Shown here: one piece after another, positions 1-64,000 of the stretch
Layout of the letters: the number at the start of each line of letters is the position of its first letter
Position numbering within the stretch: the first letter of the stretch is position 1
Assembly: GCA_963772455.1 (NCBI GenBank)
Contig: CAVYXJ010000011.1
Location: 64,001-128,000 of the forward strand
Reading direction: 5' to 3'
Origin: Candidatus Bathyarchaeota archaeon
Lineage (GTDB): Archaea > Thermoproteota > Bathyarchaeia > Bathyarchaeales > Bathycorpusculaceae
DNA: 64,000 nt
Translations under genes and position numbers: made by a program
Notes under the pieces: generated by a model
Databases searched by the model: none
What the model was told of the DNA's origin: nothing
The model's input: the letters and a program-made list of their open reading frames with translations, nothing else

Positions 1-366
1 AAAAATCAGATACTTGTACTAAAAGTCACAATTACTTATTCACTCCAGTAATCTCAACTGTCGTCTTTCCTTTGTTAATCGGGCGATTAAAAAATAGGCA
101 TTCTGTTCCAGAAAAATCGCCAAAGTTTCATAAAGAAGAATCGAAGAAATCTTCATAGCTAAAATTCAAGTTACCAATAAAGAAAATGAGTATTTTCATA
201 TAGAAGTTTGCAAAAAAACATTATATTTCATAAAAGAAATGCCTGTTCGAAAGAAAAAAGTCTGTTTTTGAATTTTTAATTTCTGTGTTTTAAGTTCATA
301 TGTAACGGTTATTTTTCTTCTTCAGCTAACAAAGTATAAAAATATGACAATTGTCATATTATTATT

Positions 367-1179
367 GTGGGGAAAACAAAAACGAAAATCAAAAACATCA
401 CAATATCACTGTTACTAATATTCATCACATTTCCACTCATTATTCCGCCATTAGCTTCCGCTTCAAACAGCAATCAATGGAATATCGTAATTACAAATCT
501 TGATGGAACAACCTTGAATTTGAGTTATGACGATATTTTGGTCATGCCTAAGACTGTTGTTAGTGCAGACCTTTTATGCTATGGCAACCTTGTTTCTAGC
601 GGATCATGGGGAGGGGTCAGATTATCAGACCTCATAAATATAGCAATAATTGACCCATCAGTTGTAAGTGTAGATTTTACTGCTCAAGATGGATATTCAG
701 TCTCCATACCAATCAATACCGCAATAAGAACAGACGTCATAGTTGCTTACGACTTAGAGGGTTCGCAGCTAAACGAAGTTTATCGATTAGTCGTTCCTGA
801 TGCAAACGGAGACATTTGGATATCTGCGATAACTACAATAAAAATGAGCATATCCTCGGCTGATCAAATCCAATCTGGAACTAGTGGACAAATCATAATA
901 AATCAATACCAAGCAATAATTAACACGACAACACCAGCTCCTCTTCAGCAACCACCTCAAGGTGAAACTCAACCAATAGTTCCGAGTAACAAGACAGATA
1001 ATGAACCTGTTACAACTCCAACCATCAATACAATCCCGCAAGCTGACAAGAAAATAACAGAACAAATTAATTCAATTCCTCAAATAGAATATATTCTAAT
1101 TTTATTTGGAGTAATTGTTTTAGTTTCCTTAGTAGGCTTTGTTTTTATCAGCCGAAAGAAACCCAAAAAACTAACATAA
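367..1179 (+). CDS. Cell-surface molybdopterin-dependent oxidoreductase-like protein (sulfite oxidase/MsrP fold)
   Basis: Signal peptide; LLCYG..WGGVRLSDL, F.AQDGY.VSIP, VAY.LEG..L..RLVVP...G..W motifs; P/T/Q linker; C-terminal TM with basic tail. Confidence 0.7.
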   Translation: MGKTKTKIKNITISLLLIFITFPLIIPPLASASNSNQWNIVITNLDGTTLNLSYDDILVMPKTVVSADLLCYGNLVSSGSWGGVRLSDLINIAIIDPSVVSVDFTAQDGYSVSIPINTAIRTDVIVAYDLEGSQLNEVYRLVVPDANGDIWISAITTIKMSISSADQIQSGTSGQIIINQYQAIINTTTPAPLQQPPQGETQPIVPSNKTDNEPVTTPTINTIPQADKKITEQINSIPQIEYILILFGVIVLVSLVGFVFISRKKPKKLT

Positions 1180-1290
1180 AGTATCGACAATCAATACACT
1201 AACACTATCACTGTGATCTTATTTCTTAATTCGTTAGCTTTATTTATTGAAAGCGTTAATTGACTGTCAGACGATGAGGAGTAGAAGAAA

Positions 1291-1842
1291 TTGGACAAGA
1301 ATCCGCAATCAAAAGATGATGCCCTCGAGGCGTTAGACTTTATCGTAAACGTTCTAAAAGAACATGAAAAAGACCTCGACAAACTCATCAATGAGCTTGC
1401 AACAGTCACCGAACAAATTGGCGACACGGGCGAATTAAGCGGCAAGGTTGATAAAGTTGAAACAAAAATAGAAACACTACAAAAAGAAGTAACAAACCTA
1501 ATTGGACAACTATCATCAAAATCCAAGGAAACATTGCCACTAGAAAATAACAAGATACAACAAGATGAAGTGAATGAAGTCGTTAAAACCTTCGACCATT
1601 CTGTAATTATTAACTGCAAACAATGGGAAGATTTCCTAAATTTGGCAGTGAAAGCTCAAACTCTATCTTTTAGCTATAATGAGGAAGAAAAGATTTTTCA
1701 AGCTAATGCAATTAAGGGTAACCAATTTATCACCTATAACGGTGAACTTCCGAAGCTTTCTTCTATTTTGAAGATGTGGCTGTCTAAACAGTTGGATATT
1801 CCAGACCGTAACATTTTGGAAGGAAAATTAACTGTAGGATAA
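1291..1842 (+). CDS. Hypothetical protein with N-terminal coiled coil
   Basis: 183-aa ORF, heptad-rich N-terminus, GAGGAG upstream of TTG. Confidence 0.7.
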   Translation: MDKNPQSKDDALEALDFIVNVLKEHEKDLDKLINELATVTEQIGDTGELSGKVDKVETKIETLQKEVTNLIGQLSSKSKETLPLENNKIQQDEVNEVVKTFDHSVIINCKQWEDFLNLAVKAQTLSFSYNEEEKIFQANAIKGNQFITYNGELPKLSSILKMWLSKQLDIPDRNILEGKLTVG

Positions 1843-2285
1843 ATCATTATTTTTACTTCTTATTTTCGCTTCATAAATTATATATTAATTTTCTGTCATC
1901 ATGAATCTTGTTAGTGATTGGAGGGTTGGTTAAGGTTGAAGGTTAACCAGTATGCCAAGATACAATTTCCGTTTTCGAAGCCTTCTCCTTTCTCCTCGAT
2001 ACGGATGGCTATTGGATGCCAATACACATAACCGCCCTTCATAAACACTAACTAAAAATATCCAAAATGAATTCTAAGATATCTACAATTTAGATTTATT
2101 TGAATTGGTTTGACTCAGTCAGGGATCTTGCGATTTGCCTTCATAATTTTTTATGTAGAATAAGGATTATTATTTATTATCCGAGCAAAAAGATACGTTT
2201 TTATTAAAAAAACTCGGACGCTAATTTGGACAAAGTATTTAATTGCTACTTCATACCTCTCCGTTTACGCTGGTGCAAGAATCGC

Positions 2286-3365
2286 TTGGAATCTGTTAAG
2301 CCAAAATTGAGTTGGAAGACTGCGGTTTTTCCTTTACTTGGTTTAACAGGTTTTTTCATTTACATTTACTTGTTCCAAGTGGATATTTTAGGCATCATAG
2401 CCACTGCCCAAACTGCTAATCCATTGATTTACGCAGTAGCCATTTTATTTGGTTTACTGGAAGTTTTGTTTTTTACTATTTCTTGGCGGGAACTAACCAA
2501 TTTCCTCTCAATAAAAATGAGTATTGGTAGAGCTTACCTATACGTTTGGTATGGTCTATATGTTGACACAATTGTTCCAGCACAATCTATAAGCGGGGAG
2601 GTGACCCGAACCTACCTGCTTATTCGAGATAAATGTGGACCGTTTGGAAAAATCGTGGCATCACTCTTCGCACACAGGCTTTTGGGCATGGCAGTAAACG
2701 TTATTGCATTAATCGTTGGGATAATAATGCTTTATTTTGGTGGGCAAGCCTCTCCGCTAGTTTTTAACCTAATAATAATTGTGGCTACCGCAATAACAGC
2801 AGTTATCGCTTTGATGGTTATACTCTCGTACAAGCAACAGTGGACACTTAAAGTAATCACTTGGACTACAAGACTTGCACAAAAAATAACATTTGGAAGA
2901 TGGAAACCAGGAAAACTAAAAGATCAAGCAATCGAAATCACAGATCACTTTCATAACGCAATGAAAGAGTTTCGTCATAACCCAAAATCTGTTGTCACCT
3001 CATTGTTTTTCTTATCAGTAACCTGGATTTTTAGTTTAAGCGTCCCTTACTTAGTATTCCTATCGCTTGATCATCCTGTTTCATGGAGCATGATTCTCAT
3101 AACTTCATCTATAGTTCTAGCTGTAAAAGCAATTCCAGTAGGAATACCCTTTGAAGTGGGGCTTCCGGAAGCCGTGATGACGACACTTTACTTTTCAATG
3201 GGGGTTTCTGCCGCACTTGCAGCCACTGCGACAATCCTTGTAAGAATTATTACTTTGTGGATGCGCTTCTTTATTGGCTTTGCTGCCCAACAATATCTCG
3301 AATTAAGACCAGCCATATCCGCAACTACAAACCCAGAAAAAACTAAAATCCATCCTCAACTCTAA
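2286..3365 (+). CDS. Flippase-like UPF0104/lysylphosphatidylglycerol synthase TM protein
   Basis: Multi-TM; VPAQSISGEV.R.Y and IPVG...G.PE motifs; start TTG 2286 preferred over 2226. Confidence 0.8.
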   Translation: MESVKPKLSWKTAVFPLLGLTGFFIYIYLFQVDILGIIATAQTANPLIYAVAILFGLLEVLFFTISWRELTNFLSIKMSIGRAYLYVWYGLYVDTIVPAQSISGEVTRTYLLIRDKCGPFGKIVASLFAHRLLGMAVNVIALIVGIIMLYFGGQASPLVFNLIIIVATAITAVIALMVILSYKQQWTLKVITWTTRLAQKITFGRWKPGKLKDQAIEITDHFHNAMKEFRHNPKSVVTSLFFLSVTWIFSLSVPYLVFLSLDHPVSWSMILITSSIVLAVKAIPVGIPFEVGLPEAVMTTLYFSMGVSAALAATATILVRIITLWMRFFIGFAAQQYLELRPAISATTNPEKTKIHPQL

Positions 3366-3385
3366 TATTATTTTAGACCCACTAA

Positions 3386-3835
3386 ATGGAAGTAAAAATC
3401 GAAACCGCAACCATCACATTCCTCGACAAACTTTTCGAAATTGAGGAACAATGTTTTGATCAAGAAGCCTTCTCAAAACGCCAAATATCCTACTTACTAA
3501 CCGACTACAATACAATAGCTTTGTTGGCTAAAATAGACAAAGATATTGCAGGATTTATCATTGCCCAAGTTGAAGTCGAAGAAAACACTGAGTTCGGTCA
3601 TATAATAACAATCAATGTAGCACCAAACTATCGCCGTAAAGGAACCGCTACTAAATTTCTAATTGAAATAGAAAACCTTCTAAAACAAAAGGGCATAACC
3701 CAGTGTCGCTTAGAAGTTCGAGAAGATAACAAACCTGCTATAAAACTTTACCAAAAACTTTGTTATCAAACGGTGGGGGTTCTTGAAAACTATTATGGAA
3801 GAAAACATGGTCTATATCTAAAAAAAGTTTTATAA
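3386..3835 (+). CDS. rimI: RimI-like N-terminal acetyltransferase (GNAT)
   Basis: GHIITINVAPNYRRKG, LEVREDN..AI.LY, NYY motifs. Confidence 0.8.
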   Translation: MEVKIETATITFLDKLFEIEEQCFDQEAFSKRQISYLLTDYNTIALLAKIDKDIAGFIIAQVEVEENTEFGHIITINVAPNYRRKGTATKFLIEIENLLKQKGITQCRLEVREDNKPAIKLYQKLCYQTVGVLENYYGRKHGLYLKKVL

Positions 3836-3922
3836 ATTAATAATCCGTCGCTTTTAAGCGCTATCTCAGTACGGAACAATGTTTAAAAGAAATGATGCGG
3901 TACAAACCGATGGTGGGGAGAG

Positions 3923-4192
3923 ATGGGAGAAACCCGAGGAAGAAAATCAAACGAGCAGACCCTTGTCCAAACCATAGTTGTTTTAATCCGCAACACCACT
4001 TGGCGATGTGGTAAGCTTGAAAAATCCATAGTCAAGCACCTCTATAAGCGTCATGAAAATTTTGGCAAACCAGGTGTCTCGATTAGGGACATTATGCTCA
4101 ATCTAAACATTACAGGCGAGAAAAAAGATGAATGTTTAGATGCGTTACGTAGGCTTGAAAAAAGAAATATTGTGAAATTAACGCTGCTCTAA
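3923..4192 (+). CDS. Small hypothetical protein, possible winged HTH
   Basis: 89-aa ORF ending ..ALRRLEKRNIV; GGAG upstream. Confidence 0.6.
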   Translation: MGETRGRKSNEQTLVQTIVVLIRNTTWRCGKLEKSIVKHLYKRHENFGKPGVSIRDIMLNLNITGEKKDECLDALRRLEKRNIVKLTLL

Positions 4193-4250
4193 TTTTCTCT
4201 TTATTTTTGCAAGCTATTTCGAAAAAGGTCTTAATAAAATATTTTGTGAT

Positions 4251-5630
4251 TTATTTTAGTAGCTCAGTCTCGCTTGGGGGTTGCTTTATCAAACCATGTC
4301 TCATTAACAACTCAGTTGATTCCCTCGCATTACTAATTATTGCAGAAGCACGTTCATACAGCTCTTGCCTGCTGGGTTTTATTCGAGCAACGCCTTGTTC
4401 AATAGATTTCAAAGCACAGGCAACGGCTTCTTTGGGAAATACTTCCCACTCATCCATCCTTGGCAAAATATCTTTTTCGTTCATTCCTCGTTCTTCGGCA
4501 TATTTTGCCAGTTCTTGGGCTGCTGCAATACACATATCATCAGTAATTGTTTTTGCTTTAACATCTAGCACGCCGCGGAAGATTCCTGGAAAACCAAGGC
4601 TGTTATTGACTTGATTTGGAAAATCACTTCGTCCAGTTGCAACAATTCTCGCTCCTGCCTCTTGAGCATCCCAGGGCCAAATTTCAGGAATAGGATTAGC
4701 GCAAGCAAAAACTATTGAATCTGTAGCCATTGTTTTTATCCACTCTTTTTTTATTGTATTTGGACCTGGTCTTGAAGCTGCGACTACTGCATCTACGCCT
4801 TTGAATGCAGCTGCAACATCGCCCGTTCGACCTTCACTGTTGGTTTTTTGGGTAACGTCGTATTTCCAAGGGTCTTCTTCTTGTGTGACATCTGCCCTTC
4901 CTTTGTAAATTATACCTTTGCTATCAGCAAGAATTATATTTCCTGGTTTTACACCCCACTTCATTAGCACATAAGCCGTCCTGATATTTGCGGCTCCTGA
5001 ACCTACAAGAGTAATGAGGCTTTCCTTAGGCTTCTTACCTACGAGTTTGAAAGCATTAATCAAACCTGCTAAAATCACAGTCGCCGTTCCTTGTTGATCA
5101 TCATGCCAAACTGGAATTTGCATATGCTCACGTGCTTTCTCAAGCACATGGAAACATTTTGGTTTCTCAATATCTTCAAGATTGATACCGCCAAAAGTCG
5201 GCTCTAATGCTCTACAAATCTTAACAATTTCATCAGGATCCTTAGTTCGCAGGCAAATTGGAAACGCATCAACGCCTCCCAGATACTTGAACAAAAGAGC
5301 CTTTCCTTCCATAACAGGCAACGCAGCTTCAGGACCAATATCACCTAGACCCAGAACACGTGTTCCGTCGGTTACTATTGCTACATAGTTCCAGCGATTG
5401 GTTAATTCGAATGATTTATCGGGGTTTGCTTGAATTTCTTTGCAAGGTGATGCTACACCTGGTGTGTACCAGATTGCAAAGTCGTCTGTGTTTCTGATAA
5501 CACATTTGGGAATGACCTGCATTTTTCCCTCGTAGAACTTGTGCATTGGAGAAGAAAGTTGCGCTGGCTTTTTGGCTTTTGCAAGCAACTCTTCTACGGT
5601 TGGTTTATCATCAATATTATCAGGAACCAT
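4251..5630 (-). CDS. NAD(P)-dependent malic enzyme
   Basis: YTPGVA, VMEGKALLFK, INLEDI, HDDQQGT, ATGRSDFPNQVNN. Confidence 0.95.
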   Translation of the reverse strand: MVPDNIDDKPTVEELLAKAKKPAQLSSPMHKFYEGKMQVIPKCVIRNTDDFAIWYTPGVASPCKEIQANPDKSFELTNRWNYVAIVTDGTRVLGLGDIGPEAALPVMEGKALLFKYLGGVDAFPICLRTKDPDEIVKICRALEPTFGGINLEDIEKPKCFHVLEKAREHMQIPVWHDDQQGTATVILAGLINAFKLVGKKPKESLITLVGSGAANIRTAYVLMKWGVKPGNIILADSKGIIYKGRADVTQEEDPWKYDVTQKTNSEGRTGDVAAAFKGVDAVVAASRPGPNTIKKEWIKTMATDSIVFACANPIPEIWPWDAQEAGARIVATGRSDFPNQVNNSLGFPGIFRGVLDVKAKTITDDMCIAAAQELAKYAEERGMNEKDILPRMDEWEVFPKEAVACALKSIEQGVARIKPSRQELYERASAIISNARESTELLMRHGLIKQPPSETELLK

Positions 5631-5809
5631 TCAAGACAACTCTGATTAAAGGTGAAAAAACACTGCTGAGCATTTAAGTTTTTATTAAAAATTGTAAGTT
5701 AACGATATTCTAACTACAATTAAGCAATAAGTAGAATGTGCTAAGAGAAATAATTAAAGAGATAAAAAATCAAAAAAAGAAAATTTTTCTAAACTAACAC
5801 ATTGAAAGT

Positions 5810-6418
5810 TTAGTATCTTGGTCTGTAGCCGCCGCCGCTACCGCCGCTGCCGCCGCCGCGTCGATCTCCGCCGCCTCTACTGTCTCTTCCGCCGCCGTAA
5901 CCGCCGCCGCCACCGCCGTATCCTCCGCCGCCACGTCTGTCTCTTCCGCCGCCGTAACCGCCGCCGCCACCACCGAATCCTCGTCCGCCGCCTCTTCCGC
6001 CGCTTCTAAATGGTCTACGTTCTTGCTCGTATGTCTTGCTTGAAACGTTGTTTTCTGTGTTGACTTCTACTGTGAGTGGCTCTTTTGCTGTGTCTAATTT
6101 GCCGTATTTTCCTATGTTTAAGCGTATGTTGCCTTTGAATAGTGTAACATAACCGTTTTCAATGCGTACGGTATCTGCTTCGTTGACTTTCTCAATGTTA
6201 TCATCCCATAGGGTTAAGTAAACTACGCCAGTTTCGTCTCCGATAAGTGCATCGCTAACTTTGTGTGCAGATCCATCTCTGCCCATTGGAATTTCTCTAA
6301 CTTCAGTTTTGGATACTACTTTGGCCGTAACGTTAACCGCTTTTGATTGTGGGGTTAAGTCTCCGACTTTTGCTTCTACTGGTTCCTTTTTGTTTTCGAA
6401 AAAACCTTCAACAGCCAA
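5810..6418 (-). CDS. ssb: Single-OB single-stranded DNA-binding protein with Gly/Arg/Tyr-rich tail
   Basis: GDETG.V.LTLW, V.IENGYV..F.G...LNIGKYG; low-complexity C-terminal tail. Confidence 0.88.
   Translation of the reverse strand: MAVEGFFENKKEPVEAKVGDLTPQSKAVNVTAKVVSKTEVREIPMGRDGSAHKVSDALIGDETGVVYLTLWDDNIEKVNEADTVRIENGYVTLFKGNIRLNIGKYGKLDTAKEPLTVEVNTENNVSSKTYEQERRPFRSGGRGGGRGFGGGGGGYGGGRDRRGGGGYGGGGGGYGGGRDSRGGGDRRGGGSGGSGGGYRPRY
5824..6004. repeat. GC-rich (CCG)n low-complexity tract with internal duplication encoding the SSB GGYGGGRD tail
   Basis: TCTCTTCCGCCGCCGTAACCGCCGCCGCCACC occurs twice (about 5883 and 5940) in an AT-rich genome. Confidence 0.8.
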
Positions 6419-6535
6419 TTGATTTCACCTATTTTTTAGTCTGAGACACAACTTAGATTTCTCTACACTTAAGTGTTTCGCTTTGCCAAGCTTTGGATGT
6501 TTTATACGTTGTGCATATTAATGTTGTAGTTATTT

Positions 6536-7345
6536 TTGGTTGTTATGAATAAAAATACTTTAACCGCCGTATTGATTGCAGTCGCGGTTATTGTTACTTG
6601 CTTGATTTTGGTAATTATTACGATTCTTGGGCAAATATCTATTGAACCTGCTTCACCAACGGTATACACTTACCAAATTATCAAAACATATCCTCATGAT
6701 ACAAATGCATTTACTGAAGGCTTAGTTTTCGACAATGGAGTTTTATATGAGAGTACCGGAGAATATGGATTTTCTTCTTTACGTCGAGTCAATCTCGAAA
6801 CTGGAGATGTGCAAGACAATATTTTATTGTCTGAACAATATTTTGGCGAAGGTTTAGCTGTTGTTAATAATTCACTTATTCAATTGACATGGCGAGAAAA
6901 AACAGGTTTTATCTACAACAAAGAATCCTTAGATTTGGTTGGAAATTTCAGTTATTCCTCTGAAGGATGGGGCTTAACTTACGATGGCAGTAACTTGATC
7001 ATAAGTGATGGCACTTCAAAGCTGACTTTCCTTGACCCAACTACTTTTCAAATTACTAGACAAGTGAGCGTCCATGATGGAAATTCTTCCATCACAAACA
7101 TTAACGAATTAGAATACATTAACGGAGATATTTACGCAAATATTTGGATGCAACAAAAAATAGCAATTATTAATCCTCAAACCGGCATAGTAAAGGGCTG
7201 GATTGACTTAACAGGCATCTATCAATCAAGCAACATAGACGATGTTTTAAATGGGATAGCATATGATTCCCAAACCAATAGATTATTAATTACAGGAAAA
7301 GATTGGCCAAATCTCTTTGAAATAACAATAAAACCAATAAATTAA
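6536..7345 (+). CDS. Glutaminyl-peptide cyclotransferase (type I, beta-propeller glutaminyl cyclase), membrane anchored
   Basis: YPHD..AFTEGL, ESTG.YG.S, FGEGL, LTW, EGWGLT, NELEY, VLNGIAYD, TGK.WP. Confidence 0.93.
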   Translation: MVVMNKNTLTAVLIAVAVIVTCLILVIITILGQISIEPASPTVYTYQIIKTYPHDTNAFTEGLVFDNGVLYESTGEYGFSSLRRVNLETGDVQDNILLSEQYFGEGLAVVNNSLIQLTWREKTGFIYNKESLDLVGNFSYSSEGWGLTYDGSNLIISDGTSKLTFLDPTTFQITRQVSVHDGNSSITNINELEYINGDIYANIWMQQKIAIINPQTGIVKGWIDLTGIYQSSNIDDVLNGIAYDSQTNRLLITGKDWPNLFEITIKPIN

Positions 7346-7446
7346 GGTTCATTTTCCGATAAAATGAAAATGCTTTTTCGTTTAGGAATCTCTCATTTGA
7401 CCCTAATCAAAAAGAATTTAAACAGTAATTAAAAAATCTGTTAGGT

Positions 7447-8193
7447 TTATTGTGTTTTGGATTTCAAACTTTGACTTGTTTTTAAAATCTTGGTTGACAA
7501 AGTTATTATTGTGGCTGATAAAAAGATGCTAAGTGTTATGAGAACTATGTTTGAAAATTCTGGAATGCTTGTCGAGGGTTGTGGGGTAATTGAAATTTTA
7601 GCAGTATTTGTAGGGGTTGGAGAAACTGAAGATCCAGGAATGACAGCTGTTATTTCTTCAGTTATGTCTGTATGATCAATTAGATTTGCGGAACCTCCAG
7701 CTGCAGGGTGATCTGAGAGTTCTGAAGTTAGAGCCAATTCAGTTGATCCTGGGCTTGAGACTCTAAATGTTAATGTAGCTATTATTCCGCTTCCGGTGAA
7801 AGAAGATGCAGAACCTGTCGATGTGGCTAAAAGATGATATTGTCCAGTTGATTGTGATGCAATATCATCGACTACTTCAATTGGATAGCCTGAAGTTTCA
7901 TGAAGAACTCCTCCTGAGTGAGATTCGACTCCCAATTGTGATGTGGCACTTACTACTGAGAGGATAGTTGGGTTCCAGCTAAGTGTTACGTCTAAGCCGA
8001 AGAGATTTTGGACATTTGAGATTCTTATATTAATGGTTAAAGTGTCACCAACACTCGGTTTATTTGTTGAGGCTTCTGCCTTAACGGTTGTTCCTTGTGC
8101 AAAAACACTGCTTACAAAGATAAATGAAAATAAAATACAAATTAGAATTGTAAAAGAAATTTTGGACATTAACATGCTCGGGTGCTTCATCAT
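7447..8193 (-). CDS. Secreted cohesin-domain protein with PEF-CTERM-like sorting signal
   Basis: VGDT.TINI.I.NV.NL.G....L.WNP..L and SG.IATLTF cohesin pattern; S/T/P linker; IPEF + TM + basic tail. Confidence 0.75.
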   Translation of the reverse strand: MMKHPSMLMSKISFTILICILFSFIFVSSVFAQGTTVKAEASTNKPSVGDTLTINIRISNVQNLFGLDVTLSWNPTILSVVSATSQLGVESHSGGVLHETSGYPIEVVDDIASQSTGQYHLLATSTGSASSFTGSGIIATLTFRVSSPGSTELALTSELSDHPAAGGSANLIDHTDITEEITAVIPGSSVSPTPTNTAKISITPQPSTSIPEFSNIVLITLSIFLSATIITLSTKILKTSQSLKSKTQ

Positions 8194-9116
8194 TTTTCAC
8201 TTTTTACCCGTTCTTTAAGAGTCACTATTTTATCCCGCCCACTCATATATCTTGTTATGGAACCTTTCGTCTCCAAACCTGACAGAAGTTGGCTAGTTTT
8301 AGCTTTTGAAAATCTACTTTGCTCAGTTATTTCTGATTGCCGCATACTGCCTCCGAACGATTTAAGAATTTTTAAGACTTTGTCTTCTTCGCTCATTATT
8401 GGAGAGACTATTGTGTTTGATGAGAATCCGTTATTTTTTCGCCTTTTATAAACTAAGAACCCTATTAAAGATAAAAAGAAAACTCCGGCTACAACTGCCA
8501 CTAGTATTGAGTAAAATTGCCAGTTACTTGCAAAATCGTTTTCATTTTGAGTATAACTTGTTAAAACGATGTTTACTTTGTTGGTTACTAAGTCTTGGGT
8601 TCTCATCCACTTTATCGTATTTGCTGAATTTTGGCTGGCATAGGGGACTGGAGATAACGATTTAATAGAGAATTCCGAAGGGTAGGTTAACTGCAGTGCA
8701 GCATCTCCGTAAAGGCGACTAAAGAAATTGTTAACTTGGAAAACATCTCCAAAGGTAAGTAAATTGTCTTGAATGGCACTGAAGTTTAACCAAACAAAGG
8801 AGTATTCTGTAATTTTTGAGTCCAAGGAAATTGTAGTGTTTATCTGCAAAGAGTCTTCATCTACAGTCATTGTTCGGTTAGTTATACTTGCAGCCAAATC
8901 AACTAAATCAAATACTTTCTGTTGAAAAATATCAAACGATTCTACCGTGGCGTTTGCATCCGAAAACTGTGTTATAAGCCAAATAGCTGAACCATTGCTT
9001 CTCACTTGAATATTATATTCGAAATAATTTTGTCCTTGCACACTTTGTAATTGGAGAAAGAGTAGAAGCATAAGTAAGCAGAGGATTAAGCATGATTTTT
9101 GGCGGAAGACTCTCAT
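8190..9116 (-). CDS. Membrane-anchored transcriptional regulator (extracellular domain, TM, C-terminal winged HTH)
   Basis: Signal peptide, single TM, then EEDKVLKIL..GG.MRQSEI...FSKAKTS.LL..LE.KG.I.R...GRDKIV wHTH. Confidence 0.75.
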   Translation of the reverse strand: MRVFRQKSCLILCLLMLLLFLQLQSVQGQNYFEYNIQVRSNGSAIWLITQFSDANATVESFDIFQQKVFDLVDLAASITNRTMTVDEDSLQINTTISLDSKITEYSFVWLNFSAIQDNLLTFGDVFQVNNFFSRLYGDAALQLTYPSEFSIKSLSPVPYASQNSANTIKWMRTQDLVTNKVNIVLTSYTQNENDFASNWQFYSILVAVVAGVFFLSLIGFLVYKRRKNNGFSSNTIVSPIMSEEDKVLKILKSFGGSMRQSEITEQSRFSKAKTSQLLSGLETKGSITRYMSGRDKIVTLKERVKSEK

Positions 9117-9299
9117 TACTATTCAAGTATGGAAACGTTCATCATACTTAAATTTATTATATTGTTATTCCTTTGGAGAGCGCTGTATTTCTTATTAGTT
9201 GCTGTGATCAAAAGAGGTTTTCTTCCGAAAAATTAAAAGTAACGTCGATTTACCGCTACTAATGCTTTATTTACCTTATTTCTTAATATTAGACATATT

Positions 9300-9340
9300 T
9301 GAACATTATTGAACGATTATGAACTGTTAATAACCTTATT
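9300..9340. promoter_or_regulatory. Putative operator: four 10-bp-phased direct repeats (GAAC/TAAC)
   Basis: GAACATTATT GAACGATTAT GAACTGTTAA TAACCTTATT in the divergent intergenic region. Confidence 0.4.
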
Positions 9341-9407
9341 TATTAAAATTAGGCTTAGAAAGGCTTTTATTTCTTCAATACATTGAGTTCTTCAATGAGG
9401 AATTAGA

Positions 9408-10199
9408 ATGAATAGAAAAAGCATTATCGTTGCGATTATTGGAATTCTTCTTATTAGTAGTGTAGCATTCAATCTAGTTGATGCTTTGCCTTTGGATAAC
9501 ATTGCCAACAGATTAACTCAAGCAACTTGGATTCGCATTAACGGCAATATAGATCATTTAACATTATCAGACACCCCTATGGAGGTACGAGGACAACTTC
9601 AAACTCAAGCCCGAGTAGCGGTACATCAATCGGGTGATACTAAACAATTTACCGCGGCAACAGCTATTTGGACAACCGAAACAACTACTGCGGCAGAAAA
9701 AGCGAAACAATCAAATGAATTTACATACACATACTACATTGCAAGACTACCAAATGCCTTAGTCTCCGATACTAATTCAAAGATTACTACACCAGCAAGT
9801 TACGTTTTAGCTGGAACATGGAAGGTCGCGACAGTCGTAATAACCGTTACTACCCAGACCAATGAGGATGGCACTGTAACAAGACATCGAGCACAAGATA
9901 TCACACCATCCGAATGTAAGGGAACATTAACCGTAACTGATAACACTTTCAGTCTAAAAATTGATGGGGTTGGAGAATTAACAGGTTCAATATACCGTTC
10001 CATTACACGCTCATGGTTTAACCCATTCAAAATGACAGATGACGCAACTACTAACACAGTAACTAGAAGCGATGTAAAAGCAATTGCACAAAACTACGGT
10101 GTTATGCCAGGTTGGGGAAACTTTAACTCAAACATGGACTTCAACAATAACTTCCGAGTAGACATAGCTGATATTTCGACAGTCGCAGCCAATATGTAA
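9408..10199 (+). CDS. Secreted protein with C-terminal dockerin-like module
   Basis: Signal peptide; C-terminus AQNYGVMPGWGNFNSNMDFNNNFRVDIADISTVAANM (EF-hand-like Ca loop plus helix). Confidence 0.7.
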   Translation: MNRKSIIVAIIGILLISSVAFNLVDALPLDNIANRLTQATWIRINGNIDHLTLSDTPMEVRGQLQTQARVAVHQSGDTKQFTAATAIWTTETTTAAEKAKQSNEFTYTYYIARLPNALVSDTNSKITTPASYVLAGTWKVATVVITVTTQTNEDGTVTRHRAQDITPSECKGTLTVTDNTFSLKIDGVGELTGSIYRSITRSWFNPFKMTDDATTNTVTRSDVKAIAQNYGVMPGWGNFNSNMDFNNNFRVDIADISTVAANM

Positions 10200-10307
10200 A
10201 AATCAGTTTCTAATAATTTTCACCCTATTTTCTTTTTTTGCTTTCTAAACTTGCTTTATGGTTAAGTTAATACGTTTATTTATCTAAGAAATCTTGATGG
10301 GCTTATA

Positions 10308-10490
10308 ATGGTTGGGAATAGAAAAAATAATGAGTCTATTGATGCGCCAAAAGAAGTAACATTGCCTTGTGGTTGCGTATATCAGGATAAGGGTTGGATG
10401 CTTACTCGAAGCAGAGAATGTGAATATCACAAACGAAAAAGAACCACTAAGCGTCCTTATAGACCCAAGGCTGAATGCGTAAGACCATAA
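10308..10490 (+). CDS. Small Cys/His (Zn-finger-like) basic protein
   Basis: LPCGC...CEYH. Confidence 0.5.
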   Translation: MVGNRKNNESIDAPKEVTLPCGCVYQDKGWMLTRSRECEYHKRKRTTKRPYRPKAECVRP

Positions 10491-10597
10491 AAACGAAGCT
10501 GTCGATAGCCTATTTTCTTGTGGGAAAATGATTTCAGTGCGTTTCGAAGGGTCTTTCCACAATCCATTTAACCAACAAAACCAATTCCCTTAGCGTC

Positions 10598-11731
10598 ATG
10601 TTAAACTCCCAACCAGACTCTTCGCCAAAACCTCAAAGTCAAACTAGACGATTCCTAAAGATTCTTATTCAAATAGTGGCGATGGTTGTAATCTTTGCAG
10701 TTCTGTTCTGGTACATCGGAGTTGGCTCACTATATGAGGCAATGCTAAACATCAAAGTTGAGTATTTGGCACTTGCATTCCTCATGTACTTTGGCATCAA
10801 CATATTCTTTACGATAAGGCTGAGGCGTGTTTTAGCTAAAGGCGGAGTAAAAACGTCGTTTGGCAAAACCCTTCTTGCCCAGTACGCTGGAATGCTAACT
10901 AGCGACGTTACTCCTGGTCGCTCAGGATACATTTTGACGCCTGTTTACCTTCGGGATCAAAATGTCCCCGCTTCAAAAGCACTCTCAAGCGTTCTTGGAA
11001 TCCAAACTATAGAGTTCCTAGTCAAGGTCGTCGGCGGAATAGGAGCAGCCATATTCTTGATTAAGATGGTGCCCTCTGGAAACTGGCCACCAACAACTAT
11101 TCTGGGTGTCAACGTAACGTTCTTCGTTATAGGTCTAGGCATTGCTTTAATGTTGACTGGCGCACTGTTACTCGCCGCTATTTCATGGTCAGAGCGTGCC
11201 GTACACATCTTCCATCGAATCGCAAACAGCCGTTACCTGAAAAGATTTACAGGCGGCATAATGGGTAAACTTGACGATTTTAAGGACAGTTCACAAAAAA
11301 CTCGTTCTGCAATCCCTGAAATTTTTGGGTTAACGATGATTTGCTGGGTGCTGAAGGGGTTTGAATGGTTCTTCTTAGCTGAGGCATTGGGCATCTCAAT
11401 TAACAGCAACCCTGCAATTGCTTGGCTTGGATTCTTCCTCATTCACCCGTTGGTCACGGCGTTGGCGTTTGTCCCAATCACTCCTGCGGGAACAGGTATC
11501 CAAGAGTTTGGAATCATCGGGATTTTGAGTTTGCTTTTCCTTAACCCTGCCACCACTTTTGTTGCTCCAGGCATAACGGTGTTGGCAGCTATCGGTGCAT
11601 TCGCAATCCTAGCGAGAGGTTTGCTAATTATAGAGGACTTGGCTGGTGTACCGCAAATCGTAAAGTCAACTACCCTGATTTTTTCAAAGAAAAAACATGC
11701 GGAAATAGCTCCTCCACCTTTGCCTTCTTAG
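10598..11731 (+). CDS. Flippase-like UPF0104/LPG synthase TM protein
   Basis: SDVTPGRSG, VPITPAGTG.QE, multi-TM. Confidence 0.85.
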   Translation: MLNSQPDSSPKPQSQTRRFLKILIQIVAMVVIFAVLFWYIGVGSLYEAMLNIKVEYLALAFLMYFGINIFFTIRLRRVLAKGGVKTSFGKTLLAQYAGMLTSDVTPGRSGYILTPVYLRDQNVPASKALSSVLGIQTIEFLVKVVGGIGAAIFLIKMVPSGNWPPTTILGVNVTFFVIGLGIALMLTGALLLAAISWSERAVHIFHRIANSRYLKRFTGGIMGKLDDFKDSSQKTRSAIPEIFGLTMICWVLKGFEWFFLAEALGISINSNPAIAWLGFFLIHPLVTALAFVPITPAGTGIQEFGIIGILSLLFLNPATTFVAPGITVLAAIGAFAILARGLLIIEDLAGVPQIVKSTTLIFSKKKHAEIAPPPLPS

Positions 11732-11782
11732 CTATACACCTAAAGTCAATACGCTCTTAAACAGTCTGGGCATTAATTTAGT

Positions 11783-12364
11783 GTGAGAGAAATCAAGATG
11801 TATTCGAAGTCAGCCGTTAGGCAAGCTTTACCCGCTGATTTGGAAAGAGTAAAAGAGATTATTGACTTGTCTTTTCCAAGGTTATTTCGCTACTTTGCCC
11901 AGCACAGCGTAAAATCCGAAGAAGGAAAAGTGCTTATATTTGAAAACCACGACGTAGTCTTAGGATTCGCAAAATTAATAGAGTTCAAGGTTGGCAACAT
12001 CAAGTACGGCTGTATCCTTTGGATTGCGGTTCACCCTGATTATCGGCGCCAAGGAATCGCACTTATCTTGACAAACAAGGGTGTAGGAACTCTGAAAAAA
12101 GAAGGTGTACAAGCGGTTTTTGCTTCTACACAATGGAGAAATAACGCTGCGAAAGCAACCTTGAATAAGGCAGGCTTTGGGCAGGTGGGTTTTTTGGGGT
12201 TGTGGCGGGTTTTCGGTTGGCGAGTGTTTAGTTTTTATCGTAAGATTTGGTATGCACCTATCGAAATTGTATATATAAAAGATTTTTATGAGTTAAATTG
12301 GTCGGGAGAGCAGGATTTGAACCTGCGACAGCTCGGTATCTGTGGCCTAGACAGGCTAGAATGA
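11783..12364 (+). CDS. GNAT acetyltransferase
   Basis: WIAVHPDYRRQGIA; 3' end overlaps the antisense tRNA. Confidence 0.8.
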   Translation: MREIKMYSKSAVRQALPADLERVKEIIDLSFPRLFRYFAQHSVKSEEGKVLIFENHDVVLGFAKLIEFKVGNIKYGCILWIAVHPDYRRQGIALILTNKGVGTLKKEGVQAVFASTQWRNNAAKATLNKAGFGQVGFLGLWRVFGWRVFSFYRKIWYAPIEIVYIKDFYELNWSGEQDLNLRQLGICGLDRLE

Positions 12365-12452
12365 AGCCCACCATGGGTAGACCTCTACAGCTTCTCCACC
12401 AGCTAAACTAGTTAGCCAGCTCGAGAGCTCTGCCAGGCTGAGCTACCTCCCG
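12299..12452 (-). tRNA. tRNA-Tyr(GUA) with two introns (30/31 and 37/38) and encoded CCA
   Basis: CGGGAGG/TCTCCCG acceptor (C1-G72, A73), D arm GCTC/GAGC, T loop GGTTCAAATCC, anticodon GTA at 12388-12386; introns 12421-12392 (30 nt) and 12384-12338 (47 nt), both with BHB geometry. Confidence 0.92.
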
Positions 12453-12575
12453 ACAAAGACCATAAAGACAAAAGAAAAGAATTTATGTGTTTTGGAATTT
12501 TTCACAGTCCTTACGACCAATACTAAACATTTTAATCTTTTAGAAATATGTGTTTCAGAGAAGAGGCGCAATAAA

Positions 12576-13542
12576 TTGGCAAAAACCATTGGCATTGTTA
12601 CATCTGGAGGAGATGCACCGGGAATGAATGCTGCTATTCGAGCAGTTACACGGGTTGGTTACTCAATGGGTTTTCAGGTAATCGGGTTTGAACGCGGCTG
12701 GGATGGATTACTAACTAATTGTTTTAAAAAGTTAACTCCCCGCAGCGTCGGAGGAATAATTCAACTTGGCGGCACCATTCTTCATACATTAAGATGCCCC
12801 GCGTTTGAGCAACCCGACGGAGTTGAAACAGGAGCAGAAACACTACGACAAAATAACGTTGATGGTTTAGTGGTTATTGGTGGAGACGGTTCATTTAGAG
12901 GTGCCTTGGAACTAGGCAAGAAAAGTGACGCTTTAATACTTGGAATTCCAGCCACAATCGATAATGACATCTATGGCACTGAAGAAACAATTGGCTTTGA
13001 TACTGCCGTAAATACAGGTGTAACAATAATCGACAAAATTAGAGACACTGCAATTTCTCACGAACGCATTTTTATTGTTGAAGTTATGGGACGTAAAAGA
13101 GGCTTTTTGGCTTTGGAAGTAGGAATGTGTGTGGGTGCGGAAGTAATTTTGATTCCTGAAAACCCTGTATCTTCTAAAAAAATTTGCAGTATTATGGATG
13201 AAAACGCCAGAAAAGGTAAAAGAGCGGGGATAATCGTTGCTGCGGAGGGTTTTGGTGATTCAAACAAATTGGCACATGAAATACAGAGTCAAACAGACTT
13301 TGAAGTTAGGCTTTCCATTCTTGGTTATGCTCAACGTGGAGGTAGCCCAACAGCTCGTAGCAGGTTGCTGGCGAGTTTGTTTGCTGAGAGAGCTGTTGAA
13401 TTGTTGTGTGAAGGAAAAGGCATGTTGGCAGTTGGATTACAGAAGGGCTCAGTCACTAGCTTATGATCTTGAACAAAGTGCAAATAACCAGAAAACGTTG
13501 GATTTGCGTTTGTTGAAAGTAGCTGATTTGCTGGCAATTTAG
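12576..13542 (+). CDS. pfkA: ATP-dependent 6-phosphofructokinase, bacterial PfkA family (+1 frameshift near 13460)
   Basis: TSGGDAPGMNAAIR, GGDGS, TIDND, IGFDTA, EVMGR, QRGGSP; C-terminus YDLEQ..LAI continues in the next frame. Confidence 0.9.
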
Positions 13543-13577
13543 TTTTATTATAAGTTTGGATTTGGAAAGTGACTAGC

Positions 13578-13860
13578 ATGACAAAGATAATTAATTTGCC
13601 TTTGCGGGTTTACGAAGATTTAGTTAAGACTTCTGAGGAGTTGTCGTTAATGGCTAAAAAGCCGATTTCGACATCAATGGCTAGTTGATTTGCTAATTGA
13701 AATTTATCATGCACACCTCAACAACCCTTGCTCACTTGACTCTTTCAGCCAACAGTTAAGAAGCCTAAACGTTATGTCCCCAGATGAATTTGATAAGTAC
13801 TGGGATGAACCCATAAAGACAGAGGAAACAAAAGGCAAGGTAAAAGCAAAAAAACCCTAA
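13578..13860 (+). CDS. About 93-aa hypothetical protein (RHH-like N-terminus), split by +1 frameshift near 13684
   Basis: MTKIINLPLRVYEDLVKTSEELSLMAKKPISTSMA / VDLLIEIYHAHLNNPCSLDSF...KAKKP*; not in ORF track. Confidence 0.55.
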
Positions 13861-14028
13861 TCGAGATTTACGTTTCAAAATCAGGTCTATCTCAAGTTGG
13901 GTTTAGAATACTGGCGAAGAAGAAAAAATAATTGAATAACAATTTTCTGGCTGATAGAAGAAACAAGGTTATGCTTCAGAAGAAAAATCGGTTTCCGGAC
14001 CAAAACTGGTCCGCTGGAAATACAAGTT

Positions 14029-14589
14029 TTAAATCATGTCAAAAACGTGTTTAGCTAGTTTGTCGGTTAGGTTTTCTCTATTTGAGAAAGTTACATTAAA
14101 AATTTCTGCGTCAACTCTTCGTTTAATCTGAGTTACTAATAGGTCTTTAGCTTTTCCATGTACAACTATTAACATCAATTTTTTGCTCTCTAACGCTTGC
14201 GTAACTGCTTGTTTGAACTTCTGGGAGAATAATTCCATGGGGCCAATCTCGTCGATGACTACGACGTCACTTTTTTCGAGGGCTTGCGTTATGGCTGTTG
14301 TTCCAATATTGTCAAGGTCCTTGAGGTTGACATTGTACTTGCCTACTTGGAGACCGCCTTGTCCTTTAACGTGAGCTAACCATCCATGTTTGTTGTTGGT
14401 TAAATCCGAGATTTCAAAGCCCACACGCACATTGCCTTCTCGTACTTCTCGTGTAACCATACCGCCTACTCTGACGCCTTTTGTTTTTAAGGCGTCCACT
14501 GTCTTAGTAACCACTGTAGTTTTTCCAACTCCAGGAGCACCAGTCAAAATCAAAACTCTCGACATCGACATCTTCATCTTTTGCACCAA
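14029..14589 (-). CDS. THEP1-family nucleoside triphosphatase
   Basis: TGAPGVGKTT, VGGM.T.E.R....R.GF, IDEIGPME. Confidence 0.92.
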   Translation of the reverse strand: MVQKMKMSMSRVLILTGAPGVGKTTVVTKTVDALKTKGVRVGGMVTREVREGNVRVGFEISDLTNNKHGWLAHVKGQGGLQVGKYNVNLKDLDNIGTTAITQALEKSDVVVIDEIGPMELFSQKFKQAVTQALESKKLMLIVVHGKAKDLLVTQIKRRVDAEIFNVTFSNRENLTDKLAKHVFDMI

Positions 14590-14652
14590 CCTACCATAAA
14601 TCTAATATGTTGATTAAATTGTTTTCATACCAACATCCATGGAGTAGGCCAA

Positions 14653-15873
14653 ATGTCGGATAAAGAAGACTATGTTGCAGATTTTCCCAGCGAAATAATC
14701 AAAGAAGGAAAAATCCAAGTCTTAGTGCCCAAACTCGAAGCCTATGGTGTCGTGCCTTCTGATTATGCGCCTTCCAAAGCTCCAGTGTTCTACAATCCTG
14801 TCATGGAATTCAACCGTGACTTAACCGTTTTAGTTTTCAAAGCCTACCAACATATCGTTAATCATGAAATCAGCATTTGCGAGCCCTTCACTAGTCAGGG
14901 AATAAGGGGTATTCGGTTCGCCGCCGAAGTCAATGGAGTGACAAAGGTGCTGCTAAGCGACATTAGCACAACCGCATTGGAACTTGCAAAGCACAATGTT
15001 GAGTTAAACAAGTTGGAAAACATAATAACTCTCAAGCATAAAGATGCTAACTGTATTTTAAGCTCCAACGCTTCCCCAAAAAAACGTTTTGACATAATTG
15101 ACATCGACCCTTTCGGAACTCCAGTGCCATATTTGGATTCAGCATTTAGAGCTCTGAAAAACAATGGGTTGTTGGCTGCTACCGCTACGGATTTAGCGCC
15201 TTTGTGTGGTGTGCATGCGAAGGCTTGTGTAAGAAAATACGGAGGCAAACCCTTGCGAACAGAGTATTGCCATGAATTAGCGGTGCGGCTGTTGGCTGGC
15301 TGCATGGCTTCATTGGCAGCAAAGCATGATATCGGAATCCGAATACTATTCAGCCACAGCACAGACCATTACATCCGCGTCTACGCCCAGATTGGTTATG
15401 GTTGCCAAAAAGGAGATGAAAGCCTCAAAAATACAGGATATTTCCTCCACTGTTTTAGTTGTCTTCACCGAGAGATAATACATAATATTTTTGGCAAAAT
15501 CGACCAGTGCCCTGAATGCGGCTCAAAAATGGAGTTTTCTGGACCCTTATGGATAGGTAGCTTATCCGACCCGGTCTTTGTTGATCAAATTATCAAAGAA
15601 AGCCAGAATACTGCGTTTAAGAATAGTGCTAAAATTACAAAACTCCTAACATTAATCAAAAACGAAGGTAACCTGCCACCATCCTACTATGTGATTGATA
15701 AATTAAGCGGAAAACTTAAGCTACCTTCACCAAGCATCCAAGCGGTTTTAACATGCCTTAAACAACATGGTTTCCAAGCAACTTCAACGCATTTCAATAC
15801 TCGAGGGATCAAAACAGAAGCTTCAGCATTAATTATGCAAAAAATACTCAGAGAAATCGCAATAACAAAATAA
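14653..15873 (+). CDS. trm1: tRNA (guanine-26-N2)-dimethyltransferase
   Basis: VFYNP.M.FNRDL, DIDPFG.P, ATATD, CxxC..CxxC, GPLW.G. Confidence 0.95.
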   Translation: MSDKEDYVADFPSEIIKEGKIQVLVPKLEAYGVVPSDYAPSKAPVFYNPVMEFNRDLTVLVFKAYQHIVNHEISICEPFTSQGIRGIRFAAEVNGVTKVLLSDISTTALELAKHNVELNKLENIITLKHKDANCILSSNASPKKRFDIIDIDPFGTPVPYLDSAFRALKNNGLLAATATDLAPLCGVHAKACVRKYGGKPLRTEYCHELAVRLLAGCMASLAAKHDIGIRILFSHSTDHYIRVYAQIGYGCQKGDESLKNTGYFLHCFSCLHREIIHNIFGKIDQCPECGSKMEFSGPLWIGSLSDPVFVDQIIKESQNTAFKNSAKITKLLTLIKNEGNLPPSYYVIDKLSGKLKLPSPSIQAVLTCLKQHGFQATSTHFNTRGIKTEASALIMQKILREIAITK

Positions 15874-15938
15874 CTGATATGTTTTGCAACAAAAGTTTAA
15901 AGAGCAAAACCGTGTTTCTAACAGGTAAGTGAGCTCTC

Positions 15939-16743
15939 TTGAATGATAAAATCACTGTGATAGGCGCAGGCATGATGGGTAGCGCCATAATTAAAAGCCT
16001 AATTAAAGGCAACTTCTGGTGGCAAGATAACTGCTGTAGATATTGCACCTGAAAAACTCAAAGACCTGGAAAAGCTTGGAGTAAAAATTACATCGGATAG
16101 CCGAAAAGCAGTCGCTGATTCAGACATCGTTTTCATCATTGTTAAACCCGGAGATGTTGAAAAGGTTCTCAAAGAAATTGCCAAAGAAATAAGGGGTAAA
16201 CTTCTCATTTCTGTTGCGGCTACTTTGCCTCTTGCTTTTCTCCGTAAAAACGCATCTGAATCTCGGATTGTGCGAATTATGCCTAATCTTGGTGCTTTGG
16301 TTCAAGCTTCGTATACAGCTTATTGTTGCGAACCAAATGTTACTAACGAAGATAAAGAAAAAGTCAAAATGCTTCTAAATATGATGGGAATCTGCGATGA
16401 AATGGATGAGAAGTACATGGATGCAATCACCGCTGTCAGCGGTAGCGGACCAGGCTACATATCGATCATAATTGAAGCGTTAACTTATGCAGGGTTGAAA
16501 GTTGGGTTGCCAAGAAATATCGCCCTATCAGCAGCAGCTCAAACTGTAATGGGCACGGGTAAACTAGTTATCGATTTGCATGAAGATCCAGCGAAAATTA
16601 AGGATATGACTACTACCCCAGGAGGAACAACAATTGAAGCTATCTACCAGATTGAACAATCTCAAATTCGACCTGCAATGATTCGCGCTATTGAAGAAGC
16701 CACCAAAAAAAGCCAGACTATTAGAGAAAAACTAAATGTATGA
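15939..16743 (+). CDS. proC: Pyrroline-5-carboxylate reductase (+1 frameshift at about 16001-16017)
   Basis: N-terminal VIGAGMMGSAI in upstream frame; RIMPN, SGSGPGY, TPGGTT in downstream frame. Confidence 0.88.
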
Positions 16744-16756
16744 TAGCGAATTTTAA

Positions 16757-17413
16757 ATGTTTGAAGCAGTAATATTTGACTGGGATGGAACCCTTGCCGA
16801 TACTCGAAAAGTAATTGTAGTTTCATTCCAAAAAGCACTCAAGGAAATTAACATCGAAGTTCCAACTCAATTTATTGAACGAAGGATCGGGGTTGGTGCA
16901 TCAGAGACTTTCCGAGAAATTCTCTCCGCCGCAAATAGGAGTGTTGACGAAAAAATCGTAAAACAGCTTGTTGAAACGAAAAGCAAAGTGCAAATCGAAT
17001 TAGCAAGTGAGGTTACATTGTTTGATGGCAGCCGAGAGCTTTTAGAGTCACTTCGGGACAAGGTGAAAGTTGGTTTGGCATCTATGAATAATCGCAGCGT
17101 GATTATGAATCTGCTACAAACTAATGGACTTGAAAACTGTTTTGATGTGGTTCTAACTGTTGAGGCAGTTTTCCATTCTAAACCTGACCCGGAAATCTTT
17201 CTTAAAACAGCTGAACAACTCAAGGCTAAACCGCAGGTATGTGTGGTTTTTGAGGATTCTATATTTGGCATTAAAGCAGCTAAATCCGCAAACATGAGTT
17301 GCATTGCAGTTACAACAGGCGTTTACAAGGAAGAAGAACTTAAAGTGGAAAAGCCTGATTTAATCGTTGAATCCTTGAGAGATAATAAAATTTTACCGTT
17401 CATTTTAAAATAA
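16757..17413 (+). CDS. HAD-family phosphatase (beta-PGM/CbbY-like)
   Basis: FDWDGTLAD, SKPDPEIF, FEDS..G. Confidence 0.9.
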   Translation: MFEAVIFDWDGTLADTRKVIVVSFQKALKEINIEVPTQFIERRIGVGASETFREILSAANRSVDEKIVKQLVETKSKVQIELASEVTLFDGSRELLESLRDKVKVGLASMNNRSVIMNLLQTNGLENCFDVVLTVEAVFHSKPDPEIFLKTAEQLKAKPQVCVVFEDSIFGIKAAKSANMSCIAVTTGVYKEEELKVEKPDLIVESLRDNKILPFILK

Positions 17414-17510
17414 AATATTAATTTTGTGGTAGCGGGCTAGCAACAACATAGCTTTAAACATTTTTCGATGAACTATACATTATTCTCAAAAGACTGTAGG
17501 AAGAATTGTT

Positions 17511-17780
17511 GTGACTGTTCAGCTTAAAAGAAGGAATAGACCATCGGTGTTTCAAGTACTGCTCTTAGACAAAGATGACGGTGAAGACGTTGAAGTTCAA
17601 GAAGCAAAAAAAGTGGATTTTTTCCAAGTTAAAGAACATCTTAAAAACGGAGGATCTGTCTTCATTACAAGTAAAGGCTCAGAAAAACTTTCTTTTCCAA
17701 AAGCTAAAGCACAACAAAACTATAACAGATCTAGACGAACTTGTGGATTTCTCTTTCGACAGCATCTGAGAAGACCATAA
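17511..17780 (+). CDS. Hypothetical 89-aa protein
   Basis: ORF with AGGA upstream and coding-like composition. Confidence 0.6.
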   Translation: MTVQLKRRNRPSVFQVLLLDKDDGEDVEVQEAKKVDFFQVKEHLKNGGSVFITSKGSEKLSFPKAKAQQNYNRSRRTCGFLFRQHLRRP

Positions 17781-17784
17781 TTGT

Positions 17785-17849
17785 GTGATGTGCATCCATT
17801 AATTTCCTTTACCCCTCTCTCTTCCAAATATCTTTTGGGTGCACGTCAC
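17785..17849 (+). other. 14-bp RNA hairpin with pyrimidine-rich loop (3' UTR or sRNA)
   Basis: GTGATGTGCATCCA pairs with TGGGTGCACGTCAC using two G-U pairs on the + strand only. Confidence 0.5.
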
Positions 17850-17903
17850 TCCCTCTTATACAAGAAAAATTATTTTTAATATTTAAAAAGAGTCAATAGA
17901 TCG

Positions 17904-18965
17904 CTATTTTTTCTTTCTTAATGATTCAGGAACATATCCGCATCGAGGGTCAGAACCTAAAATGTCACCAGTGTAAAATAACGCTGCGGATCTGCAGCCA
18001 CCACATAGTTCTTTGTATTCGCAAACGCCGCATTTACCCTTGATGTTCGTCTTATCTTTAATTTTGTTGAAGAATTCACTTTTTTGCATGTTATCCCAAA
18101 TCTCGGCGATATGTTTGTCCTTAATGTTTCCAACCCGATAAGCGTCGTTGTAACTGCAGGGAATCGCATCGCCGTTTTCCGCTATACTAAGAAATTTGCC
18201 AAAAAAGCATCTGCCTAAAAAGAAGTTGGAATACCATTTTTGAAAGTCAGGCATGCCGCGTTGCTTGGCAACTCGAGCATAAAAGGGAATATACACGTTG
18301 ATTCCGGGTTTTCCCTTATATTCTTCTGTTAAATTGTAAAGTTTGTTGCATAACCACTCGTACTGGGCAGGAGTTGGGTCAGCTTTAAGGCAGTTTTTAC
18401 TATAGGGAATTAAACCATGGAAGACTACCCAACGCGCATCATATTTCTTAGCTAATTCCAGCACATGCCGCATGTCTTCTTCATTAACGTTAGTAACTTT
18501 GTCGGCGTTAGCGAAAGTGTAAACAAGGCAATTAAGGAGTTTTTCTTTTGAAAACCTCTTTATCGCTGAGAGGGCTGCTTTGTAAGCGCCTTTGCCACGG
18601 ATAGCATCATTTGTTTCTTGCGCGCCATCGATGCTAACTGAGAGTTTAGTTTGGTTCTTAACGATTTTTTGATAAGCTGCTTTCCCCAGGAGGCGCCCGT
18701 CAGTTATGATGCTTGTATTTAATCCTAATTTTGTAGCATAATCGAGAACTTCAAAGAGGTCCTTTCGTAGAAAGGGTTGCCCTCCGGTAATTCCAAAGAA
18801 ACCTGCGCCAAAATCAGCTACTTGGTCAACTATTTTCAATGCGTCTTTAGTGTTTAATTCATCTGGAGCTGCTTTTTTTCCTGCTGAAGTACAATGGACA
18901 CAGTTACTCTCGCATTCGAAAGTGCATCTCCAGGGTACAATCAATACTGGACCTTTAACTACCAA
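17904..18965 (-). CDS. Radical SAM/SPASM-domain protein (NirJ/AhbC-D/PqqE-like)
   Basis: CESNCVHC; TGGQP; C..G...I.ENG...PC and CGVCEY..LCGGCR...DP.C. Confidence 0.9.
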   Translation of the reverse strand: MVVKGPVLIVPWRCTFECESNCVHCTSAGKKAAPDELNTKDALKIVDQVADFGAGFFGITGGQPFLRKDLFEVLDYATKLGLNTSIITDGRLLGKAAYQKIVKNQTKLSVSIDGAQETNDAIRGKGAYKAALSAIKRFSKEKLLNCLVYTFANADKVTNVNEEDMRHVLELAKKYDARWVVFHGLIPYSKNCLKADPTPAQYEWLCNKLYNLTEEYKGKPGINVYIPFYARVAKQRGMPDFQKWYSNFFLGRCFFGKFLSIAENGDAIPCSYNDAYRVGNIKDKHIAEIWDNMQKSEFFNKIKDKTNIKGKCGVCEYKELCGGCRSAALFYTGDILGSDPRCGYVPESLRKKK

Positions 18966-19106
18966 GTCGACTTCTCCAAGAGGATATTCTATTTGAACAT
19001 TTTTTTGCTATTTAATGCTTCACATTCCAATTTCAAATTCGATGACGTAAACTATGGAACAGAATTCTTAAATCTCTAAGAAAACTTCTAACTCAATAGT
19101 GATTTC

Positions 19107-19526
19107 ATGGCAAAACTTAAAGCAAGTGCAAAACTTTTAGAAAATGTCCGTTTAGTAACCGGTAATGGTCGAGGTCACAACGTAATCTGTGATTTATCTG
19201 AAGCTGCCGGAGGAACCAACGCAGGCCCAACACCTTTAGAGTTAGCTTTGATGGCACTTGCTGGCTGTGGAGTTATTATCTACGCAGACGTATGCAAGAA
19301 CAGCAAAATTGACCCTGGCAACATTGAGATCTTGGTTGATGCAGAAAAAGCCTCTGATTCACCAACCCTAAAAGGAGTAACCATGAAAGTAAACATTGCG
19401 TCAAAAACACGAAAAGCTCTTGTCGAAGCAGCTTGGAGAAGAACTGAAGCAGGTTGTCCAGTACTTCTTGTTTACAAAGAAAAAATACCTGTAAAAGTTG
19501 ACGTAGAAATAAAAACCGCAGAGTAA
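19107..19526 (+). CDS. OsmC/YhfA-family protein
   Basis: GG.N.GPTP.EL..MALAGC ... CPV. Confidence 0.88.
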   Translation: MAKLKASAKLLENVRLVTGNGRGHNVICDLSEAAGGTNAGPTPLELALMALAGCGVIIYADVCKNSKIDPGNIEILVDAEKASDSPTLKGVTMKVNIASKTRKALVEAAWRRTEAGCPVLLVYKEKIPVKVDVEIKTAE

Positions 19527-19613
19527 AAACTGTATTACTCTCAAATTTTTTTATTTATGGTTCTTATTTACATTTTTCAACAAAATTTTTTAGGAACGCT
19601 CCCTTATTATTGA

Positions 19614-19802
19614 GTGAGGAGAAGGAGAATGGAAGCGGACATTTTGTTTAGCATGCGAGAGATTAATTGTAATCATCGGAAACAGGAATTGTACACTCAA
19701 AGACGTTTTGATATCTTAAACGGGTTTGAATTTAAATTAACTAGATGCATTAATTGCCATAAAATTGTAGAGTTAGAAACAAAGAAATTTTCTAAGTGTT
19801 AG
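19614..19802 (+). CDS. Small putative Zn-binding protein
   Basis: CNH ... RCINCHK. Confidence 0.5.
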   Translation: MRRRRMEADILFSMREINCNHRKQELYTQRRFDILNGFEFKLTRCINCHKIVELETKKFSKC

Positions 19803-20214
19803 TCTTTTGGTCTTTGGAGTATAGGTAGAGTTTGCCTTTTTTTAGCTGATCTAGTGCATTTTGTGTTTCTAATGATGTTAGTTTGCAAGTTTTTGGGTTT
19901 TTTAGAAATGGAAGTTCTTCAGGTGCATTCTGGATGATATGAAGATCTTCCCATGTAACTTTGAGGTCTTCTGAGGGTATATTTGTGTTAACATCCATGG
20001 CCCATGCGCCTGCATCTAATTCGTCACCTTCCGGTAGGGCTGTGAATGGACCAAGCAGACTTTTATCCTCAAGGTTGTATAGGAAAATTATTGAACCAAC
20101 CTTGATTTGATCTTCGTTGGGCTTAGTTTTTTCATCCGCACAGGTGTATCGTTTATTGCTTAGGCATTGCTGTTGGGATGTTTTGTTACAATAAAATACA
20201 TATCCGTCATACAT
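19792..20214 (-). CDS. DCD-domain-like (PUA/EVE-related) protein
   Basis: GYVFYCN....QCL, IKVG..IFLYN......GPF.A.....LD.GAW matches the DCD pattern. Confidence 0.65.
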   Translation of the reverse strand: MYDGYVFYCNKTSQQQCLSNKRYTCADEKTKPNEDQIKVGSIIFLYNLEDKSLLGPFTALPEGDELDAGAWAMDVNTNIPSEDLKVTWEDLHIIQNAPEELPFLKNPKTCKLTSLETQNALDQLKKGKLYLYSKDQKTNT

Positions 20215-20350
20215 AACTTGTTAAAACCTTCTTCTATAATTGGAAACCATTCGGCGTTTATTTCCTTTTCTTTTTTGCATTTACAAAATAAGCGCTCAAA
20301 TTAGAAAATTATATTAAACATTGCTTATGTTGCTAATTTGTACAGGTGGA

Positions 20351-21767
20351 ATGAGCTTTCAAGACTGTTTCAGTTGCTAAGTTCGGCGGGAGTCTTCTTG
20401 ATGTCGAAGGCAAAGGAATCCCAAAAATAATCAAGCGAATAGCTGAAATCAAAGATAACGATGCTCATGGATCAATAGCTGTTTTTTCGGCACCAATGGG
20501 CTGCACAGATGCTCTCATAAAAATAGGGGAGTCTTATGCGCAAGCTTGTCAACAACCTTTGGATCCTGTTTTTGAAGTCTATCACAAATTAGCCGGGATT
20601 TATGTTAAAGGAAAATGGCTAAAACATGCCAAAGAGGAATTAGCTAATTACAAGGCTTTGACCCAAGCTACCCTAGACTCAGTGAACAAACGTTTCAGCG
20701 GAAATATCAAAGCCCGAACGCTCACCTTAGGAGGGGAGCTTGCCATGTCTATGCTTATGGATTACATTCTAAAAAGTCATGAAATAGATTCATTTAATCT
20801 TTCCATGGAAGACTGGCCGATTGTTACTGACGACAATTTTGAAGATGCCTTACCAAATTTTGAGTTAAGTAAGAAAAAGATCCATACCCTAATCGCTCCC
20901 TTAGAAGAGAACAAAGTTGTTTCGATGGCAGGTTTCTTGGGAGTCACAACAGACGGACTCGAAACAATCTTAGGTAGGGGTGGATCAGACTTAACTGCTG
21001 TTTTCACTTCTTGCCTTCTTAAAGATGTTTACGCAATAAAAACTCTACTTTATAAAGACGTCCCGATTCAAAGCGCTGATCCCAAGGTTGTGAGAGGACA
21101 AAAAACTGAACACGTTAGTGCATTAACCTACAATGAAGCACATAAAGCTTCGATGATGGGTATGAAAATTGTACAGAGCCCAGCTATTGCAATGGCAAGA
21201 CGTTTTAGTCAACCATTAGTAGTTGTACCAATCGATGAACCAAAAATGCAATCTGTCATTGAAGCTGAAACAACAGGTGGAGAAGTTGTAAAATGCCTAA
21301 CTGGCAAGTCCGGCTGCGCAATTCTCTCCATGAATGATGAGAAAAGCCGCTCGCTCGAAGATTCCTTGCGTATATGGGAACGAAGAAACGACTTCATGGA
21401 TTTAGGCGCTGAAACTATGGAAACAGGAGAGCGCATCCGCGATTTCCTTTTCTTAGATTCAGAATTTCTAAAGAAAAACGAAGAAAAAATCAAGGGGTTC
21501 GATGAAAAAATGCGAATAAATTATGGTTTAGGTGTTGTTACGTTAATTGGTGATCGAATGAAGGATTCACCTGGTGTAGCTTCTTTAGCCATAAGTGCTA
21601 TTTCAGGCATCAATATTAAACGTGGAATCTTTGCACCGCACACATCGCAGATTATTTTAGTTGTTGAGGAAAAAAATGTTAACGCAACGGTCGCTGCAAT
21701 TCATCAGAAAAAACAAGAACTTAACAAAGGTCCTACCTGGCCTATGGGTTTTCAGTCATCAGCTTGA
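20351..21767 (+). CDS. lysC: Aspartate kinase (start ATG offset by +1 indel at about 20358)
   Basis: VAKFGGS, GFLG, LGRGGSDLTA, ADPK.V, C-terminal ACT (IGDRMKDSPGV). Confidence 0.88.
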
Positions 21768-21907
21768 CAAATCAAAATGATCTTACTTTCTGAATATTTT
21801 AAACTAATTTGATACCACTTTCAATGACCTCTCCCAAAACACTCAACGTCGGGTGAACACCCGCCTTTTAAGCATTATTCAGAATATCTGAGTTTCTGTG
21901 AACAAAT

Positions 21908-22114
21908 GTGACCCAAAATGAGATCATAATAGAAAAAGAACTATTGGTAGACTTGAAATTACATAATATATCTGCAGAGATGCTAAAAGAGTTCGCGACA
22001 AAAATTGTGAAACCCTATTTTGGCGGCAATATGAACAAAGCCATCAGAAGTCTAATGGAAAAAGCTGTCGAAGAAGAAACAATAATTAACAAAGCTTATG
22101 ATCATCGAAAGTAA
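21908..22114 (+). CDS. Small putative RHH-like protein
   Basis: 68 aa; strand-helix-helix pattern (YFGGNMNKAIRSLMEKAV). Confidence 0.5.
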   Translation: MTQNEIIIEKELLVDLKLHNISAEMLKEFATKIVKPYFGGNMNKAIRSLMEKAVEEETIINKAYDHRK

Positions 22115-22288
22115 TTTGTATAAAGCATGATTTGATTTTTTATTAAGTATGCAAAACACAAAAACTTGAAATGATTGCAGTATTCTTCACACTTTTTGAA
22201 TTGAGGTTGAAGGTAGCTTTTGTGATTGTGCTTAGGCAGTCACAGAGTCTTAAAGCCAAGTCTATCCAAAAATAAGATGGTGTTTTAA

Positions 22289-22567
22289 TTGGAAAAAAAT
22301 ATGATGAAATATCAAGTTTTAATCAAAACAATCTCAGGTAAAGGCGGAGATTTTTGGGAAGCTTTCAAAAAGATGCCGACAGAACCAATGAAAGGAGTAA
22401 TGATCGAGTCCTCATGGAGTTTGTTTGGATATTGGGATTTCGCTCTTTTCTTCAAAGCCGACAGTAATGATAACAGCCTTCATTTCGTTGGTGAAATATT
22501 ACGGGCTATGCCAGGTATTGCAGAAACCAGTACTTCACCAATGACTATGCTTAAAGAACACAAATAA
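22289..22567 (+). CDS. GYD/Lrp-AsnC ligand-binding-domain protein
   Basis: SLFGYWDF, GIAETSTSP. Confidence 0.65.
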   Translation: MEKNMMKYQVLIKTISGKGGDFWEAFKKMPTEPMKGVMIESSWSLFGYWDFALFFKADSNDNSLHFVGEILRAMPGIAETSTSPMTMLKEHK

Positions 22568-22621
22568 AATAGGCAACTTTCACCGATTTTTATTTTAAAT
22601 CTTTTTTTTAGATGAATTTGA

Positions 22622-22816
22622 TTAGTTTCTAGCTGATGTCTGGGTTCTTGTCGCTTCAAGTAGAGCTTGTTCTGATAGGAAATCTGCTAATTTTTCCAGT
22701 TCATCGGGTGTTGTTTTATGTTTTGTGGCAACATGATTGGCTATTGCTTTGTTCATCGCTTTTAAATCTGGGACAACTAAAATTTCCGTGCCGCATAAAC
22801 ATTTTATGATTGGCAT
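22622..22816 (-). CDS. Small C2H2-like Zn-binding protein
   Basis: MPIIKCLCG..ILVVPD....AI.NH...H; ATG 22816 preferred. Confidence 0.55.
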   Translation of the reverse strand: MPIIKCLCGTEILVVPDLKAMNKAIANHVATKHKTTPDELEKLADFLSEQALLEATRTQTSARN

Positions 22817-23134
22817 CCTTTTTTTATGGACGGGGAATCTCCTCTGGCGACTTTTGTTTGTAGAGAATTTAGTGTTATTAGTTCTTTTTTTAGTCACCAG
22901 CTTTTCCTCGTTATTGGATATTGAAATAAATCTTAGTGATATCTGATATAAGAAGTATTAGTATGCACGATACTTATATTGAATATTTACTTTGAAATTC
23001 ATAAATTTCTACAAAAAAAACCACAAGCATCTGGGATAAAGCAAAGTGCTATAAAATCGCTTATTTAAATATATAAAAAAATATTTTTGATTGAAAATCA
23101 TTAATGCATAACTTGAATGGTAAATTTTTTATTA

Positions 23135-23257
23135 CTAAGCATGAATTATCTCTGGTTCCATACCCAAGTAATGTTTTGAGTGACAATCTGCTTTTGGGCA
23201 GCCCTCGCAACTATCGAAAGTGGATTTCTGGCATGGAAGAATGTAAGCGCGATCCAT
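23135..23257 (-). CDS. 40-aa Cys-rich micro-protein
   Basis: MDRAYILPCQKSTFDSCEGCPKADCHSKHYLGMEPEIIHA with AAGGAAGTG upstream; below ORF-track cutoff. Confidence 0.4.
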   Translation of the reverse strand: MDRAYILPCQKSTFDSCEGCPKADCHSKHYLGMEPEIIHA

Positions 23258-23392
23258 TATTTTTTTTCACTTCCTTATTTCAGTATTGTGTAATGTGTCT
23301 TAATATAATATGCACATTTAAGGTTTCTGCACCAATTATTCACAAAACAGTTCCACAAATCATTCTTGCAGCTAATCTACCATACAATATTG

Positions 23393-23599
23393 CTATTCAC
23401 GATTTTCATCTGAACTTTCCAAATCCAAAACTTGAAGTTGCAAATCCTTGTTAATAATAAGCTCAACCTGACAAACTGGGCATTGAATTATTTCTCCAAC
23501 AGCAGAATATTTTACGAAATCTTCTTTATCAGAAAAAATATAACTGCATTCAGGACATTGTGCTGTCAAGATTAGAACCTTAGTAACCAGTTTTAGCAT
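23393..23599 (-). CDS. LysW/ArgW-like zinc-ribbon protein (divergent C-terminus)
   Basis: CPEC...GEIIQCPVCQVEL, acidic tail ending in E but lacking EDWGE. Confidence 0.55.
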   Translation of the reverse strand: MLKLVTKVLILTAQCPECSYIFSDKEDFVKYSAVGEIIQCPVCQVELIINKDLQLQVLDLESSDENRE

Positions 23600-23668
23600 A
23601 TCAACCTAATAAAATGATCTGCATCCAAAATTTCAAATAAATCTTCAAATACAAAAAAAGAAGAAAGT

Positions 23669-24049
23669 TTATTCTATGTGCCATTTCTTTGCTACTTTGA
23701 CAATAACAAAGACTACTAAAGCGACAATTATGAAAGTAATTAACGCTACCAGAAAGTCGCCTATGCCAAAGACTTGACTTAGCAGTGTTGCAGAATAAGA
23801 TGCTAGATCTGACATGCCTGGAATAATTAAGCCTAGCAACGGAATAATGAAGTCTTTGACAAGCGCTTGAATCAAGGTGCCAGCATATAAAGCTAAGATA
23901 AAAGCCACAGCTAAACCAAATATTTTATACTTTGATAGAAAATCCTTGAACTCGTTTACGAATCCTTTTGGCGGTGTCGGTGGTGGAGCTTTTTCTAAAG
24001 CAGCACTAATCTTCTTTAATTCTGTTAAAATTTCGTCTTCTTTATCCAA
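23669..24049 (-). CDS. mscL: Large-conductance mechanosensitive channel family protein
   Basis: EFKDFL......LAVAFI, LVKD.I.P, G.FL.A.I.F.I.A..VF. Confidence 0.85.
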   Translation of the reverse strand: MDKEDEILTELKKISAALEKAPPPTPPKGFVNEFKDFLSKYKIFGLAVAFILALYAGTLIQALVKDFIIPLLGLIIPGMSDLASYSATLLSQVFGIGDFLVALITFIIVALVVFVIVKVAKKWHIE

Positions 24050-24486
24050 ATTAACGAACTCCTTAGAGATAATTGGTTCAATTTTTTTATAAGACTTTCC
24101 TTTTTCTAGCAGTAAACATTAATGAAAAAAATACTGTATTAAAAAAAATTTTATTAATTGGAAATTTGAATTGTTTTAGGAGAATTTTTATTTGTGAATT
24201 TAGCTATCAACTAAATGAGCAGTGCCGTCGGGGCAGTAGACTTTTTCACCAACGATTACTCGACAATAACGTTGTTTGCATAAGTGCAGTTGATTTGAGC
24301 ATCCTTCACAGTTTTTACTTAACATTTTATCGCCTCTTTTAATTCAATCTTTAGTAATAATACATCTTACTTAATAAAGAATATGAATTTTAGATTACTA
24401 AGAAAGAAATTCAAGAATTATTACAACAAAATTGGTACAAAAATAGGAAATGACATGATAAATTGAGATTTTGAGTCCCAAAAAAA

Positions 24487-26584
24487 TTAAAATTTAATGA
24501 AGAGAGAAATGATAGGTAATGAATAAAGCCTGTGGTGATTAGGTAAGAGACTCTTCCAGGTTAACGTTGGCTTATCCTCCTTGTTGACCAAGTCATTTTC
24601 TAACAGCCCAACTTCCTTGGCGTCTTCAAGCTCTTCTTTAAGCTTTTCAATCTCGACTATAGAAGTTGACTGTTTTTCGAGTTCCTCAGCAATTCCCTTA
24701 ATTGTTGGAGTACCTTGTTTTTTTGCGTTTTGTACCGCTTTAATTAAGAGCTGGCTCTTAGTTGGAAGTTTGTTATAGAGTATAAGCAATGATGATTTTT
24801 CCTGCAAGTTCAATATTAACCTATAAATTATTAATACCATAAGTAGAATCATTGATGCTGCTGAGAGGGCTAAGCCGTTTTGGCTAATTGCCAAGGCGAT
24901 TGATGTCCAGGTTTTGATGGGTTGCCAGTAGTCGTTGACTTCTTTTGCAATTGGCAATAGTAGTTTCTCTGATTCTGAAACATCACTTGTTGATTTCGGA
25001 TATGTGACTAGGCTGAGTTTCACATGTTTTTGTTGGGTTTGATTATTTACGGTGAAAGTTGCGGTTTCGTACCAGTAGAGAACAACTTGGGTCTGGTTTG
25101 TGCTGTGATATTGGAATGCAAAGTAGCGTCCAACTATGGGTGGATTTGCTTGGGTTTGGATATCTGTTAGGTCAAGTTGAGTTACTTTTGGCTGTATCCC
25201 TTGACTGAGAGGATAGTTAATGAGACAGGTTTCCCAGCGATGAAGTGGTCCAGTAGTGGCTGCAAGTTCAACTGCTACCCAAATTGTGGGTTTAGCTGAA
25301 TCTGTTGAGCCATAGGCATAAACGAGGGATGCATCTTCGCCTGAGAGTTCTTCAAAGTTGGTGTCTCGGTAAACGTAGCTAAGGTTGTATCCAGGGATTT
25401 GTGGTAATGGGAGAATTTGGGTGTTGGGTTGCATGCCTGAGGGTGTTTGAACTAATATTTCGGCGGGTCCTTCAGTTAGAGCAAAGACCGGCGCTTGAAT
25501 AGACAGCAACAAACCGATGACTATCGCGATGCCAGCAATTTTTACTATGTCATTTTTGGTTAACTTCATTTTTGGGTATTTGATTATTTTTCCGCAACTG
25601 GAGCAGAAGTCTTCATTCGAAGTTGTGTTACAACTTAGGACAGGGTTGTTTTGGTTTAGGCTTTTTCACGAATTTTTCAGTTGTTATTAGAAGAATCAAT
25701 GTACCTATGAACATCAAAACTGTTGCACCCATGGTATGAAAGACTTGTAGAGCAAGTGATTCACCATAGCTGTTGCCAATTGCAAGAATGGAAGTTATTC
25801 GTATAATGTTTAAGCACGATAATTAGGGGTATGCCCATTATGAGAATTAAGAATTTACTCCACAATTTGCCTCTGGTGATGTACGCGATGAAGACCGCGA
25901 AAATTACAAATCCTATTAAACTGTATACTCCTGAACACGCGACGTCTACGCTGAAATTCATTATTGTTTGATCGGGTCTTGTAAGTGTTATTATTGGACT
26001 ACCATATTGAGCGGAAATCGTTGACGCCATTCCAAACGCGTTCGCTAAAGCATTTGACGCATGAGCGCTGAGGTCCGAGAGGGTTGAGCCAACGCTATAG
26101 AGGATTTCTGTTGGCGGTGGAGTTAAGAAAAATAAGAAAACAATTGGAAATGCAAGTTGTTTTAGAGTTTGAGCACCAAACAAAATAAGAATTAAGCCAG
26201 ATATTAGAATTGGAAGAGTAAGCATATGATACTCAAGGGGTGTAAAAGTATACGAGCCAAACCAATATGCCAAAACAGCTATGGCACACAACAGAATCCC
26301 AACGATGACTGCGAAATTCTTTGCGAAAATAGATGGAGATAGTTAATCCCTCATGTTTGAAATGATGCATTAACCATTGCTCTTTTGCGATACAATAAGT
26401 AGCCAAATAGGAAAGGAATTGCTAAAATGTGGTAAGTTGATTCATCTCCTAGAGCATTTCTGAAAATAAGGTTTAGGTCCTGCAGAAAAAAAGCAACAAC
26501 GACCGCAACCATAAAAAAAGATTTTATGGCAATAGCTATGTTATGTTGTCATAGGTACTTTATATTGAGGTTTTTGTGTTGCAA
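24487..26584 (-). pseudogene. Exosortase/archaeosortase fused to Zn finger, EpsI-like domain and C-terminal wHTH-like region; broken by several frameshifts and one in-frame TGA (may be assembly error)
   Basis: YHILAIPFL; VDVACSG (Cys), NIIRI (Arg), VFHT (His) after frame correction; CP.C..CSSC; HRWETCL, VLYWY. Confidence 0.72.
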
Positions 26585-27040
26585 GTTATGGACCTTATTT
26601 GTGAGCTGAATATCTTTATTGTTCAGGATTTTAAGTTAGTGGTTTTCAAGTGAAAATGTACATTTTTTTGAATGAAGGGAACTTTTGTTCCCAATTATAT
26701 TGAAGCTTCACCTTTCTCTCCATCCGTAAGATGGGTTTGAAGTTTAAAAGGCATATTTCAATATTGGATGTATATCAATACTTGAAAAATATTAATTTTG
26801 GATTCGAGCCAGTTTGAACACAAGGAAACGTCACTGTCTTAGTCTAAGAACCAGTGATAATAGTTTGTGCAGGTATAGCAAATTGGATTAAAACCAGGCA
26901 GATTAATCCATTGATTTTCCTAAAGAGAAGAGTTTTTTCGGGGTTTTTTCTTTGTATTTATTGCAGTTTAGGTTAATTGAGCATTTGCACAACGGTAATA
27001 ACAACTTTTTCTGAAGAGTTTAATAGACCCCTTGTGATAT

Positions 27041-27682
27041 TTGCGATGTAATAGAGGTTTTTCTCTGTTTGCCATTGGTCATTTTGCGTTGGGATACTTA
27101 GTAGGAAAAGGTTCCAGTAAACTTGCCAATGTTAAATTGAATTTACCTCTTCTATTTGCAGCCTCGGTGCTTCCAGATATTGACTTGTTATTTAGCTTCC
27201 TTATGCATCGGGGACCTACACACTCGTTAATTGCCATAACAGCCTTGATGATTCCATTTTTCATTATTTATCGCAGACAGGCTATCCCATACTACGCTGC
27301 CTTGCTTTCTCATATTTTTCTTGGTGACTATTTCACAGGGGGAATTGAACTTCTCTGGCCTGCGTCTCATGGTTGGTTTGGAGCATTAAACTTTGAAGTA
27401 ACTAGTTTACCTAGTGCGTCCGTAGAACTTGGGCTTTTCATTGTGACATTACCAATAATGTTCAAACTTGGAGATCTTCAGGTTTTTCTAAAACCCAACA
27501 ATAGAAATTGGATTCTAATAATATCATTGGGCGCAACCCTTGTACCTTTGCTCTCTCTTGGTCGTAGTGTAGAAAACTCTCTCCCTCTACTTCTTGCTTT
27601 ACCAAGCGTTTTCTACATAAGTCTATTTGCTTACTCGATGTTCGTTTGGTTAAGAGGTTGGCACAAAGTGGATCGAAAATAG
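27041..27682 (+). CDS. YdjM-like membrane metal-dependent hydrolase
   Basis: GH, LPDID, HRGPTHS, SHI..D. Confidence 0.85.
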   Translation: MRCNRGFSLFAIGHFALGYLVGKGSSKLANVKLNLPLLFAASVLPDIDLLFSFLMHRGPTHSLIAITALMIPFFIIYRRQAIPYYAALLSHIFLGDYFTGGIELLWPASHGWFGALNFEVTSLPSASVELGLFIVTLPIMFKLGDLQVFLKPNNRNWILIISLGATLVPLLSLGRSVENSLPLLLALPSVFYISLFAYSMFVWLRGWHKVDRK

Positions 27683-28228
27683 AATCCTTTAGGGAGAAAT
27701 GCTTGGCAACTTAAAACGTCATTCCAAACACGAGACCCCTTAACTATCAAGTAAATACGAGATTCGTCTGGAGCTTTAAGAACGCGGGCGAAGACTCCGA
27801 TGCGGTCAACTCACGCGTTTACAGGTTTGTATCCATTAACTTCGACAAGGTCTTTTAGATCTTTGTCTGTTACGCCAAGCTCAAGGCGACGTTATCGCCT
27901 TTGTCTAACTACTCGGTTCTGGATATGGATTCATTGTTTTGCAGTGTCCAAATCATTAACGAAAACAAAGATTACGAAACCTAAAATCGCTATTATGAAA
28001 CTCGTTACTGTTACAGCTAAAACAACATAGTTCATCCAAAACAGAGATGCAAACTTTTCATCTGACAACAATGTTGTCGAAGGGTTAATGCTGTTTCAAT
28101 CAATTAACTAAAACCCTCGCCAAGCCAACATACAAAAGAGAAATACGCCCCAACCTCCGCTTACTAATGACTCTCCAATAAATTCTGTGTATTGCCTTAT
28201 GAACAGGTTGTTTTTGAATAGTCCTTCT

Positions 28229-28480
28229 TCAAATATTCTTATGTTCTCTCTTTCCACGTTTGATAGTTCCTTTTAGGGTCTCTACTATCGCCGCTTCTTT
28301 TTTAACTGGAGCTGAGATTTGTTTTTTTGCAAAGTGACTTGGATAGAGAGCTTTATGAGATTCGCGTGAAATTGGGCTCCAAAAATGTTGTTTGCAAGAT
28401 GGTTCTGGACAATCTTGAGCTGTTGCTTCACGTTTAACAGCTTCTTCTAACTCTAGTTTAACCTTAGTCTTTTTGTTCAT
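28229..28480 (-). CDS. Hypothetical 83-aa protein
   Basis: ORF co-oriented downstream of HMG-CoA reductase; CPEPSCKQH. Confidence 0.5.
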   Translation of the reverse strand: MNKKTKVKLELEEAVKREATAQDCPEPSCKQHFWSPISRESHKALYPSHFAKKQISAPVKKEAAIVETLKGTIKRGKREHKNI

Positions 28481-28537
28481 GTTTCAGGCTCCAAAAATTT
28501 TGTAATAATTCTCTTATAAGGCTTGGTGTTTTCGCAG

Positions 28538-29809
28538 TTATTGTTTTTTGGTTAGTTCTTCTAGGATTTCTTTAGCTCGGTCAACTCGAACTTTGCGTTC
28601 TTTAACCATTCGTTCTGCCACCAAATCTACCATTTGATCTTTGGCGCCTGCTGTAACGGCAATATTTCTGGCATGCAAGGACATATGACCACGTTGAATT
28701 CCTTCACTTGATAAAGCTCGCAGGGCACCTAGGTTTTGAGCCAGACCCACAGAAGCTAAAACTTCACCGAATTCGTTGGCCGATTTCACGTTAAGAATTT
28801 TCATGGCGATTCGGGCGATTGGATGCGTTTTTACTGCCCCACCGATTAATCCAACAGCCATGGGTAACTCGATTGAACCTTCTAGGTCTCCATTTTTGTT
28901 TTTAACCCATTTTGATAATGTTGTGTAAGGTCCATTGAATGCTGCGTATGCATGTCCTCCTGCTTCGATGGCTCTGTGGTCATTTCCTGTGGCTAAAACG
29001 ACAGCGATTATTCCGTTCATGGCACCTTTGTTGTGGGTGGCCGCTCGGTAAGGGTCAGCTGCAGCAAAAGCGGAAGCATAAGCTATGCCTTCTACTACTG
29101 CTTCGCCGCCTACTGCTTGTTTTGGAACTGTGCACCATGCCTTCGCGAGTCGTTTAACTGCCAAGTTGGATATTATACGCAAATAAACATGTCCACTTGT
29201 AAGCTGCTCAATCATAGGAGAAACGGCTTCAGCCATTGTGTTAACAGCGTTTGCGCCCATCGCATCTCGGCAATCCACAAACAAGTGGACGATAAGCATT
29301 TGTCCCATAGTGGTTTGGATAACTCGGGCGTCGAGGTCTTTTGCTCCGCCGCCAAACGAGTTGAGAACTGGATCTTGTTCGTTTGCTTTTTTGAGGATTT
29401 CGACTTTGGCTGCCAAAACTTGATTTTTCGCAATTTCTGCATCTTTGATTTTGACAACTTGGATTTGTCCAATCATGATTGGTGTTGTGCTACTTGTGTG
29501 GAATCCTCCACCGTCGCGAATCATCTTTGCTGCGTAGCTTGCTGCAGCGATTACGCTTGGCTCTTCAGTAGCCATTGGAATTAAGTAGTCTTTTCCGTTA
29601 ATTTGGAAGTTTACACCGATGCCCATTGGTTCGGGAAAAACGCCGATGACGTTTTCTACCATATGGTCAGCTACATCCAAGGGTAGCGAACCTGTGTTTT
29701 CGAGTAATCGAATTTCATCTTCGGTTAAACCTGCAAAATCTTTAATGATTGCTAACCGCTCTTTTGGCGGAAGCTTGTAGAAGCCTGAAATTACTGAAGA
29801 CTTAGCCAT
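28538..29809 (-). CDS. mvaA: Class II hydroxymethylglutaryl-CoA reductase
   Basis: ENVIG, EEPSVIAA, DAMGAN, ATHNKG.MNG, GND.RA.EA, GIQRGHM.LH. Confidence 0.95.
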   Translation of the reverse strand: MAKSSVISGFYKLPPKERLAIIKDFAGLTEDEIRLLENTGSLPLDVADHMVENVIGVFPEPMGIGVNFQINGKDYLIPMATEEPSVIAAASYAAKMIRDGGGFHTSSTTPIMIGQIQVVKIKDAEIAKNQVLAAKVEILKKANEQDPVLNSFGGGAKDLDARVIQTTMGQMLIVHLFVDCRDAMGANAVNTMAEAVSPMIEQLTSGHVYLRIISNLAVKRLAKAWCTVPKQAVGGEAVVEGIAYASAFAAADPYRAATHNKGAMNGIIAVVLATGNDHRAIEAGGHAYAAFNGPYTTLSKWVKNKNGDLEGSIELPMAVGLIGGAVKTHPIARIAMKILNVKSANEFGEVLASVGLAQNLGALRALSSEGIQRGHMSLHARNIAVTAGAKDQMVDLVAERMVKERKVRVDRAKEILEELTKKQ

Positions 29810-29885
29810 TCTCTATCACATTGCAAGTGAGTGTTTGACTTTTCGCATTTAAACTTTAACCAAGCTGATTTTCAAAACATTGTGG

Positions 29886-30941
29886 TTATAGTGTTGTTTG
29901 ACCGTTAGTTCTGGGCATTGCAATTGCTGAGATGCCTAAGCGTTTATTGATTTCTATAGCTAGAGCGTCGCCGTTGCTGCGATAATTATCGGTGATCACT
30001 TGCTTTGCTCCTGATCGTTTAACATATTCAATTAATCCGTCAAAGTCCGAGTGGTCACTTAGCGCTACTAAATGTTCTCGATCGCCTATTTGTCGACTGG
30101 GAAAGCGGAATTCCCATCCACTCAAACAGATGCGAGCATTACGCAATCCTACGTGTTGTCTTTGATTCATATGGTAAAATGCGACGCAGGGTAAGTTTTC
30201 TTCTAAAAGTTCCTGTCCTTCGTTATCAGAGGAAAGTGAAAGACAGCCTAAACGCATACCATGATGCTCACAAACTTTTGTAACTTCATAAACTCTTTCA
30301 GGCATGACAAAGGGTACCTCAACATCTGCGTCTCTTAGAAGTTGCATTGCTTCTTGCAATTTGCCATGATAACCAAAAACGTAAACTGTGCCACCTCGCA
30401 GACGTTTCTCAATCATTGAAACAAAGAGTTCACGTACATTTACATCGAAATTGCGCCTGCATGAAGGACTTCCATATGTGGCCTCAACAACTAAAACATC
30501 GCAATCCACAACTGGTGTACCGTCTAATCTGAAATCACCCGTCCAAACAATTCTGATACCTCCTGCGTCTTCAACTAAAACTTGTGCTGCACCCAAAATG
30601 TGGTCTGCTTTTATAAAACTGATTTTCTCGTCTTTGTACTTTAAGACTTTTCCGTATTCTAAGGTTTTTACTGCTGCACAATCTTTGAGTTTGAGAGATC
30701 CGTTGAGGGTTTCTGTGAGGTCTCTTGTGGCTTTAGTCATTAAAACTTTCTCGCATTTCTTTAGGCTGCTGCGTAAACCGTAGAGGTGGTCGGCGTGTGC
30801 ATGGGTTACAACTCGTAATGGTCTTGATGCGTCAAAGGCGTCGCAGGCGACATTGTCCCCTAACAAGACGGCGCCAGTTTTAGTTACTAAAGCTCTTTCA
30901 GCCAAACTTTGTCTTCTCTTTAAGTTTTTTCTGCCAACCAA
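29886..30941 (-). CDS. MBL-fold (beta-CASP-like) nuclease
   Basis: THAHADH, HILGAAQ, TGDF, EATYG, LSDHSDF. Confidence 0.85.
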   Translation of the reverse strand: MVGRKNLKRRQSLAERALVTKTGAVLLGDNVACDAFDASRPLRVVTHAHADHLYGLRSSLKKCEKVLMTKATRDLTETLNGSLKLKDCAAVKTLEYGKVLKYKDEKISFIKADHILGAAQVLVEDAGGIRIVWTGDFRLDGTPVVDCDVLVVEATYGSPSCRRNFDVNVRELFVSMIEKRLRGGTVYVFGYHGKLQEAMQLLRDADVEVPFVMPERVYEVTKVCEHHGMRLGCLSLSSDNEGQELLEENLPCVAFYHMNQRQHVGLRNARICLSGWEFRFPSRQIGDREHLVALSDHSDFDGLIEYVKRSGAKQVITDNYRSNGDALAIEINKRLGISAIAMPRTNGQTTL

Positions 30942-31318
30942 TCGATGAGTTGTTCAGGATTATCAGTTTCAATATTAACTCTAATTGGGCCTAAAGGTGA
31001 TTCGGCTGATTCTTCAGAAAAAGAGATGTGTCCTACAAAAGCCACTTGTTTGTTTAGGTAGAAAGAAATCATGTTGCCTCTGATTGATTTGAAAAGCAGT
31101 CTTCTTGATGCATCGCGAATTCGATCGTTGCGAAGTAGATTACGAAGTTTGACAAGTGAATCTTGTCCTTTAGCAATGGCAGTCAATGAGCTACCTTTTA
31201 TGGAGGGCTTAATAATTATTGTTGCATTATCGAGAAAGTTGTTGACTGCCGCTTTTACATTCTCTTCGTTTTCGGTAGGGTTAATTTGAGTTTCAACAAA
31301 AACTGTTACTTCAACCAT
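30920..31318 (-). CDS. UPF0201/DUF54 putative RNA-binding protein
   Basis: PTE....V..AV.N, RIRD..R, LNKQVA..G, PLGPI. Confidence 0.88.
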   Translation of the reverse strand: MVEVTVFVETQINPTENEENVKAAVNNFLDNATIIIKPSIKGSSLTAIAKGQDSLVKLRNLLRNDRIRDASRRLLFKSIRGNMISFYLNKQVAFVGHISFSEESAESPLGPIRVNIETDNPEQLIDWLAEKT

Positions 31319-31872
31319 TTCTTCTCAACCTCCTTCAATGAATCCTGTATTTTTCCTTTAACAACCTCTAAACTATTATCGTTCACTATAATCTGTTCAG
31401 CCATAGCAATTACGTTTCCTAAACCAACTGTGAGTTCACGAATATCTCGTTCATTGAATACTTTCCACTCAGTTGGGTCATCACTTCTGTGCCTTTTGGA
31501 AAGGCGATTAAAACGGATTTCGGGTGAGGCATGTATTGCTAAAAGGCTGAATTTGGAAAAATGTTCTTTGAATATGTCAGCTTCAAATAGGCTTCTTAAA
31601 CCATCTACTAGGATTTTGTTGCTTGCTTGTTCTAAAATTTTTGGGACACATTTTTGGGCGATAACAAAGTTACCTTCTTTTTGGCGCAATTCAAGCATAA
31701 CTTTCCCAACATTCTGAGGAGTCAACTCAAAGCCACGCTTAAGTGTCTCTTGCCTGACAACATCGCCCATAACCACAACAGCATAACCCAAGTCGCGAGC
31801 GGTATCAACAACCAAAGATTTTCCTGAACCAGGCATCCCAGTTAAACCAATAACTAATTTGTCAGCTTTCAC
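31306..31872 (-). CDS. UPF0200 nucleotide kinase (dephospho-CoA kinase-like)
   Basis: TGMPGSGKS, MGDVVR, DGLRS..E, RD.REL..G.G; start GTG 31872. Confidence 0.85.
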   Translation of the reverse strand: MKADKLVIGLTGMPGSGKSLVVDTARDLGYAVVVMGDVVRQETLKRGFELTPQNVGKVMLELRQKEGNFVIAQKCVPKILEQASNKILVDGLRSLFEADIFKEHFSKFSLLAIHASPEIRFNRLSKRHRSDDPTEWKVFNERDIRELTVGLGNVIAMAEQIIVNDNSLEVVKGKIQDSLKEVEKKWLK

Positions 31873-32334
31873 GTTATCTTGACCCTTTTCGGTTGTATAG
31901 CAGGATACTTGATTAAAAAGTCTATTGCACATACTTAATACTGGTAAGTTCTTTCTTCAAAAGCATCTTCAACGTATCACTGTTAAGCTGGCTACTCAAG
32001 CGTTGCTTATGAGATAGACGCAGCCGTTCTTTGTGCTCTAGATCTATTTTTCTGGCAAGTGCAGAGTCAACTTTTCCACAAACCATCATTTACAGTCACG
32101 CCTGCCATAACCTCAACATTAACCAAAGAGCCGAATCTGGCAAACAAATCAACGAACCTAAACCCCAATATGAACGACAAACCGATTCAGATTTTATTGG
32201 CGCTAACGCATGGCATGACAACTCAAATGATGAAATTTCATTCAAGAAAATATCATTACAAAACCGATTGAAAGCAGAATTTGACCGAACAGAATAGGCA
32301 AATCTTTTAAGTAAATTAACATCATAAAAGCAAA

Positions 32335-32667
32335 ATGGCGATTGAAATTTCAGGGTTAGGTTTCAACTTATTTGGCGGTAAAAAAGCGAAGAAACAAAAG
32401 AAAAGAACCCAATTAGCAAAAAATCAAGCAACTGGTTTAGGCGTTCAAAGATTACATGAAATCGGTTATGCTATGCAAGGTTTCAATGTTACAAGGAAAA
32501 AAACTGGATGTGATTTTGAAGCAACAAGGCAAAATCCTTATACTGGAAAAAAAGAACACCTGTTTGTTGAATCCAAAAGTAGTTCAACTGCAACAGTTAG
32601 ACCGCTACAGAAAAAAATGCAGAAAAAGAAAAGAAAAAATTATAAAATAGAACGTGGGCTTCTTTAA
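32335..32667 (+). CDS. Small PD-(D/E)XK nuclease-like protein
   Basis: G.DFEATR...LFVESKS..; very basic. Confidence 0.55.
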   Translation: MAIEISGLGFNLFGGKKAKKQKKRTQLAKNQATGLGVQRLHEIGYAMQGFNVTRKKTGCDFEATRQNPYTGKKEHLFVESKSSSTATVRPLQKKMQKKKRKNYKIERGLL

Positions 32668-32984
32668 CTCAAATTAACAACTAAATTAAGTTATTGCGTA
32701 ACTGCCATTAAACACTACTCTTGTTTTGTGCGATTTAACTTAACTTTATCAAGGAATTGTTTAGCGGCTCGTTTGTGTTATCTAAATCTGAAAGAAACCA
32801 AAGAGCAGATGAAGTTTAAGCGAATACCTCAACTCATCAACAACGTGATTTCTTTCTTTGACTTCGACATGGTACTCTCAAAGTTCCGATACTATATTTA
32901 TGCAGAGAGGCGAATAAACAATCCAAGCTTTTTTGAATAAACATTTATGAGTGTTTGTGTTAAAATCTTTAGAAGGAACATTTA

Positions 32985-33548
32985 ATGTCCGAGCAAATAA
33001 GAAGCTTCATCGCTTTCGACCTCAAAAATGATAACGTATTGAATAGAATAAATGCAGCGCAAAAACTGTTAATGCAAACAAATGCAGACCTTAAAATGGT
33101 TGAGCCATCCAACATCCATATCACATTACGATTTCTAGGTGGAATTAGCCCAGAGATGGTTGATAAAGTTCATGCTGCCATGAAGAACGTCAAGTTCATT
33201 CCCTTTAACGTTCAACTCAGAGGTTTAGGAGTTTTTCCAACACTTAATTATCCACGGGTTGTTTGGGCTGGAATAACCGATGGGGCAGAACAATTAAAAA
33301 GCATCTTTGAACAACTTGAACCCCAAATCCATGAGTTAGGCTTTGCGCCAGACCCTAACGGTTTTAGCCCACATTTAACGATTGCACGCGTTAGGACGGG
33401 AGCAAACAAACAGCGCTTAATTGATTTGGTAACTAAACAAGCTAATTATGAATTTGGAAACATAAGAGCAGATTGTTTAAGGCTTAAAAAAAGTCAGCTT
33501 TCACCTAAAGGTCCAACTTACTCTACGCTCAAAGAATACTGCCCCTAA
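32985..33548 (+). CDS. thpR: RNA 2',3'-cyclic phosphodiesterase (2H family)
   Basis: HITLRFLG, PRVVWAG, PHLTIAR, S.LSP.GP.Y. Confidence 0.93.
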   Translation: MSEQIRSFIAFDLKNDNVLNRINAAQKLLMQTNADLKMVEPSNIHITLRFLGGISPEMVDKVHAAMKNVKFIPFNVQLRGLGVFPTLNYPRVVWAGITDGAEQLKSIFEQLEPQIHELGFAPDPNGFSPHLTIARVRTGANKQRLIDLVTKQANYEFGNIRADCLRLKKSQLSPKGPTYSTLKEYCP

Positions 33549-33558
33549 ATGATAAGCC

Positions 33559-34983
33559 ATGGAAAACGAATTAAATGCGTTGTCTAAGCGAATCCTCGAA
33601 AAGATCACGCCTAAAAAAGAGGAATACGCCAAAATTGACGCTTTAAGTCGCGAACTTGAACAGAAAATTTTGTTTGCATGCAAACAAGAAGGTGTAGAGG
33701 CAAAAGTGCGGGTTGAAGGTTCCGTTGCCAAGGATACATGGTTGAGTGAAAATCCCGATATCGACATTTTTATGCGTTTGCCAACCTCGATTCCAAGAAA
33801 AAACCTGGGCGATATCGGGTTAAAAATTGCGAAAAAAGCTGCTGGCACCGCAGAGCAGTTGGAACGTTTTGCTGAGCATCCTTACCTTGAAATTTTCCTT
33901 GACGGTTACCGCGTCGACATTGTACCTTGTTATGATGCTAAACCAGGTGAATGGCAAAGCGCAACTGATCGAACGCCCTATCACACAGATTACATCAACA
34001 ACCATTTGAACAAAGTAGCACGTGCTGAAGTTCGGCTATTAAAAAGATTTATGCAGGGTATTGGCGTTTACGGTGCAGAGATCAAAATCGGCGGTTTTAG
34101 TGGTTACCTTTGCGAACTATTGATAATGAAGTATGGGACATTCGCTCAAACCATAATAGCCTTCGCAGAATATCACGGGCGTATAATAATAGATCTTCAG
34201 GGCTTTTATGCAGAAAGAGAAAACGAGCTAAAGTTGCTTTTTCCTGAGCCACTTGTTATCATTGACCCAGTTGATAAAGGAAGAAATGTCGCTTCAGCAG
34301 TGCAACCTCCAAAATTGTACATATTTGTTGGTGCAGCAAGAGCGTTTTTGAAAAAGCCAACTGAAGAATTTTTTTATCCAGCTAAACCACAGGTTTTATC
34401 TTCAGACGTATTGAAGAGGCAGATTGAAAAACGTGGGTCATCCCTCGTATTTTTGATAATTGGAGAGTTAAATGCTGTCCCAGACGTACTTTGGGGACAA
34501 CTGTATAGATCAAAACGTTCTCTGCGAACGCTCCTTGAATTAGGCGATTACAAGATTTTAAAAGATGCAATTTGGAGCAACGAGAAAACCCTCAGTATAT
34601 TCATCTTTGAACTTGAAGCACAAGTTTTACCCAACATCAAGAAACATCTTGGTCCCCCGCTTGAACGGGAAACTGAATGTGAAAAGTACCTCAACAAATA
34701 TAGTTGCAATGAAAGCGTGATTTCTGGACCCTACATTGAAGATGGACGCTGGATAGTCGAATTACCGCGCAAAACAACTGATGCAGTTGCATTGTTGAAA
34801 GAAAAGTTGTTGGATGGAGGTAAAAACGCTGGTATTGCTGATTTAATTTCAAAAACAATGCAGAAAAACCTCAGAGTAGCTGTTGGCAATGAAGTGCAAG
34901 CAGTCTATGAAGGGAATAATGATTTTGCAGAGTTCTTGACAGATTTTCTTTCCGGTAAACCTTTTTGGCTAAAAATCTTGTAA
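33559..34983 (+). CDS. cca: Archaeal class I CCA-adding enzyme
   Basis: GS.AKDTWL...DIDIF, AEHPY, SATDRTP.H, YGAE...GFSGYL.EL, DPVD..RNVA. Confidence 0.96.
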   Translation: MENELNALSKRILEKITPKKEEYAKIDALSRELEQKILFACKQEGVEAKVRVEGSVAKDTWLSENPDIDIFMRLPTSIPRKNLGDIGLKIAKKAAGTAEQLERFAEHPYLEIFLDGYRVDIVPCYDAKPGEWQSATDRTPYHTDYINNHLNKVARAEVRLLKRFMQGIGVYGAEIKIGGFSGYLCELLIMKYGTFAQTIIAFAEYHGRIIIDLQGFYAERENELKLLFPEPLVIIDPVDKGRNVASAVQPPKLYIFVGAARAFLKKPTEEFFYPAKPQVLSSDVLKRQIEKRGSSLVFLIIGELNAVPDVLWGQLYRSKRSLRTLLELGDYKILKDAIWSNEKTLSIFIFELEAQVLPNIKKHLGPPLERETECEKYLNKYSCNESVISGPYIEDGRWIVELPRKTTDAVALLKEKLLDGGKNAGIADLISKTMQKNLRVAVGNEVQAVYEGNNDFAEFLTDFLSGKPFWLKIL

Positions 34984-35083
34984 ACTCCTAAGAAGTATAG
35001 TGATGAATAACGTTTTTGTCCATTCGTTTGTAAAAAAATAATTAATTTTCCTGCATCAAAAAAATGTGCAGGTCACCACGGGT

Positions 35084-36271
35084 TTATTGGGTTACGGAGT
35101 GGTACCAGCTGATAATGTATTCTGGTAGATTAAGACCTCTTTCACCCAGCCTCTCTGCGAGTTTGACTGGTAGTGGACTTAGTACATATGCTGCCCTTGT
35201 GTAGAAGCGTCTTGGAGTAGAAGGCTTAACTTCTTCTGGTAAGACAATTTTTAGGTCAGCTTTCTTAGCCAAAGTTGAGTCTGCGTTTCCGGTAATTGCG
35301 AAAACTGTGCCTCCGAATTTCTTTAGCACATCCGCCCAAATGATGACAGGGCGGGTTTCGCCTGAGAACGATAGTAAAATTTCTAAATCGCCAGCTCTTG
35401 GATGCGGGGTGTTGACGCCTCTTGTAATGTATACGTTATCGCCAAGAAAACTTTTAATGTGGAAAAGTCGAACGCCGGTCATTTTGGCAATTTCGTTTCC
35501 GGTGCCTTTTCCGCCCAGGAAAACGTTTGTTCTTTTTTCCATTATGTCGACGAGTTTAGTGTAGGTTTCTGAGTTCATGTTGGCATCTATCATTTCGCCA
35601 ACTTTTTGGAATTCTTCTTCGCATAGACGGAAAACGTCGCTGACTGGGAGGTTTCGAAATATGGCTTCTATCATGCTGTTTAAAAGTTCAAGAGTTCCAA
35701 GTTCGAAGATGTCGCCCATCATGCCTGTTTCTGCGTATTCAGCGCCGGGCTTGTTTTTTCCTCGTCCTTTTATTTGGACAACTTGACCATATTTGTTTGT
35801 GATATCAGCTAATGGAGATGATAATGCTGATGTTAAGAGTCCCATGGAGAAATGAGTGGATTTCTTCTCTTCAATATATTTAGCTAAGTCCTGCGCCATG
35901 ACAAGTGGGTCGTCACTGTAGCCACTACCCGAATTCATCAGAAGCAAGGTCTTTTTATAGCGACGTTCCAAATCTGGAGCAGCATCATACATGCTTTTGC
36001 CTGGAAACCCAGGATCGTCAGGCGTTAAAACAACTTTGTTACGCCAACCTGCTTGGCTAAGAGCGATTTGACTCATAGCAGCATTAAGTGAGTAAAGTGA
36101 TCTGCCTGAACCTCCGCAGATTACACAGTCTGCAGCATTAAGGTCATCAAATAGAGGTGCAAGTTCCCTTTTTCTTATACTCATAATGTTTTCTTGGATT
36201 TTATTTACATATCCAATTGTGCTGACTTTGCTTTTGATACCAACCGCACCTTCAGTGCAAACATGATTCAA
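35084..36271 (-). CDS. Tandem SIS-domain sugar-phosphate isomerase-like protein (PHI-like)
   Basis: Two repeats: GSGRS/SGSG and GKG.G/SFSGET...AITG...S.LA. Confidence 0.7.
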   Translation of the reverse strand: MNHVCTEGAVGIKSKVSTIGYVNKIQENIMSIRKRELAPLFDDLNAADCVICGGSGRSLYSLNAAMSQIALSQAGWRNKVVLTPDDPGFPGKSMYDAAPDLERRYKKTLLLMNSGSGYSDDPLVMAQDLAKYIEEKKSTHFSMGLLTSALSSPLADITNKYGQVVQIKGRGKNKPGAEYAETGMMGDIFELGTLELLNSMIEAIFRNLPVSDVFRLCEEEFQKVGEMIDANMNSETYTKLVDIMEKRTNVFLGGKGTGNEIAKMTGVRLFHIKSFLGDNVYITRGVNTPHPRAGDLEILLSFSGETRPVIIWADVLKKFGGTVFAITGNADSTLAKKADLKIVLPEEVKPSTPRRFYTRAAYVLSPLPVKLAERLGERGLNLPEYIISWYHSVTQ

Positions 36272-36587
36272 AGATTAGCTATATTATTCTTGCGCTAGCC
36301 AACTAAAGTTCGAGTCGACTTTGATCATCGATCTATGGTCTAATCGAAAAGAAATTAAAGATTTTTTTGTTTTTCTAAGATATTTGCAAATATTCGAAGT
36401 TAACCAATCTAGCGACAAACACAATTACCTATTATATCAAGAACCTAGGAGATACTTAATAATTTTGAATAGGGATTTGCACCAGAAAAGTATAGAAAAG
36501 AAAATAAAAACTGTAATTATTTGTACTTTTAATCGCCAAATATTTATATTAAAAAGCAACCATCAAGCCAACAGACCAGTGAAAGTT

Positions 36588-37220
36588 ATGTCACAAAAAG
36601 AAGCCGAAAAATACCAATTTCTAGTTAAATTAGCCCTCGAAAACGGTGCTACAGACGCCAAAATAATTCCAACAAGCAAAGTCGTCATCGAAGATCGAGT
36701 GGTACTAAAATGTAAAGTCGGTTGCAACCACTACGGCAAAACCCTCGCCTGCCCACCCTACACACCTTCAGCTGAGGAATTCCGCAAAATAGTCAGCGAA
36801 TATGGTTACGCCATGTTTATGAAATTCGCTTCAAATGCGCAAGCTGAACCAGAGGTTTTAGCTAAGTTAATGGTTGCAGAAACAGATCCATCAGTTTCAA
36901 AAGAAATCAAGGAGAAAGCAGCAAAGTTCTGGAAAGACTGGAAAGACGACAAACGCAAAATGCTTCAGAGCGTTGTTGATTTGGAAAAAGCTGCAATGAA
37001 CAAAGGTTACAGTTTAGCAATATCGTTTGTTTCGGGTCATTGTCAACTCTGCGAAAAATGCAATACAGAATCAAAAATTTGTGCTCATCCTAACTTGGCA
37101 CGCTGGTCTGAAGACGCTGTTGGCGTCAATGTAAAGAAAACCGCGGCAAACGCTGGAATAACCGTTACTTTTCCGTTTGCAAAAAACCCTGAATCCTTCG
37201 CAATACTTCTAATCGATTAA
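36588..37220 (+). CDS. DUF2284 metal-binding protein
   Basis: KC..GC..YG....CPP, G.C.LC..C, C..P...R.S.DA.G.NV; start ATG 36588. Confidence 0.85.
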   Translation: MSQKEAEKYQFLVKLALENGATDAKIIPTSKVVIEDRVVLKCKVGCNHYGKTLACPPYTPSAEEFRKIVSEYGYAMFMKFASNAQAEPEVLAKLMVAETDPSVSKEIKEKAAKFWKDWKDDKRKMLQSVVDLEKAAMNKGYSLAISFVSGHCQLCEKCNTESKICAHPNLARWSEDAVGVNVKKTAANAGITVTFPFAKNPESFAILLID

Positions 37221-37713
37221 CTTCAGGAGAACAGGTAAAAATAAATAATTTAACCATTGGCAAAGAACATGAATTTATTCATAATTTGTTATAATGAGTT
37301 ATAGAGGATAAATACTGAAAGAAGCTATGATTAAGCTTAAGAAATAAGTAGTTAAAATAATAAAAAACATAAGAAACTTGCAACGAAACTATTTTGGACT
37401 TAATAATTTTAGCAGAAGCGTAAGATATTGGCAAATAAAACACTATATTTAAAAGATAACAATAATTCGTTAAAAGTAGAAGAAGTCCAAAAGTAGAAGA
37501 AAGCAAATTTTTCACTATTCTTCTTCTAACAAATACTTATTTTCGCCACAATCTAAAGTTTCTTCGAAAAAAAATCTATCAAAACAAACCCAAAGTTTAA
37601 AGAAGAAAAGCATAAACTAAAATCGCAATGAAAAGCTGATAAACTTCATTTTATTCTGGTATTTCATCGTTAAAATTAAAGTTGATTAATCAAAAAATCA
37701 AAGTATTGACTTT

Positions 37714-38256
37714 TTAGATGTTGATGTGCCTTAGATATTTGTTCCAAAGGTATGAAGCTGCGTATCCTGCTACGCCACCTGAGACTGGACCCATAAACAA
37801 GACCATTGCATCGAGCATTTGGCTTCTTTGAACAAACAAACTGACAAAAGAAAATCCGTTTAGGTATTGCGGGAAAATGGCAAACGCAGAGTAGCTGGAA
37901 ACAGCTATCAACAATGTACTAATGGCCATGGCTACAATCAATCGGTTGCGGTTTACGCCTTGCTGTGAACCTTTGATTTTGAATAGTAATAAGAAAACAT
38001 CAACGAAGACGCCAAAGAGGAAGGCAAAAAAGAATGTGAATGGACCTAAAGCTGGGCTAACGAGTGCAGTTAAGAGTCCTCCGACTGCTCCAACATACAT
38101 GGCGCCTACTTTTGGAATGAATAGTCCGCTTACTGCGAGTAGAACTGCTTGGACAACTATGACTAGATAGTTTAGTGGGGGTGGCAAAAACACGTTTGTG
38201 ACGAAAATTATTGTGCCGAAAAGGGCTACAATGAATAAACGTTGAATCTTCTGCAT
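37714..38256 (-). CDS. Membrane protein, possible ECF-type substrate component
   Basis: 5-6 TM helices, about 180 aa. Confidence 0.55.
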   Translation of the reverse strand: MQKIQRLFIVALFGTIIFVTNVFLPPPLNYLVIVVQAVLLAVSGLFIPKVGAMYVGAVGGLLTALVSPALGPFTFFFAFLFGVFVDVFLLLFKIKGSQQGVNRNRLIVAMAISTLLIAVSSYSAFAIFPQYLNGFSFVSLFVQRSQMLDAMVLFMGPVSGGVAGYAASYLWNKYLRHINI

Positions 38257-38437
38257 CCATGTACCCCCGAATAGTATAGGAGTTCACGTTTCCTTCTAAA
38301 AAGCTTAATGTTAAAGTTGAAAAAAAGAAAAACTTGAGTAAAGATGTAATTTAATTTTAATGGAAAGTTATAAATTGGCAAGATGCAATATTTGGTATTA
38401 TATAATAATTAACTGATAAATGTAAAATTGGGGATAA

Positions 38438-39196
38438 TTGAAAATGAGCACTCACGCAGAAGATTTGAAGCTCCGACTAATGACAATTGAGCTTCTTCGA
38501 ACGGCAAAATACAAACGGAACATTACTTACAGAGAATTAGCTACTAAAACTGGTTTACCAGTCACTGTGCTAAGCCGCTATGCAAAAGGTCATGTTTTGC
38601 CAAACACAGTAAGAGCAAAACAACTTTGGCGTGTGCTTACAAAACTTGTTGGATTAGAAGTAGAACTACGAAGCAGAATAAAATTTGACGATACAGGCTA
38701 TTTTGATAACACAGAAATCGTAGGTGACTACAATATCCTCCAGCAAGCAGCAAATCATGCCTTAGCAAATTTCGCGGGTAAACGCGTTACTAAAATCTTA
38801 ACTGCCGCCGTCGATGGCATACCCCTAGCTACAATGGTCGCAAACTCACTTGGAGTAAACCTCATCGTTGCCAAACGCAACAAAGAAGTCGGAGTAAAAG
38901 CCTTCCTTGAAGAAACATACATTTTAGGGCGAGATTCAGGCGTAACCGTAACTCTTTATATCCCCAAAGAATCTATCAAAAAACGAGACAGCGTCCTCGT
39001 AGTTGATGATATGATCAAGAGCGGCGAAACTCAAGAAGCTCTAGTTAACCTTGTTAAAAAGTCAAAAGCTGAGGTTTCAGGTATCTTCTCACTGATTGCT
39101 GTTGGAGAAGAATGGAAGAAACGGCTAAAATCAGGTGAAGACTCACCCGTTGAAGTTGTCACTCATTTGAAATCTCCCTTCGACACTTCATCTTAA
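38438..39196 (+). CDS. HTH-phosphoribosyltransferase (PurR/Apt-like regulator)
   Basis: TYRELA..TGL..TVLSRY.KG..LP HTH; VLVVDD.I.SGET PRPP motif. Confidence 0.85.
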   Translation: MKMSTHAEDLKLRLMTIELLRTAKYKRNITYRELATKTGLPVTVLSRYAKGHVLPNTVRAKQLWRVLTKLVGLEVELRSRIKFDDTGYFDNTEIVGDYNILQQAANHALANFAGKRVTKILTAAVDGIPLATMVANSLGVNLIVAKRNKEVGVKAFLEETYILGRDSGVTVTLYIPKESIKKRDSVLVVDDMIKSGETQEALVNLVKKSKAEVSGIFSLIAVGEEWKKRLKSGEDSPVEVVTHLKSPFDTSS

Positions 39197-39227
39197 TCCC
39201 TCCTTCTTGATTTTTTAATCGAAATGT

Positions 39228-39629
39228 GTGAAAACAATGAACAAAATAGGCCACATAACCCTGCTTGTTAAAGACCAAGATGAAGCATTAAAATTCTACA
39301 CTCAAAAGCTCGGATTTCAAAAACGCCAAGATATAGTCATCGCCAAAAATGTAAGGTGGGTTACTGTTTCGCCCAAAGGTCAAGAAGATCTTGAGTTAAC
39401 ATTTGTTGTTGCTGACAGCGAAGAGAAACGTAAGGCAGTAGGTAAGCAAGCGGGAAATCACGTTTTTCTCACGTTAGAATCAGATGATTGCCGAAAAGAA
39501 TACAAAGCATTGCTAGCAAAGGGCGTAAAGTTTTATGGCAAGCCAGAAATTCAAGCTTGGGGCGTTGACGTAGTTTTTGAAGACCTTTACGGCAACTTGT
39601 TAGATTTAGTTCAACGTTTCAAGCGTTAA
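39228..39629 (+). CDS. VOC/glyoxalase family protein
   Basis: V.DQDEAL.FY..KLGF, RWVTV, WG....F.D.YGN. Confidence 0.88.
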   Translation: MKTMNKIGHITLLVKDQDEALKFYTQKLGFQKRQDIVIAKNVRWVTVSPKGQEDLELTFVVADSEEKRKAVGKQAGNHVFLTLESDDCRKEYKALLAKGVKFYGKPEIQAWGVDVVFEDLYGNLLDLVQRFKR

Positions 39630-39696
39630 TACTAGAAAATCTTTAACAGAACCGCCACAACTAATCGATATTGTAATCACGTTGAGGTAAATAGAA

Positions 39697-40719
39697 TTGC
39701 GGATGATTAAGTGGCAAAATGGTATTGTTATAACACCTGACCAAACCAAACTTCCCCTACAAGAGATTACTTTGGAAATTAAGACGGTGGAGCAAATGGC
39801 TGAAGCTATAAAAACTCTGCGTGTTCGAGGAGCTCCACTTCTTGGTGCCGCAGCTGGGTTTGGCATGGCATTGGCAGCTTATCACTCAAACGCAAAAACA
39901 AAAGCAAAATTGCTCGCTGAATTAGAATTGGCTGGCAAAATCATTAAACGCCAAAGACCTACAGCTGTAAACCTGTTTTGGGGAGTAGACCGCGTATTAA
40001 ACAAGGCGAAAAACGTTTCAGGCTCCGTTGAAGAAATTAAAGCTTCAGTTATTGAGGAAGCAAATAAAATCGCGGATGAAGATGCAGCCCAAAACCATGC
40101 GATTGGCAAGAATGGTTCAGTTCTCATTGATGATGGCGATACAATTTTGACTCATTGCAACGCAGGCGAATTGGCAACTGTCGAGTACGGAACTGCCCTA
40201 GGAGTTGTACGTGCAGCTTGTGAACAGGGCAAAAAAATTAAAGTCATCGCAGACGAAACCCGGCCACTTCTACAAGGTGCAAGGCTTACTACTTACGAAC
40301 TTAAACGCGATGGCATTCCAATTACATTGATTACGGATAATATGGCTGGTTACATCATGAGCAAAGGTCTTATCAACAAGGTTATTGTGGGGGCAGATCG
40401 CATTGTGCAAGATGCCGTTTTCAACAAGATAGGCACTTATAGCGTCGCTGTTCTGGCGCATGAACATAAAATTCCCTTCTATGTCGCTGCACCAAAATCT
40501 ACCTTCGATTTAACCTGCAAAGCTGCCGACGTTGAAGTTGAAGAAAGAAAACCTGAGGAAGTTACCCACATAGGAGGAGTACAAGTTGCTCCCAACGGTG
40601 TAAACGTCATGAACCCATCTTTTGATCCAACCCCCCTCAAATACGTAACAGCCATCATAACCGAGAGCCGCGTCATCTACAACAAAGACTTTGGTGAATT
40701 CAGAAAGGGAAAAGTATAG
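39697..40719 (+). CDS. mtnA: S-methyl-5-thioribose-1-phosphate isomerase (eIF2B-alpha family)
   Basis: VRGAP, RPTAVNL, THCNAG.LAT..YGTALG, ETRPLLQGARLT, NKIGTY. Confidence 0.9.
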   Translation: MRMIKWQNGIVITPDQTKLPLQEITLEIKTVEQMAEAIKTLRVRGAPLLGAAAGFGMALAAYHSNAKTKAKLLAELELAGKIIKRQRPTAVNLFWGVDRVLNKAKNVSGSVEEIKASVIEEANKIADEDAAQNHAIGKNGSVLIDDGDTILTHCNAGELATVEYGTALGVVRAACEQGKKIKVIADETRPLLQGARLTTYELKRDGIPITLITDNMAGYIMSKGLINKVIVGADRIVQDAVFNKIGTYSVAVLAHEHKIPFYVAAPKSTFDLTCKAADVEVEERKPEEVTHIGGVQVAPNGVNVMNPSFDPTPLKYVTAIITESRVIYNKDFGEFRKGKV

Positions 40720-40749
40720 CTTCTTAGAGTGTAGAGTAGCGATCAATTA

Positions 40750-41313
40750 ATGAGTGAATCCAAAAAAAATGTTCCAGTTGAATTTAGAACCAACGGTGTG
40801 CTTGCTGAAAAAGGAGTCGTTGTAACCGAGCAAAGCAACATCGACGCGCTAACTTCGCGGGGTTATGGCACGTTAGAAAACAAGGTTTTCACCTTAACAT
40901 TTTACGAGTCACTATACCTTTTAGACAAAAGCATGCTTGAAGTAAAAGACGCAAAAGACAAGCCAGTTGATTTCCAGAGCCTTCTACATTGTTACGAAGT
41001 TCAAAATGAAAATGCGTGGGTAAACTACTTGGTTTACCGTGACTTACGAAGTAGGGGCTACGTAGTTAGAGAAGGATTTGGCGGCGGAATTAACTTTCGC
41101 ATTTATGAACGAGGGACCTACGGTAAAGACACAGCACCCTACCTAGTCTATAGTGCTCAAGAAGGAACACCAATTCCGGTAAATGACCTTGCAACTGCCA
41201 TGCAGCAATGTCAAAACCAAAAGAAAGAACTCACTTTGGCAGTCATGAATCGCAGAGGCGAAATCGTTTACTATTCTGTTTCTCAATTAACCTTCAGCAA
41301 AATTGATGACTGA
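40750..41313 (+). CDS. endA: tRNA-splicing endonuclease subunit (probably the structural subunit)
   Basis: L...E.LYL, Y.VY.DLR.RGY.V..G, AV....G.I.YY; catalytic His not evident. Confidence 0.8.
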   Translation: MSESKKNVPVEFRTNGVLAEKGVVVTEQSNIDALTSRGYGTLENKVFTLTFYESLYLLDKSMLEVKDAKDKPVDFQSLLHCYEVQNENAWVNYLVYRDLRSRGYVVREGFGGGINFRIYERGTYGKDTAPYLVYSAQEGTPIPVNDLATAMQQCQNQKKELTLAVMNRRGEIVYYSVSQLTFSKIDD

Positions 41314-41534
41314 ATTCAAATCCCTGAAGCGAATATTGGATTAAGGTATGATTAGTAAAGGAATTTTTAAAACAAATATCAATGGGCAAAGAAACTCTAA
41401 AAACTTCTTGACTTTTCAGAATAAAAAAACAAATCGCTGAAGATTGATTAAAACAGATTCCAATATGTTTGATAGCTATAGCGAGAGTTTAATAGAATAA
41501 TTGCATCTTTTAGCTTGTTTAGGAGCAAAAATAC

Positions 41535-42809
41535 ATGCCTGCTTTCCAACCTGTGCGCGGAATGAGAGACTTAATCGGAGAAGAAGCTCAAACCTTCACA
41601 CAAATCATAGTTAAAGCGCGAGAAACCGCCATACTTTACGGTTACAAAGAAGTTATAACACCTCATGTTGAGTCTCTTGAATTATTGAGTGCAAAATCAG
41701 GTGAAGAAATCCGGCAACGTATGTTCATCTTCAAAGATCTTGGAGATCGGTTAGTTGCATTACGACCAGAATTTACAGCTTCAATTGCGCGTCTAACTAC
41801 GACCATTCTAAAGAACGAACCTAAACCATTTCGATTATTGTCAGTAGGGACGGTTTATCGGTATGACGAACCTCAAAGAGGACGTTACCGGGAATTTTGG
41901 CAATCAAACTTTGAGTTAATCGGTTCAGCTAAACCCGAAGCAGATGCAGAAATCATTTTATTAACAAATAATTTGATGGGCTCATTGGGATTGCATGGTT
42001 ATGCTTTCAAAATTGGCCATATAGGTGTAATTCGCGGAATTCTTAGCCAAGATGGCGTCGACGAGAAGACCCAGAATGCCGTGTTGCAACGTATGGACAA
42101 AAAAGAATATGATGCAGCACTCAAGCTTTTAGAATCTGATAAATGTCGAAGAATGCTAGAGGGATTGCTGGAAATTAGGGGCAACGATTGGCTTGACACA
42201 GTTGAGCAAATACAAAGTTACGTAGCCAACTATGAAAAAGCAAAGATCGCCGCAGGAAACCTCGCTGAAGTTCTAAAACTTGTAGCTGAAAGTGCAAACG
42301 TAAACATTACAGTTGAACCAGCTTTCGCCAGAGGACTGGAATACTATACCGGAATGATTTTTGAAATTTACATTCCAGGGCTCGATATCGCTTTAGGTGG
42401 CGGGGGGCGATATGACAAACTCGTTGAAGCCTTCGGCGGAGAATCCACACCTGCGGTTGGTTGTGCCCATGGAATTGACAGAGTTGCTATTGCCTTGTTC
42501 ACTCAGAAAACAGCCGTTGCAGTAAAAAAAGAAAAGAAAGTTGTAGTTTTGCCCATCACTGAAGCAATGAAGTCTGAGGCATTAAAGATAGCTCAACAAC
42601 TGCGTGCAAGTGGGGTTACTGTAGAATTTGAGGTCATGGGTAGAAAAATGGCTAAAGCACTTGAAGATGCCGATAAACGCAAAGCAGATTTCGCAGTACT
42701 CGTTGGAGAATTAGAACTCAAAGAAAACGCTGTAGTACTCAAAGACCTCTCTAACAGACAACAGAACATAGTTCCAATCGACAAATTAATTGAAAAAATC
42801 AAGAACTAA
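41535..42809 (+). CDS. hisS: Histidine-tRNA ligase
   Basis: RGMRD, LRPEFTA, RYDEPQRGRYREF.Q, RGLEYYTG, GGGRYD. Confidence 0.97.
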   Translation: MPAFQPVRGMRDLIGEEAQTFTQIIVKARETAILYGYKEVITPHVESLELLSAKSGEEIRQRMFIFKDLGDRLVALRPEFTASIARLTTTILKNEPKPFRLLSVGTVYRYDEPQRGRYREFWQSNFELIGSAKPEADAEIILLTNNLMGSLGLHGYAFKIGHIGVIRGILSQDGVDEKTQNAVLQRMDKKEYDAALKLLESDKCRRMLEGLLEIRGNDWLDTVEQIQSYVANYEKAKIAAGNLAEVLKLVAESANVNITVEPAFARGLEYYTGMIFEIYIPGLDIALGGGGRYDKLVEAFGGESTPAVGCAHGIDRVAIALFTQKTAVAVKKEKKVVVLPITEAMKSEALKIAQQLRASGVTVEFEVMGRKMAKALEDADKRKADFAVLVGELELKENAVVLKDLSNRQQNIVPIDKLIEKIKN

Positions 42810-42850
42810 AAGAAAAATAATTGTTGATCCTCAAAAGAGGCTGATTTATT

Positions 42851-44215
42851 TTAGAGTCGTTTGATGTAGCGGTTGACTTCCCACTCGGTGACTTGTGTGC
42901 GGTATAGATCCCATTCGTTGCGTTTTTCTTTAAGGAAGTTATCGAAGGCAGTTTGACCAAGGGTTTCACGCATTAAGTCACTGGTTTCAAATTCGTCAAG
43001 TGCTTCTTTTAATGATTCTGGCAATGATACTATTCCTCGTGCTTTGCGTTCTTCATATGTCATGTGGTAAACGTTTAGTTCCACTGGGTCGCCTGGGTCA
43101 ATTTTGTTCTTGATTCCATCTAAACCAGTTGCTAAGAGTACTGCGAATTGTAGGTATGGGTTTCCTGCGCCATCTGGGCATCGGATTTCGCATCTTGCTG
43201 CGCCTTTTCGTCCGCCGAAGTTGGGTACTCGAATTAGTGGTGAGCGGTTTTTGTGTGCCCATGCTAAGTAGACTGGGGCTTCGTAGCCTGGGACTAAGCG
43301 TTTGTAGCTGTTTGGCCATGAGTCAAGGACTGCAGCCATTTTTCGTCCGTGGGCTAATTGTCCGCCGATATAGTTTCTTGCAAGGTCAGAGAGGAAGCCG
43401 TTCTTTGCATCATCTGCGTAGAACATGTTTTGTGTTGTGTCTTTGTTCCATAGACTTTGGTGAACGTGCATGCCGCTTCCGTTGATGCCTTGGAAGGGTT
43501 TGGGCATGTATGTAGTTACGTAGCCTGCTCGTGCAGCAACAACTTTTCCGCACATTTTCATTGTTATTGCGCGGTCGGCTGTTTCAAGCGCTTCACCATA
43601 TTTGAAGTCAATCTCGTTTTGTCCTAATGCAACTTCGTGGTGGCTGAGTTCTATTTCTATACCGAATGCTTCGGCTGTGTCAGCTATTTCGCGTCTAAGA
43701 TCGTCAGTCAAATCGCTTGGGTGGAAATCGAAGTATCCTGCTAAGTCGATCGGTGTTGGTAGACCTCCAGTTTCGCTTTCTTTAACTATGAAGAATTCGA
43801 GTTCTGGAGCACATATGAAAGTGTAACCTGCTTTTGCAGCTTTTTCTACTGTTCGTTCAAGAACATACCTTGGATCTCCTTCAAAGCGTTTGTTTTGCGG
43901 AGTGTAAATGTCACAAAGTAGTCTGCATGACGATTTTTCTTTTGGTCTCCAGGGCAATATTGCAAAGGTTGTTGGATCTGGAAATAGAACCATGTCTGAT
44001 TCTTCGATTGGTCTGTAACCAGTAATTGATGATCCGTCGAAGGATTGACCGTTTTCAAAGATAGTTTCCAGGTTTTTTGAGCTAACTGCTATGTTCTTTA
44101 ACATGCCATTTATGTCGGTGAATTGTAGCCTAACGAATTTTATTTCTTGTTCTTGGATTGTTTTGATAACTTTGGATACAGCTTCTTTCCACGCGGGGTT
44201 TTTGAAATTTTTCAT
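42851..44215 (-). CDS. glnA: Glutamine synthetase type I
   Basis: FDGSSI.G, HHEVA.GQ.EI, MPKP..G.NGSGMH.HQS, NSYKRLVPGYEAP. Confidence 0.96.
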   Translation of the reverse strand: MKNFKNPAWKEAVSKVIKTIQEQEIKFVRLQFTDINGMLKNIAVSSKNLETIFENGQSFDGSSITGYRPIEESDMVLFPDPTTFAILPWRPKEKSSCRLLCDIYTPQNKRFEGDPRYVLERTVEKAAKAGYTFICAPELEFFIVKESETGGLPTPIDLAGYFDFHPSDLTDDLRREIADTAEAFGIEIELSHHEVALGQNEIDFKYGEALETADRAITMKMCGKVVAARAGYVTTYMPKPFQGINGSGMHVHQSLWNKDTTQNMFYADDAKNGFLSDLARNYIGGQLAHGRKMAAVLDSWPNSYKRLVPGYEAPVYLAWAHKNRSPLIRVPNFGGRKGAARCEIRCPDGAGNPYLQFAVLLATGLDGIKNKIDPGDPVELNVYHMTYEERKARGIVSLPESLKEALDEFETSDLMRETLGQTAFDNFLKEKRNEWDLYRTQVTEWEVNRYIKRL

Positions 44216-44433
44216 TTTCTCATTCTCCTAGTGAGGTTTTGGCTTTAGTCTCCATATGTTATGGAAATCAGATTAAACGTAAACATATATAAGTTTATCG
44301 CTTGAATAACATCGATAATTGTTCAATATCAGCTTAATTTACTGAAAAATTGTCTGAAAGATTGCGTACTTAATGCTTGGACAAAAATGCCCAAAAAAGA
44401 TTCTTACCTAGTCAAACAACCAAAATTTTGTTA

Positions 44434-44907
44434 TTATCGCTCCCTACGCAGAAAATCGCCTATATCTAAGACGTTTCTAACAACAATTCGATTGTCATTT
44501 GAAGAATCGCGCAGTTTTTCAATAATTCTGCCAAAACCTAAACATTCGCCAAATTCGTTAAACACCAATGTATTCGTATCCTTTTTGCCTGGACCCTGAA
44601 TACGAACAATACTTTTCCGTAAAATGTCTCTACCACAAATAAAAAGCCAAGCGGCTTTCTTTTCTAAGATTATTCTGTTAGCTTCTTTTTTAGCAAGCAT
44701 TGCAAGCAAGTTAAAACTAGGAAAGAATTTTCCTTCTTTAGCCTTCCCCAAAAATACTCCAGCCGAAAAGAAATTTGATCGAACTAACGGTTTCAAAGCT
44801 GGGTTTACAAGATAAAAGCGGCCTGCATTCTCAACAATCAAATCCAAATTTAATGCTATTTGCACTCCAAATTGTGAAGCAAAGTCCGTTATCGCCCTAG
44901 TGTTCAT
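44434..44907 (-). CDS. NIP7-like PUA-domain ribosome biogenesis protein
   Basis: G.FLG, LF..GRDI, V.N...E.LG.G, N..DIGDFLRRE; coupled to the Nop2 gene. Confidence 0.8.
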   Translation of the reverse strand: MNTRAITDFASQFGVQIALNLDLIVENAGRFYLVNPALKPLVRSNFFSAGVFLGKAKEGKFFPSFNLLAMLAKKEANRIILEKKAAWLFICGRDILRKSIVRIQGPGKKDTNTLVFNEFGECLGFGRIIEKLRDSSNDNRIVVRNVLDIGDFLRRER

Positions 44908-45794
44908 TGAAGAGGACTCCGTTTTTTAAATTTACAAATAAAGAAGCCCTGAGTTTCACCAGGCCAGAGTCGCCTGCAACGTTTAATTGAGGGATCCAGT
45001 TGTTTTCCGAAAATGTTGGTTAATCCTTTTTCTCCATTGCAATAGATTTCTTCAACTTGTAAGTTGAGATTCCTTATTGCCCAATCAACGTTCAATTCAT
45101 CCTCTTCAGGTTCAAGAGAACATGTAGAATATACTATTTCACCATCATCGGCCAAGCAATGAACTGCTTCGGTTAGAATTTCCCGCTGTAAACCTGCATT
45201 GCGTTCTACATCTTTTAGTGTTCGATTTGCAAACCAGCTTTTATCTGCAGCAAAATTGCCTGAGCAAGGGGCATCTACCAAAATTCTATCAAATTTTATA
45301 TCCAAAGTAGATGCTTGCCTTGCATCCAACATGTAAACCACGGTGTTACTAACACGGCAACGTTCCAGATGGTTAACTAACGCATTCAACCGCCACTTAT
45401 CCACATCTAAAGCCACAATTCCTCCCAAGTTCTCCATTAGATCCGCTAAATGCACAGTCTTGCCCCCTGGAGCCGCAGCAACATCAAGAATTTTTTTACC
45501 TTTTAAGTGGCTGAACACAGAAACTGGAATTTGGGCAGCTGCTTCTTGAATTGAATACATTCCAAGAAGATATTCGGCGGTTGCTCCTGCGGAAACTTTT
45601 GAATCTTGTACCCAATAACCTGAGTCGAGGAAAGCAATTTTTTGCAGGTGAACTCCTAATTCTGCAAGTCTACTGATGAGTTTTTTTCCTTTTGCGTTAG
45701 TATTGTTGATTCTAATTGCTTGCTTTAAGGTAACTTCTTGGAATTGCCAGCCTAATTGCTCGTAACGATTGATAAAAAATTCTTTTCCCGACAT
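44904..45794 (-). CDS. RsmB/Nop2 RNA m5C methyltransferase
   Basis: AAPGGKT, DAPCSG, YSTCS...EE.E, GFF. Confidence 0.92.
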   Translation of the reverse strand: MSGKEFFINRYEQLGWQFQEVTLKQAIRINNTNAKGKKLISRLAELGVHLQKIAFLDSGYWVQDSKVSAGATAEYLLGMYSIQEAAAQIPVSVFSHLKGKKILDVAAAPGGKTVHLADLMENLGGIVALDVDKWRLNALVNHLERCRVSNTVVYMLDARQASTLDIKFDRILVDAPCSGNFAADKSWFANRTLKDVERNAGLQREILTEAVHCLADDGEIVYSTCSLEPEEDELNVDWAIRNLNLQVEEIYCNGEKGLTNIFGKQLDPSIKRCRRLWPGETQGFFICKFKKRSPLQ

Positions 45795-45913
45795 CAGCCT
45801 TAGATGGATGAATCACTGATAAAAACATTTCAACTTACCAAATGCATTCCATTCTCTCTTTCTTTAAAAACAAATTCACTCAATGGTTACTTGCTAACTT
45901 TTGTATTATTCAA

Positions 45914-46213
45914 TTATATTAAGCGATTTTTTGCTTTTTTCTTTTCGTTTGAAGTCATGACTTTGCTAATTACTAAACCAGCAACTAATATTGCTACGAC
46001 GCCGAATATGCCTGCAAGTAATGTAGAAACGTACTCATTTCCTGTTGAAAAGAATGAATAATCAGCCATAAGTCCGTTCCAGATATTTTGCTGCTCCTGT
46101 GCACCGTAAGTTTCTGTTACTTTTTCAAGTCCATCTGGGTTGCTAGATGCGAACGGAATTAGAACAATAAGAAAAGCTATAATCATAATTGTAGCTATGA
46201 GAAATTTTTTCAT
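45914..46213 (-). CDS. PDGLE-domain Ni/Co ECF component (NikN-like)
   Basis: ASSNPDGLE, DYS, two TMs. Confidence 0.88.
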   Translation of the reverse strand: MKKFLIATIMIIAFLIVLIPFASSNPDGLEKVTETYGAQEQQNIWNGLMADYSFFSTGNEYVSTLLAGIFGVVAILVAGLVISKVMTSNEKKKAKNRLI

Positions 46214-46878
46214 ATTTTATCACTTCTTCCTTTTAACAATGATAGCCCTCCAAGGATTGTTGGATTTAACCGTTGAATAGACGTTATTAAAACGGTTGTT
46301 ATTGCACCTTCACCTACGCCTATTATACCGTGTAGAAGCAGCATAGAAGGTAGGGTAACAGTCAAACCTCCTGAGAATGCTGGAGCAATTTCAAAGCTTG
46401 TGATTATAGCTCCGAGCATAACTGAAATCCATGATGAAATAAAAACGCTTGAGACAAACCATTTTTGGCTACTGTTTTTTCTTGTTAATGCTTTGATTAA
46501 GAAATAACTTAACCCACCAATTATTGCCATGTTAAACATGTTCATACCGAATGCAACGATTCCTCCGTCTGCAAAAAAAAGCGCTTGCATCCCCAAAACT
46601 AAGGTCATGCTTAAAATGGCTGCGTATGGACCTAAAAGCACCGCTAGAAAAGTTCCGCCGACTAAATGTCCGCTTGAGCCGAAGGCTATGGGGAAGTTTA
46701 TCATCTGTGCAGCGAATATGAATGCACTTGAAATTGCCAGCAGAGCTGTGATTGAGCGTGTGTATGTCTGTTGTGCTTTTTTCCAGGACCATATAAGAAT
46801 TCCGATGGATAGAGCCCACATTATGATTGCTAAAATGATTGAGGTGCTGTTGAGGATTAACCCATCAGAGATATGCAT
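46210..46878 (-). CDS. cbiM: Ni/Co ECF S component (CbiM/NikM)
   Basis: MHISDG N-terminus, G.SGH..GG, Q..FF.DGG, H..IG.GEG. Confidence 0.92.
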   Translation of the reverse strand: MHISDGLILNSTSIILAIIMWALSIGILIWSWKKAQQTYTRSITALLAISSAFIFAAQMINFPIAFGSSGHLVGGTFLAVLLGPYAAILSMTLVLGMQALFFADGGIVAFGMNMFNMAIIGGLSYFLIKALTRKNSSQKWFVSSVFISSWISVMLGAIITSFEIAPAFSGGLTVTLPSMLLLHGIIGVGEGAITTVLITSIQRLNPTILGGLSLLKGRSDKI

Positions 46879-46890
46879 CTATCAGCTTCC

Positions 46891-46920
46891 AGTAACACTT
46901 TTTAAGTCAATCGTGCTACT
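46891..46920. promoter_or_regulatory. Putative NikR operator
   Basis: AGTAACAC-N14-GTGCTACT (GTAACA-N16-TGCTAC) between divergent cbiM and nikR. Confidence 0.65.
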
Positions 46921-46970
46921 CTTAATATAAAAGCTTTTAGGCACAATAAACAACTTTTATTCGAGATAAC

Positions 46971-47378
46971 ATGACCAAAATTGTTCGAGTAGGCGTGACA
47001 TTCCCACCTGAACTTCTACAAGACTTCGACGAAATCACCTCTAAAATGGGCTACGACAGCCGCAGCAAAGCCATTCAAGATGCTGTAAGACTTTTCGTTT
47101 CCGAACGCAAATGGGTCAAAGAAGAAGATGCCCAACAAACAGGCGTTTTGCTTATGGTTTACGACCATGACACCAAAGGATTAGAGAGCGACTTAACAGA
47201 AGAGCAGCATCAACATACCGAATTGATTTCCTCAACAATGCACATTCACCTTGGCGAACACGACTGTCTAGAAGTTATAGCTGTAAAAGGCAGAGGTTCA
47301 GAAATCAGGCATTTAAGTGACCATTTGGCCTCAAGAAGAGGAGTAAAAATACTCAAATCAATGATTGTTTCAGTTTAA
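46971..47378 (+). CDS. nikR: Nickel-responsive regulator
   Basis: RHH (R.GV..P..LL..FD, SRS.AI.DA.R), H.H...C.EV. Confidence 0.93.
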   Translation: MTKIVRVGVTFPPELLQDFDEITSKMGYDSRSKAIQDAVRLFVSERKWVKEEDAQQTGVLLMVYDHDTKGLESDLTEEQHQHTELISSTMHIHLGEHDCLEVIAVKGRGSEIRHLSDHLASRRGVKILKSMIVSV

Positions 47379-48286
47379 CATTTTACTGCAAACATTCGTT
47401 CCAACGAGGCACGGGCTTTTTTTGCGACTTCTTCAGGAATTTTGACTATATTCTTTTCTTCTTTAAGGGCATTGTAGAGTTCTTCAAGGGTGGTTAGTTT
47501 CATGTTTGGGCAAATTGCACCTTGATATGCAAGGTAAAAGTTTTTTTGCGGGTTTTCTTTTCGTAATCTATGCAAGATGCCTTCTTCTGTACCTACAATG
47601 AAATCTTTAGCGTTTGATTCTTTGACATATTTACAAATTTTTGATGTGCTGCCAACGAAATCTGCTACTTTGCGCATCTCAGAGGTACATTCGGGGTGAA
47701 CAATTGAAATTGCTCCTGGATGTTGCATTTTTAGAACTTTTACATCTTCGGGTTGGAATAGAATGTGGGTTGGGCAGAATCCGTTTTCAGGGATGGGAAT
47801 TATTTTTTTGCCTGTTTTTTCGCTGACGTATTCTGCGAGGTTTTTATCAGGTCCAAACAGAATTGTGTCGGCGTTAAGTGATTTTACTACTTCTACAGCG
47901 TTAGCACTGGTACAGCATACGTCACATTCAGCTTTACAGGATGCTAATGTATTGACGTATAATACTACTGGCGCATTTGGATACTTTTTCTTTGCACGTC
48001 TTATTTCATCAACTGTTAACATTTGTGCCATTGGACAGCGTGCACCCAAACAGGGTAGAAGAACTTTTTTCGTTGGATTCAAGATGGCAGCTGATTCCGC
48101 CATAAAATCAACCGCACAAAAAACGATGATTTCAGCTTCTTTTTCCTCAGCTGCTTTGCGGCTAAGCTCGATACTATCGCCGACATAATCAGCTATGTCT
48201 TGGATTTCTGGGCGCTGGTAATTATGGGCTAGTATCACGGCTTTCTTTTCTTTTTTGAGTTTTTGGATTTTGTCTGATAAAGTCAT
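47375..48286 (-). CDS. nadA: Quinolinate synthase
   Basis: ILAHNYQ, GDS..L, C.V.FM.E, YVN, CTS.NA, HPEC, C.NMK. Confidence 0.96.
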   Translation of the reverse strand: MTLSDKIQKLKKEKKAVILAHNYQRPEIQDIADYVGDSIELSRKAAEEKEAEIIVFCAVDFMAESAAILNPTKKVLLPCLGARCPMAQMLTVDEIRRAKKKYPNAPVVLYVNTLASCKAECDVCCTSANAVEVVKSLNADTILFGPDKNLAEYVSEKTGKKIIPIPENGFCPTHILFQPEDVKVLKMQHPGAISIVHPECTSEMRKVADFVGSTSKICKYVKESNAKDFIVGTEEGILHRLRKENPQKNFYLAYQGAICPNMKLTTLEELYNALKEEKNIVKIPEEVAKKARASLERMFAVKC

Positions 48287-48696
48287 GTTTTCGCCTGATT
48301 AGGGTTAAACGTGAAAAATAAGAAAGGCAAGTTATTAGATATAATCTTTTACATCGATATTTTGCCTTTGAACATGCAGACCAAACTAAACAAACTATTA
48401 TTCCTCTGAACGTTTAATGCGAGTGTTGCTAAAAGTTTGTTGTAGTTTTATTGCCAATTATCTTATATTGAGTCTGAAAACAATAGTAGTTATCAGGTTG
48501 ATTGGTTTGACAGTTGATGCAAGCAGAACAACAAAGCCAAAGCTGCCTAAAAAAAGGATATTAAAGAAGATAACTCGAAGATAGTCTTTGTTCACTCTTC
48601 GCGGATACTTCATGATTTCTTACTGAAAAGGATAATTCTAGAAAAGTTTTGTTATTAGGATAAAGACAATAAAAAGAAAGATGGTTTTGGGTTAAC

Positions 48697-49239
48697 CTAT
48701 TCTATTTTTGAAGCCAAGTATTTGAGATGGAATGGCTTTATTACTATTCCACCCTTCAGATCGGCGTTAAATGTTTGACTTTCAATTACACAATCTGACA
48801 ATTCTGAATCAAGAGCTCGGATGAATGCGGCAAAGTTTTCAAAGTTTTCATGTAGCGAAATGCAAACAGTATCCCACCCCATGCCCCTGCCGTCTAAAGC
48901 CAGAATCACATTGGCTTGATTTATGAACCATTCTTTCATTTTTGTTAGTGCTTGAGTTTTCTCCTCTCCTGTTGTGCCCTTCAGTTTACTTTTCAAAAAT
49001 GTTATCGCTGCAATATCAAATCCGATTTGACCAAATTTCGGAATTACTGTATAGCCTTCGATAAAGTTTTCTTCAAGCATAGCTCGTCTTCTGGTAACTG
49101 TAGGCTGTGAAACTCCCAAGGCTTTTGCAAGTTGTCTATCGCTTCTATGTGAGTCTTTCATTAGCTCAAACAGAATCTTGTAATCTATTGGTTTCAAATC
49201 TTTCATTACAATCAACTTAACCGATATTTTGTTATCCAA
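48697..49239 (-). CDS. Lrp/AsnC-family transcriptional regulator
   Basis: D.KIL.EL...S.RSDR.LA..LGVSQPTV.RR. Confidence 0.85.
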   Translation of the reverse strand: MDNKISVKLIVMKDLKPIDYKILFELMKDSHRSDRQLAKALGVSQPTVTRRRAMLEENFIEGYTVIPKFGQIGFDIAAITFLKSKLKGTTGEEKTQALTKMKEWFINQANVILALDGRGMGWDTVCISLHENFENFAAFIRALDSELSDCVIESQTFNADLKGGIVIKPFHLKYLASKIE

Positions 49240-49366
49240 TAGATTTTTTGGACATCATATATAAACATCATGTTGAAAAAACAAAAAACCTTCGAGTACA
49301 ACAGTGAAACAATAGGAACTTTTAAGAGAAAAAAACTCGTCTAACCATGCAGGAGCACCCATATTC

Positions 49367-50725
49367 ATGCCCATAATGATGCAAAATGGAATAGAAGAAG
49401 AAATTACACGGTTCTTGAGCGACTTAATTCGTATAAATACAACTAATCCTCCTGGAAAAGAGAGTTCTGCAGCTGCCTTTGTGGCCCAGTATCTCGCTAG
49501 AGAGGGCATTGAATCTGAAATTATTGAGTCAGCGCCGGGGAGAGGTAGCCTTCTTAGTCGGTTGAATGGGTCAGGTGAAAAACCTAACTTGCTGTTGCTT
49601 TCGCACCTTGATGTTGTTGCTGCAAATCCCAATGAATGGTCTGTTGACCCTTTTGGAGGCATAGTAAAAGACGGATACGTCTATGGTAGAGGTGCATATG
49701 ATATGAAAGGTATGACCGCAGTGGAAGTTTTCACATTGCTTTTGCTAAAAAGAAATAATATCTCACTAAAAGGCGACATTGTGCTTGCAGCAACGGCTGA
49801 CGAAGAAAAAGGTGGCGAAGAAGGTGCAGGCTACCTACTTAGTCATTATAAAGAAAAAGTTTGGTGCCCTTATGTCCTTAATGAAGGCGGAGGATTAGCT
49901 ATCCCTCAAAAGAAAGGCAACGTCTATCCCGTGCAAACTGCGGAAAAAGGCATTTTGTGGTTTAAAGTAAAAGCCAAAGGCACTCCAGGGCATGGTTCTA
50001 CTCCAAACACTGCTGACAATGCCATTGTCCGAATGAACAAAGTTATAACTAAACTCGTAGAGTACCAGCATGAAACTGTATATGTGCCAACTCTTAGGCA
50101 GTTTTTGACTGAGATATCAAAAATTAATCCTGACCTTGAAAATAGTTTGTCGCATTTAATGAGCAATCCTAAACAAAGTGAACAAATTCTTGATGAATTA
50201 GCTAAGACAAACAAGGTTTTAGCTGAAGAAATCAGGCCAAGAGCTAAAACAACTATTACCCCAACCATAATTCATGGCGGTGTAAAAGAGAACATCATTC
50301 CTTCTGAATGTGAAGCAGTTTTCGATTGCCGAGTTCTTCCAGGTCAAAGTGTTGTTGAAACACTTGGTTTGATTAAAAACTTACTATTGGATGTCGGAAT
50401 TGATAAGTTAAGTTTTGAAATTATACAGATGCATGATGGCAACGAATCCACTACTCAAACACCTCTCTACAATACCATATCGAGTGTTCTAAAAGAGTTT
50501 GAACCATGCTGCGGAGTAACCCCGACATTAACTACAGGCGGTACCGATTCACGCTTCTTTAGAGAAACAGGAAGTATCTGTTACGGTTTCCACCCAATGC
50601 GGCCAGATGAACCAAACGATCTGCTGGAAAAGCGGATGCATGGGATTGACGAGCGGATAACGATTGAGAATCTTGTTTTTGGAACAAGCATCTTCTATGA
50701 AACAGTGAAACGTTTCATGACTTAG
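49367..50725 (+). CDS. M20-family metallopeptidase
   Basis: SHLDVV, GRGA.DMK, DEE.GG, NEGG, GHGS, GGTD, H..DER. Confidence 0.92.
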   Translation: MPIMMQNGIEEEITRFLSDLIRINTTNPPGKESSAAAFVAQYLAREGIESEIIESAPGRGSLLSRLNGSGEKPNLLLLSHLDVVAANPNEWSVDPFGGIVKDGYVYGRGAYDMKGMTAVEVFTLLLLKRNNISLKGDIVLAATADEEKGGEEGAGYLLSHYKEKVWCPYVLNEGGGLAIPQKKGNVYPVQTAEKGILWFKVKAKGTPGHGSTPNTADNAIVRMNKVITKLVEYQHETVYVPTLRQFLTEISKINPDLENSLSHLMSNPKQSEQILDELAKTNKVLAEEIRPRAKTTITPTIIHGGVKENIIPSECEAVFDCRVLPGQSVVETLGLIKNLLLDVGIDKLSFEIIQMHDGNESTTQTPLYNTISSVLKEFEPCCGVTPTLTTGGTDSRFFRETGSICYGFHPMRPDEPNDLLEKRMHGIDERITIENLVFGTSIFYETVKRFMT

Positions 50726-50823
50726 CTCTGCCACCTATCTTTGTTTTTTTTATCCGTTTAACTTTTATTTCTATTTACCCTTTTCATTGCCAAAGACTCG
50801 TCTGCCATAGAGGAAACCTAAAA

Positions 50824-51366
50824 ATGTTCACTGGACAAGCGTTAGTAAACAAAGAGCCCCCCAACCTCGAAGTGGTAAAAACCGTCGGAGTAATTTCTGA
50901 TACGCACGTGCCCAACAGAGCAAGGTGTATTCCTAAGCGGGTTTTTGAAATCTTTGAAGGCGTCGACTATATCATTCATGCAGGCGATTTAATAGAGTTG
51001 GCAGTGATAGATGAATTGGAGCGAATCGCGCCTGTTTTAGCAGTTCGAGGAAACTCAGATGGCTTTGATGTTACTAATGTATTGCCAAAGCTTAACTCGC
51101 TAAAAGTTTTTGATTGGAAGATCGGCGTCATGCATTATCAAAATATTCTCGATGGATTAGATTCGATGGATGAAATCGCTAATTCAATGGGGTTTGACGT
51201 TTACGTTTATGGACACACACATATTGCTGACATAAAATGGAAAGGCAAAGTCCTTTACATTAACCCAGGTAGCCCAACTGACCCGCCTTCTGTCATGGTT
51301 AAACCTTCGGTTGGATTGTTGAAAATAACCCAAAAAACTATTACACCGCAAATATTCAAGTTTTAA
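50824..51366 (+). CDS. YfcE/MJ0936-type metallophosphoesterase
   Basis: ISDTH, HAGD, VRGN.D, GHTH, NPGS. Confidence 0.92.
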   Translation: MFTGQALVNKEPPNLEVVKTVGVISDTHVPNRARCIPKRVFEIFEGVDYIIHAGDLIELAVIDELERIAPVLAVRGNSDGFDVTNVLPKLNSLKVFDWKIGVMHYQNILDGLDSMDEIANSMGFDVYVYGHTHIADIKWKGKVLYINPGSPTDPPSVMVKPSVGLLKITQKTITPQIFKF

Positions 51367-51839
51367 CTTACCAAAATTGCTCCATAAAAGAGAAAGTAGA
51401 GAACAATTCCTAAAATTAAAGCAGAAATCCAAGCTGTAATGGTGATACGCATGATTGACTTTCTTTTAAAGCATCCCGTGAACTCTTTACTGAAATGCCA
51501 AGCAGCGACCAGCCAACCACCTAAGAGCATTACTGAAATTCCTGCAATCCCATGAAGAAGGCCGATTATTGATATTAACTCTAGAGGAAACGGAATAATG
51601 TAAGATGGAACTATGGAAATTACAAAAGAAGGAATCATAATTACAAAAATCATTATCAAATGAAGAACAAGTGCAACTGCCATTGTCATTCCATGTTGGC
51701 GAAATTTTAACTTCTTCTTCAACGAGTAACCGTACAGAAGCAGAAACAATACAATAACTTGAATAATCAAACTTGCAGTAGCAATAAGCGCATATGGGTC
51801 AGATAATATAGCCATAACTTCACAGATCAATATTCTCAA
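51363..51839 (-). CDS. DUF420-like membrane protein
   Basis: Four TMs with intramembrane His (QHG..M, LH, LHG). Confidence 0.65.
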   Translation of the reverse strand: MRILICEVMAILSDPYALIATASLIIQVIVLFLLLYGYSLKKKLKFRQHGMTMAVALVLHLIMIFVIMIPSFVISIVPSYIIPFPLELISIIGLLHGIAGISVMLLGGWLVAAWHFSKEFTGCFKRKSIMRITITAWISALILGIVLYFLFYGAILVS

Positions 51840-51951
51840 CCTTCACGTATAAAGTTTCACTTTCACTCAACCCTCTCCAGAACAAAACATTAGTTTGTAC
51901 AATTGCCTTAAAAGCAAAAAGCAATTAACAGAAGGCTTGAAGGCAAAAAGA

Positions 51952-52089
51952 ATGGAACATTGTAGAAATCCCTGGAAAGAAGTCTGCAAAAGCGAAAACA
52001 TCAAACTCTACATTCAAGTAAAAGGCGAAAACCTGCCTATCTGTCAACAATGTTGGAGCAAAATAGCTGACCAAGAGGAGGATTGGTAA
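51952..52089 (+). CDS. 45-aa Zn-finger-like protein
   Basis: CRNPWKEVC ... ICQQCW. Confidence 0.6.
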   Translation: MEHCRNPWKEVCKSENIKLYIQVKGENLPICQQCWSKIADQEEDW

Positions 52090-52090
52090 A

Positions 52091-52330
52091 ATGGAAAACT
52101 TTAGAGCCAATAGTGCAAGAGCATTCATTGGAAGAAACGTTAATCTTCACCTAAAAGACGGAGCAGTAATAATAAATGTGCAATTAACAAAACTATTCAA
52201 AGGTGTAGGAAAAAACAACAATCAAATCGAGTATTCATTGAATGGAAATCACAAGGCTACTCGTGTACCTCTTAAAAACATTGCATGGGCAGAGATGCTT
52301 GATTTAAACATAGTTGAAAACATAGCTTAA
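52091..52330 (+). CDS. Small protein with possible Sm/LSm-like fold
   Basis: IG.NV.LHLKDG..I.NV.L ... RVPL.NIAWA. Confidence 0.5.
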   Translation: MENFRANSARAFIGRNVNLHLKDGAVIINVQLTKLFKGVGKNNNQIEYSLNGNHKATRVPLKNIAWAEMLDLNIVENIA

Positions 52331-52383
52331 AAGAATGAACTATAGATAAAATAAATATACTTCCCGTAATATTTGCTCAGTTT

Positions 52384-52764
52384 ATGCATTGTTCAAACTG
52401 TGGAGTATGTTGTACTGAAACAGAGATGCTGCTTTCTAAAAAAGATATCAAACGCTTGGAGAAGAGTGGTTTCAAGCAAAATCAATTTGTGATATTTGAT
52501 AGGAATGGATACGCTCAAATAAGAAACCTGGAAGGTTACTGTTTTTTTTATGACCGATTAAATCATCAGTGCAGTGTTTACAGTGATCGACCTGCTGGTT
52601 GCAGAGTTTACCCTGTTATTCTTGATGAGGAAACAGGAATAATTTTGGATGATATTTGTGAGTCTAATAAGTCAATTACTCAGTCCGAGAAGAACCTAAA
52701 GGGTAAACGAGTGATTAAGCTTCTTGAGATAATTGATTCTGAAGCGCGTGAAAGGTGCAAGTAG
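52384..52764 (+). CDS. YkgJ-family Cys-cluster protein
   Basis: C..CG.CC, C.F, C.VY..RP.GCR.YP. Confidence 0.9.
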   Translation: MHCSNCGVCCTETEMLLSKKDIKRLEKSGFKQNQFVIFDRNGYAQIRNLEGYCFFYDRLNHQCSVYSDRPAGCRVYPVILDEETGIILDDICESNKSITQSEKNLKGKRVIKLLEIIDSEARERCK

Positions 52765-52771
52765 AAGTTAT

Positions 52772-52948
52772 TTATGATTTCTTTGCAAAATTAGATTGTT
52801 TGCATTGCCAACATTTTACTGCTTTGTTGTTTTGTGCATCTAACTCGCTTCGAGGCATCATGTTTGTTCGTATCAGTTTGCCGCAGGAATCGCAGAAAAA
52901 TTGAACTTCGGCTACTCGTTCATTGTTTTGAAGGAGTTTTATTGGCAA
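52772..52948 (-). CDS. 58-aa zinc-ribbon micro-protein
   Basis: MPIKLLQ...FFCDSCGK...KCWQCKQ; not in ORF track. Confidence 0.55.
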   Translation of the reverse strand: MPIKLLQNNERVAEVQFFCDSCGKLIRTNMMPRSELDAQNNKAVKCWQCKQSNFAKKS

Positions 52949-52951
52949 AAT

Positions 52952-53098
52952 TTACTTTCCTGTCTTAGTTGCTTTTTCTTTTGTCATTAGATACTCGATG
53001 TATTCTTTCATGTTTAAGTTTGCTTCTTTTGATTTTTTTCTTATTTCTTCATGAAGCTTTTCTTTGACTGTTATGCATTTGTATCCTTTTCTTGGCAA
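52952..53098 (-). CDS. 48-aa RHH-like protein
   Basis: MPRKGYKCITVKEKLHEEIRKKSKEANLNMKEYIEYLM; GAAGGAG upstream; not in ORF track. Confidence 0.65.
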   Translation of the reverse strand: MPRKGYKCITVKEKLHEEIRKKSKEANLNMKEYIEYLMTKEKATKTGK

Positions 53099-53222
53099 AA
53101 GAACCGTCTCCTTCCGTACTTTACAGTACTTAGGAATATATAATTAACGGTAAATTAGCGCTGGATATTCTTAAACCTTAAATAAATGTACGTTCGGTTA
53201 CTATCACAGAGGGGAATCGAAG

Positions 53223-53405
53223 ACGCCAAAAAAAGGCTATAAAAGCATCACTGTGAAGACTGAGGTTTACGATTATCTTTTTAAGGAATGGCTCAAAGTC
53301 AAAGATGAATATGCCATAAAAAAAGGCATCCACAGTTTCTCAGCATACATAACCTACCGTCTGGCTCAATTAGTAAACGACGATAAAAAAACCGCCAAAG
53401 AATAG
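53223..53405 (+). CDS. 60-aa RHH-like protein with ACG in the start position
   Basis: (M)PKKGYKSITVKTEVYDYLFKEW...FSAYITYRL; GAGGGG upstream; N-terminus paralogous to the divergent gene. Confidence 0.55.
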   Translation, partial: TPKKGYKSITVKTEVYDYLFKEWLKVKDEYAIKKGIHSFSAYITYRLAQLVNDDKKTAKE

Positions 53406-53465
53406 GTTGGCTAAACCCTACAACTTTAAATAATCCTTAAACTGACTTAGCAAAGGTGAAAAGTT

Positions 53466-54470
53466 ATGCCTTGCTCAGTAATTGTTGGTGCCTTCTGGGG
53501 AGACGAAGGTAAAGGAAAAATAATTTCATATTTAGCTCTTAAAGATAATCTCGATTTCTGTGTTCGAACTGGCTCAGTTAATGCAGCTCATACAGTTTGG
53601 TATGAAGGCAAAAAATATGCTCTACATATGGTTCCAGCAGCTTTTATTAATCCAAAAACTCGTTTGTTAATAGCTGCAGGGGCAAATGTTGATGTTAAAA
53701 CGTTTTTTAGTGAAGTTGAACTTACTCAGGTTGCCTCAAATCGAATTGGGATAGATTTGAATGCTTCTATTATTGAGCAGAAACATGGTGATCAAGACAA
53801 AGCTAGTGCTGTTAACAAAGGAATAGGGACCACTGGTCGAGGTGTTGGACCTGCAATAGAAGAGCGTGTAAGACGCACAGCAAAGTTGGCTAAAGATATT
53901 CCTGAATTAAAACCTTACTTGGCTGACCAAGTTATGGAAGTTAACGATGGGTTGGATGCTGGTAAAAGTGTTTTGCTTGAAGGTACACAAGGGTTTATGC
54001 TATCGCTTTTCTTGGGTGGTGGCTATCCATATGTGACTAGTAGGGATACTGGTGCATCAGCCATTGCTTCGGAAGCTGGTGTTGGACCAACTAGAGTTGA
54101 TGATGTAATTATTGTTTACAAGTCTTTTATGACTCGAGTGGGCGCTGGACCGCTACCTGGCGAAATAACTAAGGAAGAAGCTTTGGAAAGGGGTTGGTTT
54201 GAAGTTGCCGCTGGAACAGGCCGCGATAGACGTTCTGCACCTTTTGACTTTGATTTAGCGAAAAAAACAGCTAAAATAAATGGAGCAACTCAGGGGGCAA
54301 TGACAAAACTTGATTGTATTTATCCATCTTGTAGAAGTGCCCGAAAATATAGTGATTTGCCCAAGGAAGCTAAAGACTTCATAAAAGAGGTTGAAACCAG
54401 AACTGGTGTGCCTATAGTTTTTATTGGCACTGGACCAGATGCCTTAGATTTAATTGATCGTCGGGCATAG
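53466..54470 (+). CDS. purA: Adenylosuccinate synthetase (short archaeal type)
   Basis: WGDEGKGK, NAAHT, GTTG.G.GP, EG.QG, YPYVTS, TRVG.GP, TKLD. Confidence 0.95.
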   Translation: MPCSVIVGAFWGDEGKGKIISYLALKDNLDFCVRTGSVNAAHTVWYEGKKYALHMVPAAFINPKTRLLIAAGANVDVKTFFSEVELTQVASNRIGIDLNASIIEQKHGDQDKASAVNKGIGTTGRGVGPAIEERVRRTAKLAKDIPELKPYLADQVMEVNDGLDAGKSVLLEGTQGFMLSLFLGGGYPYVTSRDTGASAIASEAGVGPTRVDDVIIVYKSFMTRVGAGPLPGEITKEEALERGWFEVAAGTGRDRRSAPFDFDLAKKTAKINGATQGAMTKLDCIYPSCRSARKYSDLPKEAKDFIKEVETRTGVPIVFIGTGPDALDLIDRRA

Positions 54471-54516
54471 CAACTTTTATTTTCTTTATTGTTTATCCAC
54501 ATTCAAGGCAAAGTCC

Positions 54517-55654
54517 ATGTTTAGATTTAAAAATTGCACCAAAGCTTCTGCAAGCATACTGATTTTGCTTTTTGTTGCAGGATTGCTTGTTGGAGGATTA
54601 CTCATATATTATGTATCTTACCGCCAAGTTTCTGGCTTGAATGGACAAATTACAAATCTGCAAACAGCAATCTCTAACTTGGAAGGTCACCAAAACTCCA
54701 CTATTCAAAATATCTCTATATTTCAAAATGGAACTTCGCTTGCAGTTATCTATTCTAATCTTAAGGATTCTGTGGTTCTAGTTCAAGGCGATACTGCTGA
54801 TGGAGGTGTGCAAGGTTCAGGTTTTGTTTATGATTTTGCGGGTCGAATGGTTGTGTTGACTAATTATCATGTTGTTCAGGATACAACTGATTTGAGTGTG
54901 ACTTTTGCTAATGGCAATGGCTATTCTGCAACTGTTTTAGGAGATGATGCGTATTCAGATTTTGCAGTTCTTTCTGTTGATGCTCCCGCTTTCGAGTTTA
55001 AGCCGGTAACAATTGTCAGTTCAGCTTCGTTGCGTGTGGGTGAACCAGTCATCGCCATAGGAAATCCCTACGGGCTAGGTAGGCTCCTTAACTACAGGAG
55101 TTGTCAGTGCTACTGGAAGAACCATAAATGAAGATACAGCTGGTGGATACGCAATTGCAAACATCATTCAGACAAGTACTCCTATAAATCCTGGAAATTC
55201 AGGCGGTCCACTTTTAAATGCTGTTGGGAACGTTGTAGGAATCACTGCAGCGATTGTTTCTGATTCCCAGGGACTTGGATTCGCGATTCCTTCAAACACG
55301 ATTTTAAGAGAAATATCGGCTTTAGTTAGAACAGGTTCATACAATGGGCATTCATATTTGGGCGTCCTAGGAGATGATATGAGTTTTAGTGTAGCAAAAG
55401 AAATGGGCTCAAACGTTACTTATGGGTGGAGAATTGTTACAGTTACAGCCTTGGGTCCCTCAGATGGTAAACTCGCTGTCAACGATATCATCATCGCTAT
55501 GAATGGTCAAACTATTAAAAACAATGAAGACTTAGCTAGTTACTTAGAAGAAAACACTATTCCGGGAGATAAGCTTGTCTTGACTGTTGAGAGAGCAAAA
55601 GAGCAAATTCCCATCACTATAACTTTGGGAACACGTCCGGCAGCTTCCTCATAA
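54517..55654 (+). CDS. htrA: Membrane-anchored HtrA/DegP-like serine protease with PDZ domain (+1 frameshift at about 55078)
   Basis: GSGF, TNYHVV, DFAVL, IGNPYGL / [10 protein letters not shown] in next frame, then PDZ. Confidence 0.88.
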
Positions 55655-55800
55655 AATATTTTTCTTTTATTTTTTGTTTTAACTATCTTCTACATTTTGT
55701 GATCTAATGGAAAAGTAGATTAAGGCAAACTAATGCTGAGTAGCATTGACGCTTCATGTGAGAGGGGATCATATTTGGCGCTTCAAGAGGGGGAACAAGC

Positions 55801-57471
55801 ATGGATAATTTAGAGGGTGTATTAAAAGGACAGAAAATAGCTTATTTCTCTATGGAAGTAGGTTTAACCAGCGAAATTCCCACGTACGCTGGCGGCTTAG
55901 GAACCTTAGCTGGTGACGCAATACGTTCTAGTGCCGATCTAAAACTTCCTCTGGTTGCTGTTACTCTTATTAGTAAAAGGAATTATTTTAGGCAAAAACT
56001 TGATGAGAATGGACGTCAATCTGAGCAGCCAAGAGAGTGGAATCCTGAAAAACTACTCGTACTTTTGCCCAATGAAGTTTTTGTGCAAATTGAAGGCCGT
56101 TCTGTTAAGGTTAAGGCTTGGCTCTACAAGTACAAAAGTGTTACAGGCGGGGTTGTTCCAGTTATCTTTCTTGATACTGACCATGATGGGAATACGCAGG
56201 AAGATCGTGAAATAACATTTTATTTGTATGGTGGAAATGAAAGATATCGACTCAAGCAGGAGGCGATTTTGGGTTTTGGTGGAGTTCGGATTCTTGACGC
56301 TTTAGGTTTTAAGGTTAGAAAGTACCATATGAATGAGGGGCATTCGAGTTTTCTTTCAGTCGAGCTTTTGCGAAAGTTTGCAATGGATATTGAGAAGGTG
56401 CGTGAACTCTGTGTTTTCACAACGCATACGCCTGTTGATGCAGGTCATGATAAATTTAATTATGGTTTGGTAAGTGAAGTTTTGGATACTGTTGATGTTG
56501 CTTTGCTCAAGCAATTTGGCGGGGCTGACGTGTTAAACATGACTTGCCTTGCTTTGAACTTGAGCAACTATGTTAATGGGGTAGCTAAACGTCATCAACA
56601 AATTTCTAGTAAAATGTTTGCAGGCTACGAAATCCATGCTGTAACAAATGGTGTCCATTCGTTTACTTGGACAGGTGAGAGTTATCGAAAAGTTTACGAT
56701 AAGTATTTGCCAGGTTGGGCTATTGAGCCTGAATTGCTAGCCAAAGTCGATATCATTCCTGACTGTGATATTTGGGCTGCTCATGAAGAACAAAAACAGG
56801 ATTTAATTGATTATGCTAATTTAGCGACTGATAGCAGTTTAAGTTCTGATGTGTTTACGTTGGGTTTTGCGAGGCGAGCTACGGAGTATAAAAGGCCGAC
56901 TTTGCTGTTTTCAAACCTTGAGCGGTTAAGAACGATAAGTCAAAAAGGAAAGGTGCAAGCGATATTTGCTGGTAAGGCACATCCCAGGGATGAGGGTGGA
57001 AAAAGGCTTATTGAGCAAATTTACAAGTTTGGAAACCAACTCAAGGGCGATGTTGAAATCGTGTTTTTGGAGGATTATAATATGGATATTGCAGCCAAGA
57101 TGGTTGGAGGAGTTGATGTTTGGCTCAATACACCTCTTCGACCAATGGAGGCTTCTGGAACTAGCGGAATGAAAGCAGCGCACAATGGCGTGATTAACTT
57201 TAGTGTTCTTGATGGTTGGTGGGCTGAAGGCTGGATAGAAAATCTAACAGGTTGGGCAATTGGCTCGCACTCCGCAGAGATCGATATAGCAGAAACTACC
57301 TTAAAGGAAGCTGAAGACCTCTACAACAAACTGGAATATGTTATTACACCAATGTTCTATGATAGACGTGACCAATGGGTAAAACTGATGAAAAACTCCA
57401 TTGGCAAAATTGCATATTACTTTAACAGCCACCGAATGATGCGACGCTACGTTATCGATGCTTACCTCTAA
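55801..57471 (+). CDS. glgP: Alpha-glucan phosphorylase
   Basis: AYFSME.G, GGLG.LAGD, HMNEGH, TNGVH, ARR...YKR, EASGTSGMKA. Confidence 0.95.
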   Translation: MDNLEGVLKGQKIAYFSMEVGLTSEIPTYAGGLGTLAGDAIRSSADLKLPLVAVTLISKRNYFRQKLDENGRQSEQPREWNPEKLLVLLPNEVFVQIEGRSVKVKAWLYKYKSVTGGVVPVIFLDTDHDGNTQEDREITFYLYGGNERYRLKQEAILGFGGVRILDALGFKVRKYHMNEGHSSFLSVELLRKFAMDIEKVRELCVFTTHTPVDAGHDKFNYGLVSEVLDTVDVALLKQFGGADVLNMTCLALNLSNYVNGVAKRHQQISSKMFAGYEIHAVTNGVHSFTWTGESYRKVYDKYLPGWAIEPELLAKVDIIPDCDIWAAHEEQKQDLIDYANLATDSSLSSDVFTLGFARRATEYKRPTLLFSNLERLRTISQKGKVQAIFAGKAHPRDEGGKRLIEQIYKFGNQLKGDVEIVFLEDYNMDIAAKMVGGVDVWLNTPLRPMEASGTSGMKAAHNGVINFSVLDGWWAEGWIENLTGWAIGSHSAEIDIAETTLKEAEDLYNKLEYVITPMFYDRRDQWVKLMKNSIGKIAYYFNSHRMMRRYVIDAYL

Positions 57472-57662
57472 TTTAAATTGTTGCTAAAAACCCTTTAGAC
57501 TTTCCTTCTTTTCTATCGCCTATTAGTTGCACTCTTTAATAATTTTATGAATTAGAATAATGAAAGATAACTAAATGTAACCCTTTTTGAACTTCTACGA
57601 GACTGTGTTACCTATAATCGTTAGTTTTAAGTTTGGGACTGCAAATCTAGTTCTGATCGTTT

Positions 57663-58589
57663 ATGGGTTCTAATGAAGTTGTAATTGAAGCCAAAGGATT
57701 AACCAAAGAATTCGATGGATTAGTGGCAGTGGACCACATTGACTTCAAAGTTTACAAAGGCGAATGCGTGGGTTTCTTGGGTCCGAACGGCGCAGGAAAA
57801 ACAACTACAGTGCGCATGATTTATTGTTTTTCGCCTCTTACCGATGGTGAATTAACTGTCGCAGGATTAAGTGTCAAAACCCATTGTAGAGAAATAAAAA
57901 GTATTGTGGGCGTGGCTCCACAGGAAGACAACTTGGATCCTGATTTCACAGTTATTAAAAATTTGACTGTTTATGCTCGCTATTTTGATATCCCAAAAGA
58001 TATTGCATTAAAAAGAGCTGATGAGCAATTGAAGTTTTTCCAGTTGGAAGAAAAAAGGGATGTCCCCATAATGGCGTTGTCAACAGGCATGAAGCGAAGA
58101 CTTATTTTTGCTAGAGCGCTTTTAAATCAGCCTCAAATTCTTCTTCTGGACGAGCCAACAACGGGTTTAGATCCTCAGGCAAGGCATCTAGTCTGGGACG
58201 AAGTACGTCATCTGAAAAAGAATCAGGTTACTATCATTTTAACAACTCATTATATGGATGAAGCGGAAGTTCTCTGTGATAGAATCCTAATTGTTGACAG
58301 GGGAAAAATCATTGAAGAAGGCACGCCTCCGGAACTTATAAAAAAACACATAGGCGAAGATGTTCTGGAACTGGACTACGATAAAAAACTGTTGGAAACG
58401 CTAAAAGAGACTTTTCCTGACGCTCGCTTCGAAAAACTCGGCGACCGTATGCAAATATTCACTGACAAACCCCATGGCGTCTTTGAAGGTTTTCTAAAAG
58501 ATCACCCTATGCAGAATGTTACGCTTCGCAAAGCCAACATTGAAGATGTTTTCCTAAAATTAACTGGAAGGGGATTGCGGGAAGAATGA
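57663..58589 (+). CDS. ABC-2 exporter ATPase (NodI/DrrA-like)
   Basis: GPNGAGKTT, LS.GMKRR, LDEPT.GLDP, TTHYM.EA. Confidence 0.93.
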   Translation: MGSNEVVIEAKGLTKEFDGLVAVDHIDFKVYKGECVGFLGPNGAGKTTTVRMIYCFSPLTDGELTVAGLSVKTHCREIKSIVGVAPQEDNLDPDFTVIKNLTVYARYFDIPKDIALKRADEQLKFFQLEEKRDVPIMALSTGMKRRLIFARALLNQPQILLLDEPTTGLDPQARHLVWDEVRHLKKNQVTIILTTHYMDEAEVLCDRILIVDRGKIIEEGTPPELIKKHIGEDVLELDYDKKLLETLKETFPDARFEKLGDRMQIFTDKPHGVFEGFLKDHPMQNVTLRKANIEDVFLKLTGRGLREE

Positions 58590-59419
58590 GTAATCCCAAC
58601 ATCCGAAAATCTCCAGCACCCTTTGCGATACCAAGGCTAACTTACAGGGTTTGGAAGGTTTGGCGCCGCAACTTCGATGTCTTCACTAAAACCATAAAAG
58701 TTAACTTTCTACCCTCACTACTCGAACCAATCCTATACCTTTTGGCTTTCGGCTTTGGACTTGGAGGTTTCATCCCCAGCATCCAAGGTCAATCATACAT
58801 AGGTTTTATTGCCCCAGCGCTCGTTGCGATCTCAGTCATGAACGGCTCATTCTTCGAATGCACCTTCGCCTCCTTCGTGCGCATGTACTTCCAAAAAACC
58901 TTCGACGCAATCGTCGCCACACCAGTCAGCGTTGAAGAAGTCGTCGCTGGCGAACTCCTTTGGGGAGCAACAAGAGCAACGTTCAATACGACTATCGTTT
59001 TGGCGGTAGTTGCAGCTTTCGGCTTAATTTCTAGCCCCCTATTCCTACTAGTTATTCCCCTCGCCTTCTTCGGCGGCCTAATGTTTGCTTCCATGGCAAT
59101 GTGCTTTACCTCAGTAGCACCAAACATTGACTTCTTCAATTTCCCCTCATTTCTGTTTCTCACACCAATGTTCTTTTTATGCGGCACATTTTTCCCATTA
59201 ACATCTCTTCCTTCTGCAGCACAGGGAATTGCAATGGCAGTTTTACCGCTAACTCACGTTGTAAATTTAACAAGAGGACTTGTTTCAGGTCATCTTGAAT
59301 CAATTCTTGGATTAAATCCTGCAGCTTTAATTGCCATAAGTTTTGCCTGGATAATCGGAGTAACGTTGCTATTCTTTGTCTTGAGCATTAACTTGATGAA
59401 AAAACGCTTAACAAGCTAA
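58586..59419 (+). CDS. ABC-2 exporter permease (NodJ-like)
   Basis: LEP..YL..FG.GLG, PM.F..G.FFP, PLTH.V. Confidence 0.92.
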   Translation: MSNPNIRKSPAPFAIPRLTYRVWKVWRRNFDVFTKTIKVNFLPSLLEPILYLLAFGFGLGGFIPSIQGQSYIGFIAPALVAISVMNGSFFECTFASFVRMYFQKTFDAIVATPVSVEEVVAGELLWGATRATFNTTIVLAVVAAFGLISSPLFLLVIPLAFFGGLMFASMAMCFTSVAPNIDFFNFPSFLFLTPMFFLCGTFFPLTSLPSAAQGIAMAVLPLTHVVNLTRGLVSGHLESILGLNPAALIAISFAWIIGVTLLFFVLSINLMKKRLTS

Positions 59420-59561
59420 AGCATTATTGTTGATTCAGGAATAATCAACCAAGCTTTCCAATCTAACGTTATTCTTTTTGTTTGCCTCAGCTGCAGGCTC
59501 AAGAGATATTAAAGATTTTTAACTCCTTTGTGCATTTTAAGTCAGTAAAGGATGGCTAATC

Positions 59562-60236
59562 ATGCGTATAGTTGTTCGAATTGGCGGTTCAGTTGTCGCT
59601 TCACCAATCAACACGGAATTAATGGGCAAATACGCCGACATAATCAAAACCATAAAGCAGCACGGACACGAAGTTGCTGTGGTGTTGGGTGGAGGCGCCT
59701 TGGCAAGGGAATTCATCGGCATCGCTAAAAAATTAGACTTAGATATGACGGCACAAGATGAAATTGCCATTTCTTGTTCCCGTTTGTTTGCGCAACTTTT
59801 CCTCAAAAAAATAGGAGAATTAGGCTGCAACAAAGTGGCAATAACGCTTGAAGATGCTTCCCAATGCCTCGCTGAGGGCAAAGTTGTTGTTATGGGAGGT
59901 TTAAAGCCTGGAATTACTACTGACGCGGTTGCGGCAATGGTTGCTGAACGGGTAGAAGCAGATTTGCTTGTTAAAGGCACTGACCAAGATGGCGTTTATG
60001 ACAAAGACCCAAGAAAATATACCGACGCCATAAAACTTGACCGTTTATCAATTGATGATTTAGCAAAAATCTTTGAGGGATCCGTGCATAAAGCGGGGAT
60101 TCACCAAATTATTGATCCTGAAGCTCTCAAAGTTCTAAAGCGCAAGAAGCTTAAGTTGGTTGTCGTGAATGGATTTAAGCCTGAGAACTTGTTGGCTGCG
60201 ATTAATGGAGAGACTGTCGGCACAGTCATAAATTGA
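59562..60236 (+). CDS. pyrH: UMP kinase
   Basis: GGS, GGG..AR, MGG..PG.TTD, DGVY..DP. Confidence 0.93.
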   Translation: MRIVVRIGGSVVASPINTELMGKYADIIKTIKQHGHEVAVVLGGGALAREFIGIAKKLDLDMTAQDEIAISCSRLFAQLFLKKIGELGCNKVAITLEDASQCLAEGKVVVMGGLKPGITTDAVAAMVAERVEADLLVKGTDQDGVYDKDPRKYTDAIKLDRLSIDDLAKIFEGSVHKAGIHQIIDPEALKVLKRKKLKLVVVNGFKPENLLAAINGETVGTVIN

Positions 60237-60386
60237 TAACTACTAAAGCTGACAATCTTTCAGTTTATTGCTAGGGTATACAGAACCAAGTAAAGGCAAA
60301 TTAGCCACTTTTTTAGATTTAACTAGTCCTTATAAGAAGGAAACATTTCCTTGTTAAACTGAAAATTATAGGAAGCGAAAAAAATA

Positions 60387-61085
60387 ATGTCAAAATCAGT
60401 TCCTGTCGTTGAAGCGACTAATGTCACAAAAACTTACATGCTGGGAAAAGTCCCAGTTGAAGCCCTCAGAGGAGTAAACCTCAAAGTAGAAAGCGGAGAC
60501 TTCGTAGCCATCCTTGGCCCATCTGGAAGCGGCAAATCAACAATGCTGAATCTGATTGGAGCCTTAGACAAACCAACTTCAGGCACCCTACTAATCGATG
60601 GCGTGGACATCTCCAAATTAACAGATAATCAACTTGCAGAGATAAGACTGAAAATCGGCTTTGTTTTCCAGTTTTTCAACTTAATTCCAAGATTAACAGC
60701 GAAAGATAACGTGGAATTATCCATGTCAATAGCTAACATGGGTAAAGATGAGAGAAAAAAACACGCAATAGAACTTTTAGAAACCGTCGGCTTGAAAGAC
60801 CGCGTTAACCATAAACCAGCTGAACTTAGCGGTGGACAACAGCAACGCGTGGCAATCGCCCGTGCATTGGCAAACAATCCCAAGTTCCTTTTGCTTGATG
60901 AGCCTACTGGAAACGTGGATTCCAAAACTGCAAGTGAGGTTCTTACTTTAATAAAGAAACTTAATGTTGAGAATAAAGTAAGCATTATCATGGTTACGCA
61001 TGACCAGCATTTAGCTAGGGAAGCTCACAGAACTGTGCAAATGTTTGATGGTGAAATAACATCTGAAGTGGTGAATAAAGAATGA
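60387..61085 (+). CDS. LolD/MacB-type ABC ATPase
   Basis: GPSGSGKST, IGFVFQ.FNL, LSGGQQQRVAIARAL. Confidence 0.93.
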   Translation: MSKSVPVVEATNVTKTYMLGKVPVEALRGVNLKVESGDFVAILGPSGSGKSTMLNLIGALDKPTSGTLLIDGVDISKLTDNQLAEIRLKIGFVFQFFNLIPRLTAKDNVELSMSIANMGKDERKKHAIELLETVGLKDRVNHKPAELSGGQQQRVAIARALANNPKFLLLDEPTGNVDSKTASEVLTLIKKLNVENKVSIIMVTHDQHLAREAHRTVQMFDGEITSEVVNKE

Positions 61086-62404
61086 AGACCATAGATATTT
61101 TCGGTTACTCGTTTAGTGCAATTAAACTTCGCAAGCTTCGTGCAGCATTAACTACATTGGGAGTAATTATTGGAATCGCAGCTATAGTGGCTTTGTTGTC
61201 AATTACTCAGGGTTTACAAGCTACTATAACAGGCCAGTTAAACCAAGGCTTATCAGCCAATACTTTAATTGTCACTGCAGGTAGCGGAGGAGCCTTGCCA
61301 GGTGCGGGGGGTGCAGGTGATGGCGGCGGCTTTGGTGGCGGAGGAGGAGGCTTTGGTGGAGGGACAACCGATAACTCAGGATTCAAACTCTTCGTCAATC
61401 GTACAAACGAAATCAATGCCTTATCGGAAGATATCGACACTTCAATCGCAGTGATAAGTCACGTTGGATTCATTGAAACCGACGCCCTAAACAGGTCAGT
61501 TACCATTTATGGAGTCGACTTCAATGATTATTCGAATCTTTATTCAACTACCTTCGTTGCTGCAAGCGGAACTATACCTACAAACCCATCAGGCAATGAA
61601 GTAGTCGTAGGTACACGTGTAAATCAACCTGGACAAAACGGAACGATATTCTTTGACGTGGGCAATTCAATTAACATTTCTTGGACTAATGCAACAGTCC
61701 TGCCTCCAGTAAACGAGACTACCACTGCTAGCGTTGCAGCAGTTCTTCAGAAAATAGGCGGATTTGGCCTTGGAGGACCTTCAGATACAGGCGTTTACAT
61801 CCCGATTGATAGAGCTCAAAGCTTCTTAGGCACTGACGAAGCGGATATGATAATAGTTAAGCTCAAAAGCAGCGACAACGCAACTATAACCAACGTATCA
61901 AAACTTATAACTGATCATTTCAGCAACCAAGTATCAGTCATATCTTCAACCGCAGTTCTAAGTTTGCTTACAAACATCTTTAGTTTACTTCAATTATTCC
62001 TTGGCGGAATCGCAGCGATTTCACTATTGGTAGCAGGAATCGGAATAATGAACATAATGATAGTCTCTTTAATAGAGCGCACTCGCGAAATCGGTATCCT
62101 TAAAGCATTAGGCATGAAAAGCAGAACTGTGTTAACTATTTTCCTTGGCGAATCAGTGATAATTGGTTTAATCGGTGCAATAGTTGGCATTGTCTTAGGC
62201 TGGATCTTGGCAAACATTACCGCAAGTGTCTTAGGGTCAGGAGTATTTGGCGGAGGTGGCGGATTCACTATAACGCCTTTGTTAACTCCAGAAGTTTTGG
62301 TTGGTGCCTTAGCTTTTGGTGTAGGAGTCAGTGTCATCTTTGCGCTCTATCCAGCATGGCGAGCATCCAAACTCAAACCAGTAGAAGCATTACGATATGA
62401 GTAA
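61082..62404 (+). CDS. MacB/FtsX-type ABC permease
   Basis: LT.LG..IGI, GIMN.M..S..ERT.EIG..KALG, PA.RA..L.PVEALRYE. Confidence 0.92.
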   Translation: MKTIDIFGYSFSAIKLRKLRAALTTLGVIIGIAAIVALLSITQGLQATITGQLNQGLSANTLIVTAGSGGALPGAGGAGDGGGFGGGGGGFGGGTTDNSGFKLFVNRTNEINALSEDIDTSIAVISHVGFIETDALNRSVTIYGVDFNDYSNLYSTTFVAASGTIPTNPSGNEVVVGTRVNQPGQNGTIFFDVGNSINISWTNATVLPPVNETTTASVAAVLQKIGGFGLGGPSDTGVYIPIDRAQSFLGTDEADMIIVKLKSSDNATITNVSKLITDHFSNQVSVISSTAVLSLLTNIFSLLQLFLGGIAAISLLVAGIGIMNIMIVSLIERTREIGILKALGMKSRTVLTIFLGESVIIGLIGAIVGIVLGWILANITASVLGSGVFGGGGGFTITPLLTPEVLVGALAFGVGVSVIFALYPAWRASKLKPVEALRYE

Positions 62405-62498
62405 TGTAGTCTACTCGCTCCATTTTTTTCTTTATTTTTATTTCTCTTTTTAAAAAGCTTTAAGACTCAAATAACATACCGTATCAAGAGGCTTCTAT

Positions 62499-62945
62499 GT
62501 GAAACGCTTATACCCTGACCAACCGGTTGTTGGCGTTGGCGCTGTAATAATCAAAGAAGGCAGTATAGCACTTATAAAACGCGGAAACGAACCCAGCAAA
62601 GGCAAATGGACCATACCCGGCGGATTAGTTGAACTAGGCGAAAACCTCGAAGCTGCAGTCATTCGCGAGACAAAAGAAGAGGTATGCTTAGAAGTCGAAA
62701 ACCCAACCTTGATGGGCGTTGTAGATAATGTAGATTTGGATGAGCAAGGCAAAGTAAAATACCACTACGTAATCATCGACTACCTCGTTCAAGTCAAAAC
62801 AGGAACTATCCAAGCTGCAAGTGATGCCGCCGAGCTACGTTGGGTTTCTTTTAGTGAAGTCGAAGATTATAATTTGACGGCTTCTTTTCGGGCTTTCTTT
62901 AAACAAAACAGGAAAAAATTAGAAAAGGCTAATTCTTATTGCTAA
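62499..62945 (+). CDS. Nudix hydrolase
   Basis: GG.VE.GE....A..RE.KEE. Confidence 0.92.
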   Translation: MKRLYPDQPVVGVGAVIIKEGSIALIKRGNEPSKGKWTIPGGLVELGENLEAAVIRETKEEVCLEVENPTLMGVVDNVDLDEQGKVKYHYVIIDYLVQVKTGTIQAASDAAELRWVSFSEVEDYNLTASFRAFFKQNRKKLEKANSYC

Positions 62946-63106
62946 AGAACGGACGTGTTTCTCCAAGTTTTTGATATCGAAGGCTTCAATCGGGCAACTA
63001 TGGGAAATCCTTGACAACTTTTCCCAAGCGTTAATCAGTGAATTGATGGCAAGTCTCGGAGGTGAACCAATAAGCACAAAAAAGACCGTCCACTAGAGGT
63101 TAAGTT

Positions 63107-64000
63107 ATGAGCCACTTCACTGTAAAGAGACCCGGAATATACGTAGAAGAAATAAGTTATCTGCCAAAGTCAATCGAAGGTGTAAGTACAAGTACCGCGG
63201 CGTTTTTGGGGGAAACCGAAACGGGCCCAATTACGCCAACTCTTGTTACCAGTTGGATGATTACCAGAGGTTGTTCGGCGGATATCTTGGCGGAGACAAA
63301 GTATTTGCCTTATGCGGTTGAAGGCTTTTTTCTCAATGGTGGCAAACGATGTTACGTATGCAGAGGTTAACAATTCGGATTATGCCGGGACTCTTGCGAA
63401 ATTGGAAACGGTTGAGGATGTTTCAATTGTTTATTGTCCAAATGCTCAAGCTGTGCTTGGACTTGCGGATTTGTTGATCGAGCATTGTGAACGGTTAAGG
63501 TACCGGTTTGCTATTTTGGATTCGGTCAAAGGTCAGAACATTTCAAGCGTGACTAAGCCAAAGGAATCAGCCTTCGCGGCATTATACTACCCCTGGATTT
63601 ACGTGAAACATGCTGGAACAGGACCTCATTGTCTAGTTCCGCCAGGCGGTCATGTTGCAGGAATCTATGCTCGAACTGACCTTGAAATTGGCGTTAATAA
63701 AGCACCAGCAAATGAAGTCGTCAGAGGCGCAGTGGATATAGAGCATACAATTAGCAACAATCAACAGGACAACCTTGTCCTCCAAGGCATAAACTGTATC
63801 CGCAACTTTGTGGGCAGAGGCATACGTGTTTGGGGATCAAGAACCCTCTCCATGGAGCCAACAAAAAAGTATGTTAACGTTTGTAGACTGCTTATTTATC
63901 TTGAGCAATCTATCAAAAAAGGAACTGCTTGGGTAGTTTTTGAACCTAACAATGCTGCAACGTGGGTCAAAGTAAAAACAGCAATTGAGAATTTCCTAAT
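63107..64000 (+). CDS. Contractile tail sheath protein (eCIS/Afp-PVC-like), frameshifted and truncated by the window edge
   Basis: PGIYVEE, F.G....GP...P..VTSW, AV.GFF.NGG..CYV; after about 63365: RFAILD, ALYYPW, VPP.GH.AG.YARTD, KAPAN, GIN.IR.F.GRG..VWG.RTL, YVNV.R, VFEPN. Confidence 0.88.

Follow-up and report, generated by a model that had tools for sequence, protein, structure and literature searches.

A gene for a contractile sheath lies at the 3' end of a 64,000-nucleotide stretch of DNA from Candidatus Bathyarchaeota archaeon (the window: positions 64,001 to 128,000 of contig CAVYXJ010000011.1, GenBank assembly GCA_963772455.1), and its place there raises the question of whether it opens a locus for a contractile injection system (CIS) or has another role in the genome. 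Contractile injection systems as described in PMC11566945 consist of a sheath-tube module on a baseplate, with their genes clustered. The comparisons reported here, which are comparisons of sequences, indicate that this gene, the one sheath gene of the source genome (G000; 92.4% complete, 24 contigs), does not open such a locus and probably belongs instead to a reduced, genome-dispersed CIS derivative.

A compact sheath gene of the Afp/PVC type

Positions 63107 to 64000 of the window are the 5' 894 bases of an Afp/PVC-type sheath gene of roughly 360 codons, which begins with an ATG at 63107 and reaches its stop codon 187 bases past the window (C11:128187); the gene is compact, at about 359 codons. 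The preliminary description had recognized such a sheath from motifs visible after correction of the frame, and every one of them is present: the translations contain PGIYVEE, FFLNGG, YYPW, PPGGHVAGIYARTD, KAPAN, VWGSRTL and VFEPN. In the frame-2 piece, Phage_sheath_1 (PF04984; 1.4e-22, 80.8 bits against a cut-off of 31.4) and Phage_sheath_1C (PF17482; 3.3e-13, 50.0 bits against a cut-off of 26.9) both score above their Pfam cut-offs, as they do in the orthologues. It was also right that outer domains are missing, yet the same architecture is normal for Pvc2 and Afp2. A profile of intact orthologues (A1), which the source genome enters with its C-terminal 276 residues only and whose collinearity is that of the orthologues, can be aligned from one end to the other with Pvc2 (355 aa; 2-356/2-352, 1.4e-75) and Afp2 (354 aa; 4-357/4-353, 1e-59), and with 9qgl_2A over 1-357/1-353; the collinearity of this profile with solved short eCIS sheaths includes the N- and C-terminal arms.

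The N-terminus of the sheath is more variable than the remainder. Between the source genome and its closest relative (G080) the first 50 codons are 58% identical and the remaining part (276 codons) 77%, because of which recombination or a chimeric join inside the gene was considered; it was not adopted, as the flanks are G080-like and collinear and the N-terminus varies between other orthologues too.

Table 1. Positions of the sheath gene pieces, the upstream neighbour and the partner genes. Positions are those of the window, except for the two genes on contig C21.
Feature	Position	Strand	Evidence and remarks
Nudix hydrolase gene	62499..62945	+	NUDIX 8.7e-20 (Pfam); upstream neighbour; orthologue flanks the sheath gene in relatives
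GAGGT, ribosome-binding-site-like	63096..63100	+	6 bases 5' of the ATG; sequence read directly, putative function
Sheath piece 1 (codons 1-50, MSHF...VTSW)	63107..63256	+	Frame 1; 57-65% identical to N-termini of intact orthologues
Sheath piece 2 (DDYQRLFGGYLGGDK)	63256..63300	+	Frame 3; entered via a one-base deficit at 63257/63258
Sheath piece 3 (YLPYAVEGFFLNGGKRCYVCR)	63302..63364	+	Frame 1 again; one surplus base at about 63301
Sheath piece 4 (VNNSDYAGTLAKLE..., core and C-terminal domain)	63366..64000, on past the window	+	Frame 2; PF04984 and PF17482
gp19-type tube gene	C21:67865-68263		PF06841 1.3e-40; intact 150-aa ORF; matches solved CIS tubes
DUF4255 tail terminator/cap gene (Pvc16_N, N-terminal domain of Pvc16/Afp16)	C21:67300-67803		PF14065 1.5e-33; intact ORF; adjoins the tube gene

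Frame breaks in the assembled copy

The source assembly does not contain the sheath gene in one uninterrupted frame: three one-base frame changes fall within about 110 bases, the last piece being entered after one surplus G at about 63365 (Table 1). Programmed frameshifting is out as an explanation, the signs of the changes differing (-1, +1, +1) and the orthologues having none. Contigs of related strains bear on the breaks. They come from four (X1, X2, X4 and X7) of 24 runs, are short and of low depth, and none spans the gene; word shares were small (at most 0.17) in all 24 runs, among which no RNA run is listed. Behind 63257/63258 such contigs carry an extra T (two runs, two studies); around the surplus base at 63301 a loose end of X4 has GACAAA running straight into TATTTG; and contigs from X1, X4 and X7 (three studies) show a net one-base difference over this region, of the sign that restores the frame. 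The source assembly is broken elsewhere as well. Frame breaks affect 5 of 32 orthologues of G080 genes, among them a leucyl-tRNA-synthetase-like gene (class-I synthetase with a leucyl editing domain) and an Oxidored_FMN gene split in three; a Trypsin_2/PDZ pair and a TrmB pair are further split genes. Because the related strains are in frame and 4 of the 31 compared genes other than the sheath are broken too, the three frame breaks are probably consensus errors of the assembly, and the organism would make an intact 359-residue sheath.

The principal alternative is that the copy in this organism is a real, recent pseudogene, made by three genuine one-base indels, with the tube and DUF4255 genes heading for loss and with the family and its arrangement otherwise as proposed here. 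Three changes within about 110 bases are more clustered than a uniform error rate would predict, yet the 276 codons that remain contain no stop and no further indel. The ratio of nonsynonymous to synonymous substitution (omega) on the path between the source genome and G080 (0.25) is somewhat above that of other pairs, but the terminal branch of the source genome in the sheath tree (0.15) is no longer than that of G080 (0.16). Decay is visible nearby and in relatives: the adjacent fasciclin gene is a remnant of 87 aa where relatives have 145-171 aa, and it is wholly deleted in related strains; the syntenic sheath copy of G012 is degraded, to 179 aa plus a stop, and that of G078 is shortened to 250 aa. 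Divergence from the related-strain contigs, about 8% in the 5' part and about 1% in parts of the 3' region, also fits a pseudogene. Set against these points, the related strains are in frame, the tube and DUF4255 ORFs are intact, and the frame breaks of this assembly are frequent, reaching even a synthetase gene that should be essential. Loss of the gene in this organism is considered unlikely, though not to a degree that makes it negligible. Without reads, a broken frame in this assembly is poor ground for calling a pseudogene. The preliminary description had named confirmed inactivating indels in a gene devoid of partners as grounds against its reading; partners exist, on another contig.

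Conservation and selection across the genus

Twenty-seven genomes supplied 29 sheath loci. Of these loci, 21 share a neighbourhood of the form FtsX-Nudix-(HerA-NurA)-sheath-(DinB/fasciclin)-HIT-FeS, and in 18 of the 21 the sheath ORF is intact, at 357-367 aa. The same Nudix/HIT neighbourhood of the sheath is found in 21 species of a soil Bathyarchaeota genus, and the 19 syntenic rows of the tree form one clade (SH-aLRT 100); the lone-sheath arrangement has been inherited vertically through the genus as one clade. Plainly degraded sheath copies also occur in the genus (G012 C5, G048, G088 and G054 C9). A 181-aa ORF upstream of the sheath gene in relatives belongs to no Pfam family; its C-terminus resembles a winged helix by eye only.

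Pairwise omega (NG86) is 0.09-0.17 for the sheath (7 of 21 pairs with finite dS), 0.07-0.23 for the tube (14 of 21 pairs) and 0.10-0.36 for DUF4255 (14 of 21 pairs), dS being saturated in many pairs; between the source genome and G080 it is 0.25 for the sheath (dS 0.53), 0.09 for the tube and 0.20 for DUF4255. By these ratios all three genes are under purifying selection. A solo domesticated sheath, which the preliminary description had offered as its second possibility, gains support from this selection together with the synteny in 21 congeneric species and the single clade.

The tube gene is present, unlinked, in 27 of 32 sheath-bearing genomes, at a distance of about 0.5 Mb from the sheath gene in closed genomes, and in 18 of the 21 genomes with a syntenic sheath; the other three show none. 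Across 81 genomes of the genus, 27 have sheath and tube, 5 the sheath only, 7 the tube only and 42 neither, a count that overstates the case because congeneric genomes are not independent samples. Retention or absence tends to be shared by sheath and tube. The accessory gene varies by lineage, with DUF4255 in some and a CIS_tube-like protein without DUF4255 in others. The closest relative, G080, keeps a mini-module of spike, PAAR and gp25 at a third locus, so reduction has not been uniform across the clade.

Partner genes and missing parts

The source genome has one tube gene and one DUF4255 gene, which are neighbours on a contig other than that of the sheath gene (Table 1). By sequence the DUF4255 protein has no match to solved structures at E 0.01 or better. 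Baseplate_J and GPW_gp25 have no match in the genome at E 1 or better and Phage_base_V none; Phage_GPD and PAAR were covered by tblastn with the proteins of congeners. When all ORFs of the full CIS loci of three congeners were used as tblastn queries, only sheath, tube, DUF4255 and generic AAA regions were found in the source genome, and the AAA ATPase of one of the three (G063) matched only generic AAA regions on C7 and C13 (27-28% identity, residues 416-680). The gp25, PAAR, spike and second tube-like proteins of G080 have no match at E 0.1 or better (tblastn). Baseplate genes are thus absent as judged by Pfam HMMs and tblastn, which very divergent or non-homologous parts would escape.

These parts are rare in the genus as a whole: Baseplate_J occurs in 7 and gp25 in 9 of 81 genomes, almost all of them with long-sheath full loci. 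None of Baseplate_J, gp25, Phage_base_V and Phage_GPD scores above its cut-off in G014 and G068, both closed, or in G008, G055 and G073; for Phage_base_V the count in these five high-quality genomes (two closed) is zero, and for Phage_GPD zero above the cut-off.

It is conceivable that the organism has a complete, working CIS whose genes are scattered on the chromosome, with baseplate and spike too divergent, non-homologous, or located in the unassembled 8%. The source genome is indeed only 92.4% complete, but the four baseplate and spike families stay below cut-off in the five genomes just named as well, closed ones included. Sheath and tube are kept jointly under selection though unlinked, and the spike-PAAR-gp25 module of G080 at its third place implies that CIS modules do disperse in this lineage; any match to a baseplate family, however, is found in only 2 of the 21 genomes with a syntenic sheath, one of the two below cut-off. 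The same Pfam models do pick up these parts in the full loci of congeners, and baseplate proteins from within the genus matched nothing in the source genome (tblastn). A scattered but complete machine is accordingly regarded as improbable.

Genomic surroundings of the sheath gene

All 77 ORFs of at least 70 aa picked in the window, the two sheath pieces included, were scanned against Pfam. The 63 kb upstream of the sheath gene are housekeeping; as the preliminary description had stated, the gene comes after a Nudix gene (Table 1) and no integrase, capsid or terminase lies upstream, since none of these and no portal protein was matched among the 77 ORFs. There is no tRNA gene in positions 40000-64000 or in the next 19 kb. 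The 22.8 kb downstream to the contig end contain the fasciclin remnant and genes for HIT, Fe-S assembly, ABC transporters, PEBP, UbiA, a tRNA endonuclease and a P-type ATPase, and in a Pfam scan of 24 ORFs there no tube, baseplate, spike, CIS ATPase, capsid, portal, terminase or integrase. Tube, baseplate and spike genes are thus absent by Pfam from 63 kb upstream as well as from 22.8 kb downstream. The downstream inspection for CIS as opposed to phage genes that had been suggested could be carried to the contig end, and neither kind is there: the head-packaging genes that would mark a phage do not appear. A chimeric junction near 63000 finds no support, gene order being collinear with G080 across it.

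That the sheath gene is the first of a local eCIS locus, the main reading of the preliminary description, or belongs to the tail module of a myovirus prophage, continuing past the window, finds support solely in its position at the window end and is refuted, as nearly as such a reading can be, by the 22.8 kb of downstream sequence in which only housekeeping genes follow, by the housekeeping character of the upstream 63 kb with no tRNA gene nearby, and by collinearity with relatives on both sides. For annotation, a sheath gene at the edge of a contig or window need not signal a CIS locus.

A probable reduced and dispersed derivative

The preferred explanation, a reduced derivative dispersed over the genome, would have arisen by the breaking up of an ancestral full CIS locus, of which the trunk module (sheath, tube and cap) was kept while baseplate and spike disappeared. 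Complete CIS loci belonging to the same lineage persist in some congeners. Loss of the sheath's insertion domain would date to the stem of the solo clade. All three proteins are envisaged as still assembling together, into a sheathed tube capped by DUF4255; a complex prediction for sheath and tube (alignments A2 and A3) bears on this neither way, scoring 0.00 in two runs in which the controls did not fold. Because there is no spike, baseplate or tape measure, a structural or contractile filament in the cytoplasm would be more likely than an injection device.

The working of a sheath-tube-cap set without a baseplate is something that we infer. In T4, the T6SS and eCIS, assembly of the extended sheath and tube depends on a baseplate equipped with both a sheath initiator of the gp25 type and an initiator of the tube, and for this reason we know of no assembly route for a baseplate-less set. 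Held under purifying selection through the radiation of the genus, at two unlinked places, the trio might, as a tentative suggestion that could well prove wrong, be a new kind of non-injecting CIS derivative that has dispensed with baseplate, spike, tape measure and dedicated ATPase and forms a baseplate-independent sheathed tube in the cell, cytoskeletal or contractile. It would then be a phage tail trunk domesticated without its trigger.

If sheath, tube and cap alone are kept under selection, either assembly can begin in the absence of any known baseplate or the tail trunk has a use other than injection, and both outcomes are testable with three small proteins. The case adds the Bathyarchaeota, an abundant uncultured group of soil and sediment, to the haloarchaea and methanogens as archaea with CIS-derived genes. 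A literature search of main article texts turned up no account of a Bathyarchaeota set that is dispersed or lacks a baseplate.

Comparison with known systems

Pvc2 and Afp2 are encoded in clusters of roughly 16 genes with tube, sheath paralogues, baseplate, spike, ATPase and cap. At 354-355 aa, Pvc2 (Photorhabdus PVC, PDB 6j0b) and Afp2 (Serratia Afp, PDB 6rao) are close in length to the archaeal sheaths (357-367 aa), are collinear with them and have the same Pfam domains; unlike the Pvc2 and Afp2 genes, the archaeal gene is a solitary one, and the searches above detected no baseplate genes in its genome. Sequence scores put the archaeal sheath closer to long sheaths that contain an inserted domain (9ezm, 8bky, 8bl4) than to Pvc2 and Afp2, and its shortness therefore looks secondarily derived.

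Haloarchaeal sheaths (Natrinema, Salinirubellus) share a well-supported clade with the solo sheaths. The top PDB match of the sheath profile is 9ezm_A (7e-137), a code contained in PMC11566945, where the membrane-bound CIS of Halogeometricum borinquense ("archaeal T6SS") is described as a cluster with 14 structural genes, baseplate included, that kills neighbouring cells on contact. The system considered here is likewise archaeal and of CIS type, but the searches recovered sheath, tube and cap alone, at two places, and the solo sheath is without the insert of roughly 200 residues. The sheaths of the Streptomyces cytoplasmic CIS (PDB 8bky and 8bl4; 1.1e-119 and 2.7e-117 against the sheath profile) are 534-539 aa long and have an extra domain. 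That CIS offers a precedent in that, according to PMC10066040, it acts inside the producing cell and not by injecting a target; its gene cluster is complete and includes a baseplate, unlike the set described here.

A sheath homologue from Bathyarchaeota is already known: a 321-aa protein of the "one-domain" type from a Bathyarchaeota MAG has been modelled (Evseev et al. 2022, PMC9230969). It shares the phylum and the short one-domain architecture of the present sheath, and the text of PMC9230969 concerned with it treats the protein model alone, giving no context, partners, conservation or selection.

Within the genus, the full CIS locus of G063 (C7:318-338 kb, roughly 20 kb) ends with DUF4255, CarboxypepD_reg, sheath (817 aa) and tube. 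Identities to the source genome of 72% for the tube, 44% for DUF4255 and 52-61% for the sheath ends place the two in the same lineage. G063 has in addition a second tube, a CIS_tube plus LysM protein, a GPD hub, a Phage_base_V spike, gp25, two Baseplate_J proteins, a PA14 protein and an AAA ATPase with a winged-helix domain, extra parts that by tblastn have no counterpart in the source genome beyond the generic AAA regions.

The polysheaths of T4 gp18 and T6SS VipA/VipB form without a baseplate, as contracted-state by-products, and to our knowledge they have no function. They are a precedent for a sheath polymerizing without a baseplate, as the baseplate-less set would require; unlike polysheaths, the sheath genes described here have been kept by selection across many species.

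The sheath gene and its neighbourhood

The gene that begins 894 bases before the end of the window encodes a contractile-tail sheath of the Afp/PVC-type family with Pvc2/Afp2 architecture. Matches to the Pfam profiles Phage_sheath_1 (1.4e-22) and Phage_sheath_1C (3.3e-13) are above cut-off, and the translations contain PGIYVEE, FFLNGG, YYPW, PPGGHVAGIYARTD, KAPAN, VWGSRTL and VFEPN, which confirms the preliminary description of a sheath together with every motif that it quoted. The stop codon lies 187 bases past the window, and the gene is therefore about 359 codons long. It is the only sheath match in the genome assembly (2.45 Mb in 24 contigs, rated 92.4% complete), in which the window corresponds to C11:64001-128000.

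The sheath had been proposed as the first gene of an eCIS locus, but the 22.8 kb that remain to the contig end refute this, carrying ordinary genes: a fasciclin fragment, HIT, an Fe-S assembly protein, two ABC transporter sets, PEBP, a zinc-ribbon protein, UbiA, DUF454, a nucleotidyl transferase, a tRNA-intron endonuclease, a class-II synthetase, a P-type ATPase and TrmB. The upstream ORFs of the window are likewise all cellular (among them malic enzyme, PFK, HMG-CoA reductase, CCA enzyme, HisRS, GlnA, NadA, a UMP-kinase-like gene, a MacB/FtsX pair and Nudix), and neither the 23 kb before the sheath nor the 19 kb after it contain a tRNA gene. Because of these housekeeping flanks and the lack of a nearby tRNA gene, the sheath is neither the start of a locus nor part of a prophage. 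One upstream ORF matches the DCD (Development and cell death) domain, a family mainly known from plants.

Coordinates of features in the window, in other contigs (C) of this genome and in fetched loci (L, own numbering); bare numbers are window positions
Feature	Location	Strand	Basis or remark
Sheath gene, first 894 bases	63107-64000	+	Pfam and motifs
GAGGT preceding ATG at 63107	63096-63100	+	read from sequence
Sheath piece, frame 1, ending VTSW	63107-63256	+	translation
Sheath piece, frame 3, DDYQRLFGGYLGGDK	up to 63300	+	translation
Sheath piece, frame 1 again, YLPYAVEGFFLNGGKRCYVCR	63302-63364	+	translation
Sheath piece, frame 2	63366 to stop	+	translation
gp19-type tube, 150 aa	C21		1.3e-40, intact ORF
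DUF4255/Pvc16_N (tail-terminator domain), 192 aa	C21, directly after tube		1.5e-33, intact ORF
OsmC-like gene	C21:68920-69354 (L005 15805-16242)		
TIR_2, near tube gene	L005 17324-17731	+	weak match, 8.8e-5, below cut-off
Fasciclin remnant, 87 aa	L001 1806-2069 = C11:128306-128569		profile 5-66 of 123, just past window
Stretch skipped by related-strain contigs, 508 bases	L001 1722-2231		two runs
Snf7-like (ESCRT-III-like), downstream of sheath	L001 11484-12131	-	weak match, 1.2e-4, below cut-off
DCD domain (PF10539), 140-aa ORF	19795-20214	-	4.7e-9
Trypsin_2 ORF, then separate PDZ_2 ORF	54454-55128, 55358-55651		Pfam scan
TrmB HTH ORF, then separate Regulator_TrmB ORF	L002 8788-9087, 9144-9692		Pfam scan
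P5CR_dimer alone	16225-16740		partial profile
AA_kinase 74-233	20496-21764		partial profile
Four multi-frame genes versus G080 (class-I synthetase with leucyl editing domain, 909 aa versus 960 aa in G080; Oxidored_FMN gene in three ORFs; two others), first two sites	C21:60630-63510 (L005 7521-10401), C21:64543-65562 (L005 11434-12453)		orthologues intact in G080
Same four multi-frame genes, other two sites	C7:93951-94488, C7:301627-303368		
HerA - NurA - 181-aa ORF block in congeners	L020 10656-13684, L132 about 1700-4700		examples
Second-clade short sheaths	L026 9104-10698 (G012 C13), L126 (G054 C6), L124 (G059 C4)		
G080 mini-module	G080 C13, L144 15645-16957		third locus

Frame breaks in the sheath gene

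Compared with intact orthologues, the sheath gene has a one-base deficit at 63257/63258 and single surplus bases near 63301 and 63365. These breaks are probably not real. Short contigs of related strains from public sequencing runs of two studies (X1 and X4) have an extra T behind the first site, an X4 contig reads straight through the second without the surplus base, and relative to this genome the contigs of X1, X4 and X7 all show a net difference of one base that restores the frame; all are low-depth contigs of other strains rather than reads of this organism. The closest relative, G080, has 32 intact ORFs whose orthologues here are at least 70% identical, and five of them match this genome in two or more frames (4 of 31 when the sheath is not counted), which points to frequent one-base indel errors in the assembly. 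The Trypsin_2/PDZ_2 and TrmB pairs, each apparently one gene interrupted by a frame break, point the same way. Several other window ORFs match Pfam profiles only in part.

Real and recent inactivation of this copy is favoured by the tight packing of three indels within 110 bases, by the adjacent fasciclin gene, a true remnant when compared with the 145-171 aa of its relatives, and by the degraded syntenic copy of congener G012; it is nevertheless unlikely, if well worth weighing, given the frame-restoring contigs, the many other frame-broken genes (the leucyl-editing synthetase among them) and a terminal branch of 0.15, equal to that of the intact sister G080 (0.16), with the remainder of the gene stop-free.

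Distribution and conservation of the solo sheath

The closest public sheath loci are those of Candidatus Bathyarchaeota MAGs (73, 64 and 58% identity), followed by contractile injection system (CIS) sheaths of Terriglobia, Methanobacterium, ANME-2, Methanosarcinales and haloarchaea. In a class sample 6 of 301 genomes have the sheath, all of the family of the window (0/252 in other families), and in an order sample none of 16 genomes of other families has it. The genus sample of 81 genomes contains sheath in 32, tube in 34, DUF4255 in 33, Baseplate_J matches in 7 and gp25 matches in 9; the evidence throughout is comparative genomics of metagenome-assembled genomes.

Of 29 sheath loci compared (from 27 genomes; the sheath ORF of G050 is absent from the ORF set used), 21 share the neighbourhood FtsX - Nudix - (HerA - NurA - 181-aa ORF) - sheath - (DinB, fasciclin) - HIT - Fe-S protein. 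The syntenic sheath is intact (357-367 aa) in 18 of these, the others being this genome, G012 (179 aa with a stop) and G078 (250 aa). The block of HerA, NurA and the 181-aa ORF is present in many congeners including G080 and missing in G000 (this genome), G005, G014, G058, G071 and G090; the 181-aa ORF lies immediately next to the sheath and is read in the same direction, belongs to no Pfam family and has a winged-helix-like end by eye. In a tree of 45 sheaths, from which G078, the G012 fragment, G050, G072, G017, G089 and G048 were left out and in which this genome is represented by its C-terminal 276 residues only, the 19 syntenic sheaths form one clade (SH-aLRT 100), with G080 as sister to this genome (78% identity). 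Sheath dN/dS is 0.09-0.17, with finite dS in 7 of 21 pairs and the rest saturated. Conserved neighbourhood, single clade and selection support the earlier suggestion of a putative domesticated solo sheath. Off the syntenic site there is another, distinct clade of short sheaths (363-382 aa, SH-aLRT 100); its members adjoin a tube gene in G012 and G054, with no baseplate genes nearby, and that of G012 sits among large PQQ_2/Ig-domain surface proteins. A short sheath of a Bathyarchaeota MAG was modelled earlier (PMC9230969); literature searches on CIS and tail sheaths in archaea and Bathyarchaeota returned no description of a solo, syntenic, baseplate-less arrangement.

Partner genes and the missing baseplate

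Intact tube and DUF4255 genes form a pair on another contig, with an OsmC-like gene and a membrane protein as neighbours. G001, G010, G012 and G080 have an OsmC-like gene between two ABC operons, 4-5 kb away from the sheath; that place is without it in this genome, and the 93-94% identical counterpart is about 0.6 kb upstream of the tube, a rearrangement linking the sheath and tube neighbourhoods. Baseplate_J, gp25 and Phage_base_V have no match in this genome at E 1 or better, and gp25, PAAR and spike of G080 and the second tube-like protein of other relatives have none at E 0.1 or better. When all ORFs of the complete CIS loci of three congeners (G063, G006, G045) were searched against it by tblastn, only the genes for sheath, tube and DUF4255 and generic AAA regions matched. 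Across the genus, Baseplate_J and gp25 matches are nearly all in genomes with long sheaths and complete loci (G006, G017, G045, G054, G063, G072, G089). Only 2 of 21 syntenic-sheath genomes have any baseplate match, G077 (Baseplate_J, below cut-off) and G080, and in five high-quality genomes (G014 and G068, closed; G008, G055, G073) Phage_base_V matches 0/5 and Phage_GPD is above cut-off in 0/5. The G080 match is a mini-module alone among housekeeping genes and absent from this genome, in the order Phage_base_V-like spike (206 aa) - PAAR-like (96 aa, by eye) - gp25 (123 aa), with 55-61% identity to G063 locus proteins.

Sheath and tube occur together in 27 of the 81 genus genomes, sheath alone in 5, tube alone in 7 and neither in 42, counts stated without a statistical test because congeners are not independent samples; the tube is present in 18 of the 21 syntenic-sheath genomes. 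The two genes are about 0.5 Mb apart in closed or nearly closed genomes (sheath and tube at 2.09 and 2.60 Mb in G014, 0.57 and 0.09 in G068, 0.12 and 0.73 in G055, 0.27 and 0.98 in G073, 0.24 and 0.73 in G090). Values of dN/dS are 0.07-0.23 for the tube and 0.10-0.36 for DUF4255, each with finite dS in 14 of 21 pairs and the rest saturated; the least saturated pair, this genome and G080, gives 0.25 for the sheath (dS 0.53), 0.09 for the tube and 0.20 for DUF4255. The tube always has a partner gene, either DUF4255 of about 195 aa (G000, G008, G046, G055, G068 and G073 among others) or, in genomes without DUF4255, a protein of 225-255 aa that matches CIS_tube weakly (G001, G002, G010, G014, G090). 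Neither kind is confined to one half of the sheath clade, a pattern that suggests differential loss. Sheath, tube and cap (or second tube-like protein) are a conserved, selected, unlinked set without a detectable baseplate. Thirteen genomes with neither sheath nor tube match DUF4255 in an open frame of about 290-315 aa (G009, G013, G016, G020, G044, G047, G051, G053, G056, G064, G092, G094) or 171 aa (G004), and the tail-terminator domain appears to exist independently as part of another protein family.

Possible product, origin and relation to complete systems

Sheath, tube and cap may still assemble into a sheathed tube, and, with spike, wedge, hub, tape measure and dedicated ATPase all lacking, the product would be an intracellular filament rather than an injection device. 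It is the baseplate that nucleates an extended sheath; sheath protein by itself forms contracted polysheath. In the weakest step of this proposal, assembly would be nucleated by the cap or another factor, or else a polysheath-like form would be the useful one.

The solo clade is nested, together with 12 other sheaths that all measure 507-817 aa, in a supported group (SH-aLRT 96), and the best PDB matches are also long sheaths, whose alignments fall into two blocks on either side of an insert that follows residue about 86. The most economical reading of this tree, which is poorly resolved and arbitrarily rooted, is that the family acquired a full CIS, that one copy was broken up, and that the insertion domain of the sheath was lost on the long stem (0.34) leading to the solo clade.

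As a system, the trio fails to show the defining features of a CIS cluster. The complete, canonical locus of G063, about 20 kb, consists of tube, 335-aa ORF, CIS_tube+LysM, GPD hub, Phage_base_V spike, gp25, two Baseplate_J proteins, a PA14 protein, an AAA ATPase with a winged-helix domain and a last module of DUF4255 - CarboxypepD_reg - sheath (817 aa) - tube. With this last module the proteins of the present genome share 72% identity in the tube, 44% in DUF4255 and 52-61% at the sheath ends.
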